From: an uncultured bacterium
GTDB taxonomy: Bacteria > Babelota > Babeliae > Babelales > JACPOV01
Reading direction: 5' to 3'
Length of the DNA: 64,000 nt
Assembly: GCA_963744715.1 (NCBI GenBank)
Contig: CAVUUR010000002.1
Span: 1 to 64,000, forward strand
The translations under genes were made by a program, and so were the position numbers. This document shows positions 1 to 64,000 of this stretch, in pieces; position 1 is the first letter of the stretch; each line of letters opens with the position of its first letter. The notes beneath the pieces are model-generated. The model ran no database searches and was not told the origin of the DNA. It saw only the letters and a list, made by a program, of their open reading frames with translations.

Positions 1-423
1 AAAAAATTTAATGTAAAAAAGACGATGCCTGGAAAGCATTTAGAAACTTTTGCTTTGAAGGAAAATTAAAAAAAGAATGTAATGACCCACTGGGATTGTT
101 ACACTCAATGGTATGACAATAAAGAAAAAATAGAAAAACAGCAAAAGGCACTAGGAACGAAAAAAGGCTCTATAGAAGAGTATGCATCAATAAAGATTAT
201 TTTGTAGGTAATCAAATAATTTTCTCAAATAAGATTTTTGGATCTGTTCTACGGGTAATAAAAATCTAGTTTTCTCTTCCTCCACAAAAATTGCAGAGCA
301 CCTCATCTTCACGTGACACAATATATATTCCTCTAAAAATGCTGTTATCCATACCTCATTTGACCTTTATTTCATTATTTATTATTATTAGTATATTATT
401 AAAATTCTTCAAAGAGGCTTTTG

Positions 424-1190
424 ATGCATCCTATTATCGAAGTGAAAAATTTAAAAAAAACGTTCGGTGCTGGCCCAACAACCGTTACCGCGGTTAATGG
501 CATGAATCTTGTTGTCTATCGGGGAGAAATTTTTGGCTTTTTGGGACCAAATGGCGCCGGTAAAACAACAACCATGCGTATCCTGACAACCTTATTAAAA
601 GCAACGTCAGGTGCGGCAACTATCGTTGGCTTTGATCTTATCAAGGACAGTGATATGGTACGTACGCATATTGGATACGTTAGCCAATCAGGTGGCTTAG
701 AACGCAGCGCAACAGCACGAGAAAATTTAATTTTACAGGCAAGACTCTATATATTTCAGTAAAACCCAGGCCGCAGATCGTGCCGATGAACTTATTAATG
801 CGTTAGATCTCGCTAAGTTTTGCCGATCGACTCGTAGAAACCTATTCAGGTGGTCAGCGACGCAGGGCTGATATCGCCTTGGGCATGGTACATAAACCCA
901 CCTTGCTTTTTTTAGATGAACCCACTATTGGGCTTGATCCTCAAAGCCGCGCTCATGTATGGCAAGAAATTAAAAAATTAAGAGCTCAGGGAACTACCAT
1001 CTTTTTCACAACTCATTATCTTGATGAGGCAGATCTGTTCTGCGATAGAGTTGCTATCGTTGATCATGGTAAAATTGTAGCATTGGGCACGCCAAAAAAT
1101 CTTAAACAAGAAATTGCACCTGACGCTCAAGCAACCCTCGATGATGTTTTTTTGAAAAAAACCGGGCATTCATTTAAGCAAGATAATTAA
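424..1190 (+). CDS. ABC exporter ATP-binding subunit (DrrA-like), interrupted by two frameshifts near 750-825
   Basis: Walker A GPNGAGKT in ORF 421-762; signature YSGGQ and Walker B LFLDEP plus H-loop TTHY in the downstream frame; adjacent ABC-2 permease. Confidence 0.9.
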
Positions 1191-1211
1191 CGTTAACGGA
1201 AATACTGAACT

Positions 1212-1973
1212 ATGAAATTATTAAACGATACCTCACTCATTTTTTCACGAAGTTTGCAAATTACCTTACGTAATCCAGTATGGATACTATTTGGTCTTTT
1301 TCAACCACTTTGTTTTTTACTGTTGTTTGCGCCACTTTTAGAAAAACTTACCAGTAATCCTGCTTTTGGTAATACCAATTCACTCACGGTGTTTACGCCA
1401 GGACTTTTGATCATGATTGCCCTCTATGGCACTGCATTTGTAGGTTTTGGTTTAATTGATGATATTAGAGCGGGAGTTATAGAACGATTTCGAGTAACAC
1501 CCATCAATAGAGCAGCGCTTCTTTTAGGGCGCGTATTACGAGATGTTTTTATTTTGATCATACAAGCAACATTCTTAATAGCGCTTGCGTGGTTGCTTGG
1601 ACTTTCAGCATCGTGGTTGGGCGTTCTGCTATCATATGGCTTGGTAATTCTTGTAGGTTTTACCGTATCAATAGCATCCTATTGCGCCGCACTTACTTTA
1701 CAAAGTGAAGATGCATTAGCTCCGATGATTAACTTTTTTTTATTACCGCTTCAACTGCTTGCTGGTATAACCTTACCACTTACGTTGGCGCCAACGTGGT
1801 TGCAAAATATTGCTCTGTTTAATCCATTTGCCCATGCCGTTAGCGCAGCGCGATCACTGTTTATCGGTGATTATTGGAACACAACCATTATTTGGGGATA
1901 TGCGAGCATGATTTTTCTTGCCAGTATAGCTTTTTATTTCGCAGCACGATTGTTTAAACGAACTGCCCAGTAG
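1212..1973 (+). CDS. ABC-2 type transporter permease (DrrB-like)
   Basis: About six hydrophobic segments; GVIERFRVTP motif; follows the ATPase gene. Confidence 0.9.
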   Translation: MKLLNDTSLIFSRSLQITLRNPVWILFGLFQPLCFLLLFAPLLEKLTSNPAFGNTNSLTVFTPGLLIMIALYGTAFVGFGLIDDIRAGVIERFRVTPINRAALLLGRVLRDVFILIIQATFLIALAWLLGLSASWLGVLLSYGLVILVGFTVSIASYCAALTLQSEDALAPMINFFLLPLQLLAGITLPLTLAPTWLQNIALFNPFAHAVSAARSLFIGDYWNTTIIWGYASMIFLASIAFYFAARLFKRTAQ

Positions 1974-2013
1974 CAAAAATTTAATCATGCTTTCTACTGC
2001 ACAGTAAGATCTC

Positions 2014-2616
2014 TTATATAGAGTTTTTATCTTCAAATAATTTTTTCAATGCACGATGGCGATGCGATTCGTACACGATGTTTTTTTCATCGAGCTCTGA
2101 TAAAGTTTTATCATAGCCAGATAATACAAAAATTTGGCGATACGGAAACCCTTTAACAAGAGTTCCGCGAGCCTCTAACGAAACACTACCGTCGATGGAT
2201 CCCTCGTAGAATGACACAACGCCATCGGTAGATGCTAACGCAAGAACATTGGTAAATTTCGCTTGCCGCTCATCAATACCAATATGTTTCATTTTTTGTA
2301 AAAGATAGGCAACTTTTTGCTCATCCGTTGCACCTAAACCCGCATAACGCGCAGAATAAACTCCCGGTTCACCATTAAGCGCCGCAACTTCCAAACCACC
2401 ATCATCACCTAATGCGGGCAATCCACTTAAACGTGCACACGTTACCGCTTTTAATGCCGCATTTTCAGCAAAAGTAGTTCCTGTTTCTTCAACATCATGC
2501 GTAATAGTAAGATCGTTTAAAGAAATGAGATGATAGGGAAAATCAACTAATAATTTTCTCATTTCTTCAAGCTTGGCTTGATTATGCGTTGCTATTAAAA
2601 GATATTTTTTATGCAT
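2014..2616 (-). CDS. rdgB: Non-canonical purine NTP pyrophosphatase (RdgB/HAM1 family)
   Basis: ATHNQAK, EETGTTFAENAALKA, DDGGL, PGVYSARY and SHR motifs. Confidence 0.93.
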   Translation of the reverse strand: MHKKYLLIATHNQAKLEEMRKLLVDFPYHLISLNDLTITHDVEETGTTFAENAALKAVTCARLSGLPALGDDGGLEVAALNGEPGVYSARYAGLGATDEQKVAYLLQKMKHIGIDERQAKFTNVLALASTDGVVSFYEGSIDGSVSLEARGTLVKGFPYRQIFVLSGYDKTLSELDEKNIVYESHRHRALKKLFEDKNSI

Positions 2617-2687
2617 AAGATCCCTTTAAAAAGTAAGTACCATAAGTATAGCACATAGGTTGTTATTTCAACAGTAGGTATTATTAC

Positions 2688-3227
2688 TTATTTTCTGTAC
2701 AGCCATTTGTCAAATAATCTACCAACTCTTAGGTTATCAGTAGGCAATGATTTTTTATCTTTAGATATCCAACGCAAATCCTTCGATTCATCACTTTTGA
2801 TTTCTTGTTCATCACTTATTACTTGCAATAAAAAACATATATCATAATGATAATGCGCTTTTTCTTTCTTATTTTCCGGAATCAGGTGAATATCGATATC
2901 AAAAATAGTTGCATCAAAGGCGACGATGCCATTAATACCCGATTCTTCTTGAGCTTCTTTAATAGCAACGGCCAACACATCTGGATTGCCATCACAGTGC
3001 CCACCAAGTTGGAGCCATGCATTTAACTTTGCATGATGAGTCAAAAGCGCTTTAGATTGATCTTTGTTTAACAACCACGATGCTGCTGTAATATGTCCAA
3101 TCTCAAGAGATCGCTCAAAACAATCTTCATAGGTATTAATAAAAGCAATCATTTCTTCTTTAAATGCATATTCCTGCACGGTAGGAACATATAATTGCAA
3201 TTTTTTTACTACATCATATCGATTCAT
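2688..3227 (-). CDS. NUDIX hydrolase
   Basis: Nudix box GGHCDG...AIKEAQEESGI; GHITA and HYHYD motifs. Confidence 0.9.
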   Translation of the reverse strand: MNRYDVVKKLQLYVPTVQEYAFKEEMIAFINTYEDCFERSLEIGHITAASWLLNKDQSKALLTHHAKLNAWLQLGGHCDGNPDVLAVAIKEAQEESGINGIVAFDATIFDIDIHLIPENKKEKAHYHYDICFLLQVISDEQEIKSDESKDLRWISKDKKSLPTDNLRVGRLFDKWLYRK

Positions 3228-3413
3228 AGATACCTCAACTTACGTTACAGCACTTTCTTTGATACCATTCGTTGTACTATTTTTTGTATTACATTACATC
3301 AAATAATCTTCATTTTTATAAAAAATATAATAAGAAACTTTACAACTCTCCATGCTTCAACTAGCCTTATTCTATAAGGATTATTCTTATTATACCGGGC
3401 CCCAAGGACTTAA

Positions 3414-4871
<1,458 letters not shown>

Positions 4872-4874
4872 CCA

Positions 4875-5114
4875 ATGGAGTTTACTATTCTTAGTCCTCA
4901 CGAAAAAAAAACATTAGAAGTTTCATGGATTGAAGTAAATACGTCTGCTGGAAATTTTGTTATACAACGAGGACACGTTCCAACCATGTTGTTATTATCG
5001 CCACAACAACCGATTATTATTTGTTTGCGCAATGGAAAACAAGAAACGTTTATAACACCAGGCGGCATATTGGAAGTTACCCGTCAAAAAGCGTTACTTT
5101 TATTATATGAATAA
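4875..5114 (+). CDS. atpC: F0F1 ATP synthase subunit epsilon, N-terminal beta-sandwich only
   Basis: Directly after atpD; ILSP, GNFVIQRGHVP and GGILEV match the epsilon N-terminal domain. Confidence 0.85.
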   Translation: MEFTILSPHEKKTLEVSWIEVNTSAGNFVIQRGHVPTMLLLSPQQPIIICLRNGKQETFITPGGILEVTRQKALLLLYE

Positions 5115-5300
5115 GTAATATTTTTTTTATACTCAGCAAGCTCCTAAATAAAAATATTCTCATTGTTATGATGCATCACATAATTTTATTAATTACAAAA
5201 TGTTAATATTGTCATTTTTGTAATACAATCATTTGATAAAAAATAGTTTATAAGTACTATAGATATTGCATATTTTAGACGCACCAACCAGGATTCATCT

Positions 5301-7569
5301 ATGACTATTTTTAATTTTTTTATTATTACATCGCTATTTGTATCATCTATTGTGAATGCTATGGATTATGAGCAGAGGAAGCTCGATGAAGAAAGAGAAC
5401 TAAAAAGTAAAATCGAGCTATTCAGAAAAAGAAAATTAGAGTGGGAATTGGAACGTAAATCACATGAAGAGGCTATGCAAGCCATTGATGAAGAAATCAT
5501 GAGGAATATGAAGAATGAATTAAAGCGCAAGGAAATATTAGAAAATGTAGCAATTAGAAATATTAAATCAATCAGCATCGATGATGCTCCCTATAAGTCC
5601 TAAGGAATCCACCTCACAAACTCAAAAGTCTCCCGGATTTGATACCCCAAATTTTACTGAAAATAAAACACAAAATGTAACATCTCCCGAAGAAAAGTTA
5701 ACGCAACTCGAATTTGCTCATCAACAAATAGAAGATGCCGAAAAACAATCTAAAGAAATTAGTAATACCTACGACATTCTCAATACCATTCTAGTGGAAC
5801 TCGAGCCAGATTACGAGAATGATAAAAATCTTTTTGGGGACCCCGATTTTTGTAATCAAGCACAAAAGCATCTACAAGATTTATCAAAAGAATATGATAA
5901 ACAACAATCACGCTATGAATATTACCTTGAGCAAGTTGGCACTATTACTCGTGAATTTGATAAGCAAGTAAAAAAATTATTTCATAATGCTGAAAACACT
6001 CAACAAGCAAAGCCCTTTTCTGCTTATCCTTTTAATACTACATCATTTAATGTTGGCAGCTCCATAAAAACTGAACAACAAAAATATGAAAAATTATTAG
6101 AGCGACAAAAACAGTTAATACAACATAGAAAACAATTAGAACGAGAAACTAAAAAAATTATTGAACAAAAAGAAGCAGAATTAGAAGCAATAGCTGTACC
6201 AGATGATATAGTGCCAGCTGGCACGTGGATAACGCAACGTAATACATCTGACACCATGCCAAGGACGTATGGCAAATTGCGACGCTTAGATACCTACATC
6301 CCGCATAACATGAACAATGAAAGCATTAGCGACAAAGATACCGTTGCATGGATTGTTATGCATGGCACTTTCGGTTCGGGAACAGAGGGATATTTCAAAG
6401 ATAAGGGTGTTGATGAACGTAATCAAAATTACCGCCACATGAAACGCGCTGCAGCATGGTATGCATTTACTCATAAAAAAAGAGTTGACCTATTATCATA
6501 TAAATGGACTGGCGCAACCAGTCAAGATCATCGAAGCCATATAGCAAAAATAGTCGCCGAGCAATTAAATACTGAGTATAAAGACTCTGACATTGTCCTA
6601 TCTGGCCATAGCCATGGCTGCAACGTAAACAATGAGATAACACACCTACTTAATAAACCGGCTAAATTATTGCTGCATTTCGCTTGTCCAGTTCGCGAAG
6701 GCCAACCTACTAACCTTCCTGAAAAATTTGAACAAATGTTATATTTTTATTCTGAAGGTGATTTAGTAGCCCGCATAGGAAGAATATATGATTATAAATT
6801 AAATTCTGCATTAATAGGTGGTATTGGAGGTTCATCTCTTATTAGTGGATTAGTATTAGCAAAAAATTTTGTGTGCAAGACGCTTCAAGCGATTGGTTAT
6901 AATATAGAGTTTGGAAATCCGACGATTGAAAAAGAGGTCGTATTAGGAGCAATGGCTATTGCCGCTGCATCATGTGAATATGTACTTAGAGCCAGCATAC
7001 CAGGAACTCATAAATTCCCCATATTATCTACGTATAATAATAAGATTATCAATGGCTTTGAAACAACCATTAATGGTGAGCAGGCATGGCATTCCGATGT
7101 AACCAATATGATACAGTTTTTGCCTGAAATTATTACTAAACTGCATCGCAAATATCCAGCACATTATGCCAATAATGCACTATTCGCCGTAGATGGCCAA
7201 ATGAATGAAACGCTAACGTTAAAAAAACCAAAACCTGTACTATTAGCAATCAATAACGCTATATCTGATGATAATAATGTTGTTACCAAAGCCCAAAAAA
7301 TACCATTTATAATTAAGCGCACCCCTTATATTAAAACAAAAACAGATATGGATAATAAAGATAAAATGCTCTTTGATGATAATAATGGATATGCAAAAAA
7401 ACAAAATCCTGTTAAATTAATAGGCGAAGACTATTACACTACCTTTATTACAGTAGACAATATTTTTGATCAACAAGACGTTGATCGAGAAAAATTATAT
7501 AGCAATGAGCAAAAGGAATTATTTAAACAAATATATGCCAAGAAAAAAAAGTTAAAAAAGATACTTTAG
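5301..7569 (+). CDS. Secreted coiled-coil + alpha/beta-hydrolase (lipase-like) protein; probably one gene frameshifted near 5580-5600
   Basis: Signal peptide (VNA-MD) on 5301-5603, which overlaps 5581-7569; the latter carries MHGT, nucleophile elbow GHSHG and FACPV. Confidence 0.6.
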
Positions 7570-7598
7570 ATAGAAAAAACAGTTAAGGAAGAAAAAAT

Positions 7599-8197
7599 AT
7601 GATCTTACGCTTATTTATTATATCTTTATGCGCACTTTATAGTGGTACAAATTATACCATGGATCGCAACAATATGCTTCCCCAAAAAACACAACAATCT
7701 AAAAAATTCGATCAACAAGTTAAACGATGGGAACAACAACTCTATAAAGCTTCTAATGAATGTAATGCTCCACGGTGCAAAGAATTACTGGTAAATATCC
7801 AGGGACATTGGGCATTAAAGAATTAGAAGATCTCGCAAACCGCTTAAAGGTTTCTAATATAGCATTGATAGGGGCAGGAATTGGCACGGTAGGCGCATCT
7901 GTAGCAGCATTGTATTTTCTGCCTTCGGCAGCTCTATATTTGGGGTTGGCAGGTGTGTACAGCCTTGAATACATAAGATGCCGTAGCTACGGCGATCTCG
8001 AATGTATGGTAAAAGGTTTAAAAATCGGCGGAATTTTTGCTATTAAGGGATTAGTGAGCGCAGGTTCAGCAATGGGTTTTGGATTATATGGCGCCCATCT
8101 CTATGCAAAAAAAGAAAATCATAAACCAGTTGACGCAGTATTTATTGAAAAATTAAAAGAATTACAAGAACTTGAAAAACAATCTGAACAACGCTAA
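7599..8197 (+). CDS. Secreted hydrophobic-hairpin paralog 1 (1-nt deletion near 7790)
   Basis: Aligns with 8779-9897 across the frame break (actggta vs acttggta). Confidence 0.75.
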
Positions 8198-8230
8198 TAA
8201 TGGCGAAGTTATTCTGAAAGAACACCATAC

Positions 8231-8758
8231 ATGATCATATACTTATTAATTTTCACCTCATGCTTTATCAGTACTATGTATGGCATGGATCAAAAAAATC
8301 CATCTGCACAAAAAATGTACGTATATGATCGCACTTCTAATTCATTTCATGAGTTGGAGCATTGGAAAAAAAATATCTACAAAACTTCTAACGAACGTAA
8401 TGCTAAAAAGTTCAAAGATTTATTAGACAATTGTCCTGAGAGATTTGATAGCAGAGAAGTAAGCACCATGCGCTCTAATCTGCAAGTAAATACCTATCCA
8501 TTTATTTCAGGATTTGTTTGGTTAGCAGGAGCTGTGGTATGGTGTGGTTCTGGGTACGTTATTGCTGTAAGTTCCGATAATGATCTACGAATGAAGGCTA
8601 TTCCATATTCAATAGGCAGTCTAGTTGCGACGCTAGGTACTCTTGCTTGGTTCGATAAAAGATGCAAAATGCACGAAGCCCACGAACCAATCGATACAAT
8701 ACTTGCCGACAAAATAAAAGAACTACAAGAAATAGAAAAACAAGCTAAAACACACTAG
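8231..8758 (+). CDS. Secreted hydrophobic-hairpin paralog 2 (divergent)
   Basis: Signal peptide nearly identical to that of 8779; YKTSNE and HEPIDTILADKIKELQE match family motifs. Confidence 0.75.
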   Translation: MIIYLLIFTSCFISTMYGMDQKNPSAQKMYVYDRTSNSFHELEHWKKNIYKTSNERNAKKFKDLLDNCPERFDSREVSTMRSNLQVNTYPFISGFVWLAGAVVWCGSGYVIAVSSDNDLRMKAIPYSIGSLVATLGTLAWFDKRCKMHEAHEPIDTILADKIKELQEIEKQAKTH

Positions 8759-8778
8759 TAAATAGAAGAAAACTATAT

Positions 8779-9897
8779 ATGATTATACAGATATTGCTCT
8801 TCACCTCATGTTTTATTAGCACTATGCATGGCATGGATCATAACAATGCATTTCCCCAAAAAACACAACAATCTAAAAAATTCGATCAACAAGTTAAGCG
8901 ATGGGAACAACAACTCTATAAAGCTTCTAATGAGTATAATGCTACACGGTGCAAAGAATTACTTGGTACATATCCAGGAACATTGGGCATTAAAGAATTA
9001 GAAGATCTCGCAAACAGCTTAAAGAGTTCTAATATAGGAACTAATATAGCATTAATAGGGGTAGGAGTTGGCGTGGCAGGCGCATCTGTAGCAACATTGT
9101 ATTGTCTGACGAATGCAGCTATACCTTTGGTAGGAGTAAGTTTGTGCGGCTTTGAATACATAATACGCGGTGGCTACTTAAATGGCGGTATGACCGAAAA
9201 TCTGAGATGTATGAAAGAATGTTTAACAATTAGCGGTAGCTTTTTTGTTAAGGGATTAGTGAGCGCAGGTTCAGTAATGGGTCTTGGTTTATATGGCGCT
9301 CATTTAAATACAAAAAAAGAAAAGCGCAAAGCAGTTGACGCAGTATTTATTGAAAAATTGCAAGAGCTTAAAGATCCATGTCCACAAAAAGAATATGTAT
9401 ATAATCCTGAAACTAATTCATTTCTAGAATTGAAAGAGCATCTTTCTAAAGCTTCTAATAAGCATAATGCTCCACTGTGCAAAGAATTATTTGGTAAATA
9501 TCAAGGAACATGGGACATTAAGCAATTAGAAGATCTCGCAAACAGCTTAAAGGTTTCTGATGTATTACTGACAGGAATAATAGTTGGTGCTTTAGTTGCA
9601 TCTGGAGCAACAGCTTATTTTCTATTCGAGGCATGTGACAATTTGCTATTTGCAAAAGAGTTAGCCTATGATTACGTAAGTACACCACGTGGCGAGCTGG
9701 AAGATGTTAAAAAAGCTTTAAAAATTGGCGGAACTTTTGCCATTACTGGGTTGGCAACCGCATGTCCTGCAGTAGATTTGGGATTATATGGCGCTCATCT
9801 CTATATAAAAAAAGAAAAGCATAAACCAGTTGACGCAGTATTTATTGAAAAATTAAAAGAATTACAAGAACTTCAACAACAATCTAAAAAACACTAA
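8779..9897 (+). CDS. Secreted hydrophobic-hairpin paralog 3 with two tandem modules
   Basis: Internal duplication of KASN..NA..CKEL.G.Y.GT..IK.LEDLANSLK and GLYGAHL..KKEK.K.VDAVFIEKL. Confidence 0.8.
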   Translation: MIIQILLFTSCFISTMHGMDHNNAFPQKTQQSKKFDQQVKRWEQQLYKASNEYNATRCKELLGTYPGTLGIKELEDLANSLKSSNIGTNIALIGVGVGVAGASVATLYCLTNAAIPLVGVSLCGFEYIIRGGYLNGGMTENLRCMKECLTISGSFFVKGLVSAGSVMGLGLYGAHLNTKKEKRKAVDAVFIEKLQELKDPCPQKEYVYNPETNSFLELKEHLSKASNKHNAPLCKELFGKYQGTWDIKQLEDLANSLKVSDVLLTGIIVGALVASGATAYFLFEACDNLLFAKELAYDYVSTPRGELEDVKKALKIGGTFAITGLATACPAVDLGLYGAHLYIKKEKHKPVDAVFIEKLKELQELQQQSKKH

Positions 9898-9918
9898 AGC
9901 CAAAAAGAACTTACGGGT

Positions 9919-10157
9919 ATCAAGTTTGCTATTCTTAGTCCTCATGAAAAAAAAACATTAGAAGTTGCACGGATTGAAGTAAATACCTCTGCTGGAAATT
10001 TTGTTATACAACGAGGGCACGTTCCAACCATGTTGTTATTGTCGCCACAACAACCAATTATTATTTGTTTGCGTAATGGCAAACAAGAAACATTTATAAC
10101 ACCAGGCGGCATATTAGAAGTACACGGCAAAAAACGTTACTTTTATTATATGAATAA
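9919..10157 (+). pseudogene. atpC: Degenerate second copy of atpC
   Basis: Colinear with 4875-5114; ATG changed to ATC, 1-nt deletion near the 3' end; preceded by a remnant of the atpD 3' end (caaaaagaactta). Confidence 0.9.
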
Positions 10158-10192
10158 AATGTTTCTATGCTATCAGTTAACTAGCGTTACTT

Positions 10193-10762
10193 TTATTCAT
10201 TTTTACCACTACCCAAATACTTTCTAAGATTATCTAACGTAAGTTTATGCTCTAAAAGCTTCTTTTGTTTATCGGGTTTAAAAAACCAAAAAGCGCCATG
10301 CCCTACGGTACTCAAAAAAGACAACAGCAGCGTTCGTTCTAGTATTCCATATCCATTAGTATCATAACCTGCAGATGGGCAAAAAAAATATTTTCCCATC
10401 AACGCTGTTGCTCCTACTAAGGTTACACAGGCGGAAATACCGCAGGCTTTGGGAGAAAAATTTTTATGATTTTTATACGTATCGTACAATTGGTCAATAT
10501 CTTCTATTATAGTATTAATATTTGCATCAGCAGCGGGATCTTTTTTAATAATCTCAAAAAAATTTACTCTTTCATTGTGAGGATAGATTACCTTAATATT
10601 ATTATGCAATTCTTGTAGCCCTTTAATATCTCTATTTTCTATTAATTGTTTGAAATTTCCAGCATCGTGCTCTATAGTCACTTTATCAATAACAATTTCC
10701 AATGTTTGTATCATTGCATGTGCGTGTGATACCATTAACAATAATAAACAATAATATATCAT
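10193..10762 (-). CDS. Hypothetical secreted protein with C-terminal hydrophobic hairpin
   Basis: Signal peptide AHA-M; two hydrophobic segments near the C-terminus. Confidence 0.65.
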   Translation of the reverse strand: MIYYCLLLLMVSHAHAMIQTLEIVIDKVTIEHDAGNFKQLIENRDIKGLQELHNNIKVIYPHNERVNFFEIIKKDPAADANINTIIEDIDQLYDTYKNHKNFSPKACGISACVTLVGATALMGKYFFCPSAGYDTNGYGILERTLLLSFLSTVGHGAFWFFKPDKQKKLLEHKLTLDNLRKYLGSGKNE

Positions 10763-10942
10763 TCTTTATGTCCTTATACATACTGCCAAAAATAGAAAAT
10801 AAATATCAGAAATTATAACTAATGTATTAATTAAAAAAAGTCTTTTTTTTGTTAACTATTGTGTTAATTGCTACACATATAGTATAAAAATATACGTTCT
10901 CTTCATTTTTTTTTCCATGTAGTGCTCATAAAATAGGAAACT

Positions 10943-12556
10943 ATGAAAAAAGTAATTGGTTACATAGTGTCCGGTTCTTTAATTGAAGGATTTACCCTTC
11001 GCATAACAACACAAACTAATCTTGAAGATATTAAAACAGGAAAATTTGTTTCCATCGTAGGTAAAAATCACACCTTTTTTTCATTAATTACCGATCTCTC
11101 ATTAGCCGTTACCAATCCTGAAATACTTATTTTTCCACCACATAAAGATGAAACCTTATTAACCGCAGCACTACAAAAAAAAGATATGTACGCAACGGCT
11201 CATGTAAAACCAATGCTCATGTTAGCGCATGACAATAAACCAATTCCGGTTAAAACCATACCCCCTCATTTTTCCATGGTGTATGAAGCCGATCATCGGG
11301 ATGTTTCACTGATCTTTGGTGATGAATTAGATCCGACCAATCGTTATTTTAATATAGGATGCCCTCTTGATATGACAACGCCGGTGTGTCTCGACCTTGA
11401 ACGATTAACCGAACGCAGCAATGGTATATTTGGCAAAACTGGTACCGGCAAAACATTTTTAACACGCCTCGTTCTTGCCGGGCTTATCAAACAAGATAAA
11501 GCGGTAAATATTATTTTTGACATGCATAGTGAATATGGGTTGCAAGCCCGCAAAGAGGATAGTAATCAATCTTTTGTAAAAGGATTAAAAACATTATTTC
11601 CGCATAAAATAGCAATTTTCTCGTTGGATCCAGCATCAACCCGCAGGCGTGGTGGCATGCCCGATGTTGAAATAGTCATTCCTTATCAAGCAATTAATGT
11701 AGAAGATATTATATCACTGCACAACGAACTCAATCTTCATAATACCGCACTTGAAGCTGCACATTTAATTGCCACGCGTTATAAACAAGATTGGTTGCAA
11801 ACGTTATTAGAGCAAGGAGATACGTTAAAAGAATTTGCACAGGGCTTAGGCGCTCATCCAGAATCAATCGCAGCACTCTATCGAAAATTAAAACGAATCG
11901 AACAACTACCTTTTTTGGTACCTAGTAATAACCAACACCTCCATAAAACGTATTCCGTAATCGATCAAATGATTGAATATATCAATAAAGGGATTTCCGT
12001 TATTGTTGAATTTGGTAATTATACATCAACGTTTTGTTATCTACTGATTGCTAATATTATTACGCGACGTATTCACCACGAGTACGTAACTAAAACAGAA
12101 CATTTTTTAGGAAGCCAACGCAAAGAAGATGAACCAAAAAAATTAATGATTACGATAGAAGAAGCGCACAAATTTTTAAATCCGCAAGCAGCACATCAAA
12201 CCATTTTTAGCACTATTGCTCGAGAAATGAGAAAATATTATGTTTCTTTATTAGTAGTTGATCAGCGCCCTTCTGGCATTGATCAAGAAATTATTTCCCA
12301 AATAGGAACAAAAATTGTTGCACAATTAAATGATGAAAAAGATATTCAGGCGGTATTAACAGGAATCAATAATGCACAAAGTTTACGTTCAATCTTGGCA
12401 TCACTTGATAGCAAAAAACAAGCACTGATATTAGGGCATGCGGTTGCCATGCCGGTTGTAATTCAAACACGTAACTATGATGAAACATTTTATCAAGCCA
12501 TGATGCCGGAAATAACATCTCGTGATATTAATACGCTCATTCAAGAAATTTTTTAA
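10943..12556 (+). CDS. herA: HerA/FtsK-family ATPase (HAS barrel + DUF87-type HerA)
   Basis: GKTGTGKT, IFDMHSEYG, IEEAH, AREMRKY and DQRPS motifs. Confidence 0.85.
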   Translation: MKKVIGYIVSGSLIEGFTLRITTQTNLEDIKTGKFVSIVGKNHTFFSLITDLSLAVTNPEILIFPPHKDETLLTAALQKKDMYATAHVKPMLMLAHDNKPIPVKTIPPHFSMVYEADHRDVSLIFGDELDPTNRYFNIGCPLDMTTPVCLDLERLTERSNGIFGKTGTGKTFLTRLVLAGLIKQDKAVNIIFDMHSEYGLQARKEDSNQSFVKGLKTLFPHKIAIFSLDPASTRRRGGMPDVEIVIPYQAINVEDIISLHNELNLHNTALEAAHLIATRYKQDWLQTLLEQGDTLKEFAQGLGAHPESIAALYRKLKRIEQLPFLVPSNNQHLHKTYSVIDQMIEYINKGISVIVEFGNYTSTFCYLLIANIITRRIHHEYVTKTEHFLGSQRKEDEPKKLMITIEEAHKFLNPQAAHQTIFSTIAREMRKYYVSLLVVDQRPSGIDQEIISQIGTKIVAQLNDEKDIQAVLTGINNAQSLRSILASLDSKKQALILGHAVAMPVVIQTRNYDETFYQAMMPEITSRDINTLIQEIF

Positions 12557-12566
12557 TAGTATCACA

Positions 12567-12594
12567 ATGGCGTACAGTATAGTATGTACGCCAT
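12567..12594. terminator. Hairpin between convergent herA and SPFH genes
   Basis: atggcgtaca...tgtacgccat inverted repeat. Confidence 0.6.
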
Positions 12595-12607
12595 CACTCA
12601 GCAATTA

Positions 12608-13588
12608 TTAAGAAACGTTTTCAAATATTTTTTTGATTGGCGCCAATGAACCGAGCACCGAAGTAGCTTCATAAGGAATAACTACTAACTTATCATCTTT
12701 GCCTTTAAGCATTTCAGGTAATGTTTTTATATATTGTAACGCAATTAAATAAGCAAGCGGATCTCCATCAGCAGAAACTTCGCGAATCATGGCAATAGCT
12801 TTTGCTTCTGCTTGCGCTATTTTCAAACGAGATTGAGCATCACCTTCTGCCATAATAATTTGAGATTCTGCTTGACCTTTAGCTTCTAAGACACTTGATT
12901 CTTTAATACCTTCTGCTTTTAAAATAGCGGCACCTTTAAAGCCTTCCGCCTCTAAAATTTTTGCGCGGCGATCTCGCTCTGCACGCATTTGTTTTTCCAT
13001 TGCATGACGAATATCTTCAGGCGGATTAACTTCTTGCAACTCTACACGATTAATTTTAACGCCCCATTTATCGGTTGCTTCATCCAAAATAATTTGTAAT
13101 TTTTCATTAATTTTATCACGCGATACCAAGCTTTCATCTAAATCCATAGAGCCAATTACATTACGCAACGTTGTTTGCGTTAATTTTTCAATCGCTTCTG
13201 ACAAATTAGCAACCTCATAGACCGCAGCTCGTGGATCAGTAATCTGATAATATAATAATGCATTAATTTCCATCGTTACATTATCTCTGGTAATAACATT
13301 TTGTTTGGGAAAATCATATACTGCTTCGCGTAAATCAATGCGATTTAATATTTTTACAAAGCGATTGTATCGCTTACCATTATTTTCTGCTATTACAAAC
13401 GTCCACATAACCTGACGCGTCTGTTCAATGAAAGGAATAACAATATGCATGCCAGGTCCAAGAATACGATTAAATTTCCCTAATCGTTCAATAACCACTA
13501 CTTCAGCTTGTTGCACTAAATAAACTGCTTTGATCATAATCGTTATGATAATAAAAATTATCAAAGCACTCAACGTATAAATAACCAT
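12608..13588 (-). CDS. SPFH/band 7 (paraslipin/QmcA-like) membrane protein
   Basis: VIERLGKF, QNVITRDN, QTTLRNVIG, WGVKINRVE and MEKQMRAERDRRA motifs. Confidence 0.93.
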   Translation of the reverse strand: MVIYTLSALIIFIIITIMIKAVYLVQQAEVVVIERLGKFNRILGPGMHIVIPFIEQTRQVMWTFVIAENNGKRYNRFVKILNRIDLREAVYDFPKQNVITRDNVTMEINALLYYQITDPRAAVYEVANLSEAIEKLTQTTLRNVIGSMDLDESLVSRDKINEKLQIILDEATDKWGVKINRVELQEVNPPEDIRHAMEKQMRAERDRRAKILEAEGFKGAAILKAEGIKESSVLEAKGQAESQIIMAEGDAQSRLKIAQAEAKAIAMIREVSADGDPLAYLIALQYIKTLPEMLKGKDDKLVVIPYEATSVLGSLAPIKKIFENVS

Positions 13589-13602
13589 GTTAGATTCCTT
13601 TA

Positions 13603-14034
13603 CTAATTATTTTTTTCACATTCTTGCACAACCAGATGAACCCCAACAACCTGTACCACCTGTGCAACGGCACCGGCTGAAATAGGTAGATCATGCACTG
13701 CTTTTGCAGACCAAATTTCACCACCAACTTTTACTTGACCAAATTCCATTGGTGTGATGGTTTTAATAACAAAACATTTTTTACCTATCAGTGCATCAAC
13801 GTTTGACCGCAATAATATCTGATGCTCTTGACGCTTTACCCATGTTTTAAGGAGCACCAACATAACAATACCAATAATACTACCAACTGCACATTGGATA
13901 TTGGCCGAATAACCAAGCAAGCTAACGATTGCTGCTCCGAAAGATCCGCAACTTAGTGCAAAAAAGAACAACAACCCTGGATTGTTTAACTCAAGGAAAA
14001 GTGTAATACCTGTTATGATAAGCCAACCGTACAT
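13603..14034 (-). CDS. NfeD family protein (short form)
   Basis: N-terminal TM segments, LIGK and GQVKVGGEIWSA OB-fold motif; upstream of the SPFH gene. Confidence 0.88.
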   Translation of the reverse strand: MYGWLIITGITLFLELNNPGLLFFFALSCGSFGAAIVSLLGYSANIQCAVGSIIGIVMLVLLKTWVKRQEHQILLRSNVDALIGKKCFVIKTITPMEFGQVKVGGEIWSAKAVHDLPISAGAVAQVVQVVGVHLVVQECEKNN

Positions 14035-14139
14035 AGAAAAAACTTTACATTTTAAATATAATTATTGTAATTGCTTAATAATTTTATTATATCTTATTTG
14101 TAACAATAATCAATCCAAGTCTTATCAAATCAGAATGCA

Positions 14140-15045
14140 TTAAGAGATAGAATTATTATGCAAATATTGTATAAGTTGATCTTTTGATTCTTTTCTAAAA
14201 TGGTCAGGAAAATGCTTAGTAAGCAAATCATCAAGCGTAATCCCTTGCTTTTTGCACTCTTTAAGTATCATGTTTACCCGATCGCGACAAGGAGGATGAG
14301 TATCTTTATAAGAAAATGGCCCATAATGGTTCTCCTGAAGCCATAAATAATGATGCATCGTTGCAATGATCGCAGCATAATTATTGTTTTGTAATAATTT
14401 TTTTACAGCAAAATTATCAGCAGCATACTCTTCTTTACGCTTATTATAGGCAGCGATATAAGGTGCAACAATTTTTCCAAGTGCGCCGATCGCTAATCCA
14501 ATGCCAACAGCAGGCACTATATGAGTACATTTAGCAAGACCTAGCGTTGTTAGAGAACCGCTTATAAGTGGTACAATATAATTAAGGTATTCTTCTAATA
14601 GTAAGTTCTTAAATGAATGATCGCCGTTAACAATATGACCGATTTCATGATACAAAGAAAAATCAATCTCTTCTTTTGATCGCTTTGTCCCAAGAACCAT
14701 AAGGGCAATAGGCCATTTTTCATGACCGTACACATGTGAAATAGAACTATCATTATTTTGTAATACAAAGAGAGGCCGCTGACGAACTTTGCATTCAGCT
14801 AAAGCTTTATCTACTCTAGGGGCAAGATAATCATCAAGATCAGATAGTTTATCTTTTAGTACATAAGAACCAATAATATTGACAACGTACTGATCGTTTA
14901 CAAGTTTTTGTAGATAATTATTATGATCAGTAGGATTATTATAGGGATTAAATGACCTATAAAGTGTATGCAAATAATCCAACCTGCCTTCTGCATTGAT
15001 GTATGGTATTAAAAATAAAATATTTAATAATAGATGAATTTTCAT
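14140..15045 (-). CDS. M48-like zinc metallopeptidase, secreted or membrane-bound
   Basis: HEIGH, EEYAAD and THPP..DR motifs; signal peptide. Confidence 0.78.
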   Translation of the reverse strand: MKIHLLLNILFLIPYINAEGRLDYLHTLYRSFNPYNNPTDHNNYLQKLVNDQYVVNIIGSYVLKDKLSDLDDYLAPRVDKALAECKVRQRPLFVLQNNDSSISHVYGHEKWPIALMVLGTKRSKEEIDFSLYHEIGHIVNGDHSFKNLLLEEYLNYIVPLISGSLTTLGLAKCTHIVPAVGIGLAIGALGKIVAPYIAAYNKRKEEYAADNFAVKKLLQNNNYAAIIATMHHYLWLQENHYGPFSYKDTHPPCRDRVNMILKECKKQGITLDDLLTKHFPDHFRKESKDQLIQYLHNNSIS

Positions 15046-15329
15046 AAAAAATCTCTTTGATAATATGTGTTAATTTTTATTTTATATATATTTCTACTTA
15101 TAATAATAAACGAATTCTATTTTTTTGGCAAATAACGCTATTAGTACATTTAACAAAAAGTGGCTAATCCCCAAAAGGGTCATCCTAGAATGTTAGGGGG
15201 GAATGTATTATAATCTTGTAAAATTAATTTTTATCATTACTCAAATAGAATTTAATTTATAATTGTTTCTTTGATTTTTTAAGATAAGTTCTAAAAATAA
15301 ATGTATGCATTACTTCGCATACACCTCAA

Positions 15330-16331
15330 TTGACACCATCGCATTTTTTCATTACAATAAAATTATTATTTAATAATTACAAAAAGAGTTATTCCACTTT
15401 GGTACACAGAAAAAACAACCTTATAAACAGCTATTATTTATCCATATTTCTGGCTTTTGCCATGTCATTGCAAGGTTGTTCTCGCATAACTAGAAAGGAG
15501 ATACACATAAATTCTCTAGAAAAGTGTACATCCACAAACATAGAACAAACTCCTCCCATTACTATTTGGATTCATGGGACCCTCTTTTTTAGTAATTTAT
15601 TTTTTCCAACGTTTTTTTATTGCCCATCAGGGTTAACGCTTTCAACTTCACTAGAAAAAAAATATTATCATCGCACTATTGCTGAAACATTATCTGCTAC
15701 GGATCCTCAACGTTTTCCTCTGGAAACATTTTATTTATTTGGTTGGTCTGGCGCATTAAGTTTTGAGGTACGCAAGCAAACGGCAATAGATCTTTATGAA
15801 GCATTAAAAAAACTGGTTAACGAATATATGCAACAGTATGGCAAGAAACCGTTTATTCGTATTATTACTCATAGCCATGCTGGCAATGTGGTTCTCAATA
15901 TGGCAACCATAAAAAATACGTTGGATGATATAACTATTTCAGAACTTATTCTTCTAGCATGCCCCGTGCAAGTAGAAACGGCACATTTGAGTACTGATCC
16001 ATTATTTAAAAGAATATATTCTATTTTTTCAACCTTAGATTCTATTCAAATTCTAGATCCGCAAGGCTTATATCCAAAAAAACATAAACAAAAACGTGTG
16101 CCCCTGTTTTCAGAACGGTTATTTGAACCACAACCGCACATCGCACAAGTCAATCTTAAAATCAATGGTCATGGTATTATGCATATGGGATTTTTATTTA
16201 ACAAGTTTCTTACCACCCTACCCTTTGTTTTACAGGAAATTGATCAATGTTTTATGCAGCAAGAAGCCAATAAACCTAAAGAACCTTGGTTTTTAAATAT
16301 TGTAAAAACCACCTCAAAATCTAAAAAATAA
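15330..16331 (+). CDS. Alpha/beta-hydrolase-like protein, possible lipoprotein (start uncertain)
   Basis: IHGT, THSHAG and LACPV motifs; LQGC lipobox-like site; related to the 5581-7569 domain. Confidence 0.65.
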   Translation: MTPSHFFITIKLLFNNYKKSYSTLVHRKNNLINSYYLSIFLAFAMSLQGCSRITRKEIHINSLEKCTSTNIEQTPPITIWIHGTLFFSNLFFPTFFYCPSGLTLSTSLEKKYYHRTIAETLSATDPQRFPLETFYLFGWSGALSFEVRKQTAIDLYEALKKLVNEYMQQYGKKPFIRIITHSHAGNVVLNMATIKNTLDDITISELILLACPVQVETAHLSTDPLFKRIYSIFSTLDSIQILDPQGLYPKKHKQKRVPLFSERLFEPQPHIAQVNLKINGHGIMHMGFLFNKFLTTLPFVLQEIDQCFMQQEANKPKEPWFLNIVKTTSKSKK

Positions 16332-18191
16332 TTATTGCAACATTTCTTTTGCTACGCGCACAATTGCTGCAGCATCGATCTCTTCATAGTGCATGAGCTC
16401 TTCTGGTTTTCCTGAGCGTGGCAATTTAGTAACGGCTAAACAAGTACTATTAATCTGCTCATTTTTTAATGCGTACATGACTGCTTGGCCTAAACCGCCT
16501 TCTAAGTAATGATCTTCAACGGTAATGATAGTATTTCCCGATTGCCGTGCCGTATTCAATAATGTTTCACGATCAAGTGGCTTGATGGAATATAAATCAA
16601 TCACCGAACAATCAATATTTTCACGTTTAAGAATTTCGTAAGCTTTAAGCGCTTCAAAAACCGTAATTCCAGCAGCTACAATACACACCTTATCTTGATT
16701 GCTACGGCGCAAAATTTTACAACCACCAATTTCAAATTGTTCATTAACTTCATAGATAACTGGCGTTGCTGCACGCGTCGTTCTTAAATACGTAATTCCT
16801 TCATGTCTATTTGCCATCAAGCCAACTAATGCGTGAGTACTAACCGCATCACACGGATATAATACCGCGCTATTTATTAAACAACGCATTATAGCAATAT
16901 CTTCAAGCGCCATTTGTGAAGGGCCGTCTTCACCAATTGATACGCCCGCATGAGAACCAACTAAACGGAGTGGAGATTGACCAATTGCAGCCATACGAAC
17001 TTGATCATACGCGCGTGAAAAAAAAGCTCCAAAGGTTGATACAAATGGAATTTTTCCGCGTGCCGCGAGGCCAACGGCCATGCCAATCATATTCTGTTCT
17101 GCAATAAATGATTGAAAAAATCTATCCGGATATTTTTCTGCAAAAAATTCTGCATACGTTGAATTTTTAACTTCCGCATCTAAACTCACCACCTCTTTAC
17201 ACACATCACCGAGCATACACAATGCCTGTCCGTATGCTTTTCTGGTTGCTATCGTTTCTTTTTTGTCATAAGCAGATTTTGGTAAGGTAACTACCGGCAA
17301 CGATGATACTTTTTCTGATGTCGGTATATGGGGCTTCCATGCAAAGGTTGAAGTAAACGTTGCTGCCTGATAAAATTTTTTTTGCATTTCATCCAATGCA
17401 CGAGCAAGCTCTTCTTTGTTTAATGCTTTACCATGAAAACCTTCTTTATCGGCAATTGAGGGGATGCCATACCCTTTAATAGTTTTTGCTACAATCATAA
17501 CCGGTTTGATACTTTTTTTTGCTTGATCAAATACATTCATTAACGCACCGATAGAATGTCCATCAACAACTAATGGTTCCCAACCAAATGCAGCAAATTT
17601 TTTAACGTACGGTTCAACATCATGACCAGACATGGTATGCGTACTTTGTCCCAATGCATTACAATCAACAATACCAACAAGATTATTCAATCGATAATAC
17701 GAAGCCAATTCAGCAGCTTCCCACACCGAACCCTCAGTAGTTTCCATATCACCCATTAATACATACGTATAAAAATCTCGTTTATCGAGATGCGCTTCTA
17801 AGGCCATACCAATACCAATGGAAAGTCCTTGCCCTAAAGAACCGGTTGCTGCCTCTGAACGTGAAAAACGTGCCGTTGGATGTCCTTCAAGCGGCGAATT
17901 AAACGTTCGTAACGTTAGCAAATCTTGTTCGCTAAGAATACCCAGTTCTTTCCAAATAGCATACAATGCGGGGGCCGCATGTCCTTTTGAAAGAATAAAA
18001 CGATCATTGTTGGGGTTGTTAGGATTTTGTGGATCAAAATGCATCGCGTAAAAAAAAGTTACTGCCATAATATCAGCTGCCGATAAACAGGAAGTTGGAT
18101 GTCCTGATCCGGCTTGTGTTGTTGCTTTTAACGAAGATACACGAACATTATATGCAATATGTGCCAAAAATGATTCCATTGATCCATTCAT
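16332..18191 (-). CDS. tkt: Transketolase
   Basis: GSGHPTSC, LSKGHA, ATGSLGQG, IAEQNM and IGEDGPSQMALED motifs. Confidence 0.96.
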   Translation of the reverse strand: MNGSMESFLAHIAYNVRVSSLKATTQAGSGHPTSCLSAADIMAVTFFYAMHFDPQNPNNPNNDRFILSKGHAAPALYAIWKELGILSEQDLLTLRTFNSPLEGHPTARFSRSEAATGSLGQGLSIGIGMALEAHLDKRDFYTYVLMGDMETTEGSVWEAAELASYYRLNNLVGIVDCNALGQSTHTMSGHDVEPYVKKFAAFGWEPLVVDGHSIGALMNVFDQAKKSIKPVMIVAKTIKGYGIPSIADKEGFHGKALNKEELARALDEMQKKFYQAATFTSTFAWKPHIPTSEKVSSLPVVTLPKSAYDKKETIATRKAYGQALCMLGDVCKEVVSLDAEVKNSTYAEFFAEKYPDRFFQSFIAEQNMIGMAVGLAARGKIPFVSTFGAFFSRAYDQVRMAAIGQSPLRLVGSHAGVSIGEDGPSQMALEDIAIMRCLINSAVLYPCDAVSTHALVGLMANRHEGITYLRTTRAATPVIYEVNEQFEIGGCKILRRSNQDKVCIVAAGITVFEALKAYEILKRENIDCSVIDLYSIKPLDRETLLNTARQSGNTIITVEDHYLEGGLGQAVMYALKNEQINSTCLAVTKLPRSGKPEELMHYEEIDAAAIVRVAKEMLQ

Positions 18192-18355
18192 AGGTTATTA
18201 CCTTTACATAAACTGTAACAAAAAATTTATGTACTGTACTTTACCTAAAAGAATGAAGTAATGAAATGTTTTTATTAACGTAGATAAAAAAATTGTGTAG
18301 TGCGTTGGCTGCCACAAAAAGATAGTACTGCTTAAAAAAATCTTCTGATAGTTGA

Positions 18356-18556
18356 TTATACTTCTCGTTCAAAGATTAACACCATAACTAGGGTAGATAA
18401 GGCATATGATGTATAACCTCCTGATTGAAAAAGTTGTTTTAATCGCCAACCATCATTGGCATAATCGGAAACAATCTTTGCATAATCTTCTTTTGGTTTT
18501 CCACTCCACGGGCTATAATCAACGTTAACGAATTTGTATTCATATTTTTTATTCAT
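18356..18556 (-). CDS. DUF4177-like small protein
   Basis: YEYKFV...DGWRL...LIFERE pattern; RBS ggag upstream. Confidence 0.75.
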   Translation of the reverse strand: MNKKYEYKFVNVDYSPWSGKPKEDYAKIVSDYANDGWRLKQLFQSGGYTSYALSTLVMVLIFEREV

Positions 18557-18591
18557 GATATCACTTTCTCCTTGCATCGACACAAAAGAAA

Positions 18592-18624
18592 GTAAAGAAG
18601 TGACAATAAAGCCGACTTCTTTAC
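18592..18624 (-). terminator. Probable intrinsic terminator
   Basis: gtaaagaagt...acttctttac inverted repeat downstream of the 18651 gene. Confidence 0.5.
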
Positions 18625-18650
18625 GTTAAATTTTTATCCATAGTTAGTAT

Positions 18651-19304
18651 TTATCTACCGCCACCTGGTATTACAGGACCTACGCCAGATATCGCTTGTA
18701 ATTGTCTATAAATCTCAAGTGCACCGAGAACTGGTTGTGCCACTTTCGAAAATTCTTCTACAAGCGCCTGACCACGTCGTGCCATTTCTAATGCTTGATT
18801 AAAAACATCACCGACACTTAACAGTTCCTGCGCATTAAGATTGGAAGCTTGCACCCTTTGCTTAACATCTTGTACTTGTTTAATAGCAGCCTTTGTTTCA
18901 GGTGATGATGCTTCTTTTATTTTTTGTTGTAAAGCAGCTAAATATTGACGAAGTCGCTGAGCAGCTTGTTGTGGATTTTCGGATTCAAGAGCTTTTTTAT
19001 ACGCTTCACTTAAGTTTTTAAAGTATGCGGATAAAACGGGCTTGGTCGTAATTTTTGAAATTTCTTGTAATTTTTGCAATGGATCAGGTGCAACAGCTAC
19101 TTGATTAAGAAAGTTATTTAAATCGTCTTTAACCACGTTGAGATCTTTAATTTCAATTGCTTTAAATTCCACTTTGACTGGTTGAAGTTCAACCGTAGAT
19201 GGATTTTTCAACTGAGTTGGAACGTTAGCTGTTTTATTTACAACAGCACCTTGTACTAATGCAGAACTCATTAAGAATGCTAAACTTATTATATACTTTT
19301 TCAT
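18651..19304 (-). CDS. Secreted alpha-helical hypothetical protein, paralog of 19509-20228
   Basis: Signal peptide; shares DLN.VK.DLN.F..QV, DPL.KLQEIS and YFK.LSEAYK; RBS aaggag. Confidence 0.75.
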   Translation of the reverse strand: MKKYIISLAFLMSSALVQGAVVNKTANVPTQLKNPSTVELQPVKVEFKAIEIKDLNVVKDDLNNFLNQVAVAPDPLQKLQEISKITTKPVLSAYFKNLSEAYKKALESENPQQAAQRLRQYLAALQQKIKEASSPETKAAIKQVQDVKQRVQASNLNAQELLSVGDVFNQALEMARRGQALVEEFSKVAQPVLGALEIYRQLQAISGVGPVIPGGGR

Positions 19305-19363
19305 ACTAAACTCCTTTTTACTCATGGTATAGCTACTTTTCTAGCAATACCCATTACAATTTA

Positions 19364-19393
19364 ATTATAATTGAAATCACTATTAAAAAGCAA
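19364..19393 (-). promoter_or_regulatory. Sigma70-like promoter, copy A
   Basis: TTGCTT-18 nt-TATAAT on the minus strand; same layout at 20277-20306. Confidence 0.6.
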
Positions 19394-19461
19394 TAAAACG
19401 CAGAAAAAGAGCGTAAGTACGCTATTTTAATCAAAAAGAAAAAATGGAATATACCAAAAAA

Positions 19462-19491
19462 ATAAAGAAGGGATACATATCCCTTCTTTAT
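19462..19491 (-). terminator. Intrinsic terminator
   Basis: ataaagaagggata-ca-tatcccttctttat hairpin followed by a T-run on the minus strand. Confidence 0.75.
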
Positions 19492-19508
19492 CTACAAATT
19501 ATTGAACA

Positions 19509-20228
19509 CTACTTACTGCTTGGCGCTCTAAGAGGAGTGGCTGCCGTTGTTTGCAATTTATTATAAATTTCGATTGCATTAATAATATGCTGACACGCTG
19601 GCTGTGCCATTTTTGTAAACGCATCTATTAATCCCTTACCACGTTCTGCCAATTTTTCTGCTTCGTCAAAGAAACCGTTCGCACTTAACCCAGCTGCTTG
19701 TGCTTGAAGGTCACCTGCTTTACTAACAAGCGCTTGCTGCGTAACCGATTGAAGGTTTTGTACAGCATGTCGTGTTTCAGTCGATGCAGTTTCTGCTTTT
19801 TCTTGCAATGCCGTTAAAGACTCATGAAGTTTCAGAGCAGCTTCTCTTGGATCTCTCAATTGTAATGCTTTATACGCCTCACTCAATTCTTTAAAATATT
19901 CCCTTATAAAAGGATTAGTACTAACTTCTGAAATTTCTTGCAACTTATGTAATGGATCATTTGATGCTATTACTTGTGCAACAAATCTGTTTAAATCATT
20001 CTTAACCGCATTAAGATCTTGTACTTGTACCGGTCCAAGCGTTACTGGTTGCGTAGGTTGTCCGAGCTGAACGGGTTTAAGATTTACTGGTTTTCTTACT
20101 CGTGTAAGTTTCGTTGGTTGATTTGTTACCGTCCCTATTCTTGTTGGCATATCAGTTCTGCCCATAGAAGCTTGTAATCCTACAAAACTTGTTAACAATG
20201 CTAAACTTAATAGTATGTATTGTTTCAT
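19509..20228 (-). CDS. Secreted alpha-helical hypothetical protein, paralog of 18651-19304
   Basis: Signal peptide and shared motifs; RBS aaggag. Confidence 0.75.
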   Translation of the reverse strand: MKQYILLSLALLTSFVGLQASMGRTDMPTRIGTVTNQPTKLTRVRKPVNLKPVQLGQPTQPVTLGPVQVQDLNAVKNDLNRFVAQVIASNDPLHKLQEISEVSTNPFIREYFKELSEAYKALQLRDPREAALKLHESLTALQEKAETASTETRHAVQNLQSVTQQALVSKAGDLQAQAAGLSANGFFDEAEKLAERGKGLIDAFTKMAQPACQHIINAIEIYNKLQTTAATPLRAPSSK

Positions 20229-20276
20229 AAATATACTCCTTTTTTATGCTAAACTATTACAATTTATTTTAATTAA

Positions 20277-20306
20277 ATTATAACTGAAATTAGCATCAAA
20301 AAGCAA
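20277..20306 (-). promoter_or_regulatory. Sigma70-like promoter, copy B
   Basis: TTGCTT-18 nt-TATAAT on the minus strand. Confidence 0.6.
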
Positions 20307-20349
20307 TAAATTTGCAAAAAAACCTTATTATTTAGGCATTATTTCATCA

Positions 20350-20808
20350 TTAAGGATACATAGTTGGCGTAAATGTGTTTGCTTTTTCTAATCGAGGCAT
20401 TAAAATGGCATATTGCTCGGCAACAGCTTTTTTTACTGCATTCAATTGCTCAATTAATCGAGGATCACCACCGCGCACGATCATTTCTGTTTTATCATTA
20501 GCAAGCCCCATCGCTTGTGTCAATGTCACGTTTGAAGTGATAAGCTCTTGCAAGGTAACTGCTCTTTGTGCATAACGAATACTTCTATCGGCTCGCCGCT
20601 GAACGTCATACAGTAACCCCCGTGCATCATGTAATCTTTTTTGCTTTTCAGGCCAATAAACCCCAAGTGCTTCGGGCCCTGGCTGCGTGGGAGGTGAACC
20701 TACCGTAGAAGCATATGCTGGGCCGGGCTGTACGGGAGGAGCGTATTGCACAGCATGTAATTTTAGTACTAATACGAACATGGCAATAAAACCAATTAAC
20801 CGCTTCAT
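20350..20808 (-). CDS. Hypothetical secreted protein with Pro-rich N-terminus
   Basis: Signal peptide; PPxQPGP occurs twice; RBS aggag. Confidence 0.7.
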   Translation of the reverse strand: MKRLIGFIAMFVLVLKLHAVQYAPPVQPGPAYASTVGSPPTQPGPEALGVYWPEKQKRLHDARGLLYDVQRRADRSIRYAQRAVTLQELITSNVTLTQAMGLANDKTEMIVRGGDPRLIEQLNAVKKAVAEQYAILMPRLEKANTFTPTMYP

Positions 20809-20855
20809 ACTATCTCCTTAATGTTCCTCACCCCAAAGCTACAAAATAATAACTA

Positions 20856-21212
20856 TTATTTTTCAACCTCAAACTCTTCAAAGAATGAAAGTTCATCTTC
20901 ATCATCTGGTTGTTGTTTTTCTAATTCCATATTTTTAGGTTCTGTGCCAGCAGGCTTCTCTTGATCTTTTGCGTGAAGAGATGCCGCTTGATTTTGCATC
21001 GCTTGCTCTAGATCATTACCCGTCTTTGCCATTGATGCAGGCGCTTGATCTTCTGCCATCGCTACATCGTGATTACTCATTTCGGATGGTTGTTGTTTCA
21101 TACACGATATTGTTATCTTCGCGATATCCTTTTTGTGTAAATCCATAGATTCATTTGCTTGCAGATAACCAACAAAACTTATAAGGGTACTTATTGCAAT
21201 AATTTTTTTCAT
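20856..21212 (-). CDS. Hypothetical secreted acidic protein
   Basis: Signal peptide LQA; RBS aggag; acidic tail. Confidence 0.65.
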   Translation of the reverse strand: MKKIIAISTLISFVGYLQANESMDLHKKDIAKITISCMKQQPSEMSNHDVAMAEDQAPASMAKTGNDLEQAMQNQAASLHAKDQEKPAGTEPKNMELEKQQPDDEDELSFFEEFEVEK

Positions 21213-21390
21213 AATAACTCCTGAACTACGATTATTAAATAGCATTACTAACGAATACTATTTTTTTTCTAAAATACTCTTAATTTTATAATAACAGTTT
21301 GTAAATAAAAGATCAATATTATTGCGTAATATAGGGAAAAAAATTAATTTTTTGATACAAAAAAACTAAAAATGTGCTATCGTAGCATAT

Positions 21391-22398
21391 ATGAAAAAAA
21401 TAACATGGCGCCATTACCTTAAAAATTATTTATTGCACTATATTCAGCTACAACTTTTTATAGTGCTTGTTACGCTACCTATTTTTGTAGCGTGGGGCAT
21501 TCCACTTTCATTTGCGTTGCCGTTAAGCAATCTCATCTTTAATCCATTTTTGGGCATATTTCTTTTTATTTCATCCTTTATTTTTTTTACCGAATTGTGG
21601 GGATTGCCCAATATTTTTTTTATCACTTGTTTAGAGATAACAACAAAAATATGGGGATGGATTTTGCAACAAGCAAAACCGACATGGCTTGTAGGATTCA
21701 TTTCACTTAATCCGTATATATTAGCTGCTGTTGCCGTAAGCCCATTACTTATATTACACCATAAAAAATTTGGCATTCCCGTAAAAAGCACGGTAGGATT
21801 TATTCTTATGTGTGGCATTTTTTTTATCTATGCAACCTATATCTCACAACCGTTCACCCTCATTACAACGATTAATTGTTGCGATGAAAAAATTATCTTG
21901 ATACGCCACAATAATCAAACCATGTTGCTTGATAAAGGGGCGTTAGGAAAAAAAATATCAAATGTATCATGGATTGAGTATACGTTATTGCCAACGTTGA
22001 TCAAAACGTGTGGTACGAGTACTGTCGATCATCTAATTGTTTTAAAACCAGGAATATTGTTGTTGGACGCTGCAAAACAATTAGTTGAGTGTACGTTAGT
22101 AAAAAATGTATATATACCTTACTGGAAAGGAGACCCGGGCAAATCTTATTTGAAGCGATACGGTTCATTTCTAGCAACCTTAACGAAGCATAATGCTGCA
22201 TTACAACGAATTGGCAATCGGCCACTTTACCTTGCATTTGATCATGATTCATTTGTTGTACTTAATCAAACACAACAGACCTATTGCTATAATGAAAGTA
22301 CATATCAAGGCACCGATGTTACTGGCATCATTAATCAAAAACCCATTAAAATAGATTTTATCGCCAAGAATATTGACAATGAATTGGTAACCAACTAA
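21391..22398 (+). CDS. ComEC/Rec2-like membrane protein (partial competence domain + degenerate metallo-beta-lactamase fold)
   Basis: QLFIVLVTLP...LSNLIFNP resembles ComEC TM motifs; MLLDKG and VDHLIV resemble the MBL domain but there is no HxHxDH. Confidence 0.55.
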   Translation: MKKITWRHYLKNYLLHYIQLQLFIVLVTLPIFVAWGIPLSFALPLSNLIFNPFLGIFLFISSFIFFTELWGLPNIFFITCLEITTKIWGWILQQAKPTWLVGFISLNPYILAAVAVSPLLILHHKKFGIPVKSTVGFILMCGIFFIYATYISQPFTLITTINCCDEKIILIRHNNQTMLLDKGALGKKISNVSWIEYTLLPTLIKTCGTSTVDHLIVLKPGILLLDAAKQLVECTLVKNVYIPYWKGDPGKSYLKRYGSFLATLTKHNAALQRIGNRPLYLAFDHDSFVVLNQTQQTYCYNESTYQGTDVTGIINQKPIKIDFIAKNIDNELVTN

Positions 22399-22452
22399 GC
22401 TCCGAGTCAAACAATTCCAAATAATAGTTATGGCAAAAAAAAGGATATTGTA

Positions 22453-23029
22453 ATGAACGTTGTACAAGGAAAAAAAATTATCTTGGTAATTGCTAGTGAA
22501 GGGTTTCAACCGATAGAATATTTAATTACCAAAAAAGCACTCGAAAAAGTTGGGGTTATCGTAATTACAGCAAGTGATAAACTAGGTGGCGCTGTTGCTA
22601 CTGATCGCTCAACGACCCCCGTTGATATATCAATCGATCAAATTCGCATACAAGATTACAATGGTATTTTTTTCATAGGAGGATCAGGAAACTCTTACCT
22701 GCCTCGATCATTCAATAAGTTATCATATTCTGGCTCAAGCAAAAAAATATCATATTCCTTACGGTGCTATCTGCATAGCAACCAGGATATTAGCAAAAGC
22801 TGATGTCTTGAATGGAAAAAAAGCAACCGGATGGAACGGTGATAATGCACTTGATGTTATTTTTAAACTTAATCACGTATTGTATCAACAAGATAAAGAT
22901 ATTGTCACTGATGGTTTAGTGGTAACTGCTACAGGGCCGCACGTAGCTCAAGAATTTGCTCAAGGAATTATTCGTGTATTAACAAAAAAAGAATTACATG
23001 AAGAAGACAGCAATAACAATAAGGATTAA
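22453..23029 (+). CDS. DJ-1/PfpI family protein (frameshift near 22690)
   Basis: EGFQPIEY and FIGGSG, then GAICIA..ILAKADVLNGKKAT and VTDGLVVTATGP in the shifted frame. Confidence 0.88.
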
Positions 23030-23033
23030 TTTT

Positions 23034-23657
23034 TTATCCTTGTAGTAGAACAGCGCGTGCCGGTGCTGCATCAACACCGTGCAATGCTAATGGCAAACAC
23101 CATAATGTATAATTTCCTGCATCTACATGCCCTAATCTTAAGCCTTCAATAATGGCAATATTATTGCTCATAAAAGTAGTATGTGTTTCATGATTTGGTT
23201 GATTTCGTTCAATACCCAAATAATCTATGCCAACAGCTTTTACGCCACATTTAGCTAAATACTGCGCAGCCGATTGAGTAACGTAAATAAAATCGTAGTC
23301 AAATGAATCGGTTGTTTTTTTTAAACTATTGCGCGTTTTAAATAACACAATATCATTGCGTTTGATAGTACACGTTGCCAAATCGTCCGCCGTAATTTTT
23401 TCTTCAAGGTGCATGCTGTCAATGACCTGGCAAGTACCAATAAGCGCCGATAATGGAATCATATCGATAGAAGAACCGTGTGGCAAAAAATGGGCTGGGG
23501 CATCAACATGCGTACCGGTATGATTGTTTAAACACACGTATGCCGAACGAACACCATCTTCTTGCATAGTTTTTACTGACTTAATAACTACCGATTTATT
23601 GTTTTTATATTCAGTCATTTCCTGTTGAATTGGCCAACTAATATCAATAATCTTCAT
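23034..23657 (-). CDS. Cyclase family protein (kynurenine formamidase KynB-like)
   Basis: HTGTHVDAPAHF, VGIDY, IIEGL and DAAPARA motifs. Confidence 0.9.
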   Translation of the reverse strand: MKIIDISWPIQQEMTEYKNNKSVVIKSVKTMQEDGVRSAYVCLNNHTGTHVDAPAHFLPHGSSIDMIPLSALIGTCQVIDSMHLEEKITADDLATCTIKRNDIVLFKTRNSLKKTTDSFDYDFIYVTQSAAQYLAKCGVKAVGIDYLGIERNQPNHETHTTFMSNNIAIIEGLRLGHVDAGNYTLWCLPLALHGVDAAPARAVLLQG

Positions 23658-23865
23658 GTAATAGCCTCTTTTAAAATATCATGCAACTGCGCAAAACGAA
23701 CTACTATACCTGATTGTTTCTATAAGTATACCCATTACGGGCATTATAGAAAATAAATTTTCTTATATAGTTTCTCATTAAACTTACGCATAGTTGTAAT
23801 TTTATTAAAGGAATTATATAATTACTATATAAGTTAATATTTTAATAATAATTACAAAGGAAACC

Positions 23866-24468
23866 ATGTTTATCATATTGTTGTTACTCTTAACTGGACA
23901 CTTTGCATGCACTATACATGCTATGGAGACAAATGAAGTCGCTATACCACAGAATATAACACCGGCTTTGCCACAACCTAGCCCTTTAGCTTTTGATCCT
24001 ACCGGAAATGAATTTAGCCATCATGTAACACCTTTTAGTAATAAAAAACAGCTAGTTGAAGCAACCAATCAAAAAAATATTAAGCGCATCAAGAGTGATA
24101 TTATATCCGTAGATCAGCATAACAACTCAAATAAGTACACCTCGAAGCCGGAACTCATAATTGCTCTAAACTCAGCGATATCAAAATTAAAGTTTAATTC
24201 AAACTCATCGGGAATAGAAAATCTTTTGAAAAACAACACAGAAATTTTTTCAATTAATGATAATTTAGATATTAGCAACAATACGCTTCTACATAAAGCT
24301 GTGCTGCAACAGAATTATAATTTAGTAGAATACCTAGTACAAAATGGAGCTCACATTGATGCTAAGAATACATCGGGACAAACTCCGCTAGATATTTTTA
24401 AAGCTTCCAAAGGCATAAAACCTTTTGTACGCGAAAAAATTGAAACGTTGCTCACTCAAAACAATTAA
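23866..24468 (+). CDS. Secreted ankyrin-repeat protein
   Basis: Signal peptide IHA-ME; NTLLHKAV...LVQNGAHIDAKNTSGQTPL. Confidence 0.88.
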   Translation: MFIILLLLLTGHFACTIHAMETNEVAIPQNITPALPQPSPLAFDPTGNEFSHHVTPFSNKKQLVEATNQKNIKRIKSDIISVDQHNNSNKYTSKPELIIALNSAISKLKFNSNSSGIENLLKNNTEIFSINDNLDISNNTLLHKAVLQQNYNLVEYLVQNGAHIDAKNTSGQTPLDIFKASKGIKPFVREKIETLLTQNN

Positions 24469-24488
24469 ATTATTTTGCTAGGGAAATT

Positions 24489-24926
24489 ATGTTCATTATA
24501 GTATTAATACTATTAATCTGCCAATTTGAATCCACTATGTATTCTATGCAAACACGTCAACAAGCGGCATCCACAAAACCCGATGTTTCAATCAAACAAT
24601 ATGAAGCTATATTAAAATCGGAATTTGAAAAATTACACGTAAAAAGTAATCCTGTGCAAATAAAGAATCTTTTGGAGGTGTATTCAACAGAATTTCCAGT
24701 CGATACCTTTTGTTGGAATGACAATGGAGACAAGGCACTACACATAGCGATTAGAAAAGGATGTTCTTCTTTAGCATCATTCTTAGTACGCGATATGCAT
24801 GCAACTAATGTTCCTAACAATCAACAAAAAACTCCATTTCAGATAGCAGTGGAAATCAGTGAACAAAACCCCGCTCTATATACAAAGATAAGAAAGTTAT
24901 TTTTAAGCAAAGAATTAATACAATAA
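24489..24926 (+). CDS. Secreted ankyrin-repeat protein (FPVD subfamily)
   Basis: FPVDTFCWNDNGDKALHIA...KTPF. Confidence 0.82.
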   Translation: MFIIVLILLICQFESTMYSMQTRQQAASTKPDVSIKQYEAILKSEFEKLHVKSNPVQIKNLLEVYSTEFPVDTFCWNDNGDKALHIAIRKGCSSLASFLVRDMHATNVPNNQQKTPFQIAVEISEQNPALYTKIRKLFLSKELIQ

Positions 24927-24982
24927 TTACTATTTTTGATATTGCTGATCAATAAAAAAATAGCATATGCAAAAGGAACATT

Positions 24983-25693
24983 ATGATTGCTGCATTAGTA
25001 TCATTACTAATTTGTCCATTTTTATCTATCCATGCTATGGAGCAAAGCAATACACCGAGTGGCTCATTAGTGTGGGATATTCAAGGTACTTATTTTGCAA
25101 ACTATGCATTGCAGTTTAGGCCACCAAATATGCAATCACTCGTTATGCCACCTCACGATATCACTTATATTGATCAATCCCCCCAAGAAACTACTTCTGT
25201 AGTTCCTTTTCCAACTTATCAAGCAACAGAAGAAGAAAACACCGCCGAAAATAATACCAACATTAAAAACCTTGTAACAGCTTACGCAGAATGCACCCAA
25301 CGTAAATTGACCTTTATACAAGCAAAATTATCGACGCTCGATAAAAACAATCAAGTACTATTTCTTAAAGCAGTATTTCATTATGAATTAAATCGATATA
25401 ATACCAATAAGGATCCTTCTCGATTAAAACTATTCTTAACGGCTTACGTTCCCAGCTATTTTCCCGTTGATATCTTTCGGTGGAATGAACATGGCGATAA
25501 AATATTGCATCTAGCGGCCAGAGAGAAATCCCTTGCTTTAGTCGAATATTTAATAAAAAATCTAGGGGCTGACTGCAATGTGCGCAATGATCAAAACCAA
25601 ACGCCTTTTGATATATTACCTTATTGCAAAAATGCTACCTATAAAAATTATGCCCAATTAGGATACATTTTAAAGCCGACAGAAAAACAGTAA
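24983..25693 (+). CDS. Secreted ankyrin-repeat protein (FPVD subfamily)
   Basis: IHA-ME; FPVDIFRWNEHGDKILHLA...NQTPF. Confidence 0.85.
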   Translation: MIAALVSLLICPFLSIHAMEQSNTPSGSLVWDIQGTYFANYALQFRPPNMQSLVMPPHDITYIDQSPQETTSVVPFPTYQATEEENTAENNTNIKNLVTAYAECTQRKLTFIQAKLSTLDKNNQVLFLKAVFHYELNRYNTNKDPSRLKLFLTAYVPSYFPVDIFRWNEHGDKILHLAAREKSLALVEYLIKNLGADCNVRNDQNQTPFDILPYCKNATYKNYAQLGYILKPTEKQ

Positions 25694-25810
25694 TATTTTT
25701 CAATATTACTTTAATGGCACGTCAAGTTATAAGTAAAATTGTTTTTATTTATATAAAAAAAGTGTATACTTGCGGTGTTTTTTCATGATCGCGCAAGGTA
25801 AGGAAACGCT

Positions 25811-26597
25811 ATGATTACTGTATTGGCATTATTATTAAGTTGTACATTTGTATCTATCCATGCTATGGAACAACGCAATAGATCAAATGAATTATTAGTA
25901 TGGGATGCTTCCGGCAAAAATTTTATAGACTATGTATCCGAAGTGCAACAAAATAAACCCCAGACCCGTTAGGCCTTCCCCTACAATGCAATTTCCACTT
26001 ATACTACCTCAGAATATTTACAATAGTGATCAATTACAGGAAAATAATTCCGTAGTTACCTCCGGCAAAAGAAAAGAACCGGTGAAAGAAGAAAACAAGC
26101 CGCACAAGAGGATATCCTTGCAAAGCGCCCCCGGAGAAAAATATTCTGGTCCGATCGTAAGAGACCCTAGCCCCAAACTAAGTGAAGGGCTACAAGATGT
26201 TTTTAGATGCTATCAAAATGTACGTACTCATAAAATAAATTTTCTAGATCAACAGTTACTTTCTTTGAAGGACCCTGAAAAAAAGGAACTGTTGAGAGCG
26301 GTATTTGATTTTGAATTTGACAAACCTATTCATCCTACGCATATGTCAGAGCTTTTTATAAACTATTCTCGGCAATATTTTCCCGTTGATACTTTTTGCT
26401 GGAATGAAAATGGTGATAAAGCATTACATGTGGCGATTAAAAAAAAAATGTATCGTTTAGCAATAACGTTAATAGATAATTTGAAAGCAAATATCAACGT
26501 TAAAAACGATGAAAATAACACTCCTGCTCGGTACGTCGAAATGAGCTCTCACGGTACCCACTATCTGCAATTAAAACGGTCATTAAAGATAGAATAA
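25811..26597 (+). CDS. Secreted ankyrin-repeat protein (FPVD subfamily), frameshifted near 25930-25970
   Basis: ATG 25811 gives MITVLALLLSCTFVSIHAMEQ...VWD; ORF 25932-26597 carries FPVDTFCWNENGDKALH. Confidence 0.78.
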
Positions 26598-26651
26598 AAA
26601 GCGTATAATATCTATGGTTAATATTTCACAATACTCATGGGGAGAACTATA

Positions 26652-27267
26652 TTGATTGTACTATTTTCATTACTAACGTTATTTGTATCTATTTATGCTA
26701 TGGAACAAGACAATACATCAAGTCAATTGCTCACATGGGATATTCAAGGTACTTATTTTGCAAACTATGCATCGCAATTTAGGCCAAAACTACAGAATAT
26801 TTCCGTCGTCAATTAATTGCTTAGTCTGAGAACCAATCAAGAAATAGAAATTTCAAGTGAAATACAAAAAATTGTAGAAGCATACAAAAAATTACATAGA
26901 GATAAAATAGATTTTATAGATGAAGAATTAGATGTTCTACACGATCAAAAGCCAATAACATTCCTTAAACCATTACTTATCTATGAATTCTATAAAAAAA
27001 ATACTGATATGTTAAAAAAACTTTTCACGGAGTACTCTACCACATATTTTCCCGTTGATACTTTTTCTTGGAGTAACGATGATGATAAAGCATTACATAT
27101 GGCTGTTAGAACATCCTCTGCCTTAGCAAAATACTTAATAGAAGCATTGCATGCTGATCGTAACGTTTTGAACAAATAAACACCAAACTCCTTTAATGCT
27201 AGTAAACCTTGTAGAAATGTCTCATAAAAGACGTCACAATTTCACAAAGCTTTTTACTAACAAATAA
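26652..27267 (+). pseudogene. Degenerate ankyrin-repeat paralog (3' end approximate)
   Basis: TTG start, IYA-ME signal, WDIQGTYFANYA block identical to the 24983 gene, in-frame TAA at 26814, second stop at 27177 with HQTPL continuing out of frame. Confidence 0.7.
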
Positions 27268-27471
27268 TCAAAAAAAGGCACCATGTAGCTAACCAAAAAT
27301 AGCTAAAAAAAATTCTTGCACAGCGTAGAGATCGCAATGCAACATTATGCAACGCTTATTCTTTCTTTCGTAATGTTGACAGCTCAACAATCCATTTCTT
27401 TTTTATTGACATACTACCGGTGGGATTGACTACGATGTACATGCTCATCATTTTCTTGCAGGAGATCGTAG

Positions 27472-28641
27472 ATGAAAAAGCATAGCACTCCTTATAGTAT
27501 TAAACAGTATTTGGTTTATTGCGAATGCGGAAATACCATCTAATAATTTACAGAATCCGGATAACCTTTTTTGGGAAACATTAAATGATCACGCAGAAAA
27601 TGCTGTATCTATGCTTGTTGTATTAATGCAACACAATTTGATCAAACTAGTTTGCCCATTAGTATAACGTCTCCAGGCCAATATTGCATAAACGGAAATC
27701 TTTCTATTGATAATGTAATGGTCAATGGCATTGTTATTAGTAGTAGTAATGTACTGCTTGATTTAAATGATAGTATCATTAACGGCACCGGCGGCTCGAA
27801 TGGCATCGTAGTAAATTCAGGGCGGGCAAATATCACCATTAGAAATGGTACCATCTCTAATATGGTACAAAATGGTATTTTAATAAATGGATCAACGCAA
27901 TTATTAACTATTGATTCAATTTATACCTTTAGTAATAATGTAGGTATTGCCGCATTGGGCGCCACTCAGGGCGTTATTAGTAATTGTACTGCAGCATTCT
28001 CAAAAGGAAATGGATTCGCATTTACGCAAGTCACCGGGCTAATTAATCAAAACTGTATAGTAAAAAATTGCGTAAGTTTGAATAATCTTGGTAACGGCTT
28101 TTCTTTTAATAATTGTTTTAATTTTCAGGTTATCAATGCCACTGCCAATACCAATCGCAATAACGGATTTTTGCAATTTAATGGTGATAAAATTTCTTAT
28201 ACTGAATGTGTAGCAAATAACAACACGCTTAATGGATTTTCTTCCGCAGGAACAAGTAATATTTTTAATTATTGTATTGCTGCAGGAAATATAGCCGCCG
28301 GTTTTTTAGTGCTTGGATCAAAATGTGATATTAATAATTGCGAAGCGAATACTAATGGCGAAGGGTTTCAAATCAATAACATTAATAATTCAGTACTACA
28401 ATGTATATCAAAAAATAATGTTACTAACGGGTTCAATGCAACCGCTAATAGTAGCCAAGCTCAAATTAGAGGCAATACTGCCACCGCAAATAATATAGGA
28501 TTTCTCAATAGCGGCACGGTAAATAAGTTTTATAGTAATTTTGCCAATGCAAACGTCACTGATTATAGTGGCATCACTAATTTTTTTGTTTCACCCACCG
28601 TACTTTCTCCCATTAACTTTACTGCAAATATCGCAGAATAA
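27472..28641 (+). CDS. Secreted right-handed parallel beta-helix repeat protein (5' region frameshifted)
   Basis: Repeated C.A..N...GF units; PISITSPGQYC cap; RBS ggag + ATG 27472 with a signal-like segment in a shifted frame. Confidence 0.75.
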
Positions 28642-28675
28642 AAAAAAGAACCGATATTTTTTATCGGCTCCTCTT
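28641..28675. terminator. Probable bidirectional terminator
   Basis: ccgata-tttt-tatcgg hairpin with A-run between convergent genes. Confidence 0.5.
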
Positions 28676-28707
28676 ATCACATTAAGAAAATAAATAACTA
28701 CGTATCT

Positions 28708-28911
28708 TTATTTTTTCTTTCGCAACATAGGCAAACCAGTTCGTTTGTTTTCCATAACTTCATATCCGGCCGGTAATGCATCAAGCGAATTTTCACCAAC
28801 CGCACCCGCAAAATAATAAATTCTTTGTTTGCGGTCGCCGGCAAGTTTTACTATTTTGGTATGTAAATAATACATTTTTCCACTTTTTTTAGATTTTACA
28901 CTGTATGCCAT
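28708..28911 (-). CDS. Small basic hypothetical protein
   Basis: Strong RBS aaggag; YYLH...IYYF...LPAGYEV.EN.RTGLP pattern. Confidence 0.75.
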   Translation of the reverse strand: MAYSVKSKKSGKMYYLHTKIVKLAGDRKQRIYYFAGAVGENSLDALPAGYEVMENKRTGLPMLRKKK

Positions 28912-29163
28912 AATCCTAAACTCCTTTTTTTTTAATAATAATAGTTGGCTAACATTTCTAAAGTAAATTAATACATTCGTTACAAAAAAATCTAGAAAAA
29001 TCTATTCTTTTTTTACAAAAAAAATTATGCCCATATCTCTTCAAAAACATGTAATGAATCTACATAATAATTCAAATTATAGGCTTGGCCATAAAAATGT
29101 GATAGGCTATTGAAAATATTTTTATACAACGCATACGTTAATAAAAAAAAGGGACAATGGTTT

Positions 29164-29844
29164 ATGGAGATTTTTACTCATTCAATATTTGGTTTGATCA
29201 CACAATCTGATCTTGTAACAAAATTAATTTTATTATTCTTGCTGGCTATGTCCATTACCTGTTGGGCGCTTTTTTTTTATAAAGTTATTTTGCTTAATAT
29301 AAAAAAAAGACAGTTACATCACGTTGCAGCACTTGTTAAAAAATCTTCATCGATTGATGAAATTCGTTCTTTAGCAGCATCGCACGCCTCAACATTTCCC
29401 GGTTATTGTATTATTAAAATATTAGTTTTATTAAAAGTATTGCTTGAAACAAAAGAATCACGTACCACGTTAACCGATCGTGATGCACTATTATTGCAAC
29501 AAGGTACCGATCAGATAGTTGAGAATATGTTAGCCGATGAGGAATCATACCTTTCCCTCTTTTCAAGTTGCGCTGCGGTTTCACCGCTACTCGGTCTCTT
29601 TGGTACGGTATGGGGGCTGATACATGCTTTTTTACGCATTAGTGAAAAACAACAAGCCGATATAACTACCGTTGCTCCCGGCATTGCCGAAGCATTAATT
29701 ACAACCTTGGCAGGATTATTAGTAGCAATTCCGGCATTGCTTATGTTCAATTACCTAACAACACAATTACGAACCGTGCAATCGCATCTGTATTCACTCG
29801 TTGACAATGTGTTATGGTTGACTACCATGACCTTTGTTCGTTAA
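29164..29844 (+). CDS. tolQ: TolQ (MotA/TolQ/ExbB family)
   Basis: SPLLGLFGTVWG and VAPGIAEALITTLAGLLVAIPA motifs. Confidence 0.9.
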   Translation: MEIFTHSIFGLITQSDLVTKLILLFLLAMSITCWALFFYKVILLNIKKRQLHHVAALVKKSSSIDEIRSLAASHASTFPGYCIIKILVLLKVLLETKESRTTLTDRDALLLQQGTDQIVENMLADEESYLSLFSSCAAVSPLLGLFGTVWGLIHAFLRISEKQQADITTVAPGIAEALITTLAGLLVAIPALLMFNYLTTQLRTVQSHLYSLVDNVLWLTTMTFVR

Positions 29845-29864
29845 TTTCAAAAGGGAGGATTATC

Positions 29865-30299
29865 ATGCGTCTAAGAACCAGAAGATTACGAAAGCCCTTA
29901 ACGGCATTAGAAATTAGTTTAACGCCATTAATTGATACCGCACTCACCTTATTAATTATTTTTATGGTTACAACACCGATGATTCAACAAGCAATTAAAG
30001 TTGCCTTACCACAGGGAAATTCTAATGAAGCACGAACCGAAAAACAAGAAATTGTTGTTTCTATTAATAAACAAGGCGCATTATTTTTAAATAATAAAGA
30101 ATTACCTATGCATGAATTAGGAACTTCTATAAGAGAGCTCATAACTACGCATCAAGAAAAAGATCGTGTCGTTTGGGTTCGTTCGGATGGTGAAAGTTCA
30201 TGCAGCACCTTAATTAGTGTTATTGATTGCATAAAAGTAACGGGGGGTATTAAAAATGTCAACGTTGCAATTCAAAAAAAAGCCGCCACTGCTGCCTAA
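29865..30299 (+). CDS. tolR: TolR (ExbD/TolR family)
   Basis: LTPLIDTALTLLIIFMVTTP motif; RBS ggagg. Confidence 0.9.
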   Translation: MRLRTRRLRKPLTALEISLTPLIDTALTLLIIFMVTTPMIQQAIKVALPQGNSNEARTEKQEIVVSINKQGALFLNNKELPMHELGTSIRELITTHQEKDRVVWVRSDGESSCSTLISVIDCIKVTGGIKNVNVAIQKKAATAA

Positions 30300-31091
30300 G
30301 CGATTTTTTTTATTGGCAAACTGGTAGTCATTTCCACAACGTTACACAGCCTTGTACTCCTTATGGTATGGTTTACTCGCAACCAAACGTATATGATTAT
30401 TATGCATAATGATCATATGCAACATAGTTTTGTGCAGATGATGATGCAAGAACCATCACTCGATATTCCTGTTGAAAAAACAGAGCACGTTGCAGCCAAT
30501 CAAAAAACCACTCCTCTTCCCATTGAAAAAAAATTAGCGGCACCACCTCCTATAAAAAAACAGGAACCGAAAAAAAATAATTCACTGATGGTAAAATCGC
30601 CAAAACAACAACCGACCGTTCCGAAAATTGAAAAAAAAGAAACAATAGTGCAAAAATTAAAACCTAATCTACCCGTAAAAAAAACGGTAGTACAAACAAA
30701 GCCTATTGACCAAAAAAAATTACCAACGCCAGTGCCCGCAATTGCTCAATCTAAACCGCAATCATCGCCGCCATTACCTTCAAAGCCGGAAAATATCGCA
30801 ACTACTCATCAAAAAAATAGCTACAATGCTGATGCATCAACCTATTTGGTAACGCTTGAACAAGATATTAAGAAAGCATGGAAACTTCCGGTTGGATTAT
30901 CACCTAAACTTGCTTGCACTATTAAAGGTAGTGTTAATCAACAAGGAATCATGAGTACTATTGTGATAGAAAAACCTTCCTCGGTGGTAACCTTTGATAT
31001 TGCTGCACGCGATGCTTTGTCAACTATACAATTTCCTCGGCAATTGTTTGGTAAAGAATTATGTATAACCTTTAACAATAGTAGCACATAA
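30256..31091 (+). CDS. tolA: TolA/TonB-like protein (probable start 30256 with a homopolymer frameshift)
   Basis: TM with STTLH motif lies in frame upstream of ATG 30363; Pro/Lys-rich spacer; TonB_2-like C-terminus (W..P, SS...FD.AA..A); lies between tolR and tolB. Confidence 0.75.
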
Positions 31092-32416
31092 TGAAAAAAA
31101 CGATTGGTATTTTCCTTTCTCTAAACGTACTATGTATACATATTTGTATTGCAGATACTATACCATCAATAGCATTATCATCTGCACTGAAAAAACAAAA
31201 AATGAATATTGCTCTACACGTTATTCAATCTACTGAACATGACAATAATGATCTGCATGCAATCGCTATGTTAGTAAAAAAAATGCTTGAACGAAAACGA
31301 CAGGCCTTAAGTGGTTTTTCTGTAACAATACAAACCGTAACGCAAAAACCGTCAAAAAATAATATGAACCAACTATATCATGAAGGTTACCCGTTAGCAT
31401 TATTTACCAATATGGACAAGCAGTGCGAACTTGAATGGCGTTTATATGATACCCACCAGGGCACTATGATTAAAGGAAAAAAAATAACAGGAAAAACTTT
31501 TTCCACGCAACATTATGCAGAACACCTTTTGGATGAATTATGGCCATTATTAACGGGCCAAGAAGGTTTTTTTTCAACCAGAATTGCCTTCTGTAAAGAA
31601 TCAAATCCTCCATTGCATAAACAAAAACAACTCTATCTTATGGCGCCATACAGCGATCTTAATGATAAAGAATATCCGGCAACCCAACTGTTGCTTGATA
31701 ATACTAATGCATTTGCGTTGCGGTGGAATCAGGATTCTCATAATCCTATGGTGCTGTATTCAGAAATCACCATCTGCAATGTTCGTTTAATGGGAATAGA
31801 CCTGAACCACAAACGAAGAATAATTTCTAATTTTGATGGATTAAATATGCTTCCTTATTTTTCAAGCGATGGTCGCCATATTGTGTATTGCATGTCAGCC
31901 GGTGGAAAAACAAATATTTTTTCTTATGAAAATAACCCTTCTGCCGGAATCCATCTTAAACAAATAACGCATAACGGTGGCAATAACACGTCACCAAATT
32001 TGCGCGATAATGGTGATATTATTTTTTGTTCAGATTTTCAAACTAAACATCCACAACTATATTATTATCACGCACAAACTCAAAGAACTGAACAAATTAC
32101 GCATGGTGGTTATTGCGCTGGCCCCAATTTCTGTGCAAAAAATAATAAAGTTGCTTATTTAAAATTACTTAATGGCACCATGCAAATTTTTCTGTATGAT
32201 TGCATAGCCAAAAAACATTATCAAATTACGTTTGACCCTATAAATAAGGAAGATTGTTCTTGGTCGCCTTGTGGCAATTATCTTGTTTTTACCGCTACTG
32301 ATAGCAAAAATAGTCGCATTGCATTATTAAATTTAATTACGAGTGAGCGCACGTATTTAACGTCGAGTAACGATCGTTGTAAATATCCTGCGTGGTCACC
32401 AACCATTATTGTGTAA
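31091..32416 (+). CDS. tolB: TolB-like PD40 beta-propeller protein
   Basis: GFFSTRIAF, PYFSSDG, SWSPCG and PAWSP motifs; operon context. Confidence 0.85.
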   Translation: MKKTIGIFLSLNVLCIHICIADTIPSIALSSALKKQKMNIALHVIQSTEHDNNDLHAIAMLVKKMLERKRQALSGFSVTIQTVTQKPSKNNMNQLYHEGYPLALFTNMDKQCELEWRLYDTHQGTMIKGKKITGKTFSTQHYAEHLLDELWPLLTGQEGFFSTRIAFCKESNPPLHKQKQLYLMAPYSDLNDKEYPATQLLLDNTNAFALRWNQDSHNPMVLYSEITICNVRLMGIDLNHKRRIISNFDGLNMLPYFSSDGRHIVYCMSAGGKTNIFSYENNPSAGIHLKQITHNGGNNTSPNLRDNGDIIFCSDFQTKHPQLYYYHAQTQRTEQITHGGYCAGPNFCAKNNKVAYLKLLNGTMQIFLYDCIAKKHYQITFDPINKEDCSWSPCGNYLVFTATDSKNSRIALLNLITSERTYLTSSNDRCKYPAWSPTIIV

Positions 32417-32420
32417 ATAA

Positions 32421-32458
32421 AAAAAGGCTTCTCTGGAAAACAGAAAAGCCTTTTTTGT
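32421..32458. terminator. Bidirectional intrinsic terminator
   Basis: aaaaaaggctt...aagcctttttt between convergent tolB and ssb. Confidence 0.75.
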
Positions 32459-32475
32459 CTTTTTCTAATCAATAC

Positions 32476-33006
32476 TTAAAATGGTAAATCATCACTAAAC
32501 GGCGGCTCATCTTTGAATGCCAATTCATTAGTTGATCGACCTGTCTTTTTTGTTGATGGCGATTCATCATCAGGAAAATCAAAATCTTCCGTCTCAGTTC
32601 CTGATTGTTTGGTGCTTGTCGGTGCTTTTGGACTCATTGCAGATTTCTCAACAGATTCTGCATCAGAGGCGCCCCCTGAACCTAAAAAGACTACGCGATC
32701 AGCCACGATAGAATATTTACTGCGTTTTTGACCTTCTGGCGTTTCCCAGCTATCAAATTTTAGGCGGCCTTCGATCAAAACCGGACGACCTTTTTGTAAA
32801 TATTGTTTGCAACTTTCTGCTTGCGGACCAAACACATCAACATCAATAAAACAAACTTCCTGAATCATCATGCCTGTTTGTTTATTTTTATATTGTCGAT
32901 TAGAGGCAAGACCAAGATTACATACCCCTTGCCCAGAAGGAAGTTGTTTATATTCCGGGTCTCTGGTCAAATTGCCTATTATAATAATACGGTTATATCC
33001 GGCCAC
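32476..33006 (-). CDS. ssb: Single-stranded DNA-binding protein
   Basis: NRIIIIGNLTRDPE, KGRPVLIEGRL and acidic DDLPF tail; GTG start. Confidence 0.96.
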   Translation of the reverse strand: MAGYNRIIIIGNLTRDPEYKQLPSGQGVCNLGLASNRQYKNKQTGMMIQEVCFIDVDVFGPQAESCKQYLQKGRPVLIEGRLKFDSWETPEGQKRSKYSIVADRVVFLGSGGASDAESVEKSAMSPKAPTSTKQSGTETEDFDFPDDESPSTKKTGRSTNELAFKDEPPFSDDLPF

Positions 33007-33230
33007 AAATATCCTTTCATAGCAAAAAAATTTCTTATACCATCTAACGTACATGAAAAATAGCTATTGTGCAAAAAAAATTATTGCACCTCCTGGTATA
33101 GGGGTAAACAATTAAAAATATCATGAAAATCAGATGATTTCACATGGCATACTAATACCGAATCTGATATACTGATAGTGTTTATTTCCCGATTTATTTT
33201 GTAACATCTTATTACACGTAAGCTTAAATT

Positions 33231-33866
33231 ATGACAACTATGCACATAACTAAATCATTTTTTCTTTTTTTTAGAGAAGCCCTCTTAGCGTTAGGGATCG
33301 GTTTTCTCGTTCCACTTATTAGTTCTTACGTTGTGGTGCTCGTTCATCCGCAACCAGAACGCGCAACATTCGAAAGTAAGGAATTCAATAATAACGAAAA
33401 ACAATTACAACGTTTACAAACAATGCAAGGTAAATTAGAAAAACTTGAATTAGCATTAATTACTTCCTCGGATGAGGCCGACAAAATTAGATTGGTCAAC
33501 GTGCGCAAGGATCTTGATGGCGTTACGCAAGAATATGAACACCGATCCGCCACGCATGATAAAGAACGTCAGCAGATCGAACAGCACTATAACGCTGCAC
33601 ACGATTCCTATGCAAAAGTTTATTTTTATGGAGCACTCGTTACCAGTTTGCTATCGTTTGTAATCAGTATTGCTAGTCCTCTGATCTCCCTCAGCGTTGG
33701 ATTTATGATAGGTGGATTCAGCTGCCTGACTACTGGGTATTTTAAATATTGGGATCAACTGAGCGCTCCACTAAAATTATGTTCATTGCTATTAGCTTTA
33801 ATGTTGATCGTTGGCATGAGTTATTATTTTTTTTACGGCAAAAAAGAGGATTGTGATAGCTATTAA
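33231..33866 (+). CDS. Hypothetical membrane protein with coiled-coil loop
   Basis: N-terminal TM, coiled coil, three C-terminal TM segments. Confidence 0.7.
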   Translation: MTTMHITKSFFLFFREALLALGIGFLVPLISSYVVVLVHPQPERATFESKEFNNNEKQLQRLQTMQGKLEKLELALITSSDEADKIRLVNVRKDLDGVTQEYEHRSATHDKERQQIEQHYNAAHDSYAKVYFYGALVTSLLSFVISIASPLISLSVGFMIGGFSCLTTGYFKYWDQLSAPLKLCSLLLALMLIVGMSYYFFYGKKEDCDSY

Positions 33867-33954
33867 TGCTCCATTTGAATAATATCTCGTTATATCTGTA
33901 AAAAAGCATCGTTAATCTGTACATGAGAGCAAAATAACGCCCCCCCATTCGTTA

Positions 33955-33982
33955 TTGACAAACTGAATATTTGCTATATAAT
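33955..33982 (+). promoter_or_regulatory. Sigma70-like promoter
   Basis: TTGACA-16 nt-TATAAT upstream of 34041. Confidence 0.55.
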
Positions 33983-34040
33983 AAAAACAAATAGATATAG
34001 CAAGCTTTATTAATAGCAATAAACAAATGGAGAACTTTTT

Positions 34041-34709
34041 ATGACATTACACAAACTATTACTATACACCCTCATGCTAACCGGTAGCGTACAAGTAGCG
34101 CAGGCTGGTTTTAATGATTTTTACCAAAACACCCATCAGTGGTTTTCACGGCTTTATGGCAATATTAGTCCCAAAATAAATACTAATTATGTGGTTGCTG
34201 GTGGTTTAGGATTAGGTGCCGCCTTTGTTGGATTTACCTGGTGGTACAAAAAAAATATAATAAAAGCTGTTCCGGCCCCCAAAGGCATGCGTTATGGAAA
34301 CGAAAGTGAGATCATTAAGTTTGGCTGTCAGCCCAATGATCCTATGACATTGTTTAATAAGGTAGATAACCAATCAATTATAGTATTACCGCTTTCGTTA
34401 GTGTACGATGCTTTTAAAAAAAACGATTTGCCCACTATTACTACTAATGATGGCCGTACCATTAAAATAGAAAATCCGGATTGGGAACCTGAAAAAGCAA
34501 AAAGTGCTCGTGGCAGAATAGGACAACAAATATATAACTTCGATACAAATCCAAAGTTTGATTATTATAAACCGGAGCAAATTACTAGATTGCAAGGGGA
34601 AAACATTATAGGGAATGATGGAGTTTCTCACGGTGTAAATAGCTACCGATCAATTTTTCCAGATATACCTACAGACAAAGTATTTCATATAAAACATCTG
34701 AATTATTAA
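34041..34709 (+). CDS. Hypothetical secreted/membrane protein
   Basis: Signal peptide AQA; Gly-rich TM; RBS ggag. Confidence 0.7.
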   Translation: MTLHKLLLYTLMLTGSVQVAQAGFNDFYQNTHQWFSRLYGNISPKINTNYVVAGGLGLGAAFVGFTWWYKKNIIKAVPAPKGMRYGNESEIIKFGCQPNDPMTLFNKVDNQSIIVLPLSLVYDAFKKNDLPTITTNDGRTIKIENPDWEPEKAKSARGRIGQQIYNFDTNPKFDYYKPEQITRLQGENIIGNDGVSHGVNSYRSIFPDIPTDKVFHIKHLNY

Positions 34710-34727
34710 AAATTTAGTACAAGTAAC

Positions 34728-34780
34728 GCTTCAATGGGAGATTAAGATAACATCTTGATTTGCCATTGAAGCTTCTTTTT
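34728..34780 (+). terminator. Intrinsic terminator
   Basis: gcttcaatgg...ccattgaagc long hairpin followed by a T-run. Confidence 0.7.
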
Positions 34781-34889
34781 TATGCTCGATCAGATTCAAC
34801 AAAAACAAAAAAAGTATCCTAACCAGTAATTTTCTGCTATCTTTTATCGCTGTTATATAAAAAAACAATATAATAAAAGATATAAATCT

Positions 34890-37800
34890 ATGGATATAAA
34901 AAATTTTTATTTCAAATTATGTGTTATTGCTATAATTTCTTTTCAAGCATTACAAGCTATGGAATATACTGCACTGGTGCGCAATGAAACTAGTGAAGGA
35001 ACACCACAACGTTCTTTTCTTGCTACTCATCAACTTTCAGACAATAACAATTCTTTTTCGCAACAGAAAAAATTTTTACGAATAGGTTCACAACAAGATT
35101 CTATAACTTCTCAAAAAAATGATGAAATACAGCAATTACAAAAAAAAATTAATGAAAAAAAACAATCCAAAGAATATGGAAAAGTTGGAACATTGTTATT
35201 AAGTTATGCTGAAAAAACTAATTCTCCAGAAAATATTTTACATGCTGCCGCTTATTACTATCTTGAAACATCTAAACCTAATCAAGATTTGCAAAAAGTA
35301 GACCAAGAAAATTTAAATAAAAATGTCGCTATTGCGCAATATATAAGAACATCAAAGCAATCTAATAATTGGCGTGATCAATTATCATTGGCAAAAAAAT
35401 ATTTATACGGAAGCACCTTGCATGATACGGTTGTAAAACAAAGTATGGTAAGCCGATATTTAAAGGCTGAACGACATCATAACCCAGTTTTTATTGCACA
35501 AAATTATAACGATGCCTTAAAGCTCTTTGAAAGAAGTTTACAAAAATCAAATAATGATTCACGAGCAATTCAAGAGATTATTAATTCTTTTGCTCTTAAT
35601 GTGCAAGATGTAGCTCTTCCGTTAGACATTAAATTGAACTATCTTACAACACTGTTTAATCAAAACAATAATGAATGTATTGGCAAGGCCATAGAAACTA
35701 AAGGTTCATTGACACAATGGTTTTCCAAAAAAGAGCAAAATTTAGAACAGCCGTACGTAGAATCAGACATATATAAGAGAATGGCTCTCTATCAAACAGC
35801 AACAATGTTCGAAAAAAACGGTGATCTTATAAGAGCGGCAGGGTTTTATAAGGAAGCTCTTAAACCAGAACAGGAAATTGCTTGCTTGCAACAAGCTGCA
35901 GATAGTGGCGATAAAATTGCACAAGTAAAAAAAGCGTGTTACTTGTTAACTGGTTACAATTCCATCGCTCAAAATTATAAGGATGCAATAACTACCTTTG
36001 CTAACGTTGTGCAAAAACATAACAACATTGACTCATCCCTCGTTGAAGAGTTTAATGATTGTTTGCATAAGCAAACGGTACCACTTCAAGAACTGTTGCG
36101 ATATAATGCTTCATTGCTCGCTCATCCAGATAAATCATTAATTAAGCTAGGCTTAGAAAATATCATAAAAATACTGGAACAACATGCGAGTGAGCAGGAC
36201 CAACAAATTATAATGCGCTCGACGACATTTGAAAACATTATGGGAAGAATCAAGGCCAAAAAGCAAAAGGTTACCATACCAGAACCCCTTAAACTATACT
36301 GCGAACGATTTGCGGAATATTATAAATCAATATCTGAACAAGAAAATAGCAAAGAAGAACAAAAAATTGTACAAACCGAATTAGCGGCGCAAAATGCTCC
36401 GAAAATGGTAGAACAGGAAGAAGAAAATACCTCCGAAAAAAATGCACCTACGAAAACTAAAAAAAAGAAGAAAAAAACTAAAAAGAGCACAACCAACGTC
36501 GATTCAAGCACTCAAATAATTATTCAACAAAATGAAATGCAAGAGTTGATTGAGCTATTAAAAGATCCAAAAAGTATGGGGCGAGAAGAAAAGAAAGAAG
36601 CTCTTATACGAATAGCTACTGAATATCAACAGGGCATCGAAAAAATACAATTTCCAGAAACATATACCGAATATGCAAATATTGTTGCTGAACATATGAT
36701 TGCTCTTGAAATGGCTCTCCCCGCACGCAAACAGTTTTTGGGGGAATTTGGTTATGCAATAACATGCGAACATATCGATACGTTGCAGCCCGATGTTATT
36801 CAACCGAAAATTTATTATTTTGAAGAAAGTGATACTACTCGACCACTCTACTACATTAAACAACATGAACACGATAATACTCATCCAGCACTCTATTATC
36901 TGAAAGGCGCAAAAGCTTTTTATAACCAGCAATATGAGCAGGCAACCTTATTTTTAAGCAAGCCATGTTTACAAAATGACCCTTATGCACAACTGTATAA
37001 GGCGCTCATCGCCTGTAAACAACAAAAATCATCGGAACATGATATAACAATCTGTAGTAAATTTTTACGCGATAGTCTCGATAACAATTCATCATGCATT
37101 GCATTTAATAACCTTATAGAAACTGCCTTGCAACATACTATTGAAACCTCAAAAAGTGAAAAAGTATCTAATGCTGCAAAAATTGCCCTGCTAAAATATA
37201 ATAATGCACTGCTGACAAAAGATCCCCACTGCGCATTTGCAAAAGAGCATATACTCAAGAATATAGGTAACGTCCGATTAATTAAAAGTAAAAAAGTACT
37301 AAAAGAAATCTATCAATCGTTACAGGGTATTATTGATGCCTCAGATAATCGTATAAAAGAGAACCTCTTAACCATATTGGCAAACGACTATCTTCAGAAC
37401 CCTTCTGCTGTTCGTCTGGATATGCTAAACAAGATAGTTCCTTCTGCTCCAAGTGACAATAATTCCGTTAATCAATTATTGTCTGAAGTTTATCTAAAAG
37501 CCATCGACACCCTGCATGATTTTTTGAAGGATTCAGGGAGTATTGTATCTACAAACAATGAACGGTTAACTGAATATGCTCAACGAGCTTATATCTTTGA
37601 TCGGGGCAATAATAATGCAAATTTTTATCGGGGGTTAGCCATGCTTTCTTCCAGTAACTTCTCTTCTCACGAGCGCTTCAGAACAAACGTTCAACAATAT
37701 ATTGAAGAAGCTCAATCATATTTGGATAAAGGTGATGGAATATATCAATTAATGCAACTTGGTAACATGTATTATTTTAAAACCCATTTTCCCGCAGGTA

Positions 37801-39043
37801 CTATTGAGCTAGACTATAATAAAGCCATTACCTTCGCAACAAAAGCCTTAGCCAAACTAGAAACAATGAGATTATCCGCAGATGAAAAAATTAAACTACA
37901 TAACAAAATTATGTTTTATTTAGGAGAAATTTATCAGCAGCAAGCAAGACACGGCAAGAGCGATCGGGAAAAAAAAATTGCTATAAGCAATCCAATCATT
38001 ATTATTCGGAATTACTGAATCCCAGCGATACTAGCGATACTGCGTATAAGCAACATGCACTCGTTGAACTTACTGCAAACGCCATGAGCCAAGCTAACTT
38101 CCAAAAAGCAGCGCAGTACCTTCAGGAGCCTTGTCTTGCCAATGATATATTTGCTCAGATAATGGACGCTAGAATAAAACTCGGCAAAGACCCTGTCTTA
38201 AACGCCCCAATCTTAGAACAATTACTGATACTATCAACGAAGGTTTGGCAAGTTAACGACCAGAGCGCAACAGAAGATTTTTTAACTCTTATTGATGTGG
38301 TTCGTCGAGGAAGCGTACCAAGCCAACTAGAGCAATCATTGACTCAATTAATATCCCTCAACAAAGAAAAATTACAACAACAAAAAAATACGATTCTCGG
38401 TAAATTTTATCCACTTCTTAAGGAAGCAAAAAAAGACGGTTACAGACAAAAACTAGCCGATAAGCTTAGACAATTTGTGGAAAAAGATAACCCAGTTTTC
38501 ACAATATATACTTATGACCCAGATTATGCTTTTGCACGTGCTCAGTATATGCTGTATATGTATAGATTTCCTACTCAAAGGGCATTAGATCTTTTGATGA
38601 ATGTCTCTGAAAACGCCAAGAATGGACAATTACTTCTCAAGGCGTGCAGAGTATTGATCCGAGCTAATATTAGTGTACTAAATACATGTGGCATCAGTGA
38701 ACGATCATTACCATTCCTCAACTTAGCATGCTCATCTTTAGTGAAGATGGCCGATGAATATGAAAAATTGGCGGAGGATCAAGCACTACTTGAAGAGGTA
38801 CCATCATACTTAGCTCTTCCTGAGACACAAAGTCTGCATCCAGCAACGGATGATCAAGCACTACTTGAAGAGGTACTATCATACTTAGCTCTTCCTGAGA
38901 CACAAGGTCTGCGTCCAAAGATAATCCTTCCAAGAAAAGCAGGGGAAAGGCTCTCGGATGCTGAGATGCTTGAGAAGACCTATCAACTTTTACAACAAAT
39001 TGAATATCGAGATAACCATTTGGTAAAGATACAAAAAATATAA
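34890..39043 (+). CDS. Large secreted alpha-helical SEL1/TPR-like protein, probably one gene split near 37970-38080
   Basis: LQA-ME signal; QQAADSGDKIAQ and QLGNMYY SEL1-like segments; A..L..PCL.ND..AQ recurs in both ORFs; long A-run just before the break. Confidence 0.6.
38777..38917 (+). repeat. 75-bp in-frame tandem duplication (DQALLEEV.SYLALPETQ.L.P twice)
   Basis: Units start at 38777 and 38852 and differ by few mismatches. Confidence 0.92.
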
Positions 39044-39062
39044 TAAATAACTGCCGTATTTT

Positions 39063-39569
39063 TTATAGATAATTAATAAGCATACATAACGCCATCACTG
39101 CCATTAAAATATCTTCAAATACGGTTACGTAGGTCATTGGCAATTTAAAAACGGTACCCAAGCAAGCACATGGTATGACCTCTTTTTTTTGCAGTTGTTG
39201 TATAACCCCAACGCTACTAATAACCATAACGAGTATCGTTATACTATTGGTCATTATCGGATACACACGAAATGCGTAGAGAATACCCAGTGTAATTTCA
39301 ATAAGGGGATACATATATGCATAGATGGTACTGCGTTTCGCAACGATATCATACATGGTATAGGCCTGAACAAAACCTGACCAATTAAATAATTTAAAAG
39401 ATCCAAATATTAAAAAAAAGGCTGCCATAAAATCATTCATACCCCGAGCAATACTAAAGCCATGATACCATTGTAATCCACCGGTAATGGCTATAATAAT
39501 TGCAAAAATAATACCAAGCGGTATGAAATCAGAATAGTTAATATTCGATGTACTATTCACTTGTGCCAT
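39063..39569 (-). CDS. MauE/DoxX-like membrane protein
   Basis: FMAAFFLIFGSFKL, YDIVAKR, YPLIE and CACLG motifs. Confidence 0.75.
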   Translation of the reverse strand: MAQVNSTSNINYSDFIPLGIIFAIIIAITGGLQWYHGFSIARGMNDFMAAFFLIFGSFKLFNWSGFVQAYTMYDIVAKRSTIYAYMYPLIEITLGILYAFRVYPIMTNSITILVMVISSVGVIQQLQKKEVIPCACLGTVFKLPMTYVTVFEDILMAVMALCMLINYL

Positions 39570-39594
39570 TGTTATATTCCTAGATTGGTAAGGT

Positions 39595-39774
39595 TTATTT
39601 CTTTTTTTTAGGAACTTTTGCGCCTGCTTTTCGTGCCTCGGAAAGCCCTATAGCAATCGCTTGTTTTCTGCTTTTAACTTTTTTTCCACTTTTTCCGCTC
39701 ACTAAAGTACCTTCTTTATATTCGTGCATTGCCCTTTTGACTTTTTGTTGTGATTTTTTACCGTAACGTGCCAT
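39595..39774 (-). CDS. DUF6496-like small basic protein
   Basis: KVKRAMHEYKEGTL.SGKSG.KVKSRKQAIAIGLSEARK. Confidence 0.85.
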   Translation of the reverse strand: MARYGKKSQQKVKRAMHEYKEGTLVSGKSGKKVKSRKQAIAIGLSEARKAGAKVPKKKK

Positions 39775-40056
39775 AATTATAACCCTCTCTTTTTTATTAA
39801 TTACATTAATCATTATTAATCAAATAATAGCACATTGAGTACCCATAAATAAATATTTTTTATATTTTGTTTTAAAAGTTACTATAAAATTTATAACTGA
39901 CGTCCATACAAAGGCACACGTTGTTTTAAAAATAAAATTTTTTCTAACAAAAAATTTTCAACGAAATAAGAATAAAAAAACAACCTAATAATCATATTTT
40001 TATTCAATAATGTCGCACGAATAAAAAAATAATTTTTATTAACTTTCAAATTAATC

Positions 40057-40088
40057 TTGACACATAAGCATGCATCTTTATAGATTAG
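40057..40088 (+). promoter_or_regulatory. Repeated promoter of propeller cassette 1
   Basis: TTGACAcataagcatgcatctttaTAGATT; recurs at 42260, 44412 and 46631. Confidence 0.7.
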
Positions 40089-40151
40089 ATTCAATACAAA
40101 TTGAATGAAGTAACTTTATAAATAAAATAATAAAAAAAGGAGTCAAAACTG

Positions 40152-41444
40152 ATGAAATTTTGTAAAATCTTATTGGTGCTCTGTGCCCAATATTTTATTG
40201 CTCAGCCACTCATGGCATCTCCCTTTGCCTTTGTAACCAATTTTGGTGGCGGCGCTGGTACCACTGTTACTCCCATTGATACGGTAACCAATCTTGCAGG
40301 AGCCCCCATTACAGTAGGAGACGCCCCCCAAGGTGTAGCCATTACCCCAAATGGACTGTTTGCTTACGTTCCTAATCTGGTTTCTTCTAGCGTGTCAGTC
40401 ATAAATACAATAACTGATCTTGTAGTCGCTACCGTACCACTAACTGGTCAGGTTGATCCAGCCTATGTAGCCATTACTCCTAATGGACTGTTTGCTTATG
40501 TTACCAATGCTGGGTCGGGTACAGTTTCGGTTATTAATACCACAGATAATCTGGTAGTTGATACTATTACCATCGGGGCAGGACTAGTACCTCAAGGCAT
40601 AGCAATTACACCCGATGGAACAAAGGCCTATGTAGCTATTGAATCGCCCGTTGCCAGTGTTGCTGTTATTAATACTACAAACAATACAGTGGCTATGGAT
40701 ATTGTTACAACAGCTACTGCACCTTATGCCGTAGCGATTACGCCTAATGGAGCAACCGCTTACGTTACCGATAGGGGCGGTGCGGCCGTTATACCAATAA
40801 CTATAGCAACCAATACCCCAGGAACTACTATTGACTTGGCCGCAGGATCAGAACCTCAAGGTATAGCTATCACTCCTAATGGACTATTCGCTTATGTTAC
40901 TAACACTATTGCTGCCGGTACGGTTACACCAATAACCATAGCAACTAATACGGTAGGAACTCCTATTGCTTTAGGCGCAGGAACAATTCCTTTTGGTATA
41001 GCTATCACTCCCGATGGAAACTTAGCGTATGTTGTTGAAAATGGTTTAAATCGCGTAGCAATTATCAATATTCCAGCCAATACGTTAAGCGCTACCACCG
41101 TTGCTGTAGGAGTTGGACCGGACAACATAGCGATTACCCCTGTTATTCCGCCATTAGCTTTTATCGGTGTCATTCAACGCAATATATTCCTGAACGTAAT
41201 TGAATGTATTCTTACCATGACATGGGTGCCAAGCCCTACAACCAACGTTGTGGAATATCAGATTTTCAGAGACGGTGTGTTGTTCGCTACCATTCCAGCA
41301 ACAAGTCCTTTAGTGTTTACAACCGGTCTTGGTTGTAATGATGCTGGGGCAGGATTTACCATCGCAGCGATCGATTCAAATGGTATAAGCAGTATCCAAA
41401 TACCGTTAGTTATACAACCAGGACCTACACGACCCTTAGTATAA
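40152..41444 (+). CDS. YVTN/YncE-type beta-propeller surface protein 1 with FN3-like C-terminal domain
   Basis: Signal peptide; seven AITP[ND]G..AYV-type blades; CTD with W...Y.IFR.G...F.IAA.D..G. Confidence 0.9.
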   Translation: MKFCKILLVLCAQYFIAQPLMASPFAFVTNFGGGAGTTVTPIDTVTNLAGAPITVGDAPQGVAITPNGLFAYVPNLVSSSVSVINTITDLVVATVPLTGQVDPAYVAITPNGLFAYVTNAGSGTVSVINTTDNLVVDTITIGAGLVPQGIAITPDGTKAYVAIESPVASVAVINTTNNTVAMDIVTTATAPYAVAITPNGATAYVTDRGGAAVIPITIATNTPGTTIDLAAGSEPQGIAITPNGLFAYVTNTIAAGTVTPITIATNTVGTPIALGAGTIPFGIAITPDGNLAYVVENGLNRVAIINIPANTLSATTVAVGVGPDNIAITPVIPPLAFIGVIQRNIFLNVIECILTMTWVPSPTTNVVEYQIFRDGVLFATIPATSPLVFTTGLGCNDAGAGFTIAAIDSNGISSIQIPLVIQPGPTRPLV

Positions 41445-41485
41445 GAAGTAGAGTAACGTAGTAATGAATAATATAAGGAACCATT

Positions 41486-42088
41486 ATGAATAAAATTATC
41501 GCAAGAACCCTACCAATTTTATTACTTCTCAACGTCCATGCCTTTTATGCAACCGACTGGTGCTCCGATGTTAAGGTACGTTCTTCAGCTTTTATTCCGC
41601 AATCTAAACTCTTCAAACATATTTATGGAAACGTTGCGGCAACCATTCAAATCGAAGGCGCAACCAATCTCTTTAGATGGGTTGATGGTTGGGCTAATTT
41701 TACCTGGCTTTCTAAAAATGGTCATTCTATAGGATTACACAGTCGTACCAAAATAAATATTGCTAACTTCAGTTTTGGTTTAAAAGCTCCTTGGGAATTC
41801 CATGATTCTTTTATCGCTTATATTGGCATCGGGCCTGCCTTTGCAAAAGTCTGGTTGCATAATCATTCTGTTGTTACCAAAAAACATGTTTCAAAAACAT
41901 CATTTGGGCTCGTAGCAAAAAGTGGTCTCTATTGCTTTATCACTGATAATTTATTCTTCGACATCTTCCTTGATTATACCTATCTACCAACTCATTTCAG
42001 AAAACAAATTATTGCTGGCGTTACCCGTAAACATCACCCTAATGTTGGTGGCGTTATGCCGGGCGTAGGCTTCGGTGCTGCTTTCTAA
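41486..42088 (+). CDS. Small outer-membrane beta-barrel protein 1
   Basis: Signal peptide; alternating amphipathic strands (AYIGIG, FFDIFLDY); C-terminal GVGFGAAF. Confidence 0.8.
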   Translation: MNKIIARTLPILLLLNVHAFYATDWCSDVKVRSSAFIPQSKLFKHIYGNVAATIQIEGATNLFRWVDGWANFTWLSKNGHSIGLHSRTKINIANFSFGLKAPWEFHDSFIAYIGIGPAFAKVWLHNHSVVTKKHVSKTSFGLVAKSGLYCFITDNLFFDIFLDYTYLPTHFRKQIIAGVTRKHHPNVGGVMPGVGFGAAF

Positions 42089-42105
42089 TCTATATTGCAA
42101 TAACA

Positions 42106-42144
42106 AGAGCCGTGACTAAAAAAATCTTAGTCACGGCTCTCTTT
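42106..42144 (+). terminator. Intrinsic terminator of cassette 1
   Basis: agagccgtgactaa...ttagtcacggctct. Confidence 0.8.
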
Positions 42145-42259
42145 ACTTTATACATAATCTAGAATGGGCCATTATATTAACGTACAAAAATAGTAATTAG
42201 CGGGTCTTGCTAAAGCAAAACTCATAATGGCACTCAATAAAATATTATTATAGTTTTAC

Positions 42260-42290
42260 TTGACACTTAGTAATCTATCTTTATAGATTA
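42260..42290 (+). promoter_or_regulatory. Repeated promoter of cassette 2
   Basis: TTGACActtagtaatctatctttaTAGATT. Confidence 0.7.
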
Positions 42291-42351
42291 TTTCATATAA
42301 ATGAGCGAAGCAACTTTATAAATAAAACAATAGAAAAAGGAGTCAAAACTG

Positions 42352-43647
42352 ATGAAATTTTATAAAATTTTATTGGTGCTCTGCGCCCACTATTTTATTG
42401 CACAGCCACTCACGGCAGCCCCCTTTGCCTATGTAACAAATTATAATGATGACGCTGGTACCACCGTTACTCCTATCGATACGGCAACCAATACTGCAGG
42501 CGCCGCCATTACGGTAGGAACAGGCCCTCAAGGTGTGGCAATTACTCCTGATGGTATGTTTGCTTACGTTGCTAATTTTACGACTCATTCCATATCGGTC
42601 ATAAACACCCTTACTAATGAAGTAGTTGCCACTATACCACTAACCGGTCAATCCGACACTGCTTATGTAGCCATTACTCCTAATGGAGAATTTGCTTATG
42701 TTACCAATGCTGGATCCGGTATGGTTTCAGTTATTAATACCGCAATGAATGCGATAGTTGATACTATTACCATCGCCGGGACACCATCAGTTCAAGGCAT
42801 AGCAATTACGCCCGATGGAACAAAGGCCTATGTAGCTATTCAATCGCCCGTTGGCGATGTCGGTATTGCTGTTATTGATACAATAAACAATACTCAATCT
42901 TTTACTATTTCTTTACCAGGTACTGCTCCCTACGCCGTAGCAATTACTCCTAATGGAACTACTGCTTACGTTACCGATAGAGCGAATTCTGCCGTTATAC
43001 CAATAACCATAGCAAACAATACAGCAGGAACTCCTATTCCTTTGACAGCTTTAGGAGACCCTGTAGGTATCGCGATTACTCCCAATGGACTTTTTGCTTA
43101 TGTTACAGATACCAATAATAATAATGTTACACCAATAACCATAGCAAACAATACAGCAGGAACTCCTATTGCTTTAGGCACAGGAACATTGCCTTTTGGT
43201 ATAGCTATCACTCCCGATGGAGCGCTAGCGTACGTTGTTGAAAGTGGTTTAAATCGCGTAGCAATTATCAATATTTTAACTGATACATTAATTGCTACCA
43301 CTATCGGTGTAGGAGTTGGACCGCACAATATAGCAATTACCCCTGTTATTCCGCCATTAACTTTTATTGGTGTCATTCAACGCAATATATTCCTGAACGT
43401 AATTGAATGTATTCTTACCATGACATGGGTGCCAAGCCCTACAACCAACGTTGTGGAATATCAGATTTTCAGAGACGGTGTGTTGTTCGCTACCATTCCA
43501 GCAACAAGTCCTTTAGTGTTTACAACCGGTCTTGGTTGTAATGATGCTGGGGCAGGATTTACCATCGCAGCGATCGATTCAAATGGTATAAGCAGTATCC
43601 AAATACCGTTAGTTATACAACCAGGACCTACACGACCCTTAGTATAA
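42352..43647 (+). CDS. YVTN beta-propeller surface protein 2
   Basis: Same architecture as 40152; CTD essentially identical. Confidence 0.9.
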   Translation: MKFYKILLVLCAHYFIAQPLTAAPFAYVTNYNDDAGTTVTPIDTATNTAGAAITVGTGPQGVAITPDGMFAYVANFTTHSISVINTLTNEVVATIPLTGQSDTAYVAITPNGEFAYVTNAGSGMVSVINTAMNAIVDTITIAGTPSVQGIAITPDGTKAYVAIQSPVGDVGIAVIDTINNTQSFTISLPGTAPYAVAITPNGTTAYVTDRANSAVIPITIANNTAGTPIPLTALGDPVGIAITPNGLFAYVTDTNNNNVTPITIANNTAGTPIALGTGTLPFGIAITPDGALAYVVESGLNRVAIINILTDTLIATTIGVGVGPHNIAITPVIPPLTFIGVIQRNIFLNVIECILTMTWVPSPTTNVVEYQIFRDGVLFATIPATSPLVFTTGLGCNDAGAGFTIAAIDSNGISSIQIPLVIQPGPTRPLV

Positions 43648-43688
43648 GAAGTAGAGTAACGTAGTAATGAATAATATAAGGAACCATT

Positions 43689-44291
43689 ATGAATAAAATT
43701 ATCGTAAGAACCCTACCAATTTTATTACTTCTCACTATGCATACTTTTTGCATAACGGACTGGGTTGCTGATGTTAAGGTACGTTCTTCAGCCTTTATCC
43801 CACAATCTAAACTCTTCAAGCATATTTATGGAAACGTTGCGGCAACCGTTCAAATTGAAGGCGCGGGAAATCTTTTCAGATGGGTTGATGGTTGGGCAAA
43901 TTTTACCTGGCTTTCTAAACATGGCCATTCTATAGGATTACATAGCGGTACCAAAATAAATATTGCTAACTTCAGTTTTGGTTTAAAAGCTCCTTGGGAA
44001 TTCCATGATTCTTTTATTGCTTATATTGGTATCGGGCCTGCTTTTGCAAAAGTTTGGTTGCATAATCATTCTGTTTGTACCAAAAAACATGTTTCAAAAA
44101 CATCATTTGGCCTTGTAGCAAAGAGCGGTCTTTATTGCTTCATAACGGATAATTTATTCTTTGATATTTTCCTTGATTATACCTATCTACCAGCACATTT
44201 CAAAAAACAAATTATTGCTGGCGTTACCCGTAAACACCATCCTAATGTTGGTGGCGTTATGCCGGGTGTAGGCTTCGGCGCTGCATTCTAA
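43689..44291 (+). CDS. Small outer-membrane beta-barrel protein 2
   Basis: Close paralog of 41486-42088. Confidence 0.8.
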   Translation: MNKIIVRTLPILLLLTMHTFCITDWVADVKVRSSAFIPQSKLFKHIYGNVAATVQIEGAGNLFRWVDGWANFTWLSKHGHSIGLHSGTKINIANFSFGLKAPWEFHDSFIAYIGIGPAFAKVWLHNHSVCTKKHVSKTSFGLVAKSGLYCFITDNLFFDIFLDYTYLPAHFKKQIIAGVTRKHHPNVGGVMPGVGFGAAF

Positions 44292-44312
44292 TCTATACAA
44301 TAACGCAATAAC

Positions 44313-44349
44313 AAGAGCTGTGACTAAAAAATCTTAGTCACAGCTCTTT
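44313..44349 (+). terminator. Intrinsic terminator of cassette 2
   Basis: aagagctgtgactaa...ttagtcacagctctt; compensatory C-G to T-A change relative to cassette 1. Confidence 0.82.
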
Positions 44350-44411
44350 ACTTTATAAAAAAATTGCACATCCATCTGTTAAAAAATATAATTACTAACA
44401 CTGTAGTAATC

Positions 44412-44443
44412 TTGACACTTAATGATCTATCTTTATAGATTAG
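44412..44443 (+). promoter_or_regulatory. Repeated promoter of cassette 3
   Basis: TTGACActtaatgatctatctttaTAGATT. Confidence 0.7.
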
Positions 44444-44498
44444 ATTTCATGTAAATTGAGTAGCAGTTTTATACATAATAAAAAAGGAGTCAAAACTG

Positions 44499-45835
44499 AT
44501 GAAACTTCATAAAATTTTATTGACACTCTGTGCCCACTATTTTATTGCGCAACCGCTCATGGCCGCGCCATTTGCCTATGTAACCAATTCTGAAAGCAAT
44601 AATGTTACACCTATTAATACGGCAACCAATGTTGCAGGAGTTAATTTTACATCACCAGCTCCTTTTGGTATAGCATTTACTCCGGATGGCAAAAGAGTGC
44701 TTGTTGTTAATGCTCCGGCTGTTCCCGGTACCGTTAGTATTTATGACGTATTAAATAATAATGCTTTACTCTTTACCGTAAATCTCCCTGAGGGCGCTCA
44801 ACGTTTAGCGATTACTCCCGATGGTACCTTAGCGTATGTATCCTCAAGCCTCAGGTACCGATGTTTCAGTTATTGATCTGACCCTTGCTACCCCCGTAGT
44901 TATTACTACTTTTAATGGAGGAAATAACCCTCTAGCGGTAGCGATTACTCCCCATGGAACATTAGCCTATATAACTGATTCAACTATAGGTACTCCTGCA
45001 GTTAGAGTCTTTTCAGTTCCATCAAATACCCTTGTAGCTACTATTTCTACCGGTTTTGTAGCAGGTGCTGGTCTTCGCGGTGTAGCCATTACTCCCAACG
45101 GAGAATTCGCTTACGTTACCGATTTTATAAATGGGGTAGTCTATCAAATACCCATTACAGGTCCCGATGCTAACACGATAATCGACACAATTCCTGTGGG
45201 GAGCCGGTCCACAATTTATAGCAATTACCGCTGATGGTCTATTTGCATTTGTGACTAATTCCGGCGGCAATAGTGTAAGCCAAATAAATCTCGTAACAAA
45301 TTTACAGGTCGCTGGTAGTCCTATTACCCTGCCTTCCCCCGTAGGAGATCCTTTTGGCATAGCCATTATTCCCGTTCCTAATGGCGGCGCAACCCATGCT
45401 TACATTGCTGATAATTTAAATGCCAGGGTTGTCATTCTTGATATCCCAGCGAGCTCGCCGGTTACTTTAGCTGCATTCAGCACCACTACGGTGGATGTAG
45501 GAACCTTTCCTTTCGATATAGCAATTACCCCTGTTATCCCGCCATTAACTTTTATCGGTGTTATTCAACGCAATATATTCCTGAACGTAATTGAATGTAT
45601 TCTTACCATGACATGGGTGCCAAGCCCTACAACCAACGTTGTGGAATATCAGATTTTCAGAGACGGTGTGTTGTTCGCGACCATTCCAGCAACAAGTCCT
45701 TTAGTGTTTACAACCGGTCTTGGTTGTAATGATGCTGGGGCAGGATTTACCATCGCAGCGATCGATTCAAATGGTATAAGCAGTATCCAAATACCGTTAG
45801 TTATACAACCAGGACCTACACCGCCATTAGTATAA
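44499..45835 (+). CDS. YVTN beta-propeller surface protein 3 (two frameshifts)
   Basis: ORFs 44499-44876, 44836-45234 and 45251-45835 join into the paralog architecture. Confidence 0.85.
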
Positions 45836-45876
45836 GAAGTAGAGTAACGTAGTAATGAATAATATAAGGAACCATT

Positions 45877-46479
45877 ATGAATAAAATTATCGTAAGAACC
45901 CTACCAATTTTATTACTTCTCACTATGCATACTTTTTGCATAACAGACTGGGTTGCTGATGTTAAGGTACGTTCTTCAGCCTTTATCCCACAATCTAAAC
46001 TCTTCAAGCATATTTATGGAAACGTTGCGGCAACCGTTCAAATTGAAGGCGCGGGAAATCTTTTCAGATGGGTTGATGGTTGGGCAAATTTTACCTGGCT
46101 TTCTAAACATGGCCATTCTATAGGATTACATAGCGGTACCAAAATAAATATTGCTAACTTCAGTTTTGGTTTAAAAGCTCCTTGGGAATTCCATGATTCT
46201 TTTATTGCTTATATTGGTATCGGGCCTGCTTTTGCAAAAGTTTGGTTGCATAATCATTCTGTTTGTACCAAAAAACATGTTTCAAAAACATCATTTGGGC
46301 TCGTAGCAAAAAGTGGTCTCTATTGCTTTATCACTGATAATTTATTCTTCGACATCTTCCTTGATTATACCTATCTACCAACTCATTTCAGAAAACAAAT
46401 TATTGCTGGCGTTACCCGTAAACATCACCCTAATGTTGGTGGCGTTATGCCGGGCGTAGGCTTCGGTGCTGCTTTCTAA
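45877..46479 (+). CDS. Small outer-membrane beta-barrel protein 3 (mosaic of copies 2 and 1)
   Basis: 5' part matches copy 2; 3' part and terminator match copy 1. Confidence 0.8.
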   Translation: MNKIIVRTLPILLLLTMHTFCITDWVADVKVRSSAFIPQSKLFKHIYGNVAATVQIEGAGNLFRWVDGWANFTWLSKHGHSIGLHSGTKINIANFSFGLKAPWEFHDSFIAYIGIGPAFAKVWLHNHSVCTKKHVSKTSFGLVAKSGLYCFITDNLFFDIFLDYTYLPTHFRKQIIAGVTRKHHPNVGGVMPGVGFGAAF

Positions 46480-46496
46480 TCTATATTGCAATAACA

Positions 46497-46534
46497 AGAG
46501 CCGTGACTAAAAAAATCTTAGTCACGGCTCTCTT
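46497..46534 (+). terminator. Intrinsic terminator of cassette 3
   Basis: Same hairpin as 42106. Confidence 0.8.
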
Positions 46535-46630
46535 ACGTTTTTACGTACGCAAATAAGCGCTAAACCAAAACTTATAATGGCACTCAATAAAATATTATTA
46601 AGTATTCATACAACGTTATTATAATTTTAC

Positions 46631-46660
46631 TTGACACATAAGCATGCATCTTTATAGATT
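46631..46660 (+). promoter_or_regulatory. Repeated promoter of propeller 4
   Basis: TTGACAcataagcatgcatctttaTAGATT, same as 40057. Confidence 0.7.
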
Positions 46661-46726
46661 ATTCCATATAAATTGGATGAAGTAATTTTATAAATAAAAA
46701 AAATAACAAAAAAAGGAGTCAAACTT

Positions 46727-48014
46727 ATGCAACTTCGTAAAATTTTATTGGCACTCAGTGCCCAATACTTTATTGTGCAACCGCTCATGGCAGCCCCCTT
46801 CGCTTATGTGACCAATGGCAATGACAATAATGTTACACCTATTGACCTTGCAACTAATACTGCACTAGATACTATTGCTGTTGGAGCTGGACCTGAAGGA
46901 ATAGCTGTTTCTCCCGATGGAAGATTTGCTTATGTAGCTAATAGCGCTGCTGATACCGTCTCGATTATTAATCTATCAACTAATATGGTAGTTGCCACCC
47001 CCGCCGTAGGCGCCATTCCCTATGGTGTTGCTACCGCACTCAATCCTAATGGACAACAATTTGCGTACGTTACTAATTCAAATGCTGCTAGTGTTTCAGT
47101 TATTAGCGTTGCAAGCAATACGGTGGTCGATACCATCACCTTAACAGTATCAGATCTCCGAGAGATCGCTACTACTCCCGATGGCACATTAGCCTATGTG
47201 GCTTCCAGTAACACCGGTACTCCGGGGGTTTTTGTCATTAATTTAATAACTAACGCGCAAATTGATTTTATTGCTTTTACGGGTGGCGTAACTCCCGAAC
47301 CCACTGCGGTAGCCATAAATCCTAGTGGAACATTTGCTTACGTTACCGATATCGCCAATGAGAACGTTACACCAATAGTATCCCCGGCAATGTTAAAGGC
47401 ACTCCCATTCCTTTAGGTGCAGGAGCTGCTCCCGAAGGAATAGCAATTACGCCTAATGGACTTTTTGCGTATGTTGCCGATGAGGACGGTGAGAATGTAA
47501 CGCCAATTAATCTTACAACTAATATACCCGGGACACCCATCGTTTTTGCAGGAGGAAGCCCATTTGCCCTAGCAATCACTGGGGATGGTACAAAAGCTTA
47601 TGTTGTTGAAATCAATGGTGACCGCGTGGCAATCATCAATATTCTAAATGATACCCTAAGCGGCACCACCATCACCGTAGGCGCCAGTCCATTTGACATA
47701 GCCATTGCCCCCCCTATGACACCATCAAATTTTATCGGCGTCATCCAAGAAAATATATTTTTGAATGTTATTGAATGCATCCTTACCATGCAATGGCTTC
47801 CAAGCCCTTCAACGGACGTTGTAGAATACCAAATTTTCAGAAATGATGTATTAATTGCGACCATTCCAGCAACAAGTCCTTTAGTGTTTACAACCGGTCT
47901 TGGTATGAACGATGCTGGGCAGGATTTCTTCTTGTAGCAATCGATTCTATGGGAGGAGAAAGTATGCCAATACCATTAGTCATACAACCAGGCCCTTCAT
48001 TATTTGAGCTATAA
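46727..48014 (+). CDS. YVTN beta-propeller surface protein 4 (frameshifts near 47380 and 47920)
   Basis: Blades and CTD continue across frames to ...VIQPGPSLFEL with stop at 48012-48014. Confidence 0.85.
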
Positions 48015-48019
48015 TATTC

Positions 48020-48062
48020 AAAGTAAGCCAGCCATTATTAATTGTAATGGCTGGCTTACTTT
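48020..48062 (+). terminator. Intrinsic terminator
   Basis: aaagtaagccagccatta...taatggctggcttacttt. Confidence 0.8.
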
Positions 48063-48208
48063 GCCATGTACTACAAAACTTATTGAATAGTTCGTATACT
48101 AAAAAAGCTACAATAGCTTACCTGACCGATAATTATGCATCTCTATACAGTATATTCTAAATAAAAACATTATTTTGATCTGCCAAAAAAAAAGGAAGTA
48201 CCAAGCTC

Positions 48209-49487
48209 ATGAAATTTCATAAAATATTACTAGTATTTTGTGCGCACTATGGTATGTCTCAACTTCTCATGGCATCGCCATTTGCCTACGTAACCAATAC
48301 GGGTAGTAACAATGTAACCCCCATTGATCTTGCAACCAATATTGCGGGAGATCCTATTACCGTAGGCAATGTGCCTGATAGTGTCGCTATTACTCCCGAT
48401 GGAAGATTCGCTTATGTTACCAATAATAGTGATGAAACTGTTTCGGTTATTAGCACTATAACCAATACGGTAGTTGACCTTATTGAGGGGCTCGGTAATT
48501 TACCTTCCGGTATTGCCATCACTCCCGATGGGCAATTCGCCTATGTTGCTAATACCGGCGATGATACGGTATCGATTATTGATATTGCAACTAATATGGT
48601 AGTTGGCCTGCCTATCAACGTTGGCACTTCTCCTTTTGGCGTTGCTATTACTCCCAATGGGCAATTCGTCTATGTTGGCAATACTGCCAGCAATACGGTC
48701 ACGGTTATACAAGTTTCGGATAATGCGATAGTTACCAATATTTCTTTACCCGATGCTAGAAACCTAAGGGATATAGCTATTACTCCCGATGGCACACTAG
48801 TTTATGTAGTTTCTGGCGGGTCACCAACCCATGCCGGCGTCGCTGTCATTCAAACATCAGATAATACTGAACTTCCTTTTATCTCCTTTTCACATCAACT
48901 GCCCCTTTTGGGATAGCCATAACTCCGGATGGAACATTAGCCTATGTTACTGAAGGAACTACTTCTAAAGTCATCCCCATAAGCATCCCCGATAACACTC
49001 CTGGAATCACAATTAATACGCCAACATCACCTCGAGGAATAGCTATTAACCCTAACGGGCAAAGAGCTTACGTTGTTGAGAATGGCTCGAACAACGTCAC
49101 GCAAATAAATATTCCAGCCAATACCGTAAGTGGTACTCTTATTAACGTAGGAACGGCGCCCCTTCAAATTGCTATTACGCCGGTTATCACGCCATCAAAT
49201 TTTATTGGTGTTATCCAACAAAATAAGTTTTTGAATGTAACTGAATGTATTTTAACTATGCAATGGGTTCCGAGTCCTGAACCAATATTGTTGAATATCA
49301 GATTTTTAGAAATGATATATTGTTTGCCACCGTCCCCGCAACAAGCCCTGCAGTGCTTACCATTGGTCTTGGCTGCAATGACGCTGGTTTAGGTTTTACC
49401 ATTGTAGCCGTCGATTCAAATGGTCTCAGTAGTATTCCAGTAGCCTTAGTGATACAACCGGGACCTGCACCATTATTTTTACAATAA
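48209..49487 (+). CDS. YVTN beta-propeller surface protein 5 (frameshifts near 48900 and 49280)
   Basis: ORF 48209-48916 followed by GIAITPDG blades and CTD ending VIQPGPAPLFLQ with stop at 49485-49487. Confidence 0.82.
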
Positions 49488-49505
49488 AAAAAGGAATAAG
49501 AACTA

Positions 49506-50816
49506 ATGAAACTGCATAAAATATTATTAATACTCTGTACACAATACGTTGTTGCTCAATCGCTCATAGCGGCGCCATTTGCTTTCGTAACTAATAATGG
49601 CAGTGCCAACGTTACCTCCGTTGATATTGCAAGTAATATAGCAAATGCCACTATTATCGTTGGATCTGGCCCCCGAGGAGTAGCTTTTACTCCCGATGGA
49701 AGATTCGCTTACGTAGTTAATAGCACCGATGCTACGGTTTCAGTTATTAATACTCTAACCAATATGACCGTTGGTTTGCCTATTACGGTGGGTAACGTGC
49801 CTTTCGGTGTAGCTATTACTCCTAATGGACAATTCGCTTACGTTACCAATTCGGGTGCTAGTACTATTTCAGTTATTAGTGTATCAACCAATATGGTGGT
49901 TGATACCATTCCGTTAACAACGCCAAATCCTCATGGCATCGCCATTACCCCCGATGGCAGCTTGGCGTATGTAGCTGGAGGTAATGCAACCACTCCGGGT
50001 GTCTTTATCATTAATTTAACAACTAACGTGGAAGATACCTTTATTCCTTTTCCGGCCGGATCAGATCCTTCCGCTGTAGCGATTACCCCTAATGGGCAGT
50101 TTGCTTACGTTACTGACAGTCTCCATAACAACGTTACACCAATTCCAATTCCCGGAGTTACCCTAGGTTCGACTATTACGGTAGGAACTGAACCCGAAGG
50201 CATAGCAATTACCGCTGATGGACAATTTGCTTATGTTACTAATTTTCTTAGTAATAATGTAACCCAAATAAATCTTGCAACGAATTTACAGGTTGCTGGT
50301 AGTCCTATTCCTTTGCCTACCCCCGCAGGACAACCTCTCGGCATAGCAATTGTTCCTGTGCCTAACGGCGGCGCAACGCAAGCTTATATTGCCGATTTTG
50401 AAAACGCCAGAGTGGTGATTCTCAATATTCCAGCTAGCTCGCCGGTTACTCTCGCTACATTCAGCAGTACCATGGTTGGTGTTGGTACACAACCATTTGA
50501 GGTAGCAATTACACCGGTTATTCCTCCATCAAGTTTTATTGGCATTATTCAGCAAAATATATTCCTGAATATAACTGAATGCATTCTTACAATGCAATGG
50601 GCTCCAAGTCCCACAACCAATATCGTGAACTATGAAATTTTTAAAAATGGTGTATTGTTTGTCACCATTCCAGCAACAGGCCCTTTAGTGTTTACTACGT
50701 GTCTCGATTGTAATGATGCTGGTACAGAATTTACGATCGCAGCAGTTGATTCAACTGGCGCGGTAAGTATTATGGTGCCAATAGTAATACAACCTGCATC
50801 AACGCTCATAGTATAA
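49506..50816 (+). CDS. YVTN beta-propeller surface protein 6
   Basis: Intact 436-aa ORF with the same architecture. Confidence 0.9.
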   Translation: MKLHKILLILCTQYVVAQSLIAAPFAFVTNNGSANVTSVDIASNIANATIIVGSGPRGVAFTPDGRFAYVVNSTDATVSVINTLTNMTVGLPITVGNVPFGVAITPNGQFAYVTNSGASTISVISVSTNMVVDTIPLTTPNPHGIAITPDGSLAYVAGGNATTPGVFIINLTTNVEDTFIPFPAGSDPSAVAITPNGQFAYVTDSLHNNVTPIPIPGVTLGSTITVGTEPEGIAITADGQFAYVTNFLSNNVTQINLATNLQVAGSPIPLPTPAGQPLGIAIVPVPNGGATQAYIADFENARVVILNIPASSPVTLATFSSTMVGVGTQPFEVAITPVIPPSSFIGIIQQNIFLNITECILTMQWAPSPTTNIVNYEIFKNGVLFVTIPATGPLVFTTCLDCNDAGTEFTIAAVDSTGAVSIMVPIVIQPASTLIV

Positions 50817-50839
50817 AAAATATAATGTGGTTTTCATAC

Positions 50840-50880
50840 ATGAGTCGTTACTGAAATTTCAGTAACGACTCATTTCCTTT
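50840..50880 (+). terminator. Perfect palindrome, probable terminator
   Basis: atgagtcgttactgaaatttcagtaacgactcat followed by ttccttt. Confidence 0.78.
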
Positions 50881-51035
50881 TAAGCCGATCCAAAATAGTA
50901 ATGAAATGCTTATAAAAAGCTTATTTCTCTTTAATTATATTTACAAATAAATATTATATTTTATATAATACAATAGAAATGTTTTTAACTGAATAATTAA
51001 ATCGACTTCGCAAAATTTTAATTTAAGGTATCAGT

Positions 51036-51863
51036 ATGAAGAAAAAAGTATTATTAATCATTGTTTCGTTGATGATGACAACAAGACCCGATGATTATAA
51101 TTCAATGGTTCCACAAAATGCTACCCTTGATGCATGGGTTGCTGATTGGACTCCTATTATTCAAATAGGTATCGGCACCGTAACCATTAAAAACACAACT
51201 CAACCTTATTTTTTTAATAAATATAAATCAAAATATCTTCACAGTGGGCTTAATACGTTAAATCAGGTTAATGCTGGCCCAACACAACAATTCGGAGCTG
51301 GTTTATTTGCCTCCGGAGAATCTTTTCTAGAAAGCGATTTCTTAACTGATGCGGGAGGAAAAGCGGTATTAACTCCAGTAGGAAGTAACAATACGGTAGT
51401 AACATTTTATGTTGATCAACCCAATCCTGATAATACTGCAAGAACTATTATTATTATCGCTAAAAACAGTATTTCAACGGATAAATCACAAGAGCCTCTT
51501 GTGATGGTTAACTCAATCAGTATAGACCTTGAAACTTTAATGCGTTATCTAGGCGGATATCTTTTTAATAGGTTTCCATGGACTACTCAAGTACCGTTCA
51601 TGCGTTCTGCTACAAAACTGCTTAATATTACTTTTAACCCAGCAATAGCTATAAAAATAATAGTGCTTAATCTTACTTTTGATGCCGTTACTGCTGATAT
51701 CACATTAGATTCTATTGATCTACGGTATGGTTCATTAAACTTCAATCCCGGAAGTGTCTCTAGCTGGAAAACAGCCCCTCAGTATAAAATAACACCATGG
51801 TTATTGAACCAAGGTATTGGCATAACCGTTTTACCTAATATTGATTTAAGTCAAACTAAGTAA
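51036..51863 (+). CDS. Hypothetical secreted protein
   Basis: Signal-like N-terminus; 275-aa ORF. Confidence 0.65.
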   Translation: MKKKVLLIIVSLMMTTRPDDYNSMVPQNATLDAWVADWTPIIQIGIGTVTIKNTTQPYFFNKYKSKYLHSGLNTLNQVNAGPTQQFGAGLFASGESFLESDFLTDAGGKAVLTPVGSNNTVVTFYVDQPNPDNTARTIIIIAKNSISTDKSQEPLVMVNSISIDLETLMRYLGGYLFNRFPWTTQVPFMRSATKLLNITFNPAIAIKIIVLNLTFDAVTADITLDSIDLRYGSLNFNPGSVSSWKTAPQYKITPWLLNQGIGITVLPNIDLSQTK

Positions 51864-51876
51864 TTAAGGAATAAGT

Positions 51877-52248
51877 ATGAAGTTATTAAAAAAAATTATT
51901 ATACCACTATGCATAGCAACTATCGGCGTACCATTGCATGCACAAGATCCATTAGTTGACAGCTATAAAATGCTACAAACGTTACAAAACAAACAAAATG
52001 AAAAAATTACTGAATTATCTATGTTTATAAAACTACAACAACAAAAAAAAGAATTGAGTATGCAACTCGGCAAAGCAACCGATAAACAAAAACCAGCGCT
52101 GCAAAAAAAATTGCAAGAGATAAACCAACAACTTGCTGATTTAAGTATTAGTATTAATAAACAACAAACTAAACTTGCAACCTCTAAAGAAGCAAAACAA
52201 GTAACCAAGATTAAAAAAGAATTGATTCAGAATGTGACAAAGAAATAG
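51877..52248 (+). CDS. Hypothetical secreted coiled-coil protein
   Basis: Signal peptide LHA; Q/K-rich heptads. Confidence 0.65.
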   Translation: MKLLKKIIIPLCIATIGVPLHAQDPLVDSYKMLQTLQNKQNEKITELSMFIKLQQQKKELSMQLGKATDKQKPALQKKLQEINQQLADLSISINKQQTKLATSKEAKQVTKIKKELIQNVTKK

Positions 52249-52253
52249 TCATA

Positions 52254-53651
52254 TTAATGACTAAATTTTTTAATCATAGCCAGTAAGTAATCACAGTTCG
52301 TTCTCAACGTTCGTTCTTGCGTAGCAAAATTAACTGCATAAATACCGTGCTTATCCCGGTATCCTTTGCGCCAGCAAAAACAGTCCATCAGCGTCCAAAA
52401 AAAATAACCACGGACATCATAGCCCTCCTGCAAAGCTCTTGAAATAACATATAAATGTTTTTTTATATATTCATCTTTAATCTGCACATTTTCCGTTGAA
52501 CAGCCATTTTCGGTTATGTACATAGGAACATTAAGTACTGCTGCCATTTGAATTGCGCGATACAATCCTTCAGGATACATTACCTTAGCAGCTCTACCTG
52601 GACTTGGCTGATCTATTAATGTTTCTGATTCTCGCGGCTCAGTTTTTAAACTCAGTATATTAGTTTGTTTAATGGTTGTATGCGAATAATAATTAATACC
52701 TATAAAATCAAGTGATCCCGGCGCATCAGCATTATAATCTTTCACCAAATACATCCAATTAAAATAACCAGTTTTAAAAAAATCGATCGTTAAGGTATTA
52801 ACAATGTAATCAAACGTATGCGCAACAATATTCTCTAGAGGATTCCAGGTATGATATGCATCAAGTGGCTGAATAATATGCGCAATACCTATTTTTACAT
52901 TTCTATTAATACCACGAAATATTTTTGCAACGGTAACGTGAGCATTTAATTGATTACGAGCAACTTTGCCCGCTAAGCGTAAACTTGTTTTACCGGGAGG
53001 ATAATTACCGCGATAATATCCCTCAAGAGCATAACCAACCGGTTCATTTAAAATAATCCAAAATGGCACTTTAGTATGTAAATGAGTAAAAACATACTGG
53101 GAAAAACGAACAAAAAAATTAATATTTTCTCTTTTTTCAAATCCCTTTTTTTTCAAAAACCATAATGGATAGATATGATGAAATAACGTGATAATAGGAA
53201 CAATATGCTGGCCAAGCAGTTCATCAACCACCTGACAATAATGTTGCATTGCTTGATGATCAAAAACGCCTTCTTGAGGCTCAATTTTACTCCACTCAAT
53301 AGAAAAACGATAACTATTCATACCAATATTTTTTAATAGTTGCACGTCAGATTTATAACGAGTCCATCGTTCACAGGCGGCACCAACGCGTGATTCGGGT
53401 GCAATCAAATCTGCATTGCGCAATTCATATTCTGTCCAACTATTTTGTATTGTTCTACCGTTGCTGGTAATAATTCCTTCTGTTTGTAGAGCAGAATCAG
53501 AACATCCCCATAAAAAATGTGGTGGGAATAAAACTTCAGTTGTATTAATGGTATTCCAATCCCACCGTAATTCTTCAGCATAGATAGTATTTATAGAACT
53601 ATATAACCCCATTAACGTGTAAACAATAATTATTCTGTTTCCCCTATACAT
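52254..53651 (-). CDS. Glycoside hydrolase family 1 (beta-glucosidase-like) with N-terminal signal
   Basis: FPPHFLWG, YRFSIEWSKIEP, catalytic NEP and ITENG, GYFFWTLMD. Confidence 0.93.
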   Translation of the reverse strand: MYRGNRIIIVYTLMGLYSSINTIYAEELRWDWNTINTTEVLFPPHFLWGCSDSALQTEGIITSNGRTIQNSWTEYELRNADLIAPESRVGAACERWTRYKSDVQLLKNIGMNSYRFSIEWSKIEPQEGVFDHQAMQHYCQVVDELLGQHIVPIITLFHHIYPLWFLKKKGFEKRENINFFVRFSQYVFTHLHTKVPFWIILNEPVGYALEGYYRGNYPPGKTSLRLAGKVARNQLNAHVTVAKIFRGINRNVKIGIAHIIQPLDAYHTWNPLENIVAHTFDYIVNTLTIDFFKTGYFNWMYLVKDYNADAPGSLDFIGINYYSHTTIKQTNILSLKTEPRESETLIDQPSPGRAAKVMYPEGLYRAIQMAAVLNVPMYITENGCSTENVQIKDEYIKKHLYVISRALQEGYDVRGYFFWTLMDCFCWRKGYRDKHGIYAVNFATQERTLRTNCDYLLAMIKKFSH

Positions 53652-53902
53652 GATTCCCCCCCTCACCCGTTATCATGAGAAATCTCTCATTAACTCATGA
53701 TCAGTTGGTGGTAAGTATAGAAAAAACGTTCAATACAAAGCAATATTTGTAATTTATTTATTAATAAAAACAATAAATTTTTTCACTTATATGAAATTAT
53801 TTTTTGATGTATCAAAAAATAACGTCATTCTAAATATTTTTTTTATTTTTTTAATTACACTTGTACAATGGTAACTAGTAATAACCATAAGGAACTTTTC
53901 CC

Positions 53903-54725
53903 ATGAACACACAACAGCGTTCTTCTGCAGCACCACGAAAAAAAATTGGTATATTTGATTCCGGGAATAGGAGGACTAACTATTCTAAAGGCACTCATAC
54001 CAATATTGAACAATGTTGATTATTATTATGTTGCCGACACGGCTCATATGCCTTACGGCAATAAATCCCCAGAACAGATTACGTTATTAAGTACCAATAT
54101 GGTCACTTTTTTATCTAATTTGGATATACATTGCTGTATTAATGCGTGCCATACTATTGCAGCAACAGCACACAACAATCTTGCTAATCTTTTTAACCGC
54201 ATTCCTTTTTTTGAATTAGTTAGTACCACGGCACAGTACGCGGCAACACAAACAAAAAAAGGCATTATTGGTATTGTTGGCACCAACGCCACTATTGCAA
54301 CCCACGCGCATGCACAAGCGCTCAAATCTATCAATTCTTCATGTACGGTTATTGAGCAAGCATGCCCTCGTTTGGCATCGGCTATAGAATATCATTATGA
54401 TCAACCGGATTATATACGCGCTATTGTGCAGGAATATTTTTTGCCATTACGCACCAAAGGCGTTGACTGTATTATTTTAGCGTGCACTCATTATCCATTG
54501 GTCCTCGATAGTATTAAAGAAGTTATTGGTAATGATATTATTTTGGTAACAGGGCAAGAAACTATAGCCTCTTTAGTAGCAGTTCAAGCCGTTTCAACCG
54601 AGCATTATTCAATATTACCCACTATTAATTTTTTTGTTACCGACAACTCCGAGGAATTTGCAAAAAAAAGCAGTGCGATCATACCGTGGCCATCAACAAC
54701 TATTACTCCTATTACGCTCACATAA
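53903..54725 (+). CDS. murI: Glutamate racemase (1-nt frameshift near 53963)
   Basis: KIGIFDSG from ATG 53903, then IGGLT, PYGNKS, ACHT and LACTHYP. Confidence 0.92.
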
Positions 54726-54850
54726 ATTACGTATTACTATAAAACACAATTACGAGCATAAAAGTAAAAACTGATTACACAAATAACCTTTTTTGATATC
54801 GTCACGTTATGTAATGATTTTTAAAAAATATTTTTGTGTAAGGGAGAAGT

Positions 54851-56050
54851 ATGAAGCGCATTTCACTCTATACAACTACATCGTTTTTGCTTATTTTCCA
54901 ATTTTTTTTACCGTTTCATTGCTATGGCCACGGCTTTGATGGCAATACCCTCGTTAGCATTGTAGATCAATCGGTAGATCTGTATCCAATACGCTTAGTA
55001 TGTGAAGATGTAGTAGAAGATGGACAATCGATTATTAGTTTTGATTTTGCTAAAGAGGCATGTGTTAAACGAACTATTCGATCTGCGGGAAGAACTGAAA
55101 CCGATTATCATGTTGCAATTTCTTTTAATGATGAATGGTGGGAGGATATTACCTGCACAGCAACACAAGAATTTTATGTGGTGCATACTCGGCAATGGAT
55201 TCCTGCGTATCAATTAAAAATCGGCGATATTTTATTTTCTAAAGACCATGAAGTAAAAAGAATTTCTAAGATTAGGTTTTTTAAAGAACCGCGCACCGTT
55301 TATGCAATCCATGTTAAAGGCACGCATAATTTTTTTGTTGGAACCAACCAAATTTTAACGCATAATATAGTTTTGCCGGCTATAAGTATTGGTTTAGGAA
55401 TTGCTTTTGGTACCGGTGCAGCAGCTGGCGGCAGTATGGGTGGTGTATTGGGACCCATTACGTTAAGTTGTGGCGCTATCCTCGGTGGTCTCTTTGGCAT
55501 AGGAATAAAAAAGTTCTTTGGCCCAGCAGATGTGCCTTGTTATCATCTTGAATTACACACACCAGCTTTTAGTGCACATTTGCAAAAAAATAATGATGAA
55601 GCAGATCATACAAAAAGAACTCTCAAGATTCCTGAACAAATAGCAATTGGTGAATGTGGTGGTTCTCCAGATCCTGAAGACCCGTGGAAAAATAAAGAAA
55701 AATACAAAAAACAACGTTGGGATAATGCGCCCCAAGAATCCGATGAAAAACTCAGAAAAGCAATAGAATATGCTACAAATGAAAATAAGCTTATTCATTT
55801 TTTTAACAAACCAAAACATGGTCTGGATAATTTGCTAGACAAAATGGGTGGGAAAAATAATATTGATGCTCAAAAAGAGATTGTTAACCAGGTAGTAACA
55901 GAATTAATGAAATTAGATAATCTGCCAAAAAATGGTGAATTTGATGGTATCTTAGTGAATGTAGCAGGTTCTGTTATTTATACTAGAGGTCTTATTCATG
56001 AAGGTACTATTAAAATGGGAACTATGTTTATTCGAAAAAACATGGGTTAA
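54851..56050 (+). CDS. Secreted Hint-domain polymorphic toxin with Ntox35-like C-terminal domain
   Basis: Signal peptide; Hint from GFDGNTLV to HNFFVG...THN; Gly-rich hydrophobic segment; C-terminal H...KH...GT.FI motifs. Confidence 0.8.
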   Translation: MKRISLYTTTSFLLIFQFFLPFHCYGHGFDGNTLVSIVDQSVDLYPIRLVCEDVVEDGQSIISFDFAKEACVKRTIRSAGRTETDYHVAISFNDEWWEDITCTATQEFYVVHTRQWIPAYQLKIGDILFSKDHEVKRISKIRFFKEPRTVYAIHVKGTHNFFVGTNQILTHNIVLPAISIGLGIAFGTGAAAGGSMGGVLGPITLSCGAILGGLFGIGIKKFFGPADVPCYHLELHTPAFSAHLQKNNDEADHTKRTLKIPEQIAIGECGGSPDPEDPWKNKEKYKKQRWDNAPQESDEKLRKAIEYATNENKLIHFFNKPKHGLDNLLDKMGGKNNIDAQKEIVNQVVTELMKLDNLPKNGEFDGILVNVAGSVIYTRGLIHEGTIKMGTMFIRKNMG

Positions 56051-56105
56051 GCAGCATATATTAATCTATCGTAAAATTATATTATTAATAAAATTTTAGG
56101 AAATT

Positions 56106-56468
56106 ATGATCAGAAAAATCATACCTTTTGAAGAATTTGAACAAGCAGTTATGCACAAAATAATGGAACACGATACTGCAATTAATAAAATCTTGCGAGA
56201 GCAATATAAACGCGCTCATATACAAGACAGAAGTTTTTCTGGTGTTGGCTTTTTTACTGATTTTATTGTGCCTAATAATATTCCCCATATAATTCAGCAT
56301 GTTGAGTATGATTATGGTGATGTTAAAGCTATTATCAATGATATTGATGGATATGGATTTATTTTATTTATAGATGATGGTGTTATGACATTGTTAGAAG
56401 GATATACCTGGCGAGATTCATGGCCAGATACAATATACAGCTACAGTTTATTTCATACAACGAATTAA
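56106..56468 (+). CDS. Putative immunity protein
   Basis: Small acidic ORF directly after the toxin; LREQY, FSGVGFFTDF, GFILFI and LEGYT..WP motifs. Confidence 0.6.
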   Translation: MIRKIIPFEEFEQAVMHKIMEHDTAINKILREQYKRAHIQDRSFSGVGFFTDFIVPNNIPHIIQHVEYDYGDVKAIINDIDGYGFILFIDDGVMTLLEGYTWRDSWPDTIYSYSLFHTTN

Positions 56469-56556
56469 AAATATATATTTTCCAACGTAAAAAAAGGTTC
56501 ATATACTTTTGGAAAAAAACTGAGAGATTAACGATAAAGCTGGCAATGCATCTCTG

Positions 56557-57048
56557 TTAATTGATAGATTCTTGTACAGAAACCTTTTTTAACGCTTCAT
56601 CTAAAACGCCATTTACAAATTTATACGCATCTTTTTCTGCATAACATTTAGCCAATTCAATGGCTTCATTGATAACAATGATCGGGGCCGTATCGGTATT
56701 GGCAAGTTCCCACAATGCATAACGCAAAATAAGTTTTGTACAAATACCTAAACGTTCATAGCGCCAATTATTTAAGAATGGTTTATATTGTTCATCAAGC
56801 GTATCGCGTAGATTTGCAACGGCCTCAGCTATTTTTACCACATCACTATCACAAGGAATATTTAAGTCGAAACCACGATTAAGATTATCAACAATAGCTT
56901 CTATATTCATCGTATAATCATGGGATTCCATCATATACAAAAGATGAAAAACTAAAGCCCGTTTATCTCTTGCTGATAATTTTTCAAACCAATGCTCAGT
57001 AGAATCTATCGTATCGTGCATATTGTCATGATCTTCTGTTATACGCAT
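56557..57048 (-). CDS. nusB: Transcription antitermination factor NusB
   Basis: W..ERL, ILRYALWEL, INEAIELAK and FVNGVLD motifs; downstream of efp. Confidence 0.93.
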   Translation of the reverse strand: MRITEDHDNMHDTIDSTEHWFEKLSARDKRALVFHLLYMMESHDYTMNIEAIVDNLNRGFDLNIPCDSDVVKIAEAVANLRDTLDEQYKPFLNNWRYERLGICTKLILRYALWELANTDTAPIIVINEAIELAKCYAEKDAYKFVNGVLDEALKKVSVQESIN

Positions 57049-57071
57049 AGATATTATAACCTCTTTTTATG

Positions 57072-57632
57072 TTACACGCGCTCAATATAACTTGCATCAC
57101 GCGTATCAACCTTAACAATATCCCCTTCATTAACAAATAATGGCACCTGCAAAACAAGCCCCGTTTCAACTTTTGCTGGTTTTGTAGCACCGCCTTGGGC
57201 AGTATCACCACGTACACCGGGTGGTGTTTCAATGACTTTTAATTCCATAAAAAGTGGGGGTGTAACGGTAATAGGACGCTCTGAAAAATACAGAACCGTA
57301 TAAATTGTCTCTTCTTTTAAATAATCTTTGACTTCTTTAAGCTGCTCTTTAGTAAAACCAACTTGCTCATACGATTGCTGATCTAAGAAGTGATAGGTGT
57401 CACTTTCTCGATAAAGATACTGCATTTGATGATATTCTAAATCAGGTTCAGGCAGTTTTTCTCCCGATCTGAAGGTGTCTTCATGTACAAGCCCCGTGAT
57501 CATATTTTTCATTTTGGTACGAATATAAGCACCGCCTTTACCAGGTTTAGTCCATTGAAAATCAATAACCATGTAAGGATCTCCTTTATAGAGAATCTTG
57601 GTTCCTTTTCTAAAATCGGATGCAGATACCAC
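57072..57632 (-). CDS. efp: Elongation factor P
   Basis: KPGKGGA, PGVRGDT, KPAKVETG and VPLFVNEG motifs. Confidence 0.97.
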   Translation of the reverse strand: MVSASDFRKGTKILYKGDPYMVIDFQWTKPGKGGAYIRTKMKNMITGLVHEDTFRSGEKLPEPDLEYHQMQYLYRESDTYHFLDQQSYEQVGFTKEQLKEVKDYLKEETIYTVLYFSERPITVTPPLFMELKVIETPPGVRGDTAQGGATKPAKVETGLVLQVPLFVNEGDIVKVDTRDASYIERV

Positions 57633-57829
57633 GCTTTACCTTTCAGTCAATTATGCACTTTTTTCTCTCACAGACTCATCTATTTAATATAAAAGAATGC
57701 TAAAAAAAAGCAATTTTTTGAAAAAAATAGCGCATGTATCGCGATTTAAAAAATTTCCTTACGATTATACATTTATCGCACTAAAGGGTAATTAATTATG
57801 GTTATGCAGTCAGTAAGCATGTATTGGTG

Positions 57830-58036
57830 TTAGTGCGGCTTGTGATGATTTTTTCTTCCTTTTGTTCCCCAAACACCCCATTTTGAGTTATTTTTCATGA
57901 CTCTAGCGATATTAGATGCGCCACGGCTCATTTTTCTCCGTATATGGCCTAATCTATTATCAAGCCGCGCCGAAATACTGGTATTTTTAACTTCAGTGTC
58001 TTTATTACCCCTGAACAATTTTTTAATAAATTTCAT
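57830..58036 (-). CDS. Small basic hypothetical protein
   Basis: 68-aa ORF with strong RBS aaggag. Confidence 0.55.
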   Translation of the reverse strand: MKFIKKLFRGNKDTEVKNTSISARLDNRLGHIRRKMSRGASNIARVMKNNSKWGVWGTKGRKNHHKPH

Positions 58037-58293
58037 GTAAAACTCCTTATTTTTTTAGCTAGATAGTGTAATAGTAGTACATTAGGGGCAAAAAAATCAA
58101 TTAATGACTGAAATTATTTTATAGGTATTATAACCTATTATTCTAAAATCGTCCTGATTTCTTGAATAAAGAGCTAATTCTGACGTTTTGTGTACCATTC
58201 GGCGCAATAATTCAATAGTTTTATCGAAATTTCCAATCTATTAATCTTGTGCTATGCTAGTCAAAAAAAATATTTTTACTAAAAGGAGATTCT

Positions 58294-58749
58294 ATGAAAA
58301 ATCGTGGCATATTAATAACCTTACTTACTGCAGCATCACTCTCGTTGTTTGCAGGATGTAATAGAGAAATGGAAAAAGAAACTTCTATGGATAACACTCA
58401 CAAAAAACAAACACTACCTTCGGGATTACAGTATGAAATACTACGCGAAGCTCCTGCAAATAGCCCTATGCCAAAAAAAGGACAACGCGTTACGGTTCAT
58501 TACACCGGCACCTTTCCAGATGGCAGGGTTTTTGATAGTAGTTTAAAACGTAACCAGCCATTCACCTTTATTTTAGGAGCTGGCCAAGTTATTAAAGGAT
58601 GGGATGAGGGCGTTGCACTTATGAAAGTTGGCGAAAAATGCCGTCTTACCATTCCTTCTGACCTTGCTTATGGAACACGCGGTTCTTCAGGCGCTATTCC
58701 ACCTAATGCTACCTTAGTATTTGAAATTGAATTGTTAGCGATTCAATAA
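58294..58749 (+). CDS. FKBP-type peptidyl-prolyl isomerase lipoprotein
   Basis: Lipobox FAGC; VHYTG, FDSS, VIKGWDEG and IPPNATLVFEIEL motifs. Confidence 0.95.
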   Translation: MKNRGILITLLTAASLSLFAGCNREMEKETSMDNTHKKQTLPSGLQYEILREAPANSPMPKKGQRVTVHYTGTFPDGRVFDSSLKRNQPFTFILGAGQVIKGWDEGVALMKVGEKCRLTIPSDLAYGTRGSSGAIPPNATLVFEIELLAIQ

Positions 58750-58765
58750 CAAAACGACAAATTTG

Positions 58766-58812
58766 TAATGCATGGATTGTTTTTTCTCATAGCAATCCAT
58801 GCATTATTTTTT
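58766..58812. terminator. Hairpin terminator between convergent genes
   Basis: taatgcatggattg...caatccatgcatta followed by a T-run. Confidence 0.75.
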
Positions 58813-60290
58813 TAGAGATGTTTTTTCAAAAGCTCTTGAATCATTTTCGGATTAGCTTTGCCTTGTGTTTTGCTCATTATCTGCCCAACAAAAAATCCAA
58901 ATAATTTTTGCTGGCCGTTTTTATACTGAGCAGCTTGTTCCGGATGCGCAGCAATTATTTCAATAATTATTTTTTCTAAATCTTCTGTTGAGCCAATTTG
59001 TTCAAGCCCCTGCTCTTTAACAACGTCAAGTGGCATGGCGCCGGTCTTTGCTACGTGCTCAAATACTTGTTGTGCTGCACGAATATTGATAACATTTTGA
59101 TCAATTAAATTCACTAGTTGTGCTAATTTTTCAGGGGTTATTTTACATTCAGTAAGGGTAATTTTTTGCTCTTTTATATACCCCATGAGATCGCGAAGTA
59201 TCCAATTAATAAGTTGTTTGCTTGCTGTATGTTTTTTTGCTTGTTCGAAATAATCTGCTAAGGTGCGGTCTTCAACCAAAATCGCTGCTTGAGCCGTTGT
59301 AAGCCCTTCTTGACTACAGAATCGATCAAATTTTTGTTCAGGAAGTTCAGGCAATTGTTTGCTCATACGGTCAATCCATGCTTTATTAATTTCAAGCAAT
59401 GGTAAATCCGGGTCGGAAAAATAGCGATAATCAGCTAATTCTTCTTTTGAACGCATTGCCACCGAAACACGTTCCTTAGTGTCCCATAACCGTGTTTCTT
59501 GCTTTATGGTTCCACCATTTTCAAGGATTTCTATATGACGAGCTGTTTCATGCTCAATGGCGTCGCCAATAAACTTAAAGGAATTAATATTTTTTAGCTC
59601 TACGCGCGTTCCTAAGGTGGATGAATTTTTTTTACGTACCGAAATATTGGTATCGGCTCTAAATGAACCTTCTTCCATGTTGCCCGTACAAATACCAAGA
59701 TATTGCACGATAGACCGTAATGCCTGCAAATAGGCACGCGCCTCATACGCACTGGTAATATCAGGATGACTAACTATTTCAAGCAACGGGGTACCCGCAC
59801 GATTTAAATCAACAAAACTTTCTCCTGCACCACCATGAATATTTTTACCGGCATCTTCTTCCATATGAATGCGAATAAGACGAATTTTTTTCTTAGATCC
59901 ATCCTCAAGCCGAATATTAACATAACCGTCGGTGCAAATTGGCTTATCATTTTGCGTGATTTGGTAATTTTTTGGTAAATCTGGATAAAAATAATGTTTT
60001 CTATCAAATAAAGATTGTTTGGAAATGGTACAATTCGTAGCGAGACCGGCTAAAATTCCATAATCTACAACCGTCTTATTTAAAACAGGCAGTGTGCCCG
60101 GATGCCCGGTACAAATCTGACAAATATTGGTATTAGGCTCTTTAGTAATCTCATTGGCACAGGTACAAAAAATCTTGGTTTTCGTTGTTAATTGAACATG
60201 AACTTCAATACCTATATCAATGCGATATTCAGGAAATTTTTCAAGAATTGAAGAATTCTCGGACACTGTTGGACCTTTCACTAGGAACAT
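58812..60290 (-). CDS. gatB: Asp-tRNA(Asn)/Glu-tRNA(Gln) amidotransferase subunit B (alternative GTG start at 60266)
   Basis: IGIEVHVQL, YFYPDLPK, HMEEDAGK, NRAGTPLLEIV and DYRYF motifs. Confidence 0.97.
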   Translation of the reverse strand: MFLVKGPTVSENSSILEKFPEYRIDIGIEVHVQLTTKTKIFCTCANEITKEPNTNICQICTGHPGTLPVLNKTVVDYGILAGLATNCTISKQSLFDRKHYFYPDLPKNYQITQNDKPICTDGYVNIRLEDGSKKKIRLIRIHMEEDAGKNIHGGAGESFVDLNRAGTPLLEIVSHPDITSAYEARAYLQALRSIVQYLGICTGNMEEGSFRADTNISVRKKNSSTLGTRVELKNINSFKFIGDAIEHETARHIEILENGGTIKQETRLWDTKERVSVAMRSKEELADYRYFSDPDLPLLEINKAWIDRMSKQLPELPEQKFDRFCSQEGLTTAQAAILVEDRTLADYFEQAKKHTASKQLINWILRDLMGYIKEQKITLTECKITPEKLAQLVNLIDQNVINIRAAQQVFEHVAKTGAMPLDVVKEQGLEQIGSTEDLEKIIIEIIAAHPEQAAQYKNGQQKLFGFFVGQIMSKTQGKANPKMIQELLKKHL

Positions 60291-60518
60291 TAATTACCAC
60301 GATTTTACTCCACTACTATAGCACAACTACAATAAATCTACAGCCGTTTTTTATTACCCATCAGTAAAGAAACGCTTTTTAGCAATAGCGATACTCAAAA
60401 ATTAACCTATTTTTACACATATTGAATAAAAAAATATTACAATGTATTGCACTATGTTTTACAAAAATTTTATAATGTAAATAAAAATAGCAATGAATAC
60501 AAAAAAAGGAACGTTGCA

Positions 60519-61442
60519 ATGAACAGATTCTTACGATTATTGTTTATCGGTACATTGCTGATACCTGCAACCTATTTTGGCCAAGAAGGTATATTTAAAG
60601 ATGCAAAAATTATAGAAAAAAGCGCAACGGCAAAGATAGAATCACTTAAAGATCAAGAAACGCAATTAACGCGCGAAAAAAACGATTTGCAAAAGGGAAA
60701 ATACGATGTTCAGGCCAACTATCTTAACAGACGTATTAACCAACTAGCACAGCAACGAGAAGTATTACAAAATAATCTTAAGGACTTTACCGCTGCAAAA
60801 GAAGAATTTGATAAACCCGCAGCCACACGCCCGGAAAAAAATCGCGCTCTTGATATTGGGCAAGAGAAAAGTCGCGAACTTACCAAATACACACAACAGC
60901 TTGCAGGGCTTTTATATCAACCCGGAGAAGGTTTTTATCGCAATAATAAACAAGTTAAAGCCTTCGACGATCTTGTTAACGTAAGTTTTACAAAAAGTAA
61001 GTTAAGCTCCCAAGCAGCAAAAAATAATCGACTTCTTGATTTAAATAATTTAGCAACCGATATGATTCGCCAAGCAGCTACGCGAGGCCAAGAACTTTTG
61101 GGTAAAGATTTCAAAAAAACTGCTGATAATGTCGAAAATTCCTTAAAAAAAATAACCAAACGCATAGAACCAACGCAACAAGTTAAGGATGCCACTAATG
61201 CAGCATTATATACATTCAGGGAACAGGCCCTTAAAAATGATCCGTCCATGATCTCGGTATATGAAATTGGATCACCCGAAGCGAAAAATTCTTTCCAATT
61301 CGAGTTAACTAATCTGAACAAAGAATACCAAAAAGTAATCAGTGTCATTAATACTATGAATACCGCGCTAGGCTCAACAACAAAATTACCTCAAGAATTA
61401 ACGTTGCAATCTCTGGAATCGTTTTCCAAGCTACGCACCTAA
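60519..61442 (+). CDS. Hypothetical secreted coiled-coil protein
   Basis: RBS aagga + ATG 60519; signal peptide; helical composition. Confidence 0.65.
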   Translation: MNRFLRLLFIGTLLIPATYFGQEGIFKDAKIIEKSATAKIESLKDQETQLTREKNDLQKGKYDVQANYLNRRINQLAQQREVLQNNLKDFTAAKEEFDKPAATRPEKNRALDIGQEKSRELTKYTQQLAGLLYQPGEGFYRNNKQVKAFDDLVNVSFTKSKLSSQAAKNNRLLDLNNLATDMIRQAATRGQELLGKDFKKTADNVENSLKKITKRIEPTQQVKDATNAALYTFREQALKNDPSMISVYEIGSPEAKNSFQFELTNLNKEYQKVISVINTMNTALGSTTKLPQELTLQSLESFSKLRT

Positions 61443-61443
61443 C

Positions 61444-62954
61444 TCAGATTATTTTAATATGATGTATAGCAATGCTATCATCACTCACGAGCGTAAGTGT
61501 TACGTTATATTCACGCTCCAATTGTAATACCGAATTATATTCAGTGGTGGTTATATAGGTAAACATAGCAGGATGTAAATGCACCGTAACCGCCGTGGTA
61601 TCCTTTAGTTTACGTAAATGTTCTTTAAGCTTGGGTAATAACACATAACATTGCGTTTGCATTGATTTAACAAAGCCCAATCCATGACAGGTTGCGCAGG
61701 AATCAGTTAGTTCTTGTAATAATGTTTTACCAGAACGTTTGCGGGTCATTTGTACAAGGCCAAATTCAGAAACTTTAAGCACAACCGATTGAAATTTATC
61801 TCGTTCTTTGAGTGTTTTTTCAAAAAACTTTAATAATTTTTGGCGGTTAGCCGGTGATGCCATATCAATAAAATCGATTACAATCAAGCCACCAATATTA
61901 CGTAATCTTAATTGACGAACAACTTCTTCTGCTGCTTCTAAGATTAGTTTTTAAAATAGTTTCTTCAAGATTTGCCTTACCAATATATTTGCCCGTATTA
62001 ACGTCAATAACCGTCATCGCTTCTGTGGTTTCAATAATAATGGAACCACCCGACTTCATAAATGTCTTACGGGAAAGCGCTTCTTCAATCTCTTTATTAA
62101 TATCAAATTTTTCAAAAATTTCATGCGGACCAGCATAATAATGCACTTTATAGATATATTCTGGTGCAATATGCTTTACAAATTTATATAGATCAACTTG
62201 GGTATTCTTTATCATCAACAATAACTTCTTCAACATCATCATCTAAATGATCGCGAACAATTTGTAACGGTATTGGTAAATCTTCATGAATCTTTTCTTG
62301 TGCTTTAGCGGAATCATAACGCTTTAATAATACCATTCCATATAGTCGTTAAATATTGTAAATCCTGGGCAATTTCTTTTTCTGATCGATTTTCAGAGGT
62401 CGTACGTATAATAGCCCCCATACCTTCGGGCAAACTGCGTAATAAAATATCTTTCAACCGAGCTCGTTCATCTTTATCTTCAATCTTTTTTGAGATTGCA
62501 ATGCGAGGAATATTGGGCATTAAAACTATAAATCGCCCGGGTAACGTAAAGCAGGTAGTAAGCTTTGCCCCTTTTTAGTATACCGGTTCTTTGCTAACCT
62601 GCACCAAAATAGATTCACCTTCATGAAAATTTTACTAATATCAGGGCCCTGCTGAGATTCTTGTTTATGGCCGGAAGAGGTATGAATTTCTTCCAATTCA
62701 ATATTTTCACCCATTCTTTGCAAGGCAAGTTCCCGATCTATTTCAGAAATATGTAAAAAACCGGATTTTTCTTGTCCAATGTCAACAAAGGCGGTCTGAA
62801 TACCCGGCAATACGGTAGTAACCGTACCTTTAAAAAAGGACTGTTCTAATGCCTTGCTAACGGGAGAAGAAAAATAAATATTTTGCAACTCTTCATCACG
62901 AATAATTGCTACCCTTGTCTGCCAATAATTCACATTAATGATAATTTTTTTCAT
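61444..62954 (-). CDS. rng: Rne/Rng family ribonuclease (RNase G-like), several frameshifts
   Basis: VLPGIQTAFVDIG, IIRT, TEAMTVIDVNTG, IVIDFIDM, FGLVQMTRKR and CATCHG distributed over four ORFs. Confidence 0.88.
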
Positions 62955-63159
62955 AGGCTTTCCAATTCGATTGCTTGTCGTGATTGTTTTTTTGCACGTG
63001 CGCAATAGAGTTTTTTAATTTTTATATTCTATAAGTATACCTTATCTATCGGGCAAAGAGTAGAAACAAAAAAATATTGAGTAGAAAAGAGTATAAAAAT
63101 ATGCTAAAGTGCCACTAATCGAGACAGATTAAAAAAAACAATTTTTTTAGGAGGCAGCA

Positions 63160-63783
63160 ATGCAAACAAAATATTTTTTTGCTCTTTTAATCCTTATTTT
63201 GGGTTTAAATGGCTGTGGAGGCAGAAAAAACCGTACAGAACCTAAACAGACTCATAAACCTACCACTGATATGCCAACCCATGATTCAAAAACTACAAAA
63301 GTCAGCTTTTTTGACGAGGATGCCAGTGGCTTTGAGGATGTAGAAACCTTTGTATTGGATGAAGAATCTAATGCCCCCCAACCAGCACAAGCTAACACAA
63401 CCTTAGCGTGGCAAGAATCAGCCGCAACTCCTGCAGGCCATGAACGCGTTGTTTATTTTAATTACGATAGTTCAAGACCACGCGAAGATCAGCAACCAAA
63501 TCTCGCGATGGCAAAAGAATCAGTCAAAGAATGGGCAAACCAAGGGCATAAAGTTGTCTTTAAAGGGCACGCTTGCCGTTATCATGGTGAACCAGCCTAT
63601 AATACAGCACTTTCCAACCAACGCGCCCATGATTTAGCCATGGAGATTACTAAAGATCTCGGTATAGCCAAAGAGATGGTACAATGTTTTGGCGTGGGTA
63701 ATGAAGAGCCAATGGTGTATGATGACACCCTAGAAGGTAATGCACCAAATCGCCGTGTTGAAATCTATTCACTAGCGGTTTAA
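63160..63783 (+). CDS. pal: Pal/OmpA-family peptidoglycan-associated lipoprotein
   Basis: Lipobox LNGC; VYFNYD, GH, YNTALSNQRA, G.GNEEP and NRRVEI motifs. Confidence 0.75.
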   Translation: MQTKYFFALLILILGLNGCGGRKNRTEPKQTHKPTTDMPTHDSKTTKVSFFDEDASGFEDVETFVLDEESNAPQPAQANTTLAWQESAATPAGHERVVYFNYDSSRPREDQQPNLAMAKESVKEWANQGHKVVFKGHACRYHGEPAYNTALSNQRAHDLAMEITKDLGIAKEMVQCFGVGNEEPMVYDDTLEGNAPNRRVEIYSLAV

Positions 63784-63801
63784 AAAAACTTTATATAAGT
63801 T

Positions 63802-63837
63802 AAAAAAAAGGCCTCTATTTTTTAGGGGCCTTTTTTT
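63802..63837. terminator. Bidirectional intrinsic terminator
   Basis: aaaaaaaaggcctcta...taggggccttttttt. Confidence 0.8.
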
Positions 63838-63854
63838 ATTACAAAAAAAGTTAT

Positions 63855-64000
63855 CTAAGCGGTTACGCACCTATCTTTGCGCAACTGCTCTTCCATGGTG
63901 TGAGCAAGCATTATTTGTTTGAGCGCATCATTCCTCTTTTTAGGCGAAGGATGAGAAATCTGATCTTTTGTATAAAGATAATAACCAAACATGCTTAGCA
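63855..64000 (-). CDS. 3' end of a gene running off the window
   Basis: Open frame ...DQISHPSPKKRNDALKQ...CVTA stop, converging on the terminator. Confidence 0.45.
   Translation of the reverse strand, partial: LSMFGYYLYTKDQISHPSPKKRNDALKQIMLAHTMEEQLRKDRCVTA

Follow-up and report, generated by a model that had tools for sequence, protein, structure and literature searches.

A two-part system that probably anchors variable proteins at the cell surface is encoded in the 64,000-nucleotide stretch of an uncultured Babelota bacterium analyzed here (contig CAVUUR010000002.1; hereafter, the window). We propose that a hairpin of a terminal Fn3-like domain docks on a small outer-membrane barrel of the matching clade and so anchors the passenger, while another machine performs the export. 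These results support the first-pass annotation, in which the C-terminal domain was a docking or sorting module and the barrel its anchor. They extend it with the Fn3-like nature of the domain and its hairpin motif found only on terminal copies, with the matching of barrel clades to domain subtypes, and with a second type of signal.

The propeller and barrel array

As presented in Table 1, the array (40057..50880) contains six YVTN propeller genes, and the Sec signal and conserved C-terminal domain attributed to them beforehand were recovered in all six, as signal-peptide-like N-termini (assessed by eye) and one copy each of a domain of about 100 aa. A barrel ORF of 200 aa follows each of P1-P3, the three of them ending in GFGAAF as already described, and P4-P6 have no barrel gene. 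The expected layout of three complete units and three barrel-less propellers was thus observed, except that unit 3 is broken in the assembly. Only P1, P2 and P6 are single-ORF propellers, P3, P4 and P5 each shifting frame twice. Since the enolase of the same genome is also split into three pieces in different frames, the breaks in P3-P5 may be sequencing errors.

Table 1. Features of the array, in window coordinates.
Feature	Position	Strand	Basis
Sigma-70-like promoter site, unit 1 (TTGACA-18-TAGATT)	40057..40086	+	Promoter scan; repeat family D16
P1, 430 aa: signal peptide, 7-bladed YVTN propeller, terminal Fn3-like domain	40152..41444	+	
P1 terminal Fn3-like domain, subtype gamma	41142..41441	+	
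N-I-F-L at tip of long A-B hairpin of P1, proposed docking motif	41181..41192	+	Near-invariance, modelled strands, terminal-only
B1, 200 aa, 8-stranded outer-membrane barrel (modelled), final residue Phe	41486..42088	+	
Intrinsic terminator-like hairpin, unit 1	42106..42140	+	
Promoter-like site, unit 2 (as unit 1)	42260..42289	+	
P2, 431 aa, propeller and terminal domain	42352..43647	+	
B2, 200 aa barrel	43689..44291	+	
Terminator-like hairpin, unit 2	44313..44348	+	
Promoter-like site, unit 3 (as unit 1)	44412..44441	+	
P3, two frame changes as assembled	44499..45835	+	
B3, 200 aa barrel	45877..46479	+	
Terminator-like hairpin, unit 3	46497..46531	+	
Promoter-like site before P4 (as unit 1)	46631..46660	+	
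P4, propeller and terminal domain, two frame changes, no barrel gene behind	46727..48014	+	
Inverted repeat 3' of P4	48021..48061	+	Read from sequence; absent from terminator scan list
P5, propeller and terminal domain, two frame changes, no barrel gene	48209..49487	+	
P6, 436 aa, intact propeller and terminal domain, no barrel gene	49506..50816	+	
Terminator-like hairpin at array end, after P6	50840..50873	+	

The two intact propellers scanned matched the TIGR02276 YVTN repeats at 67.6 and 74.9 bits (curated cut-off 27.85), and the P1 model has 28 propeller strands, i.e., 7 blades. Mature P1, P2 and P6 hold 1 Lys and 3-5 Arg each, which bears out the reported scarcity of these residues. Across units 1-3 the domain is 98-100% identical and the blades 55-90%. 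The last fifth of P2 has 100% DNA identity to P1, P3 combines late blades resembling those of P6 with a terminal domain 98-99% identical to that of P1/P2, and B3 is a mosaic with a B2-like 5' part and a B1-like 3' part.

A promoter and a terminator had been assigned to each of the three complete units. We found promoter-like sites before units 1-4 and strong terminator hairpins after B1, B2, B3 and P6, but the site of P5 is degenerate and P6, which starts 18 bases past P5, has none. Promoter-like sites show no excess across the region (51 vs 53.7 in shuffles), and the TTGACA-18-TAGATT sites are credible only because they are repeated in register before four genes.

The terminal domain and the small barrel

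Judged from its sequence matches and the P1 model, the conserved tail is an Fn3 domain whose A-B hairpin is extended and carries N-x-F-L at its tip. Sequence comparison with PDB Fn3 entries gave matches from E 2e-6, and the Pfam/NCBIfam matches are fn3-type, PF00041 (fn3) being matched by 6 of the 78 domains. The model is a beta-sandwich whose hairpin strands, 313-324 and 327-337, span 12 and 11 residues, the others having 6-8; N322 and F324, at the tip, are nearly invariant. In tandem-Fn3 proteins, the aromatic-Leu motif was present in 13/13 terminal repeats and in 1/31 internal repeats, and an aromatic residue occupies the motif position in 80/83 barrel-adjacent domains. As anticipated, the domain is fused to many unrelated kinds of passenger. 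Directly before a barrel these are YVTN propellers, TIG/PKD, DUF11, carboxypeptidase-regulatory repeats, beta-helices and Big_1; elsewhere the domain is joined to DUF5122, Big_9/cadherin or as many as 14 TIG repeats, and three proteins (L038, L212 and L229) have no other domain.

The partner, as modelled, is an 8-stranded OmpW/OmpA-like barrel of 178 residues without a periplasmic domain. The best matches in fold and sequence are OmpW (TM 0.78), OprG (profile E 1.5e-4) and AlkL, OmpA being matched at E 3e-9. The barrel thus shares the 8-stranded fold of OmpW/OprG/AlkL and OmpA/NspA, but at only 10-14% identity, and we know of no member of these families with a dedicated docking-domain protein partner. 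PF03922 (OmpW) was matched at E 0.01 by 11 of 100 barrel-family members, the window barrel not among them. Conservation was 0.72 in the membrane, 0.59 outside and 0.52 in the short periplasmic turns, the least conserved part, the gap between outside and periplasm being small and the positions hand-assigned from the strand list. Charged residues are conserved at E8, K78, K123 and D137, within strands. The Lys/His richness noted earlier holds for the window barrels (13-14 Lys and 10-11 His each), but His is not among the conserved columns of the family, which makes the Lys/His-rich loops a local feature. With 8 strands, the barrel suits anchoring better than the passage of folded proteins, as its small size had already suggested.

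In the mechanism that we favor, the passenger would cross the inner membrane via Sec and then fold, and BAM would insert the barrel in the outer membrane. The exposed N-x-aromatic-Leu/Gly hairpin tip of the last Fn3 domain would dock on a matching-clade barrel at its extracellular mouth and keep the variable part (propeller, Ig stalk or beta-helix) facing outward, where it would probably meet the protist host. We infer the direct binding, the side of the membrane, the export route and the adhesin role. Since the barrel is too narrow for a folded propeller, passage through the outer membrane would need another machine, most simply a type II secretion system; the genome encodes two GspD-like secretins (scores below the GspD cut-off), GspF-family genes and two Omp85 genes.

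A bolder possibility, which we consider doubtful, is that the 8-stranded barrel, with BAM/TAM or a further outer-membrane protein, reads a portable signal, either an Fn3 hairpin or a tail of five residues, and both exports and retains the passenger; in Babelota and environmental Chlamydiota it would then be the smallest known sorting receptor, in a cassette passed between the two phyla. It is unlikely that the barrel is itself export route and anchor, the domain engaging it during BAM/TAM folding and the passenger crossing through a hybrid barrel, much like a split autotransporter. One-to-one operons, several with overlapping or nearly touching domain and barrel genes, would agree with such stoichiometric coupling, and the two Omp85 genes and the beta-helices or weak PATR autotransporter-passenger matches (P0055, P0074) of some domain-bearing proteins point the same way, but the completed barrel comprises 8 strands, many passenger genes lie away from any barrel gene, and the longest passengers reach 1758 aa with folded Ig stalks. 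An uptake pair, with the propeller as ligand-binding lid or periplasmic binding protein and the barrel as an OmpW-like small-molecule channel, appears very unlikely: the best barrel matches and the propeller matches to YncE and to BtuG, the lid of a B12 transporter, suit it, but the top match of the propeller is a surface-layer protein of an archaeon, charged residues are conserved inside the barrel, and many passengers are long repeat stalks or, like the domain-only proteins, lack a ligand domain.

Linkage and subtype matching in two phyla

The predicted co-occurrence and adjacency of domain and barrel in other genomes were confirmed in two phyla, Babelota (261 genomes sampled) and Chlamydiota (300 genomes). 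The domain was found in 50 and 123 of these genomes, respectively, and not in the genomes of about 1.1 Mb listed in the Chlamydiota sample. In Babelota, a barrel match lay downstream on the same strand within 400 bases for 54 of 127 domain matches, in 39 genomes that are not independent of one another, against roughly 0.3 adjacent pairs expected by chance; the domain was directly upstream of 44 of the best 50 barrel matches. The barrel was present in 45/50 domain-positive vs 19/211 domain-negative Babelota genomes and in 111/123 domain-positive Chlamydiota genomes. When loci of the Chlamydiota sample were found via the alpha domain alone, a barrel stood directly behind in 31/43. Lone genes are also common: 73 of the 127 Babelota domain matches have no barrel directly behind, draft genomes with the domain but no barrel match number 5 in Babelota and 12 in Chlamydiota, and among 158 barrels 44 lack a signal-bearing gene immediately upstream, a few of these being barrel-first operons or misses of the upstream-gene rule.

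Barrel and domain distances were correlated over 83 pairs (r 0.79; best of 999 permutations, 0.10), with a correlation of 0.65 for cross-phylum pairs. The nearest barrel shares the domain subtype in 78/83, and each subtype occupies its own barrel clade, the gamma clade having an SH-like support of only 94. Since neighbours are co-inherited, one would expect the correlated distances and a large share of the adjacency even in pairs that do not bind.

It is nonetheless quite improbable that there is no direct partnership, i.e., that a secreted-protein gene and an ordinary small porin or adhesin co-travel as a cassette and the hairpin signals to a general secretion machine only. Cassette inheritance would account for the tree congruence, the lone genes agree with it, and two genomes are mismatched, G262 (gamma and beta domains, L094, L159 and L160, with three barrels outside those clades) and G261 (no alpha barrel found for its three alpha-like domains, L157). 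Against it, unlinked genes still match in subtype. In G002, where one gamma-side barrel stands alone and 12 domain genes lie scattered, the 9 domains read are all gamma; G195 has two barrel clades, to whose two types all 14 unlinked domains read belong; the barrel-first operons L060, L165, L174 and L182 also match. Moreover, the partner of a sister barrel clade is a short [ED]RMWL tail in place of the Fn3 domain, and this tail occurs on three unrelated passenger kinds, always before that one clade. Under the anchoring mechanism, the sister clade would read the short tail, and the subtype matching suggests that barrel-less genes such as P4-P6 would be served in trans by barrels of the same clade.

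Known systems and significance

No named family covers the domain or the barrel in Pfam/NCBIfam-type searches (78 domains, 100 barrels), in line with the first-pass annotation, and we did not find the pairing described in the literature searched. The closest likeness is to T9SS type B of Bacteroidota (SprB-SprF, PG1035-PorP). Published accounts describe cargo with a Sec signal and a CTD of about 100 aa, a cognate PorP/SprF-like shuttle barrel encoded directly downstream and proposed as surface anchor, pair specificity, and orphan cargo sharing an orphan barrel (PMC12618676, PMC9143113); of these features, the present pairs share the Sec signal, the conserved C-terminal domain, the cognate barrel directly downstream and, putatively, the service in trans. 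They differ in the Fn3-like domain, the 8-stranded barrel and the hosts, Babelota and Chlamydiota. The PorP/SprF barrel has 14 strands. Membership was rejected, as 0/78 domains matched TIGR04131/CHU_C at E 0.01 and 0/100 barrels matched PorP/SprF. Searches of the genome, 86% complete, for SprA and Slam gave no match, the control genomes being likewise silent.

T11SS (Slam) also joins a variable N-terminal effector and a shared C-terminal domain to a neighbouring outer-membrane partner, but there the cargo CTD itself forms an 8-stranded barrel, and the partner acts as a translocon (PMC12282271). The domain here is a modelled sandwich with Fn3 sequence matches and none of the 100 barrels matched SlipAM/DUF560, which sets this system aside. 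Two-partner secretion (type Vb) was rejected as well, the partner having 178 residues and 8 strands and none of the 100 barrels matching Omp85. The Myxococcus surface adhesin CglB is reported to be held by the small outer-membrane barrels GltA/B/H (PMC11761067). CglB differs as a lipoprotein in a multi-protein motility complex, with no portable Fn3 tag. The receptor-barrel operon TraA/TraB likewise has no such tag, and TraB has a peptidoglycan-binding domain. The Methanosarcina surface-layer protein 1L0Q (YVTN propeller and PKD) is archaeal and without barrel partner, the match spanning the propeller only.

Babelota and environmental chlamydiae live obligately in protists, and what these bacteria display on their surface is little known. 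Through the domain, a large and as yet unnamed set of exported proteins can be recognized as their likely surface repertoire, and the barrel that holds each passenger can be predicted. The system would represent an independent invention of the CTD-plus-cognate-barrel logic of T9SS with a far smaller barrel, and the signal of one clade, of about five residues, might double as a compact tag for display.

The propeller and barrel array

Three complete propeller-barrel units followed by three propellers without a barrel had been described in the first-pass annotation. Six paralogous propeller genes (P1 to P6) and three barrel genes (B1 to B3) were indeed observed on the plus strand of the window, but the third unit is not complete as read, the P3 gene changing frame twice. 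P1, P2 and P6 are intact, and P4 and P5 also show two frame changes each. Assembly error is a fair explanation of these changes, because the enolase of the same genome, G000, is in three pieces (G000:C3:659-1909). Other housekeeping-like genes are also split by frame changes (L002:2997-4188), and the G000 assembly seems rich in indels. Contig G000:C1, with a GC content of 61% compared to 35% for the genome, and the start of the G000:C6 stretch (L001:1-1350), which looks like high-GC foreign DNA, are likely contamination or a chimeric join.

Promoter-like sites are repeated ahead of P1, P2, P3 and P4, and terminator hairpins stand behind B1, B2, B3 and P6. At the DNA level, P1, P2 and P3 share 98-100% identity over their last fifth and 55-90% over the blades; the late blades of P3 are nearer to P6, and B3 is a mosaic of B2 and B1. 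The end made of domain and barrel is therefore kept uniform, while the propellers diverge and shuffle, although a mis-join of near-identical repeats may also produce this pattern. Besides the one in the flank, a MauE-like gene lies behind the barrel at locus L065. The HINT ORF of the flank and the small ORF behind it would form a polymorphic-toxin-like layout.

Features flanking the array in the window
Feature	Position in window	Remark
MauE-like membrane protein	39063-39569	flank of array
275-aa secreted-looking protein	51036-51863	directly after array; no match in Pfam or NCBIfam
GH1 glycosidase	52254-53666	flank of array
Asp/Glu racemase	53946-54725	flank of array
399-aa ORF, signal-like start, pretoxin HINT domain	54851-56050	small ORF behind

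The terminal domain and the barrel

The predicted structure of P1 (71 sequences; pLDDT 95.7, pTM 0.93) consists of a seven-bladed propeller and a small sandwich. The propeller finds its best structural match in 1L0Q, a surface protein of archaeal origin; in the sandwich, strands one and two, of 12 and 11 residues, meet in the turn F324-L325-N326. Sequence searches grouped this terminal sandwich with Fn3 domains, and no specific family named it in the sequence-family searches. Among the 78 proteins kept from the best 150 matches because the start of the domain was covered, the best match ended at most 29 residues from the C-terminus in 77, and the remaining protein has a further copy there. The fusion to other passengers that the first-pass annotation had proposed to look for was found: the domain may stand without any passenger or behind as many as 14 TIG repeats, and among its other passengers are YVTN and DUF5122 propellers, PKD, Big_1, Big_9/cadherin, DUF11, carboxypeptidase-regulatory repeats and beta-helices. 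In 13 tandem-copy proteins, some of them paralogues (a further one escaped the search pattern), an aromatic-Leu pair was present at the hairpin tip of 13/13 last copies versus 1/31 inner copies. Judged from these sequences, the terminal domain behaves like a signal. Four proteins of 127-164 aa (L038:1907-2299, L212, L229 and P0094), one of them directly before a barrel, consist almost entirely of a signal peptide plus the domain, and are possible caps for empty barrels.

The predicted structure of B1 (100 sequences; pLDDT 94.1) has eight strands and no periplasmic domain, and matches OmpW, OmpA and NspA. Conserved positions on the side that we ourselves assigned as outside include F14, I24-Y25, G57, S59, T66, N104 and S106. 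The strands carry conserved charged residues (E8, K78, K123, D137), and conservation within the barrel is lowest in the turns that we assigned as periplasmic.

Distribution and matching of the pair

According to the available text of PMC6561590, Babelota are parasites of protists and possess both an inner and an outer membrane. Co-occurrence and adjacency, suggested as a check across Dependentiae and Chlamydiae, were both observed. In 261 genomes of the phylum, all of one order, the domain was present in 50, the barrel in 64 and both in 45; a barrel lay directly behind 54 of 127 domain matches, spread over 39 genomes; six matches that represented additional repeats or fragments of a single gene had been removed before this count. 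Among 300 evenly sampled Chlamydiota genomes, one of them left unscored, the domain was present in 123, the barrel in 140 and both in 111. When loci were sought with only the alpha-type domain, 31 of 43 had a barrel directly behind; these loci overlap the two sets above. Record titles named Chlamydiota or Babelota where informative, and several gave Verrucomicrobiae, Pseudomonadota or just bacterium. Overall, the pairing is real and widespread in two protist-associated phyla.

Upstream of 158 distinct barrels, we observed a domain gene (90), a protein with a terminal [ED]-x-[MAL]-W-L (24), another ORF (24) or none (20). The barrels of this tail class form one clade (FastTree support 100) of 24 tail rows and 4 others, one of which is a tail missed by the pattern; their passengers are YVTN propellers, delta-60/DUF5122 propellers and a GH130-like protein. 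When barrels of the clade were found independently, the tail was upstream in 19/22. The barrels of this clade carry T-x-F-L in their own second loop, faintly reminiscent of the hairpin motif. The domain subtypes alpha (N-x-F-G), beta (N-x-F-L-x-Q-x-D), epsilon and zeta each fall in one barrel clade (support 97-99, FastTree), the gamma barrel clade has a support of 94 (FastTree), and barrel and domain distances correlate (r 0.79, 83 pairs). Subtype and clade also match between non-adjacent genes in genomes G002 and G195, and likewise in barrel-first operons; since neighbours are inherited together, this matching without adjacency is the stronger evidence. Two genomes, G261 and G262, go against the matching. 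Locus L028 of G062 is one possible case of signal switching: a glycine-rich passenger, of a kind usually with an alpha hairpin, bears a beta-like N-I-F-L hairpin, and the barrels found in G062 are beta and tail-class.

G000 itself holds a second pair, a domain-bearing propeller ahead of a barrel with 27% identity, and a third, a propeller without the domain ahead of yet another barrel. This third pair, the second class in G000, lies on G000:C6 (L002:6079-7798): its YVTN propeller lacks the Fn3 domain and ends in ERMWLK, ahead of a barrel of a separate clade. The window pair is of the gamma type. Its nearest counterparts are pairs from Chlamydiota, at 46% for both barrel and domain, rather than the second pair of its own genome (26% barrel, 31% domain), which suggests exchange of the domain/barrel cassette between phyla.

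Proposed anchoring and its alternatives

In the Fn3 geometry, the turn between strands A and B sits at the C-terminal pole, facing away from the passenger, which would account for its use by the last repeat only. The protruding aromatic-Leu tip would plug into the outer mouth of the barrel, for which the W-L tail would be an alternative plug. We consider it probable that the barrel holds the domain-bearing passenger at the outer membrane. That it also forms part of the export route is unlikely: a folded 400-residue protein cannot pass an eight-stranded barrel of the OmpA/OmpW type, and another export route is therefore needed. G000 possesses two secretins, best-scoring against GspD yet below the cut-off, GspF-family genes and two Omp85 genes. 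An uptake pair is rather improbable, and so is the absence of any direct partnership between passenger and barrel.

A protein of 299 aa with a signal-like N-terminus and Phe as its last residue (L001:2429-3328, on G000:C6), without a Pfam or PDB match, is present in 95/261 genomes. Among the 50 genomes in which it occurs alongside the domain/barrel system, a domain or barrel match stands at most 5 kb away from 13 of the 71 copies, versus ~1.7 expected. It is a possible accessory outer-membrane protein, although this proximity may be just island clustering. A Legionella_OMP-family barrel gene (PF05150, the family tested for L006) adjoins some loci (L006:2-877, L157:3-560).

No description of the domain/barrel pairing was found in the literature searched. 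In the available text of a chlamydial outer-membrane protein survey (PMC2811131), an OmpW cluster is listed and the word "propeller" is absent. As far as the accessible parts of the sources go, both domain and barrel differ from the parts of T11SS (PMC12282271, PMC13721041), small barrels hold an adhesin in Myxococcus (CglB on GltA/B/H; PMC11761067), and the T9SS type B CTD with PorP/SprF is a close parallel in organisation, including orphans that share an orphan barrel (PMC12618676, PMC9143113). However, neither the domain nor the barrel belongs to the CTD or PorP/SprF families. A member of no tested family, the pairing would, by analogy, work like the anchoring of a CTD on its cognate barrel.
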